DNA from: a virus
Taxonomy: Duplodnaviria > Heunggongvirae > Uroviricota > Caudoviricetes
Strand: one strand, 5' to 3'
Length of the DNA: 4,350 nt
IMG/VR virus record: IMGVR_UViG_2778261565_000010
In this document: piece by piece, positions 1 through 4,350 of the stretch
How the letters are laid out: each line of letters starts with the position of its first letter
How positions within the stretch are numbered: the first letter of the stretch is position 1
The notes under the pieces: model-generated
Told to the model about the DNA's origin: nothing
What the model saw: the letters and a program-made list of their open reading frames with translations, nothing else
The model's database searches: none
Translations under genes and position numbers: made by a program

Positions 1-77
<77 letters not shown>

Positions 78-556
78 GAATCCACCCATAACACTGTTTT
101 TGGTTTTAACTGTTCCGCGTGCGCTCAGCCGCATTCACCACATCACAAAATTCACTTTAAAAAGGGCGGCAGAGCAGTCACGGAGTAAAACTGATACCGC
201 CAAACGTCACCAGAAAATTGATAACAGAGGGCGTTGCAGCGGGGTTGTCACTTAAGCGTATGGTCAACCTGACAACCCGGTGTCCTCAACGGGGAAGGAA
301 TAACCCCGCCATACTTACCGCCGCGCCATTTCGCGTAGTGCCACAACCGGAAGCGCACGGTCGACGAAAATTTAACGACAGGCTATCTATGAACCAGCTA
401 CCTCGCCGTGCGCTTTCGCGTTATGGTCTGACTTTTCATGGAAATATCCTTTCAGTAAACTGTCAGTGCCGGATGCTCACCCGTGTCCGGCGCACGCACT
501 CCACCTCACCCGTGGAGAACTCCTTAATTACCAACCTTAGCTTCGTTGGTTAGCTA

Positions 557-775
557 TTAACGCTGGTATGTAATCATTCTGGCAATGCTTAATGCCGCTG
601 CTTTTTCCAGCCTGGTGATATCCTGCTCCAGAGCGGACAGATTTTCAGCCTGCTTAGCCTTGGCTTCATTGGCCCATTTCAGATCCTGCGCTGCATTAAT
701 TTTCTGGCGCATCCACTCATAAAGTTCATCATCGGTATAGTCTGGCGCGATGATGACAGGTTCTCGTTTCTGCAT
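557..775 (-). CDS. Hypothetical small protein (72 aa), predicted coiled-coil, function unknown
   Basis: ATG at 775..773 preceded by AAGGAG (complement of 781-786) with 5-nt spacing; TAA stop at 559..557; 72-aa ORF MQKREPVIIAPDYTDDELYEWMRQ... with a helical heptad-like Ala/Lys/Glu-rich C-terminal half. No family recognised. Confidence 0.55.
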   Translation of the reverse strand: MQKREPVIIAPDYTDDELYEWMRQKINAAQDLKWANEAKAKQAENLSALEQDITRLEKAAALSIARMITYQR

Positions 776-867
776 GTCGGCTCCTTGTGGTTAGCGTTGC
801 CTGCTTTTAACCACGTCAGGCGAGGTGGTATCCTCTGAGGGGTCTGTTACTCGAGAGGAAATTGGTT

Positions 868-1068
868 ATGAGTACAATCAAGTTTTCTTGCCCAGAATGT
901 GGTGGCGAAGTCTTTGACACATCCTTTAACCCGCAGGGCTCTGACAGTTTCGCGGGAGCCATCTGCAAAAATTGTGGTCACCTTGTAACTGAAGATGAGT
1001 CCTCGCAGTTCGATGACGAAATCGTTGACAATATCTTCGGTGCACTCACCAGAGACTTTCTGAAGTAA
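868..1068 (+). CDS. Small zinc-ribbon protein (66 aa) with two CxxC pairs (CPEC ... CKNC) and an acidic C-terminal tail
   Basis: ATG at 868 (the ORF track starts at TTG 862) preceded by AGAGGAA at 853-859; TAA at 1066-1068; CxxC-x19-CxxC spacing typical of a zinc ribbon; hairpin 1116-1149 lies 48 nt downstream. Conflicts with antisense ORF 847-1203, which shares the same triplet boundaries. Confidence 0.55.
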   Translation: MSTIKFSCPECGGEVFDTSFNPQGSDSFAGAICKNCGHLVTEDESSQFDDEIVDNIFGALTRDFLK

Positions 1069-1115
1069 AGGCGCATACCGCTTAGTTACCGCTCTGATAA
1101 TTCTTACCTGTCCGG

Positions 1116-1149
1116 CAATGGCGCTGATGTCAATATAAAGCGCCATTGC
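1116..1149 (+). terminator. Perfect 11-bp inverted repeat (GCAATGGCGCT / AGCGCCATTGC) with a 12-nt loop, followed on the plus strand by TGCTTCTTTGCC; possible intrinsic terminator for the zinc-ribbon gene, or a protein-binding palindrome
   Basis: Arms at 1116-1126 and 1139-1149 are exact reverse complements; downstream plus-strand tract is pyrimidine/T-rich but not a clean U-run. Confidence 0.3.
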
Positions 1150-1283
1150 TGCTTCTTTGCCGATCCCGGGATGCCTTCCATTCTGATGTTTGACTTCGCC
1201 CACTGAGAAATCCTCTGTTTCCCCTTAACGCCGGGTAGCGGAACTGTTTGCTGAGAACACCGTGCGGTGTCTTGATGGGTGGT

Positions 1284-1312
1284 AATTTAGTTTTCTCATG
1301 AATGTTGGTCAA
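1284..1312 (-). promoter_or_regulatory. Putative leftward (PL-like) sigma70 promoter: -35 TTGACC (1312..1307), 17-bp spacer, -10 TAAATT (1289..1284)
   Basis: Read on the minus strand: TTGACC-aacattcatgagaaaac-TAAATT. 5/6 match to the -35 consensus, 4/6 to the -10, ideal spacer. An operator-like motif copy overlaps the spacer and -10. Confidence 0.3.
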
Positions 1313-1335
1313 GCATTTTTAATGAGAAAACTCAA
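1286..1335. promoter_or_regulatory. Operator-like pair (OL-like): exact copy of TGAGAAAACTCAA at 1323-1335 and a 12/13 inverted copy (TGAGAAAACTAAA on the minus strand) at 1286-1298
   Basis: Direct sequence identity with the motif at 1856-1868; the motif is near-palindromic (TTGAG-AAAA-CTCAA). The copies bracket the predicted leftward promoter. Confidence 0.4.
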
Positions 1336-1350
1336 TATTTAATGCAAAAT

Positions 1351-1379
1351 AAAGCCAATACATTGAAATGTAAGGCTTT
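1351..1379 (-). terminator. Possible weak intrinsic terminator downstream of the repressor gene (AT-rich bulged hairpin AAAGCC...GGCTTT, followed on the minus strand by ATTTTGCATT)
   Basis: AAAGCC (1351-1356) pairs with GGCTTT (1374-1379), inner ACATT/AATGT pairing; T-rich tract follows on the minus strand. Stem is short and AT-rich, so weak. Confidence 0.25.
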
Positions 1380-1396
1380 AAAATTTGTGAAGGGGG

Positions 1397-1804
1397 TTAC
1401 TGATGTTTGTTACGTTTGCGAGCTTCTAGTAGCTCGGTGAATAGGCGATTAAAATTCTCAACGCGGGCACGGAGTTCGCTGATTTGTGCTTGCTGCTCTG
1501 ATTTTGGAAGTGCGCGATACAATCGCAACATCTCCAACTCATCTTCCGATAAGTCTAAGGCGCTGTTGAGTGCTACTGGTGGATCTGGTGTTTTATCCTC
1601 GTCACCAAACAGTATCCAAGTTGGTGAACATTGCAATACCTCAGCCAGGCGATGCAAATTTTGCCCGCGCGGGGCTGTATGGTCGCTTTCCCATAGTGAA
1701 ATTGATGAGCCAGATACGCCAGCGGCTTTGCTTAAATCGTTTTGACTTAAACCAACCTGTTTGCGTCTTTCTCTAATTCGTTGACCTAAAGTTTTCTCGT
1801 TCAT
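1397..1804 (-). CDS. dicA: Prophage immunity repressor, DicA-like (XRE-family HTH N-terminal domain, C-terminal oligomerisation region), 135 aa
   Basis: 135-aa ORF with ATG at 1804..1802 and TAA at 1399..1397. HTH_XRE signature (GLSQNDLSKAAGVSGSSISLWE) and a LQCSPTWILFGDEDK motif I recall from E. coli DicA, same length as DicA. Divergent from a Cro-like gene. The symbol denotes the family; orthology is unverified. Confidence 0.9.
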   Translation of the reverse strand: MNEKTLGQRIRERRKQVGLSQNDLSKAAGVSGSSISLWESDHTAPRGQNLHRLAEVLQCSPTWILFGDEDKTPDPPVALNSALDLSEDELEMLRLYRALPKSEQQAQISELRARVENFNRLFTELLEARKRNKHQ

Positions 1805-1825
1805 ATTTAGATATCTTAATAACCC

Positions 1826-1855
1826 TTGACTTGAGATTCCTTGAATGATTACTAT
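1826..1855 (+). promoter_or_regulatory. Putative rightward (PR-like) sigma70 promoter for the Cro-like operon: -35 TTGACT (1826-1831), 18-bp spacer, -10 TACTAT (1850-1855)
   Basis: Consensus-like hexamers in the 77-bp divergent intergenic region; the operator-like palindrome sits immediately downstream, over the expected transcription start. Confidence 0.4.
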
Positions 1856-1868
1856 TGAGAAAACTCAA
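1856..1868. promoter_or_regulatory. Operator-like palindrome (OR-like) TTGAG-AAAA-CTCAA between the PR-like -10 and the Cro-like gene's Shine-Dalgarno
   Basis: Exact 13-bp identity (TGAGAAAACTCAA) with 1323-1335; 5-bp inverted arms; position over the predicted +1 is typical of a repressor operator. Confidence 0.45.
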
Positions 1869-1881
1869 CTTTGGAGGGGTG

Positions 1882-2109
1882 ATGTTTAAATCAGACGTAA
1901 TTAATTTTTATGGGACGAAAGCCAAAGTAGCGAAAGCTGCTGGTGTTGATCCATCTGCTGTTTCTCAATGGGGGGAACTGGTTCCTGAAGGTCGCGCGAT
2001 GCGCCTGCAAGAGGCATCCGGCGGGGAACTTCAGTACGACCCCAAAGTTTATGACGAATATCGTAAGGCAAAGCGGGCGGGGCGGTTGAACAATGAAAAT
2101 CACCCCTGA
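1882..2109 (+). CDS. Cro-like small HTH regulator of the DicC/YdaS family (75 aa)
   Basis: ATG at 1882 preceded by GGAGGGG (1873-1879); the ORF track's TTG at 1855 is probably not the start. TGA at 2107-2109. Motif AKVAKAAGVDPSAVSQWGELVPEGRAMRLQEASGGEL matches the Cro-like YdaS/DicC pattern as I recall it; divergent from the repressor. Confidence 0.8.
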   Translation: MFKSDVINFYGTKAKVAKAAGVDPSAVSQWGELVPEGRAMRLQEASGGELQYDPKVYDEYRKAKRAGRLNNENHP

Positions 2110-2644
2110 ACAGGTTTGTGAGGCTCTGGATGCCTGGGTATGTCGACCAGGAATGACACAGGAGCAAGCGACGATATTAATCACGGAAGCATTCTGGGCT
2201 CTGAAAGAACGCCCGAACATCGATGTTCAACGCGTCACGTTTAATGATGGCGAGGTTGATCAACGGGCGCTGGGCGTTAACCGGGTGAAGATATTCGAAC
2301 GCTGGAAAGCTATCGACACCAGGGATAAGCGGAAAAAATTCACGGCGCTGATTCCGGCAATTATGGAGGCTATCCGAATTAGTGATTTCAGGTTGTATCG
2401 TGAGATCAGTGATGGAAAAAGCATTACGTACATGATCGCCGGATTAAACAAAGAATATGGCGATGTGGTGGAGTCCGGGCTGCTTTTTGCGGATCCAGCT
2501 GTTGTGGAACGTGAGACTGACGAGCTTATAGAAAAAGCTATTGCTTTCAAGCATGCGTATCGTCAGCAATATCAATATTACTTTGCAGATAAACAAATGT
2601 CTGCCAGGGGTTTGTATGAGTATCGATGCACTACGATGGGCTAA
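2093..2644 (+). CDS. YdaT-like protein (functional CII analogue in DicA/YdaS-type switches), 183 aa
   Basis: ATG at 2093 overlaps the Cro-like gene's 3' end by 17 nt (coupled translation likely); TAA at 2642-2644. Assignment rests mainly on synteny (the gene following the Cro-like gene) and size; I cannot confirm sequence homology from memory. Confidence 0.65.
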   Translation: MKITPEQVCEALDAWVCRPGMTQEQATILITEAFWALKERPNIDVQRVTFNDGEVDQRALGVNRVKIFERWKAIDTRDKRKKFTALIPAIMEAIRISDFRLYREISDGKSITYMIAGLNKEYGDVVESGLLFADPAVVERETDELIEKAIAFKHAYRQQYQYYFADKQMSARGLYEYRCTTMG

Positions 2645-3128
2645 AAAGGTGAAAACCGGCAGTTCATCCAGTAAGTCTGTATTGACCTGGCTTGCTGATA
2701 TGTGCGGTGCCGATTTGTGTGCATACCCGTCTGTATCTGCACTGGCAGAAGTAACGGAACTAAACAAAAAGACTGTGCAGGACAGCTTACGACACCTGAT
2801 GGAGATTGGGTTAATTGTTGATACCGGTGAGAGAAAAGGCAGAACAAAGCAAATTGTGGTGTACCGACTTATCGGTGTAGAAGAAAGTGTTGCCGAGCCT
2901 GAATACACCCAAAAACGGGAGTCTTTAAAGGTGGGTAAAATTGGTGCTGTTAATAAAAACAGTACCGAAAATGGTTATGTTTCAGCACAAAACAGACCCA
3001 AAAACGGAACTCTTAGCTGCATGGAAAATAACCAAAGACACCCAAATTTTCCATCAAAGACACCCAAAAACGGATCACGGAACCCAAAGGAACCCAAAGG
3101 AACCCAAAGATCTAAACCCCACACATAA
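2616..3128 (+). CDS. Replication initiator (O-like), N-terminal HTH DNA-binding part; frame ends at TAA 3126-3128 just after the tandem repeats, probably truncated by a frameshift
   Basis: ATG at 2616 with AGGGG 5 nt upstream (the ORF track starts at TTG 2541); overlaps the preceding gene by 29 nt. N-terminus (LRWAKKVKTGSSSSKSVLTWLADMCGADLCAYPSVSALAEVTELNKKTVQDSLRHLMEIGLI) resembles winged-HTH domains of phage replication initiators. Iteron-like repeats lie in its 3' third. Confidence 0.7.
   Translation: MSIDALRWAKKVKTGSSSSKSVLTWLADMCGADLCAYPSVSALAEVTELNKKTVQDSLRHLMEIGLIVDTGERKGRTKQIVVYRLIGVEESVAEPEYTQKRESLKVGKIGAVNKNSTENGYVSAQNRPKNGTLSCMENNQRHPNFPSKTPKNGSRNPKEPKGTQRSKPHT
2907..3108. repeat. 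Iteron-like array: three copies of ACCCAAAAACGG (2907-2918, 2996-3007, 3062-3073) plus ACCCAAA at 3040-3046 and in each of the three tandem units; candidate replication origin inside the initiator gene
   Basis: Seven ACCCAAA cores; the last five start at 3040, 3062, 3082, 3092 and 3102 (spacings 22, 20, 10, 10 bp, roughly helical-turn multiples). Analogous to ori-lambda iterons inside gene O. Confidence 0.5.
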
Positions 3129-3666
3129 CGCACGCGAGAGTGCTCCGACCAGTGAGCAGGAAGTTTTGTCGTTACAGGCAGCACCCCTTGTATTCCTGGA
3201 TGGCCTGAGCGAACCCATCGGAAAATTTCCGATGACCGATAGCTGGTATCCGTCACGGGATTTTCGACGACGGGCTGCGTTGTGGGGGATGGCTTTGCCG
3301 GAGACAGAATTTACACCTGCTGAACTTGCCGCCTTCCGGGACTACTGGGCAGCGGAGGGGAAAGTGTTTACGCAGATTCAGTGGGAGCAGAAATTCGCCC
3401 GTCACGTAAATCACGTCAGGGCGCAGGTTAAACCAGTCAGCAAGGGGGTAAACCATGCAGCAGCACCAGGTGGCACCGCATCACGGGCAGTTCAGGAAAT
3501 TCGGGCAGCACGTGAGCAGTGGGAACGTGAAAACGGATTTATCAGCGACGGAAACGGTCTGGAAGCTGTGGGAACTCATGGGGGAGGTTTATTCGAACCG
3601 CTGGACCCAGAAGAACGGGGCCGCACCTTCGAAGCTCTGGATTGCACAGATTGGCGCGATGACTGA
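2941..3666 (+). CDS. DnaT-like ssDNA-binding domain ORF; probably the C-terminal part of the replication initiator displaced into the +1 frame (ORF-track boundaries; no credible independent start)
   Basis: Frame open from 2941 to TGA 3664-3666. Segment GKFPMTDSWYPSRDFRRRAALWGMALPETEFTPAELAAFRDYWAAEGKVFTQIQWEQKFARH closely resembles the C-terminal domain of E. coli primosomal protein DnaT as I recall it. High G at codon position 1 through 3455-3666 supports coding in this frame. Confidence 0.6.
   Translation: MVLLIKTVPKMVMFQHKTDPKTELLAAWKITKDTQIFHQRHPKTDHGTQRNPKEPKDLNPTHNARESAPTSEQEVLSLQAAPLVFLDGLSEPIGKFPMTDSWYPSRDFRRRAALWGMALPETEFTPAELAAFRDYWAAEGKVFTQIQWEQKFARHVNHVRAQVKPVSKGVNHAAAPGGTASRAVQEIRAAREQWERENGFISDGNGLEAVGTHGGGLFEPLDPEERGRTFEALDCTDWRDD
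3079..3108. repeat. Perfect tandem repeat, 3 copies of the 10-bp unit GGAACCCAAA
   Basis: Directly visible: ggaacccaaa ggaacccaaa ggaacccaaa at 3079-3088, 3089-3098 and 3099-3108. The unit length is not a multiple of 3, so copy number sets the reading frame. Confidence 0.95.
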
Positions 3667-3697
3667 GCAGCAAATCTGACAGGTCTGCCGCCAGTGC

Positions 3698-4120
3698 ATG
3701 GACCGCTGCCGGGCGGGTGAAACATGGCCTCCGGACCTGGCTGAGTTTGTGGCGCTGATTTCAGAAAGCGGGGCCAATCCATTTGGCCTGACGGTGGATG
3801 CTGTGATGGAGGAGTACCGCCGCTGGCGTGATGAGTCCTGGCGATATGACGGAAGCGACAAATATCCGTGGCCTCAGCCTGTGCTGTACCACATCTGCCT
3901 CGAAATGCGCACCAGAGGGATTGAGCGCCAGATGACGCAGGGTGAGTTAAAACGACTTGCGGAACGGCAACTGACGAAATGGGCAAAGCATGTTGGTAAC
4001 GGGATGAGTGTTCCGCCAGTGCGACGACAACTGGAAGGGGCGAAACACCCGCAAGGGCCAACGCCAATTGAACGGCTGAAACAGGAATACGAACGCCGGA
4101 AGGCAGCTGGTTTTATTTGA
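3698..4120 (+). CDS. Lambda P-like replication protein (helicase-loader family), C-terminal two-thirds homologue, 140 aa as called
   Basis: ATG at 3698, TGA at 4118-4120. From memory of lambda P: FVAL ~ FVAW, YPW shared, ELKRLAERQLTKWAKHV ~ ELRRKAADELVHMTARI, and similar Pro-rich/basic C-terminal tails. No Shine-Dalgarno upstream of 3698; see the finding on the in-frame upstream ORF. Confidence 0.65.
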   Translation: MDRCRAGETWPPDLAEFVALISESGANPFGLTVDAVMEEYRRWRDESWRYDGSDKYPWPQPVLYHICLEMRTRGIERQMTQGELKRLAERQLTKWAKHVGNGMSVPPVRRQLEGAKHPQGPTPIERLKQEYERRKAAGFI

Positions 4121-4153
4121 ATCTGAGAAACGATTTTGTCGGAGGAAATTTTA

Positions 4154-4350
4154 ATGGAAACCGTATTTGACGCACTGAAAGCAATGGGAAAAGCCACATC
4201 GGTAGAACTGGCCGCGCGACTTGATATCAGTCGTGAAGAGGTTCTCAACGAGCTGTGGGAACTCAAAAGAAATGGCGTCGTTGATAAAACTGGTCACACC
4301 TGGTTTCTGGCTGGCGAAGGTGAATCCCGGGTAACCGAAGAGCGGCCAGT
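4154..4350 (+). CDS. Hypothetical small winged-helix-like protein, 3' end beyond the window
   Basis: ATG at 4154 with GGAGGAAA (4141-4148) upstream; open to the window end (65 codons): [56 protein letters not shown]..., the pattern of a MarR/ArsR-type recognition helix followed by a wing. Confidence 0.5.

Follow-up and report, generated by a model that had tools for sequence, protein, structure and literature searches.

The 13-base motif TGAGAAAACTCAA, which recurs at the two early promoters on either side of a repressor gene, is very likely the operator of this repressor and of the neighbouring Cro-like protein. We analysed a 4,350-nucleotide stretch of tailed-phage (Caudoviricetes) DNA, hereafter the window, and we hold with good confidence that it contains the immunity switch of an E. 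coli lambdoid prophage of the Qin/PPompW type, in which the DicA-family repressor and the Cro-like protein would both use these palindromes. What the present analysis established is where the sites lie, which registers they keep, how far they are conserved and that they co-vary with the recognition helix; we infer that these two particular proteins bind them, and likewise the sequence of site filling and any cooperativity. The layout itself is not new, as it has already been described as the dicCp/dicBp arrangement of Qin, and operator control was, as later papers cite it, proposed for Qin already in 1988.

A motif search of the window located exact copies of TGAGAAAACTCAA on the plus strand at 1323-1335 and 1856-1868, together with an inverted copy on the minus strand at 1286-1298 that contained one mismatch (12 of 13 bases). 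A separate repeat listing of the window gave the same relations among the copies (families D3, I1 and I3), and the three near-palindromes thus lie where the preliminary description had placed them. The operator unit can be written as a 14-mer, TTGAG-N4-CTCAA, in which two 5-bp arms enclose a 4-bp centre, and the features discussed below are collected in Table 1. In particular, the Oc-like operator covers the last base of the -10 element and the expected transcription start of the rightward promoter, and the right copy of the 13-base motif ends 4 nt before a GGAGG ribosome-binding site (1873-1877), with the ATG of the Cro-like gene at 1882. The OL2-like operator lies upstream of the leftward -35 element (1307-1312), at a distance of 9 nt when counted as a 14-mer and 10 nt as a 13-mer, and the OL1-like operator extends over the 3' end of the spacer into the leftward -10 element (1284-1289), of which it takes in the first 4 nt. 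We also found two weaker in-register sites, Oa-like and Om-like, that had been absent as full sites from the preliminary description. The Oa-like site sits 1 nt from the repressor ATG, and its addition makes the right operator three-part, with a spacing of 24-25 bp; on the left, the OL1-like and OL2-like operators were the only two clear sites and were 36 bp apart. The TTGAGA half-site at 1831-1836 had been assigned to the spacer of the rightward promoter; it is present, but it begins on the final base of the -35 element rather than lying in the spacer alone, and it forms the good arm of the Om-like site.

Table 1. Coordinates of the predicted operators, promoters, genes and RNA elements in the window.
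Feature	Position	Strand	Sequence or basis
Oc-like operator	1855-1868		TTGAGAAAACTCAA; perfect palindrome with 5-bp arms
Om-like weak site	1831-1844		TTGAGATTCCTTGA; one good arm, the other degenerate
Oa-like site	1806-1819		TTTAGATATCTTAA; weaker palindrome variant; repeat family I11
OL2-like operator	1322-1335		ATGAGAAAACTCAA
OL1-like operator	1286-1299		plus strand TTTAGTTTTCTCAT; minus strand ATGAGAAAACTAAA
Rightward early promoter (PR or dicCp equivalent)	1826-1855	+	TTGACT (1826-1831)-18-TACTAT (1850-1855)
Leftward early promoter (PL or dicBp equivalent)	1312..1284	-	TTGACC (1312..1307)-17-TAAATT (1289..1284)
Hairpin followed by AUUUUG	1345-1387	-	just 3' of the repressor stop codon
Repressor gene, DicA family	1397-1804	-	135 aa; NCBIfam PRK09706
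Cro-like gene, DicC family	1882-2109	+	NCBIfam PRK09744; Pfam P22_Cro
dicF small RNA	164-215	-	Rfam RF00039; 76.7 bits (gathering score 48)
ydfC, gene of the leftward (dicB) operon	557-775	-	RefSeq annotation of the related stretch L002
ydaT (CII-like protein)	2093-2644		

The promoter scan recovered the predicted rightward and leftward promoters at the positions proposed for them beforehand, and both were sigma-70-like, matching 9 of the 12 consensus positions. The rightward -10 element kept its positions 1, 2 and 6 across haplotypes, and its middle positions varied. The dicCp promoter of K-12 reads TTGACT-17-TATCTT, and the K-12 stretch downstream of dicA contains TTGACC-17-TAATCT, with the same -35 hexamer and spacing as in the window; judging by its sequence, we take the latter to be dicBp. 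The candidate promoter of the dicB operon in the window lies directly downstream of the repressor gene and is homologous to this K-12 stretch. The hairpin behind the repressor stop codon (-12.3 kcal/mol, z -3.7) was conserved among haplotypes of the window's class and is probably a terminator, keeping the transcript of the repressor gene apart from the leftward promoter. The inverted repeat formed by the two left sites was likewise considered as an intrinsic terminator and rejected; its stem is A+U-rich and is followed by AAAUUACCA, and the terminator scan did not report it.

The repressor matched the NCBIfam DicA model over its full length (residues 1-135) with 238.3 bits against a cut-off of 101 and was 56% identical to K-12 DicA. 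Its top Pfam match was HTH_3 (E 1.2e-16), and its N-terminal domain matched P22 C2 structures in the PDB (1adr, E 2e-15; 2r1j, E 8e-15). All Pfam matches of the 135-residue protein were to helix-turn-helix families, with no C-terminal domain of the LexA/S24 type or the lambda CI type, and DicA is likewise without a LexA-like C-terminal domain (PMC10448788). Since a LexA/S24-type domain is missing, induction would be expected to proceed via an antirepressor and not via RecA. The last 66 residues of the repressor matched no PDB sequence even at E 10, and single-sequence structure prediction (mean pLDDT 63, too poor for a fold search) gave two helices of low confidence in this part. The Cro-like protein, whose gene is divergent from the repressor gene, matched Pfam P22_Cro (E 1.1e-17) and the NCBIfam DicC model (167.6 bits, cut-off 130) and was 71% identical to K-12 DicC. 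The dicF RNA is a downstream product of the leftward operon. Additionally, a related 19.1-kb E. coli prophage stretch (L002), for which an exact match was demonstrated over window positions 1100-2200 only, carries dicB and ydfD further left according to its RefSeq annotation and encodes a Rem antirepressor that is 93% identical to that of K-12 Qin.

The sequence TTGAGNNNNCTCAA, with at most two mismatches, occurs nine times in L002, a total at chance level (9.8 expected), and five of these matches fall inside the 583-bp region studied here. In the window's class, the sites were nearly invariant across 30 haplotypes upstream and 64 downstream, which are kin and hence not independent events, and the short spacers touching the sites were hypervariable. 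As an example, the OL1-like operator was nearly invariant in the 64 haplotypes, with 7 nt upstream and 6 nt downstream of it hypervariable, and the Oa-like site was invariant in 30 of 30 upstream haplotypes. A sliding 14-nt window test of conservation within the class did not reach significance for either left site (0.23 and 0.37), since the terminator hairpin and the leader show the same degree of conservation; the case for conservation rests on the contrast with the neighbouring spacers and on a between-class comparison.

For the latter, we compared 14 clusters of DicA-family loci and found the registers of the sites relative to the promoters to be fixed. The distance from the end of Oc to the repressor ATG was 50-53 nt in 14 of 14 clusters, and the start-to-start distance from OL2 to OL1 was 34-37 nt in 13 of them, the remaining locus being without a curated OL1 string. 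A 14-mer in the Om register abuts the -35 element in every cluster (GTAGAGAAACCTAA in PPompW), the Oa position holds TTAGCATTAGCTAA in K-12 and TTAGAATTACCTAA in PPompW, and the K-12, PPompW and Stenotrophomonas-phage loci each have their own palindrome in the OL1 register. OL2 lay 36 to 84 nt from the repressor stop codon, depending on the cluster, with no sign of a constrained spacing. The sequence of the arms varied with the recognition helix of the repressor. In the GVS(G/D)SSISL class, to which the window belongs, 15 of 18 arms contained TGAG, and the other three were the arm that doubles as the -10 element; in the KISHVSVSQ and (K/N)VAHVTISQ classes (K-12, PPompW and the Stenotrophomonas phage), TGAG was found in 0 of 42 arms and TTAG in 35. 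The Stenotrophomonas phage, with a repressor 50% identical and otherwise dissimilar flanks, combines the PPompW helix with PPompW-like sites. The half-sites of the Citrobacter class (GISHATISL) were degenerate and mixed, so the relation between helix and operator is not clean. A search among the family loci for mosaics of repressor and Cro helix types found none; the two types are strictly linked, and for this reason the comparison cannot assign a site to either protein.

Upon comparison with K-12 Qin, the closest experimentally studied arrangement, we found the same order and orientation of dicC, dicA and the dicB operon (ydfC, dicF, dicB), proteins of the same NCBIfam families, an identical leftward -35 hexamer and 17-nt spacer, and, at each of the two promoters, 14-bp palindromes whose registers agree. 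One K-12 palindrome (TTAGT/C-N4-ACTAA) lies between the dicC -10 element and the ribosome-binding site; of those on the left, one ends at the fourth base of TAATCT and the other lies 9 nt upstream of the -35 element. The two elements were similar but not identical. The K-12 recognition helix is KISHVSVSQ, compared with GVSGSSISL in the window, the repressors share 56% identity as given above, and the operator arms are TTAGT/ACTAA and TTGAG/CTCAA, respectively; given these different arms, the two elements should be heteroimmune. The window element also has a zinc-ribbon gene in place of K-12 ydfA/ydfB, and to the right of the Cro-like gene it carries ydaT and O/P-like replication genes, whereas K-12 Qin has ydfX and ydfW. 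DicA occupies the K-12 site Oc (TTGTTAGTCATAACTAACAA) in vivo, and replacing one A by C is enough to eliminate the binding (PMC3441716). The weaker K-12 sites, Om and Oa, showed no DicA binding in the same in vivo assay (PMC3441716), and their counterparts in the window, Om-like and Oa-like, may therefore be Cro-only or non-functional. The DicA and DicC literature that we found covers classes other than that of the window, the O157:H7 study having used the PPompW class, and binding and repression at both promoters are known for the K-12 and O157:H7 homologues only. The earlier proposal that the palindromes are operators for the DicA-like repressor, the Cro-like protein or both, at the promoters flanking the repressor gene, agrees with all of this comparative evidence and matches the homologous, experimentally tested Qin system.

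More distant lambdoid switches showed the same general plan. The operator sets of lambda likewise flank the repressor gene, the rightward one facing cro and the other leftward. Lambda OL and OR are about 2.4 kb apart, whereas the operator sets of the window are separated by about 530-570 bp, and the CI-type C-terminal domain of the lambda repressor is absent from the window repressor. CI octamers close a loop between OL and OR in lambda; the loop suggested beforehand for the window would take repressor tetramers or octamers as bridges, and the present evidence weighs neither for nor against it. The immC region of P22 resembles the window in its homologous repressor N-terminal domain (E 2e-15), its Cro-like protein in the P22_Cro family, its palindromic operators with an AT-rich, non-contacted centre, its three-part right operator and a further set of operators, at a leftward promoter on the other side of the repressor gene. 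In contrast, the C-terminal half of P22 C2 is unrelated to that of the window repressor, and the sites are 14 bp in the window and 18 bp in P22 in the numbering of PMC4267663. The P22 repressor binds tightest to operators with an A-tract centre, via indirect readout (PMC4267663), a preference consistent with AAAA at the centre of each of the three strong sites. In prophage CP-933P of E. coli O157:H7, too, a short repressor of non-CI type has a Cro-like gene and ydaT on its right; the intergenic operators have been footprinted, and OL-like sites accompany a PL-like promoter on the far side of the repressor operon (PMC8630535). It differs in that its repressor, PaaR2, belongs to another family than DicA, a toxin-antitoxin pair lies beside the repressor, and the 18-bp repeats follow another consensus, GTTTAGTAA; its switch proteins are PaaR2, YdaS and YdaT.

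We considered whether the repeats could be chance matches in AT-rich intergenic DNA, and the probability of this appears practically negligible. Both non-coding stretches, 1204-1396 and 1805-1881, are indeed AT-rich (39% and 34% G+C), and a scan of viral contigs for the exact 14-mer returned many unrelated contigs among the matches listed, a result that is uninformative on specificity, since a collection this large should contain any one 14-mer by chance. However, a shared word of at least 13 bases between the two stretches arose in 4 of 5000 composition-matched Markov simulations, a figure that concerns one pair and leaves the third copy uncounted. Moreover, Buttiauxella loci keep the sites despite diverged flanks and repressors that are 75-76% identical, and other classes have equivalent but different palindromes in the same registers. 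It is also scarcely credible that the sites belong to another DNA-binding protein of the region, such as YdaT, or to a host factor. YdaT of CP-933P does bind an inverted repeat, TTGATT-N6-AATCAA (PMC9986795), and in K-12 a host factor, YjdC, is able to repress targets of DicA, but the YdaT motif is represented in the window only by matches with three mismatches (four, against 2.9 expected), the sequence of the sites tracks the repressor and Cro helices family-wide, and arms of 5 bp around a 4-bp centre are the geometry of helix-turn-helix dimers of the P22/434 type, the homologues of the repressor.

The left copies might alternatively act as RNA, with the inverted repeat 1285-1302/1319-1336 forming a hairpin in read-through transcripts that serves as a terminator or processing site. 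None of 200 shuffled versions folded as well as this repeat on either strand; the minus strand gave -11.3 kcal/mol (z -3.8) and the plus strand -17.8 kcal/mol (z -4.8). Two copies of a palindromic operator will, however, always be complementary to each other. We regard this explanation as very unlikely: on the repressor-sense strand the stem lacks a following U-run, the loop would hold the -35 hexamer, the separate hairpin behind the repressor gene is better placed for termination, and the third copy, at the rightward promoter, is left unexplained. The left sites of PPompW and the Stenotrophomonas phage have asymmetric centres in direct orientation, which indicates that a long left stem is not a feature of the family. 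Somewhat less improbable, yet still unlikely, is that one regulator alone reads the sites, either the DicC-like protein, with the repressor confined to the right site, or the reverse. The direct evidence in K-12 for binding on both sides of dicA is a ChIP-seq result for DicC only. The main text of the ChIP-seq compendium paper makes no mention of DicA. K-12 DicA has been shown at Oc only, and a source cited in PMC7567609 describes its site at dicB as low-evidence and of unknown location. The sequence TTAAGATA(T/A)CTAAA, furthermore, stands at Oa in all clusters with the SAVSQW Cro helix, regardless of the repressor helix. Against this, dicBp of K-12 is repressed by DicA (PMC10448788), and strongly so, 165-fold as measured by Rem-mediated derepression, so a DicA site is needed there. 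The left sites also track the helix class of the repressor as closely as the right site does, and in lambda, P22 and CP-933P the operators are common to both proteins.

We therefore favour operators shared by the repressor and the Cro-like protein, and the following mechanism is proposed. Repressor dimers would recognise the 14-bp palindromes TTGAG-AAAA-CTCAA, with each helix-turn-helix touching one outer TGAG arm and the A-tract centre probably read indirectly. On the right, repressor bound at the Oc-like operator would cover the -10 element and the start site, and the shut-off of this promoter would silence the Cro-like gene and then ydaT and the replication genes behind it. On the left, repressor at the OL1-like operator would cover the -10 element, assisted by the OL2-like operator just upstream of the -35 element, and occupation of both would switch off the ydfC-dicF-dicB operon. 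The DicC-family protein would be expected on the same sites with a different preference, including the weaker Om-like and Oa-like sites; at those near the start of the repressor gene it would lower repressor expression and thereby create a bistable switch.

The DicA family may further be read as a heteroimmune series, in which a single rigid promoter-operator scaffold keeps all promoter distances fixed and helix positions 32-34 (G-S-S, H-V-S/T, H-A-T or H-S-T) may re-code operator positions 3-5. The short helical C-terminal domain, unrelated to that of lambda CI, may link the operator sets over about 0.5 kb, and one shared antirepressor may target what is conserved among repressors that have otherwise diverged. 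The Rem proteins of two elements are 93% identical, whereas the repressors of these elements share only 56%. As a joint reading, a heteroimmune switch series combined with a left-right C-terminal link and a common antirepressor is tentative, and we consider it doubtful. The principle is textbook lambdoid regulation, and the gain lies in annotation and in useful specificity variants, with no new mechanism. The comparison also places putative DicA sites at the K-12 dicB promoter, where PMC7567609 lists them as unlocated. For the window itself, we obtained a concrete operator sequence and five candidate sites for a DicA-type immunity class widespread in E. coli; at least 80% of its 1.1-kb core was present in 786 of 5426 complete genomes, and the class was also found in the phage records HannyBb and mEp460_ev081.

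The repeated motif at the two early promoters very probably marks operators for the repressor/Cro-like pair, as the preliminary description had proposed by analogy with lambda OL and OR, and this reading is supported by family-wide co-variation, registers shared with K-12 and published K-12 experiments. The sequence comparisons support a heteroimmune form of the DicA/DicC immunity module already described, with predicted binding to the operator consensus TTGAG-AAAA-CTCAA; what it contributes is annotation and a series of naturally occurring specificity variants.

A search with positions 1100-2200 against 5426 complete genomes revealed some match in 2824 and most of the interval in 786, and the window matches E. 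coli chromosomes. The match over 1100-2200 is exact in NZ_CP124436.1, where the element is a prophage adjoining a tRNA-Ser gene, with integrase, exonuclease, ydfD, dicB and ydfC on the left side and ydaT, O/P-like replication genes, hokD, rem and a Q-like antiterminator on the right side. The same immunity genes were found in the phage records HannyBb and mEp460_ev081. The repressor and the Cro-like protein showed sequence identities of 56% to K-12 DicA and 71% to DicC, respectively, and repressor residues 1-72 matched the solved P22 C2 DNA-binding domain (E 2e-15). Given the gene assignments in the table, the leftward promoter is the counterpart of dicBp and the rightward promoter that of dicCp.

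Table. Features of the window and the basis for each
Feature	Position	Strand	Basis
dicF	164-215	minus	Rfam, 76.7 bits
118-aa ORF	within 847-1203	minus	Annotated in PPompW phage records; no family match
Zinc-ribbon protein	868-1068	plus	RefSeq annotation; NCBIfam ECs_2282_CxxC, 56.6 bits (cut-off 37)
Leader of leftward transcript	1221-1270	minus	Sequence elements conserved in all immunity classes
Left site OL1	1286-1299		Motif search, repeat finder
Leftward promoter, TTGACC-17-TAAATT	1312..1284	minus	Promoter scan
Left site OL2	1322-1335		Motif search, repeat finder
Hairpin then AUUUUG	1345-1387	minus	-12.3 kcal/mol, z -3.7
Repressor gene	1397-1804	minus	NCBIfam DicA, 238 bits (cut-off 101)
Right site, Oa-like, TTTAGATATCTTAA	1806-1819		Position of K-12 Oa
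Rightward promoter, TTGACT-18-TACTAT	1826..1855	plus	Promoter scan
Right site, Om-like, TTGAGATTCCTTGA	1831-1844		14-mer abutting the -35
Right site, Oc-like	1855-1868		Motif search, repeat finder
Cro-like gene	1882-2109	plus	NCBIfam DicC, 167.6 bits (cut-off 130); Pfam P22_Cro match
Replication ORFs	2541-3128, 2941-3666		Different frames
Three tandem copies of 10-bp unit GAACCCAAAG	3079-3110

The 13-mer TGAGAAAACTCAA occurs exactly at 1323-1335 and 1856-1868 and, with one mismatch, on the opposite strand at 1286-1298; motif search confirmed these copies, and the repeat finder agreed on their relations (repeat families D3, I1 and I3). The motif is best described as a 14-mer in which 5-bp arms flank a 4-bp A-tract, and the arms of the Oc-like copy are perfectly palindromic. 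Across the whole window, the promoter scan returned just three sigma-70-like sites, including the two promoters previously named, and the positions read off the sequence agree.

We turned the K-12 Qin region to the orientation of the window and found that it carries its own palindromes at the equivalent places. In particular, TTAGTTATGACTAA forms part of the 20-bp Oc described in the literature, downstream of the dicC -10 and ahead of the ribosome-binding site; TTAGTCATGGCTAA ends at the fourth base of the -10 in TTGACC-17-TAATCT, TTAGCTATAGCATA lies 9 nt upstream of the -35 of the same promoter, and TTAGCATTAGCTAA lies 2 nt from the dicA ATG. The TTGAG-type 14-mers of the window occupy corresponding registers, one lying 7 nt after the leftward -35 and ending at the fourth base of the -10, another preceding that -35 by 9 nt and a third separated from the repressor start codon by 1 nt. 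When assayed in vivo by repression, DicA bound Oc, where a single A-to-C change abolished binding, and did not bind the sequence-predicted Om and Oa; at Oc it repressed dicC and stimulated dicA (PMC3441716). DicA is also a strong repressor of dicBp, an effect relieved by the Qin protein Rem, and the dicA-dicC and dicA-dicBp regions have both been described with lambda-like operators (PMC10448788). The DicA site at dicC was recovered again when promoters were scanned by mutation, in a paper that notes the site at dicB as low-evidence and unlocated (PMC7567609). A ChIP-seq study of K-12 DicC reported binding to either side of dicA and a palindrome with arms TT(A/C/T)G and C(G/A/T)AA (PMC11430063). 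The broad features of the proposed layout had thus been worked out before in the K-12 element.

Approximately 330 loci encoding DicA relatives were collected, and their repressors were grouped into 14 clusters. The geometry was constant: the end of the Oc-like site lay 50-53 nt from the repressor ATG in 14/14 clusters, and the start-to-start spacing of the two left sites was 34-37 nt in each of the 13 clusters with both curated sites located. The distance from the repressor stop codon to the first left site was variable (36 to 84 nt). Site sequence tracked the repressor recognition helix. With the helix GVS(G/D)SSISL (the window class and two Buttiauxella loci, repressors 75-76% identical), 15 of 18 half-sites carried TGAG, and the remaining three were the half-site doubling as the -10. 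With KISHVSVSQ or (K/N)VAHVTISQ (K-12, a Citrobacter locus, PPompW and relatives, and a Stenotrophomonas phage), none of 42 half-sites carried TGAG and 35 carried TTAG. In the Stenotrophomonas phage, the repressor shares only 50% identity with that of the window and the flanks differ; this repressor has the PPompW helix, and the sites at all positions are PPompW-like. One locus with the helix GVSHSTISL had the site GTGAG-TTTT-CTCAC. The relation is not perfectly clean, because half-sites are mixed (TTAAG/TTGAG/TTGAT) in a Citrobacter class with the helix GISHATISL.

Two further right-side sites had been missed. The Oa-like site was invariant in 30/30 upstream haplotypes. The Om-like site has a single good arm, which is the TTGAGA reported as a half-site, and a 14-mer occupies this place in every cluster. 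The right operator is thus tripartite, with centre-to-centre distances of 24 and 25 bp. The variant TTAAGATA(T/A)CTAAA at Oa was common to all clusters with the Cro helix SAVSQW, whatever the repressor helix; it occurs in the window and at loci L094, L101, L102 and L106, in which repressor helices and main operators differ. This hints that the site beside the repressor ATG may be Cro-preferred, which we regard as a lead. In the PPompW class, the Oa position follows the repressor instead, and a search for mosaics among the clusters found repressor and Cro types never unlinked. Additionally, the repressor ATG has no ribosome-binding site (TATCTAAAT-ATG on the coding strand, 1805-1820), likewise in all classes, and its transcript may lack a leader, a situation reported for lambda cI and paaR2.

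Within the class of the window, 151 loci gave 30 haplotypes upstream and 64 downstream, which are related to one another. The sites were nearly invariant among them, and the most variable positions of the region were the stretches touching the sites: 3-4 nt flanking the right site at each end, the 9-nt gap separating OL2 from the leftward -35, the 7-nt gap from that -35 to OL1, and the first 6 nt beyond the leftward -10. The rightward -10 kept positions 1, 2 and 6 and varied in the middle, as expected for a working -10. In a sliding-window conservation test, the left sites were not significant because the hairpin after the repressor gene and the leader were equally conserved.

In the scheme rated most likely, a helix-turn-helix dimer would act by simple occlusion at the operators of both early promoters, and the Cro-like protein would turn down the repressor gene through these same sites; a less likely alternative is that only one of the two regulators binds them. 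Chance repeats are excluded by simulations and by the fixed registers across clusters. Composition-matched simulations gave the two non-coding stretches a common word of at least 13 bases in 4 of 5000 runs, so the repeat exceeds chance; five of nine degenerate matches to TTGAGNNNNCTCAA in 19.1 kb of a related prophage stretch, identical to the window over 1100-2200, fall inside the 583 bp spanned by the copies, the total of nine being at chance level. The two left copies fold well as an RNA hairpin, but this would lack a U-run and place the -35 in its loop, its stem is not kept in other classes, and the right copy would be left unexplained. A YdaT-type site was not above chance.

Under the operator reading, the AAAA centres of the three strong sites fit, by analogy, the homologous P22 repressor, which makes no contact with the central operator bases and has its highest affinity for A-tract centres (PMC4267663). 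Looping that joins the two sets of sites is conceivable but unsupported. Induction would be expected to proceed via an antirepressor and not RecA-stimulated cleavage, because a Pfam search found no LexA-like domain in the repressor, the DicA literature agrees and a related stretch carries rem. The C-terminal 66 residues of the repressor gave no solved relative in a sequence search and were predicted only as two helices, with low confidence. In the NZ_CP124436.1 prophage stretch (16198-16449, outside the window), Rem is 93% identical to K-12 Rem, whereas identity between the repressors is only 56%; a direct action of Rem on the repressor, if there is one, would be expected to involve a conserved region, for example the invariant LQCSPTWILFGDEDK stretch or the C-terminal helices.

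Other elements were also observed. The hairpin directly after the repressor stop codon is kept within the class and absent from the consensus terminator scan results; it is probably a terminator isolating the repressor transcript from the leftward promoter. The leader carries ACACCGCACGGTGT then TCTCAGC and a small stem (CGCU...GGCG), both kept in all immunity classes, with variant stems in other classes, e.g. AATCAC...GTGATT. Its consensus fold supports the second stem (CGCU...GGCG) only, with compensatory changes in two of four pairs, and the leader could be an antitermination (nut/put-like) or RNase processing site. The two ORFs at 847-1203 overlap on opposite strands, and the zinc-ribbon gene, if real, would be antisense inside the leftward early operon; ATGAGTACAATCAA at its start codon (868-881), with two mismatches to the operator pattern, is probably a chance match. 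The GAACCCAAAG copies fall within the DnaT-like/O-like replication gene. NZ_CP124436.1, identical in this stretch apart from carrying two copies, has a single intact gene of 1041 nt, and the frame is broken in the window; the replication gene is thus frameshifted by repeat copy number.

Follow-up and report, generated by a model that had tools for sequence, protein, structure and literature searches.

A third copy of a 10-bp tandem repeat splits the replication initiator gene of a lambdoid Escherichia coli prophage

Organization of the locus

The window, i.e., the whole stretch of 4350 nt analyzed here, comprises the immunity and replication functions of a lambdoid E. coli prophage. It is found, base for base, at positions 73-4422 of contig NKOO01000109.1 (GCA_002459675.1, hereafter L010). 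The order of its main genes is CI-like repressor, Cro, YdaT-like, O-like initiator and P-like helicase loader (Table 1). The initiator gene is not continuous. The frame opened by ATG 2616 ends at a TAA (3126-3128) and yields a product of 170 aa, while the +1 frame is devoid of stop codons from 2941 to 3666. The frame that joins both domains of the initiator is therefore interrupted in the window, the C-terminal domain being encoded in the +1 frame.

Close to this stop codon, Tandem Repeats Finder (TRF) detects the single tandem array of the window (3079-3109, period 10, 3.1 copies, 100% matches), made of three perfect GGAACCCAAA units. When the window was shuffled 1000 times with its dinucleotides preserved, a perfect three-fold tandem with a unit of 7-15 nt never appeared. 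A preliminary description of this DNA had reported the three units as well as the two reading frames, and the TRF array and the ORF list agree with it on both counts.

Table 1. Features of the 4350-nt window.
Feature	Position	Strand	Evidence or remark
IS1397 (IS3 family) end	1 to ~80		abuts DicF region
DicF antisense sRNA	164-215	-	Rfam RF00039, 76.7 bits vs gathering score 48, full length
ydfC-like ORF, 72 aa	557-775	-	between DicF and repressor gene
Zinc-ribbon-like ORF, 66 aa	868-1068	+	two CxxC pairs; only sub-threshold Pfam matches
CI-type repressor	1397-1804	-	
P22-Cro-type gene	1882-2109		
YdaT-family gene	2093-2644		
Truncated 5' initiator part, 170 aa	2616..3128	+	ORF list, PHROG, AF2, Foldseek, contig matches
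Iteron-like direct repeats, core ACCCAAAAACGG	2902-2925, 2991-3014, 3033-3046, 3055-3080	+	repeat families D1, D2, D4
Three perfect tandem GGAACCCAAA units	3079..3108	+	TRF; single 10-nt gap vs DA33137; shuffles
C_CCA_AAG heptamer	3083..3089	+	zero-frame phase in unit 1
Stranded 3' initiator part, +1 frame, stop TGA 3664-3666	3109..3666	+	Pfam, PDB, PGAP on relative
P-like helicase-loader gene, 153 codons	3659..4120	+	Pfam PF06992, phrog_109, PGAP in relatives
Nonsense TGA, codon 7 of P-like gene	3677..3679	+	alignment, codon survey of 13 loci, Rac-SA53

Domains of the two initiator halves

The 170-aa product assembles a winged-helix origin-binding domain (aa 1-90), a disordered linker encoded by the iterons, and an aberrant tail, GTQRSKPHT. 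Its N-terminal part matches phrog_1032, annotated "replication initiation protein" (2e-55), and the O-like phrogs 391, 678, 8540 and 345 (1e-8 to 1e-12). AlphaFold2, using 29 homologues, confidently predicts a winged helix over residues 1-90 (pLDDT ~90 or higher) and disorder over residues 92-170, and the nearest solved folds retrieved by Foldseek with the N-terminal model are all wHTH regulators. The N-terminal HTH proposed in the preliminary description is thus supported by profile, model and fold comparison, but not by Pfam at its own cutoff: HTH_36 reaches only 22.3 bits in the window sequence versus a cutoff of 25, although it is recorded in homologues.

The DnaT-like domain proposed for the +1 frame is firmly identified by a proper profile search. 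The DnaT-type ssDNA-binding domain PF17948 is found at nt 3226-3426 (E 3.2e-17, 62 bits versus a cutoff of 25), and the solved DnaT C-terminal domains 4ou6, 6aep and 9zbt match the same frame with E-values of ~1e-18 to 5e-18. The protein is not DnaT itself, judging from its score against NCBIfam NF002770, which describes the full-length E. coli DnaT: 94 bits versus a cutoff of 201, with only profile positions 82-166 aligned. The lambda O Pfam family does not match either half at E <=0.01.

In-frame ATGs occur at 2971, 2977 and 3232 in the DnaT frame, where gene callers report a 240-aa ORF. The earlier statement that this frame has no credible start of its own is therefore too strong, but it retains some value, as no obvious ribosome-binding site is found at any of the three ATGs and PGAP annotates the corresponding part of a relative as a pseudogene.

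The intact gene

When one GGAACCCAAA unit is removed in silico, the two frames merge, without any other change, into an initiator of 346 aa that is identical to WP_000020541.1. The same protein is encoded as one CDS in E. coli DA33137, under the name "DnaT-like ssDNA-binding domain-containing protein". Alignment of the window to DA33137 displays one 10-nt gap, located in the repeat, and not a single difference in the 1021 non-repeat bases of the initiator gene. The normal allele hence possesses two copies of the unit, and the third copy is a frameshifting insertion. This alignment confirms the central proposal of the preliminary description, namely that the two domains are separated by three units and joined by two, and adjusts the size of the single initiator from about 340 to exactly 346 aa. 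As the gene is otherwise identical to the two-unit allele, the duplication is recent, as had been suggested.

Iterons, mosaic joint and conservation

Within 2902-3080, inside the initiator gene, the core ACCCAAAAACGG recurs in three or four direct repeats. By analogy with ori-lambda, which lies in gene O, these iterons most likely represent the phage origin. The 10-bp units are located at the 3' end of the iteron array and have an ACCCAAA core in common with the iterons. In homologues from Kluyvera, Enterobacter and Scandinavium, the ACCCAAAAACGG-type motif is present 5-7 times, and the place of the perfect units is taken by two imperfect and unequal ones, GGAATCTACCAAA and GGAACCTAAA. The perfect form of the repeat, prone to slippage, is thus confined to the Escherichia lineage. 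Only four relatives (61-64% identity) were found among the GTDB species representatives; they were informative on conservation, not on copy-number statistics.

The 10-bp units lie exactly at a mosaic joint (~3106-3125), similarity to ydaU of phage Rac-SA53 starting at ~3106. P0012 is a natural chimera in which an Enterobacter-type C-terminal DnaT module is attached right after …DLNPTH. To note, many homologues from draft genomes end at contig edges near ~3106-3125.

Copy number across genomes

The distribution of the alleles was established with a probe of 131 nt on 5426 complete E. coli genomes, 907 of which have the locus. Two units, recognized by exactly one 10-nt gap in the probe and a single CDS, are present in 871 of the 907 (~96%), one unit in 26 records and three units in one genome, 2013C-3264, these states leaving out 8 records in the 80-90% identity band and 1 further record at >=99%. 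PGAP annotates the three-unit locus of 2013C-3264 as an HTH protein followed by a "frameshifted" DnaT-like pseudogene. The one-unit allele is likewise out of frame. In the phage collection, all 11 full-length relatives (PPompW prophages) carry two units, and thus no intact three-unit relative producing two separate proteins is found among them.

The allele of the window is not confined to one contig. Its exact 170-aa product is encoded on at least 16 contigs (16-23), three of them of 125, 70 and 41 kb, which belong to independent assemblies of NCBI and Logan. The allele is also present in IMG/VR, where two contigs carry three units. These observations bear on the idea, also raised in the preliminary description, that the true genome has two units and that the third stems from mis-assembly or a sequencing error. 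The contig that contains the window is indeed only 4.4 kb long and ends at an IS element, and many draft homologues are "partial" at contig ends in this region. However, the length of a sequencing read far exceeds the 30 bp of the array, the identical allele recurs in independent assemblies, a complete PacBio-era genome has three units on another haplotype, and the one-unit allele of 2013C-3277 is found in two separate assemblies, CP027331 and CP074868. An artefact is therefore extremely improbable and can be effectively discarded.

The three-unit state has arisen more than once. The allele of 2013C-3264 and that of the window are distinguished by 11 sites, which lie to the left as well as to the right of the repeat, and each of the two has a two-unit twin whose initiator gene is otherwise identical. 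A third haplotype, P0060, displays 96% protein identity and the same frameshifted tail. Expansion from two to three units has consequently occurred on different haplotypes at least twice, and probably three times, which designates this site as a slippage hotspot in the iteron-encoded linker. Changes of the unit number are also seen between close relatives: the one-unit locus of 2013C-3277 (L003) and the three-unit locus of 2013C-3264 (L002) are separated by 1 substitution in the gene and 8 over 6.1 kb. In the one-unit allele (L003, 3049-3066), the zero frame ends one codon past the heptamer (…NPKI, then stop) and the -1 frame is the DnaT frame.

Other frameshifts affect the same linker, in P0002 and P0066 from E. 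coli and in the Klebsiella-type P0074, P0077 and P0079, those of the latter three sitting within A-run iterons. These independent events in other lineages point to the iteron-encoded linker as a general indel hotspot. Several of these five sequences share their out-of-frame tails (…NPHT or …QKI, each followed by a stop).

Such a polymorphism recalls an on/off switch, which the preliminary description had considered. The 10-bp tract would then be a selected hypermutable element, ON with two units and OFF with one or three, that toggles the replication competence of the prophage. The unit length, not a multiple of three, fits this proposal, as do the occurrence of one-, two- and three-unit alleles of which only the two-unit one is in frame, the independent expansion on at least two or three haplotypes, and the 8 substitutions over 6.1 kb that separate a three-unit from a one-unit locus. 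Yet the ON tract has only two units, for which the expected slippage is far below that of real contingency loci, and the very large majority of the genomes are in the two-unit state. A synthetic five-unit query retrieved no four- or five-unit allele from the complete E. coli genomes, and the exact four-unit pattern retrieved only two unrelated microsatellite-like contigs from the JGI metagenomes; an in-frame five-unit allele, or any allele of four or more units, is thus missing from both collections. The perfect repeat is not kept in the Kluyvera, Enterobacter and Scandinavium relatives, the OFF alleles are stably inherited and gather secondary lesions, and the other linker frameshifts listed above look like the product of a generic mutational hotspot. 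Taken as an evolved device, the switch is not supported by the non-conserved repeat, the lack of longer in-frame alleles and the inheritance of the OFF state, and is very unlikely.

The P-like gene and later lesions

The P-like gene overlaps the end of the initiator gene, its ATG (3659) and the initiator stop codon forming the sequence ATGACTGA. Its product matches PF06992 (6.1e-15, above cutoff) and phrog_109, "P-like helicase loader" (4e-54). The choice of ATG 3659 as the start is based on PGAP and the annotation of Rac-SA53, on the phrog_109 match, which extends from residue 1, and on the synonymous variation at codon 7.

This codon 7 is CGA, CGG or CGT in relatives, all coding for arginine, and is a TGA nonsense codon in the window. 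Among the three-unit alleles, it is CGA in L009, L011 and L013, and TGA in L004-L007, L010 and L012. The presence of both codons among three-unit alleles indicates that the duplication came first and that the nonsense codon appeared later, in a sub-lineage. The effect of the nonsense codon could be softened by ATG 3698 (codon 14), 6 codons downstream, from which a P-like product of 140 aa may be translated. To note, some annotators start the P-like gene at this ATG even in intact relatives. The 140-aa product was considered as a marker to count the nonsense alleles and was rejected: it is called on at least 1000 contigs, as many callers use ATG 3698 in intact genes.

A further lesion is found at the left end of the window. 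The IS1397 end is absent from the sister contigs L004-L007, which run on into dicB, and hence represents an extra insertion in the genome of the window.

Probable slippage and presumed loss of the initiator

The split gene is, with high probability, a recent and inherited frameshift pseudogene produced by repeat slippage in a decaying lambdoid prophage. The initiator carries an additional perfect repeat unit that shifts its frame and is identical to the two-unit allele in every other respect; the lesion is inherited, it has recurred, and it was followed by the TGA in the P-like gene. We infer the slippage mechanism from this pattern. Of the explanations put forward in the preliminary description, the slipped-strand inactivation in a decaying prophage is the one favored by the two-unit norm, the otherwise identical gene, and the later P nonsense codon and IS1397 insertion.

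The events may be pictured as follows. The intact initiator of 346 aa would possess an N-terminal winged helix, a disordered linker and a C-terminal DnaT-type domain adjoining the P-like loader, and the DNA encoding the linker would harbor the origin iterons followed, at its end, by two perfect 10-bp units. During replication, the nascent strand would slip back by one unit on these two direct repeats and thereby generate the third GGAACCCAAA. Since 10 is not a multiple of three, translation leaves the correct frame past Lys-164 and terminates nine codons further on. Only the origin-binding half would then be made, the DnaT-type half being left without its translation start, and the P-like gene would lose its translational coupling to the stop codon of the initiator. 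With the initiator split and the P coupling lost, the phage-directed initiation of replication is most likely dead, as judged from the reading frames. The prophage would then be left to decay, and the module to drift.

Some residual activity is conceivable. The internal ATG 3232, located right where the DnaT domain begins, could in principle yield the C-terminal domain. Full-length protein could also be produced in trace amounts by rare +1 or two successive -1 ribosomal shifts on CCCAAAG, a sequence formed by the unit and the next G.

These possibilities lead to the proposal that the three-unit allele is functional, either as separate half-proteins or through ribosomal frameshifting on CCCAAAG restoring the full-length initiator. 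The C_CCA_AAG heptamer, reported to be highly shift-prone in E. coli (PMC5009743), is in phase in unit 1; the CCCAAAG copies at 3093-3099 and 3103-3109 are in the other two phases. The DnaT frame would be reached by one +1 shift or by two successive -1 shifts (in units 1 and 3). A single -1 shift, in contrast, leads to a stop codon at 3113-3115, the DnaT frame being +1. Furthermore, the downstream RNA fold is unremarkable (z -1.2; 29 of 200 shuffles fold as well), and the heptamer is absent from the relatives of other genera. Programmed -1 frameshifting in the three-unit allele was accordingly rejected, for its wrong frame, ordinary RNA structure and non-conserved heptamer.

As for separate half-proteins, the coincidence of ATG 3232 with the start of the DnaT domain is in their favor. 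It may also be that the origin-binding fragment, kept together with the iterons, hinders incoming phages with the same replicon type, by analogy with the inhibition phenotype of ori-lambda (PMC3349717). However, two intact genes are not annotated in any relative, the downstream part being a pseudogene according to PGAP, and the later P nonsense codon suggests that selection on the module is relaxed. A functional three-unit allele is highly improbable.

The one-unit allele is a different case. With the DnaT domain in its -1 frame, a single -1 shift would restore a near-full-length initiator, and this allele may therefore be leaky, as far as its reading frames can tell. A composite reading has also been considered, in which a toggle based on DNA slippage acts together with ribosomal slippage on CCCAAAG and with a domesticated, phage-excluding three-unit form. 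In this composite scheme, a -1 shift on the two-unit allele would produce the origin-binding N-terminal fragment with the tail GTQRSKPHT, and the one-unit allele would leak full-length protein by a -1 shift. The fixed three-unit allele, if the scheme were true, would have the origin-binding fragment as its sole product and would keep out incoming phages that share its replicon type. The probability of such a combination is very low.

In the favored explanation, the frameshift pseudogene, the lesion is an ordinary case of recurrent prophage decay, without any new mechanism. It is mildly notable only for the repeated slippage at one site, which went both ways and affected several haplotypes.

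Comparison with known replication modules

The module is functionally of the lambda O/P type, with a C-terminal domain of the DnaT type as in Rac YdaU/YdaV. As in lambda, an N-terminal DNA-binding domain is followed by a linker, whose DNA here carries direct repeats as putative iterons, then by a C-terminal domain and a P-type gene (PF06992, phrog_109). The N-terminal domain and the iteron-like repeats are also swapped together, as one mosaic unit, with a joint at ~3106-3125. Several features depart from lambda: the lambda O Pfam family is not matched (E <=0.01), the C-terminal domain being of the DnaT type (PF17948); the P-like protein, with its 153 aa, is short, and its match to the Pfam P profile is limited to the C-terminal 100 positions; and the initiator gene is frameshifted in the window. 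From 3106 on, the C-terminal half and the P-like gene display ~90% DNA identity with YdaU/YdaV of Rac-SA53 ("primosomal protein I" and replication protein), and both loci have the same overlapping stop/start, ATGACTGA. Conversely, the N-terminal domain of Rac YdaU is unrelated to that of the window, and its gene contains neither GGAACCCAAA units nor ACCCAAAAACGG iterons. The literature search returned nothing specific on this lambdoid module with a DnaT-type domain and iterons.

The lesion itself resembles the frameshifted pseudogenes of defective lambdoid prophages, with an indel in a short direct repeat accompanied by a nonsense codon in P and an IS insertion, and RefSeq already marks the equivalent three-unit allele as "frameshifted". 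It differs from the usual prophage pseudogenes in that the site has been struck repeatedly, by gain and by loss of one unit, and on several haplotypes. It has in common with contingency loci a tandem repeat inside a gene, a unit not divisible by three and a copy-number polymorphism that switches the frame. Unlike them, it comprises only 2-3 units of 10 bp, the repeat is unconserved and the OFF alleles have become fixed in lineages.

Annotators should treat the HTH gene and the DnaT-like ORF as the halves of one broken initiator and not as two genes. A prophage that carries the split initiator can probably not replicate by itself. The repeated gain and loss of one unit at this site shows that inactivating slippage in phage initiators preferentially strikes their low-complexity, iteron-encoded linker. 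The split could serve as a simple marker for replication-dead lambdoid prophages in E. coli, including STEC lineages, and opens no new biological question of its own.

Sister prophages

The closest two-unit relative, the DA33137 prophage (L016, initiator at 40879-41929), possesses, besides its intact initiator, the full complement of structural genes, but its integrase is annotated as frameshifted. Sister prophage L004 was viewed over 20 kb (10 kb on either side). At 16290-17248, its DUF968 (ydfU-like) gene is apparently in two pieces of 49 and 177 aa, and this split corresponds to a mosaic joint where the similarity to DA33137 stops.

Follow-up and report, generated by a model that had tools for sequence, protein, structure and literature searches.

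A repeat array at positions 2907–3108 of the 4,350-bp stretch of DNA that we analysed (hereafter called the window) is probably where a Qin/PPompW-type lambdoid prophage of E. coli has its cis-acting origin of replication, or at least the core to which the initiator binds. The array lies in the part of the initiator gene that codes for the linker, which would make it a lambda-style candidate origin outside the O family. The origin reading is strongly supported because the array is the constant partner of an HTH_36 domain across proteobacterial classes, is conserved at the DNA level, moves with the N-terminal module in hybrids and sits in replication modules. By analogy with known systems, we infer initiator binding, unwinding, helicase loading and origin firing.

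The replication modules of E. coli prophages that are not of the lambda type have unmapped origins, and the present analysis offers a concrete, testable origin for one widespread module. HTH_36 proteins are present in several Stx-phage 'Eru' replication regions, whose origins were not located (PMC8951638). Our search of the openly accessible literature found no paper with the motifs described here or with an origin of this module, and no binding or replication experiment for any member of the HTH_36-type initiator family.

Results

The window covers the immunity and replication functions of a lambdoid prophage of the Qin/PPompW type. The DicF sRNA (164–215, minus strand) is followed by ydfC, a zinc-ribbon ORF, a DicA/CI-like repressor gene (1397–1804, minus strand), a P22-Cro/DicC-like gene, a YdaT-like gene (2093–2644), the initiator gene, a lambda-P-like gene and the start of a DUF1627 gene. 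Among complete genomes, strain AVS0790 comes closest, with 99.7% identity over 77–4350; the array is present in 879 of 5,426 complete E. coli genomes. Upstream of the Cro/DicC-like gene is a promoter-like site (1826–1855, plus strand) with 9/12 hexamer matches, a consensus match only. Rightward transcription from this site would cross the array, as transcription from pR does in lambda.

The heptamer ACCCAAA occurs seven times in the window, always on the plus strand (2907, 2996, 3040, 3062, 3082, 3092 and 3102). In 200 dinucleotide-preserving shuffles the count averaged 0.94, peaked at 4 and never came to seven. The exact 12-mer ACCCAAAAACGG lies at 2907, 2996 and 3062, and Tandem Repeats Finder reports 3.1 copies of GGAACCCAAA at 3079–3109 with 100% matches. 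The original prediction had described three exact copies and four further ACCCAAA cores, with the last five cores spaced at 22, 20, 10 and 10 bp; all coordinates were reproduced, and our recount of the spacing agrees. It had also placed the array inside the initiator gene at the HTH/DnaT junction, and the domain limits that we find (HTH domain ending at about 2900, DnaT cassette starting at about 3110) put the array in that same place. The array has the general properties of iteron arrays: three or more similar sites, clustering beyond chance and a position kept among relatives. The GATC sites pointed out at 3073 and 3109 are indeed present, but Dam sites, whose clustering is an origin hallmark, form no cluster and are not enriched in the window (10 against 14.4 expected). 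Nor does any DnaA box (TTWTNCACA) occur anywhere in the window.

What had been described as a single array of seven ACCCAAA cores is, on alignment, two elements: six CCCAAAAACGG-type positional iterons (2907–3073) and a separate 10-bp tandem (3079–3108), a different, family-wide element that we call class II. The positional iterons, all on the plus strand, were defined by aligning sequences from eight enterobacterial genera whose N-terminal domains are 69–79% identical to the E. coli one. Iteron I (2907–2918) is ACCCAAAAACGG followed by G, and its position is kept in the eight genera. Positions II (2934–2947) and IV (2961–2974) are degenerate in E. coli, reading GGTAAAATTGGTGC and GTACCGAAAATGGT, and were placed by alignment with relatives that read ACCAAAAACGGGAC and GTACCGAAAACGGG, respectively. 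Iteron V (2996–3007) is again ACCCAAAAACGG. At position VI (3040–3051) E. coli has the variant ACCCAAATTTTC, and relatives have an inverted copy or the palindromic CCAATTTTGG. Iteron VII (3062–3073), the third copy of ACCCAAAAACGG, is the best conserved of the six: CCCAAAAACGG is invariant in 8/8 enterobacterial sequences, and 11 invariant bases follow one another in succession. The E. coli set consists of poor palindromes and has two degenerate positions.

The columns CC..A..GG are invariant at all six iteron positions across the eight genera, while the spacers diverge. Within E. coli, 7/68 core columns and 23/135 spacer columns are variable, a difference that is not significant (Fisher p=0.29), and we therefore confine the conservation claim for the iterons to the between-genus data.

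Immediately 3′ of iteron VII the alignment reads c-GGAAyCyA..., and the other enterobacterial genera have GGAATCTACCA..GGAACCATAAAGATCT at this place. The GGAACCCAAA tandem of E. coli (3079–3108, plus strand, three units in the window and two in relatives with an intact gene) is a shortened form of that sequence, the E. coli version of a GAAYCTAYCA unit. The last three ACCCAAA cores thus belong to class II and not to the iterons.

The base composition of the region is uneven. An AT-rich stretch at 2919–2995 (30–43% GC in 40-bp windows, lowest at 30–32%), made up of the decayed positions II and IV and spacers, includes a GC minimum of 27–32% at about 2920–2980 and is a candidate easy-melting site in the E. 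coli version of the array. It had been overlooked in the original prediction, which noted that no obvious AT-rich unwinding region follows the array. The latter observation holds: GC content is 50% over the next 30 bp past the array, and 3111–3180, described as GC-balanced, is 50–60% GC.

The domain presumed to bind the iterons is the N-terminal domain of the initiator (2616–2900, plus strand), a predicted winged helix of the HTH_36 family. For the E. coli protein the HTH_36 (PF13730) match falls short of the cutoff (20.8 against 25 bits); relatives in the same alignment score 30–53 bits. An AF2 model of residues 1–89 (pLDDT 74) is a winged helix with an H-H-H-H-beta-beta layout. The top Foldseek matches of this model are dimeric ArsR/MarR/CodY-type winged helices with TM scores of 0.5–0.6, none reaching E<=1e-3. 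Similarly, a sequence search for solved-structure relatives of the N-terminal profile returned weak, generic winged-helix regulators only. The modelled fold fits a dimer on a palindromic site; it is generic and not initiator-specific, and its nearest neighbours are transcriptional repressors.

We considered homology to lambda O and rejected it as unsupported. The hhalign probability was 2–3% with profiles of 4 and 25 sequences (2.4%, E=0.019, for the 25-sequence N-terminal profile), and Pfam gives HTH_36 plus DnaT, not Phage_rep_O. We claim analogy alone. The lambda-style in-gene origin that was originally predicted gains comparative support as an arrangement, but its initiator is not a lambda-O homologue by sequence and the gene is broken in the window.

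The C-terminal cassette of the initiator gene (3110–3666, plus strand) is a separate mosaic module, which is now read in frame +1 with respect to the N-terminal coding sequence. Pfam places in it a DnaT DNA-binding domain (PF17948, 61.5 bits against a cutoff of 25, residues 201–267 of the intact allele), and the intact AVS0790 initiator is annotated 'DnaT-like ssDNA-binding domain-containing protein'. Homology to ydaU/ydaV of Rac-SA53 and to phage pPE4 (~89% nucleotide identity) begins at 3106–3110, that is, at the 3′ end of the array. Because the homology starts there, and because the N-termini of the Rac-SA53 and pPE4 initiators are unrelated to that of the window, we conclude that the array travels with the DNA-binding module. 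Among relatives the C-terminal domain varies (DnaT, Phg_2220_C or none recognised), and the downstream neighbour encodes either a loader resembling lambda P or a helicase resembling DnaB; both arrangements are classic in lambdoid phages.

The same arrangement of domain and repeats is widespread. Scanning the N-terminal-domain alignment against one genome per species gave 26 loci at 32–77% identity, and three from protein look-ups (L085–L087) brought the set to 29. The loci come from Enterobacterales, Plesiomonas, Acinetobacter, Oleiphilaceae, Reinekea, Cupriavidus, Sulfuricella, Methylophilaceae, Methylococcaceae, Zoogloeaceae, Roseibium and Desulfovibrionaceae. In 21/29 the strongest clustering of any 7-mer in the whole ~4-kb locus is found immediately 3′ of the sequence for the HTH domain. 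The layout in relatives from Gamma-, Beta- and Deltaproteobacteria is an HTH_36 domain, then lineage-specific, mostly palindromic iterons, then a GAAYCTAYCA unit. The iterons include GTCCCAAAAACGGGAC, GTCCCAAATTTGGGAC, GTACCAAAATTGGTAC, CCCCGAA..TTCGGGG, AGTGCCAAAAGTGGCACT, AGTCTCACCATGAGACT and TACCGGTA-containing units. Their cores vary by lineage, and related recognition helices have cores in common. From these comparisons, iteron specificity appears to track the binding domain at the lineage level only. A rule by which 'KT' in the recognition helix would specify a CCnAAA core, which held in 15/15 and 8/8 cases of the first set, was dropped after exceptions (L144 and L145) appeared in the larger set.

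Past the last iteron, 23 of the 29 loci have one to four class II units that match GAAYCTAYCA with at most one mismatch. All of these units are on the coding strand, at a density 58-fold that of the rest of the loci, and in most of the other loci variants can be recognised, an example being the Cupriavidus form GGAACAGAAG. The unit is kept from Enterobacterales to Desulfovibrionaceae, in differing reading frames. It lies 2 bp past the last iteron and in a single orientation, while the iterons and the C-terminal domains change between lineages. In 14/24 relatives, including hosts with 56–65% GC, GC content reaches its local minimum at the class II tandem or at the 3′ edge of the tandem; in E. 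coli the tandem is 50% GC.

We also ran the comparison in reverse, searching IMG/VR with the class II DNA pattern alone (GAAYCTAYCANNGAAYCTAYCA). Eighty loci were returned, and in 62 of them the motif lies at residue ~80–230 of an ORF with a family-HMM N-terminus (E 8e-4 to 1e-41). The remaining 18 comprise one HTH ORF in another frame, two non-coding arrays, ten instances of a single unrelated gene and five singletons. On this outcome, class II is a specific signature of the HTH_36-type initiator family. Taken as a pair, lineage-specific palindromic iterons and the GAAYCTAYCA units behind them can serve as a search signature, and class II by itself points to the same kind of origin in 62/80 viral contigs.

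As read from the DNA, the replication module of the window prophage is defective and decaying, because its initiator gene is frameshifted and a nonsense codon falls early in its P-like gene. There are three GGAACCCAAA units in the window but two in AVS0790 and in Stx2_14040/PPompW, a difference that appears as a +10 bp gap in the alignment against both intact alleles. We assign the extra unit to 3079–3088 (plus strand), although its placement among three identical units is arbitrary, and read it as a slippage duplication that shifts the frame by +1. As a result of this frameshift, the 5′ reading frame of the split gene (2616–3128, plus strand), which encodes the winged helix and linker in 170 aa, stops at the TAA at 3126–3128. 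The intact AVS0790 allele, with one 10-bp unit fewer, encodes 346 aa. By comparison with the intact alleles, the initiator coding sequence in the window is a pseudogene produced by tandem-repeat slippage, a one-unit indel. The original prediction was silent on the unit that the nearest relatives lack and on the split, in which the HTH frame (2616–3128) differs from the DnaT frame (to 3666).

The second lesion lies in the short lambda-P-like helicase-loader gene (3659–4120, plus strand), identified by the Pfam family Phage_lambda_P (PF06992; 57.1 bits, E=2.5e-15 on the AVS0790 allele). The reading frame opens with an ATG at 3659, within the last codons of the overlapping initiator gene. If translation begins there, a C-to-T change at 3677 turns codon 7 into TGA, although a restart at the ATG at 3698 is possible and would give 140 aa.

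The three-unit allele is present in 0/80 IMG/VR loci with an N-terminus 99–100% identical, ~70 of which have a 346-aa ORF. Among the 879 complete E. coli genomes carrying the array it occurs in one, strain 2013C-3264, where PGAP annotates it as 'frameshifted'; the other 878 have fewer units. Over 2,326 bp the module of 2013C-3264 has 108 mismatches to the window, an identity of only 95%, and the window differs from AVS0790 by only three changes, namely a ydfC substitution (659), the extra 10-bp unit and the C-to-T change at 3677. The +10 bp duplication therefore arose at least twice. Programmed frameshifting across the extra unit was considered as an alternative to mutation; it would need a +1 shift, there is no known +1 signal and the allele is found in 1/879 genomes, so mutation is preferred. 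Frameshifted alleles are also found in Klebsiella.

The array in the window is probably inactive, its own initiator, and possibly its loader, being broken. The cis element itself persists, and can be expected to fire only with an intact initiator of the same specificity in trans. An origin built of A-runs and a 10-bp tandem in coding DNA is prone to frameshifts, and prophage replication is repeatedly knocked out there. This liability bears on how prophages turn cryptic, and on whether a related phage in the same cell can still fire or titrate, in trans, the origin of a broken prophage.

Discussion

The origins of lambda and Stx phages consist of iterons and an AT-rich tract in the middle of O, and the number of iterons differs between phages (PMC7466680). 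The array described here resembles ori-lambda (O/P, with Stx variants 933W and P27) in several ways. It lies in the middle of the initiator gene, where it encodes the linker from the DNA-binding N-terminus to the loader-interacting C-terminus. Dyad symmetry around a central A-tract marks the iterons of both systems (lambda tCCCTCaaaacGAGGGa, HTH_36 family GTCCCaaaaacGGGAC), and each system has an AAATT variant. A P-family loader gene is directly downstream, the number of iterons differs between relatives and alters the length of the protein, and natural hybrids recombine just right of the array. There are also clear differences. The window initiator has an HTH_36 N-terminus in place of Phage_rep_O, and a DnaT-like C-terminus. 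Its six iteron positions are spaced at 22–44 bp, whereas lambda has four at ~20–24 bp. To the right of its iterons lambda has a ~40-bp A/T-rich tract, whereas the HTH_36 family has a sequence-conserved 10–13 bp tandem.

Drawing on this analogy with lambda O/ori, we propose a mechanism for the module in its intact form. Dimers of the N-terminal winged-helix domain would bind the six CCCAAAAACGG-type iterons, which are palindromic in relatives and have an A-tract each, and an O-some-like nucleoprotein complex would form. DNA would then open beside the last iteron, the candidate sites being the GAAYCTAYCA-type tandem (GGAACCCAAA in E. coli) and the AT-rich interior of the array. The DnaT-like C-terminal domain, together with the downstream lambda-P-like protein, would recruit host DnaB, and rightward transcription from the Cro-side promoter would traverse the origin. 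Several observations count against the origin reading: the poor palindromes and degenerate positions of the E. coli iterons, the lack of a significant difference between cores and spacers within E. coli, the 50% GC of the DNA past the array, the missing DnaA boxes and GATC cluster, the generic, repressor-like fold of the N-terminal domain, and the broken state of the initiator and possibly the loader in the window.

An alternative that we regard as improbable, though the best placed of those considered, is that the array binds the initiator but is regulatory, acting in autorepression, as a transcription roadblock, in copy control/handcuffing or in titration exclusion of related phages, with replication starting elsewhere in the prophage. 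It overlaps our main explanation, since iteron origins commonly do both jobs. A fold nearest to dimeric repressor-type winged helices would suit such a role, but the domains and neighbours that accompany the array (the DnaT-like domain, the P-like loader and the DnaB-like helicase) are typical of initiators. The E. coli array has neither an AT-rich region nor a DnaA box after it, as might be expected of a purely regulatory site; against this, class II is the local GC minimum in the 14/24 relatives mentioned above, as an unwinding site would be, and the position and design of the array mirror ori-lambda. One phage contig has a second, non-coding array (L137) alongside an ordinary in-gene array (L195), which is what control or incompatibility sites would produce.

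Our preferred reading, that the array is a cis-acting origin, is supported by signs of selection on its DNA. Comparison of reading frames indicates that the array is conserved as DNA and not as protein. The ACCCAAA cores of the window fall in all three frames (TQKR; RPKNG, TPKNG and EPK; HPN and NPK). Among relatives the motifs occur in frames 0, 1 and 2, even within one gene, and class II is read as ESTN or as NLP. The array of L086 crosses the stop codon of a stand-alone 126-aa HTH gene, and in L137 and L178 five iterons and class II lie in non-coding DNA with stops in all frames. Variation within E. coli amounts to 1 non-synonymous to 19 synonymous changes in the HTH domain and 18 to 6 in the linker spacers. 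The linker peptide is thus weakly constrained, and the motifs persist nonetheless.

These observations bear directly on a second alternative, that the repeats are a by-product of a slipping, low-complexity P/K/N-rich linker and have no cis function. The 10-bp unit demonstrably slips, with the +10 allele arising at least twice and frameshifted alleles occurring in Klebsiella, and the linker peptide is under weak constraint. The explanation is nevertheless contradicted by the presence of one DNA motif in three frames, across the L086 stop and in the non-coding DNA of L137 and L178. Neither does it fit iteron positions that are kept across genera while spacers change, or a GAAYCTAYCA unit that is kept from Enterobacterales to Desulfovibrionaceae in differing frames at 58-fold the flank density. 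We consider this explanation very unlikely. A partition/centromere-like or packaging-related site bound by a TubR/ParR-like winged-helix protein is less plausible still: centromeres are likewise iteron arrays, but neither the N-terminal profile similarity to TubR (E 0.04–0.15) nor the Foldseek match at rank 35 to a centromere-binding protein of pNOB8 reaches significance, the neighbourhood contains no gene for a partition NTPase, the C-terminal domain is of primosome type with helicase loaders or helicases next to it, and the gene's position after the Cro and YdaT-like genes is the lambdoid replication slot.

Within the origin reading, class II may be a functional equivalent of the lambda A/T-rich tract or of the oriC 13-mers. 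We raise, as a tentative extension, the possibility that it is an element devoted to DNA opening or helicase loading, whose sequence is read specifically, possibly in single-stranded form, by a conserved part of HTH_36-type initiators. The region that we propose for this recognition is the near-invariant MSLDATRWAW...LLSLADRA. If this were true, class II would be a phage counterpart of the oriC 13-mers and DnaA-trios, standing in place of lambda's plain A/T-rich tract, and the two-part signature would become a general, searchable origin marker for a large, experimentally untouched class of proteobacterial prophages.

At oriC, the corresponding elements are the 13-mer DUE repeats and DnaA-trios. 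Class II shares with these its two to four short tandem units beside the last initiator box, its fixed orientation and, in 14/24 loci, its place in the locally AT-richest DNA. Its sequence is unrelated to theirs, however, and is not AT-rich in E. coli. Iteron plasmid origins offer a further parallel, in that repeated initiator sites adjoin a repeated unwinding element (a candidate one here) and the binder is a winged helix; the papers that we found to pair 'HTH_36' with 'iterons' all concern plasmids. Rep proteins are described as binding one strand of the DUE repeats (PMC4081077). Unlike those origins, the window array is part of the gene for the initiator itself, is accompanied by no DnaA boxes and has a phage setting.

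Two other prophage systems invite comparison. The Rac prophage has been described as having an active origin, oriJ (PMC3945230). The Rac oriJ papers that we found give no oriJ sequence. The DnaT cassette and P-like gene of the window are the parts with ~89% nucleotide identity to ydaU and ydaV of Rac-SA53, whereas the N-terminal domain of YdaU is unrelated and Rac-SA53 is without a window-type iteron array. P22-type modules have an initiator–helicase pair, gene 18 and gene 12. By this general description the window differs from them in its P-like loader arrangement, whereas the relatives L104 and L110 resemble them, each having a gene for a DnaB-like helicase as the partner of an HTH_36 initiator with an in-gene array.

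The window differs from the prophage of AVS0790, the nearest complete genome, at only three places in 4,274 bp, and two of these three differences harm replication genes. One gene concerned is the lambda-P-like gene (3659-4120), whose ATG at 3659 overlaps the 3' end of the initiator gene. Sequence comparison shows that position 3677 is T in the window versus C in both AVS0790 and Stx2_14040, a relative with the intact two-unit initiator allele. If translation starts at ATG 3659, this C-to-T change would convert codon 7 of the P-like gene from CGA to TGA; restarting at ATG 3698 would yield a product of 140 residues.

The three-unit frameshift allele of the initiator is also found in a second strain, E. 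coli 2013C-3264 (NZ_CP027544, 9001-9044). The haplotype that carries it there shares just 95% identity with the window, and the 10-bp slippage has therefore had at least two independent origins. Klebsiella relatives of the initiator, too, are frequently split or truncated inside the array (K. pneumoniae CP063913, 3001-4015; proteins P0004, P0005, P0006 and P0008), and they stop at the same out-of-frame ..PHT* as the window. The array of these relatives contains runs of A5-A8, and the breaks could be genuine frameshifts or homopolymer sequencing errors.

Across the enterobacterial relatives (L088-L093), aligned positions show that the GATC within AAAGATCTAAA at the junction of the array and the C-terminal region (window 3109-3112) is kept in most, and that the GATC at window 3073 is variable.

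The array also occurs outside genes. A full iteron and class II array is present in non-coding DNA in locus L137 (2170-2400) and also in L178; every frame there contains stop codons, and the upstream DNA is AT-rich. L137 and L195 belong to one IMG/VR contig (2547132289_000010), on which the initiator gene has an in-gene array as well; the non-coding copy may serve as a control locus or as another origin. At about 9870-10100, IMG/VR 3300036985_001601 carries a threefold class II-like tandem (GAACCTATCATT x3) that adjoins both a perfect DnaA box (TGTGGATAA) and AT-rich DNA. No HTH_36 gene was found near this tandem, and the element may be an unrelated type of origin.

The DnaT cassette is itself found in another combination. 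In phage vB_Apl-pPE4 (PP818812), deposited as an Actinobacillus phage, the cassette and the P-like gene (2501-3747) share 88.6% nucleotide identity with the window's E. coli prophage. There they are joined to an N-terminus of a third type, and this N-terminus carries a 12-bp tandem of its own, GCCTAAGGATAA, shortly ahead of the junction (2433-2469). The Actinobacillus host assignment looks odd.

At the left end of the window, the DicF antisense sRNA (164-215, minus strand; Rfam RF00039, 76.7 bits) is placed downstream of ydfC, just as in the Qin dicB operon. Window 1-76 does not match the AVS0790 prophage, which is 99.7% identical elsewhere; judged from this alignment, a mosaic boundary is located there, immediately past DicF.
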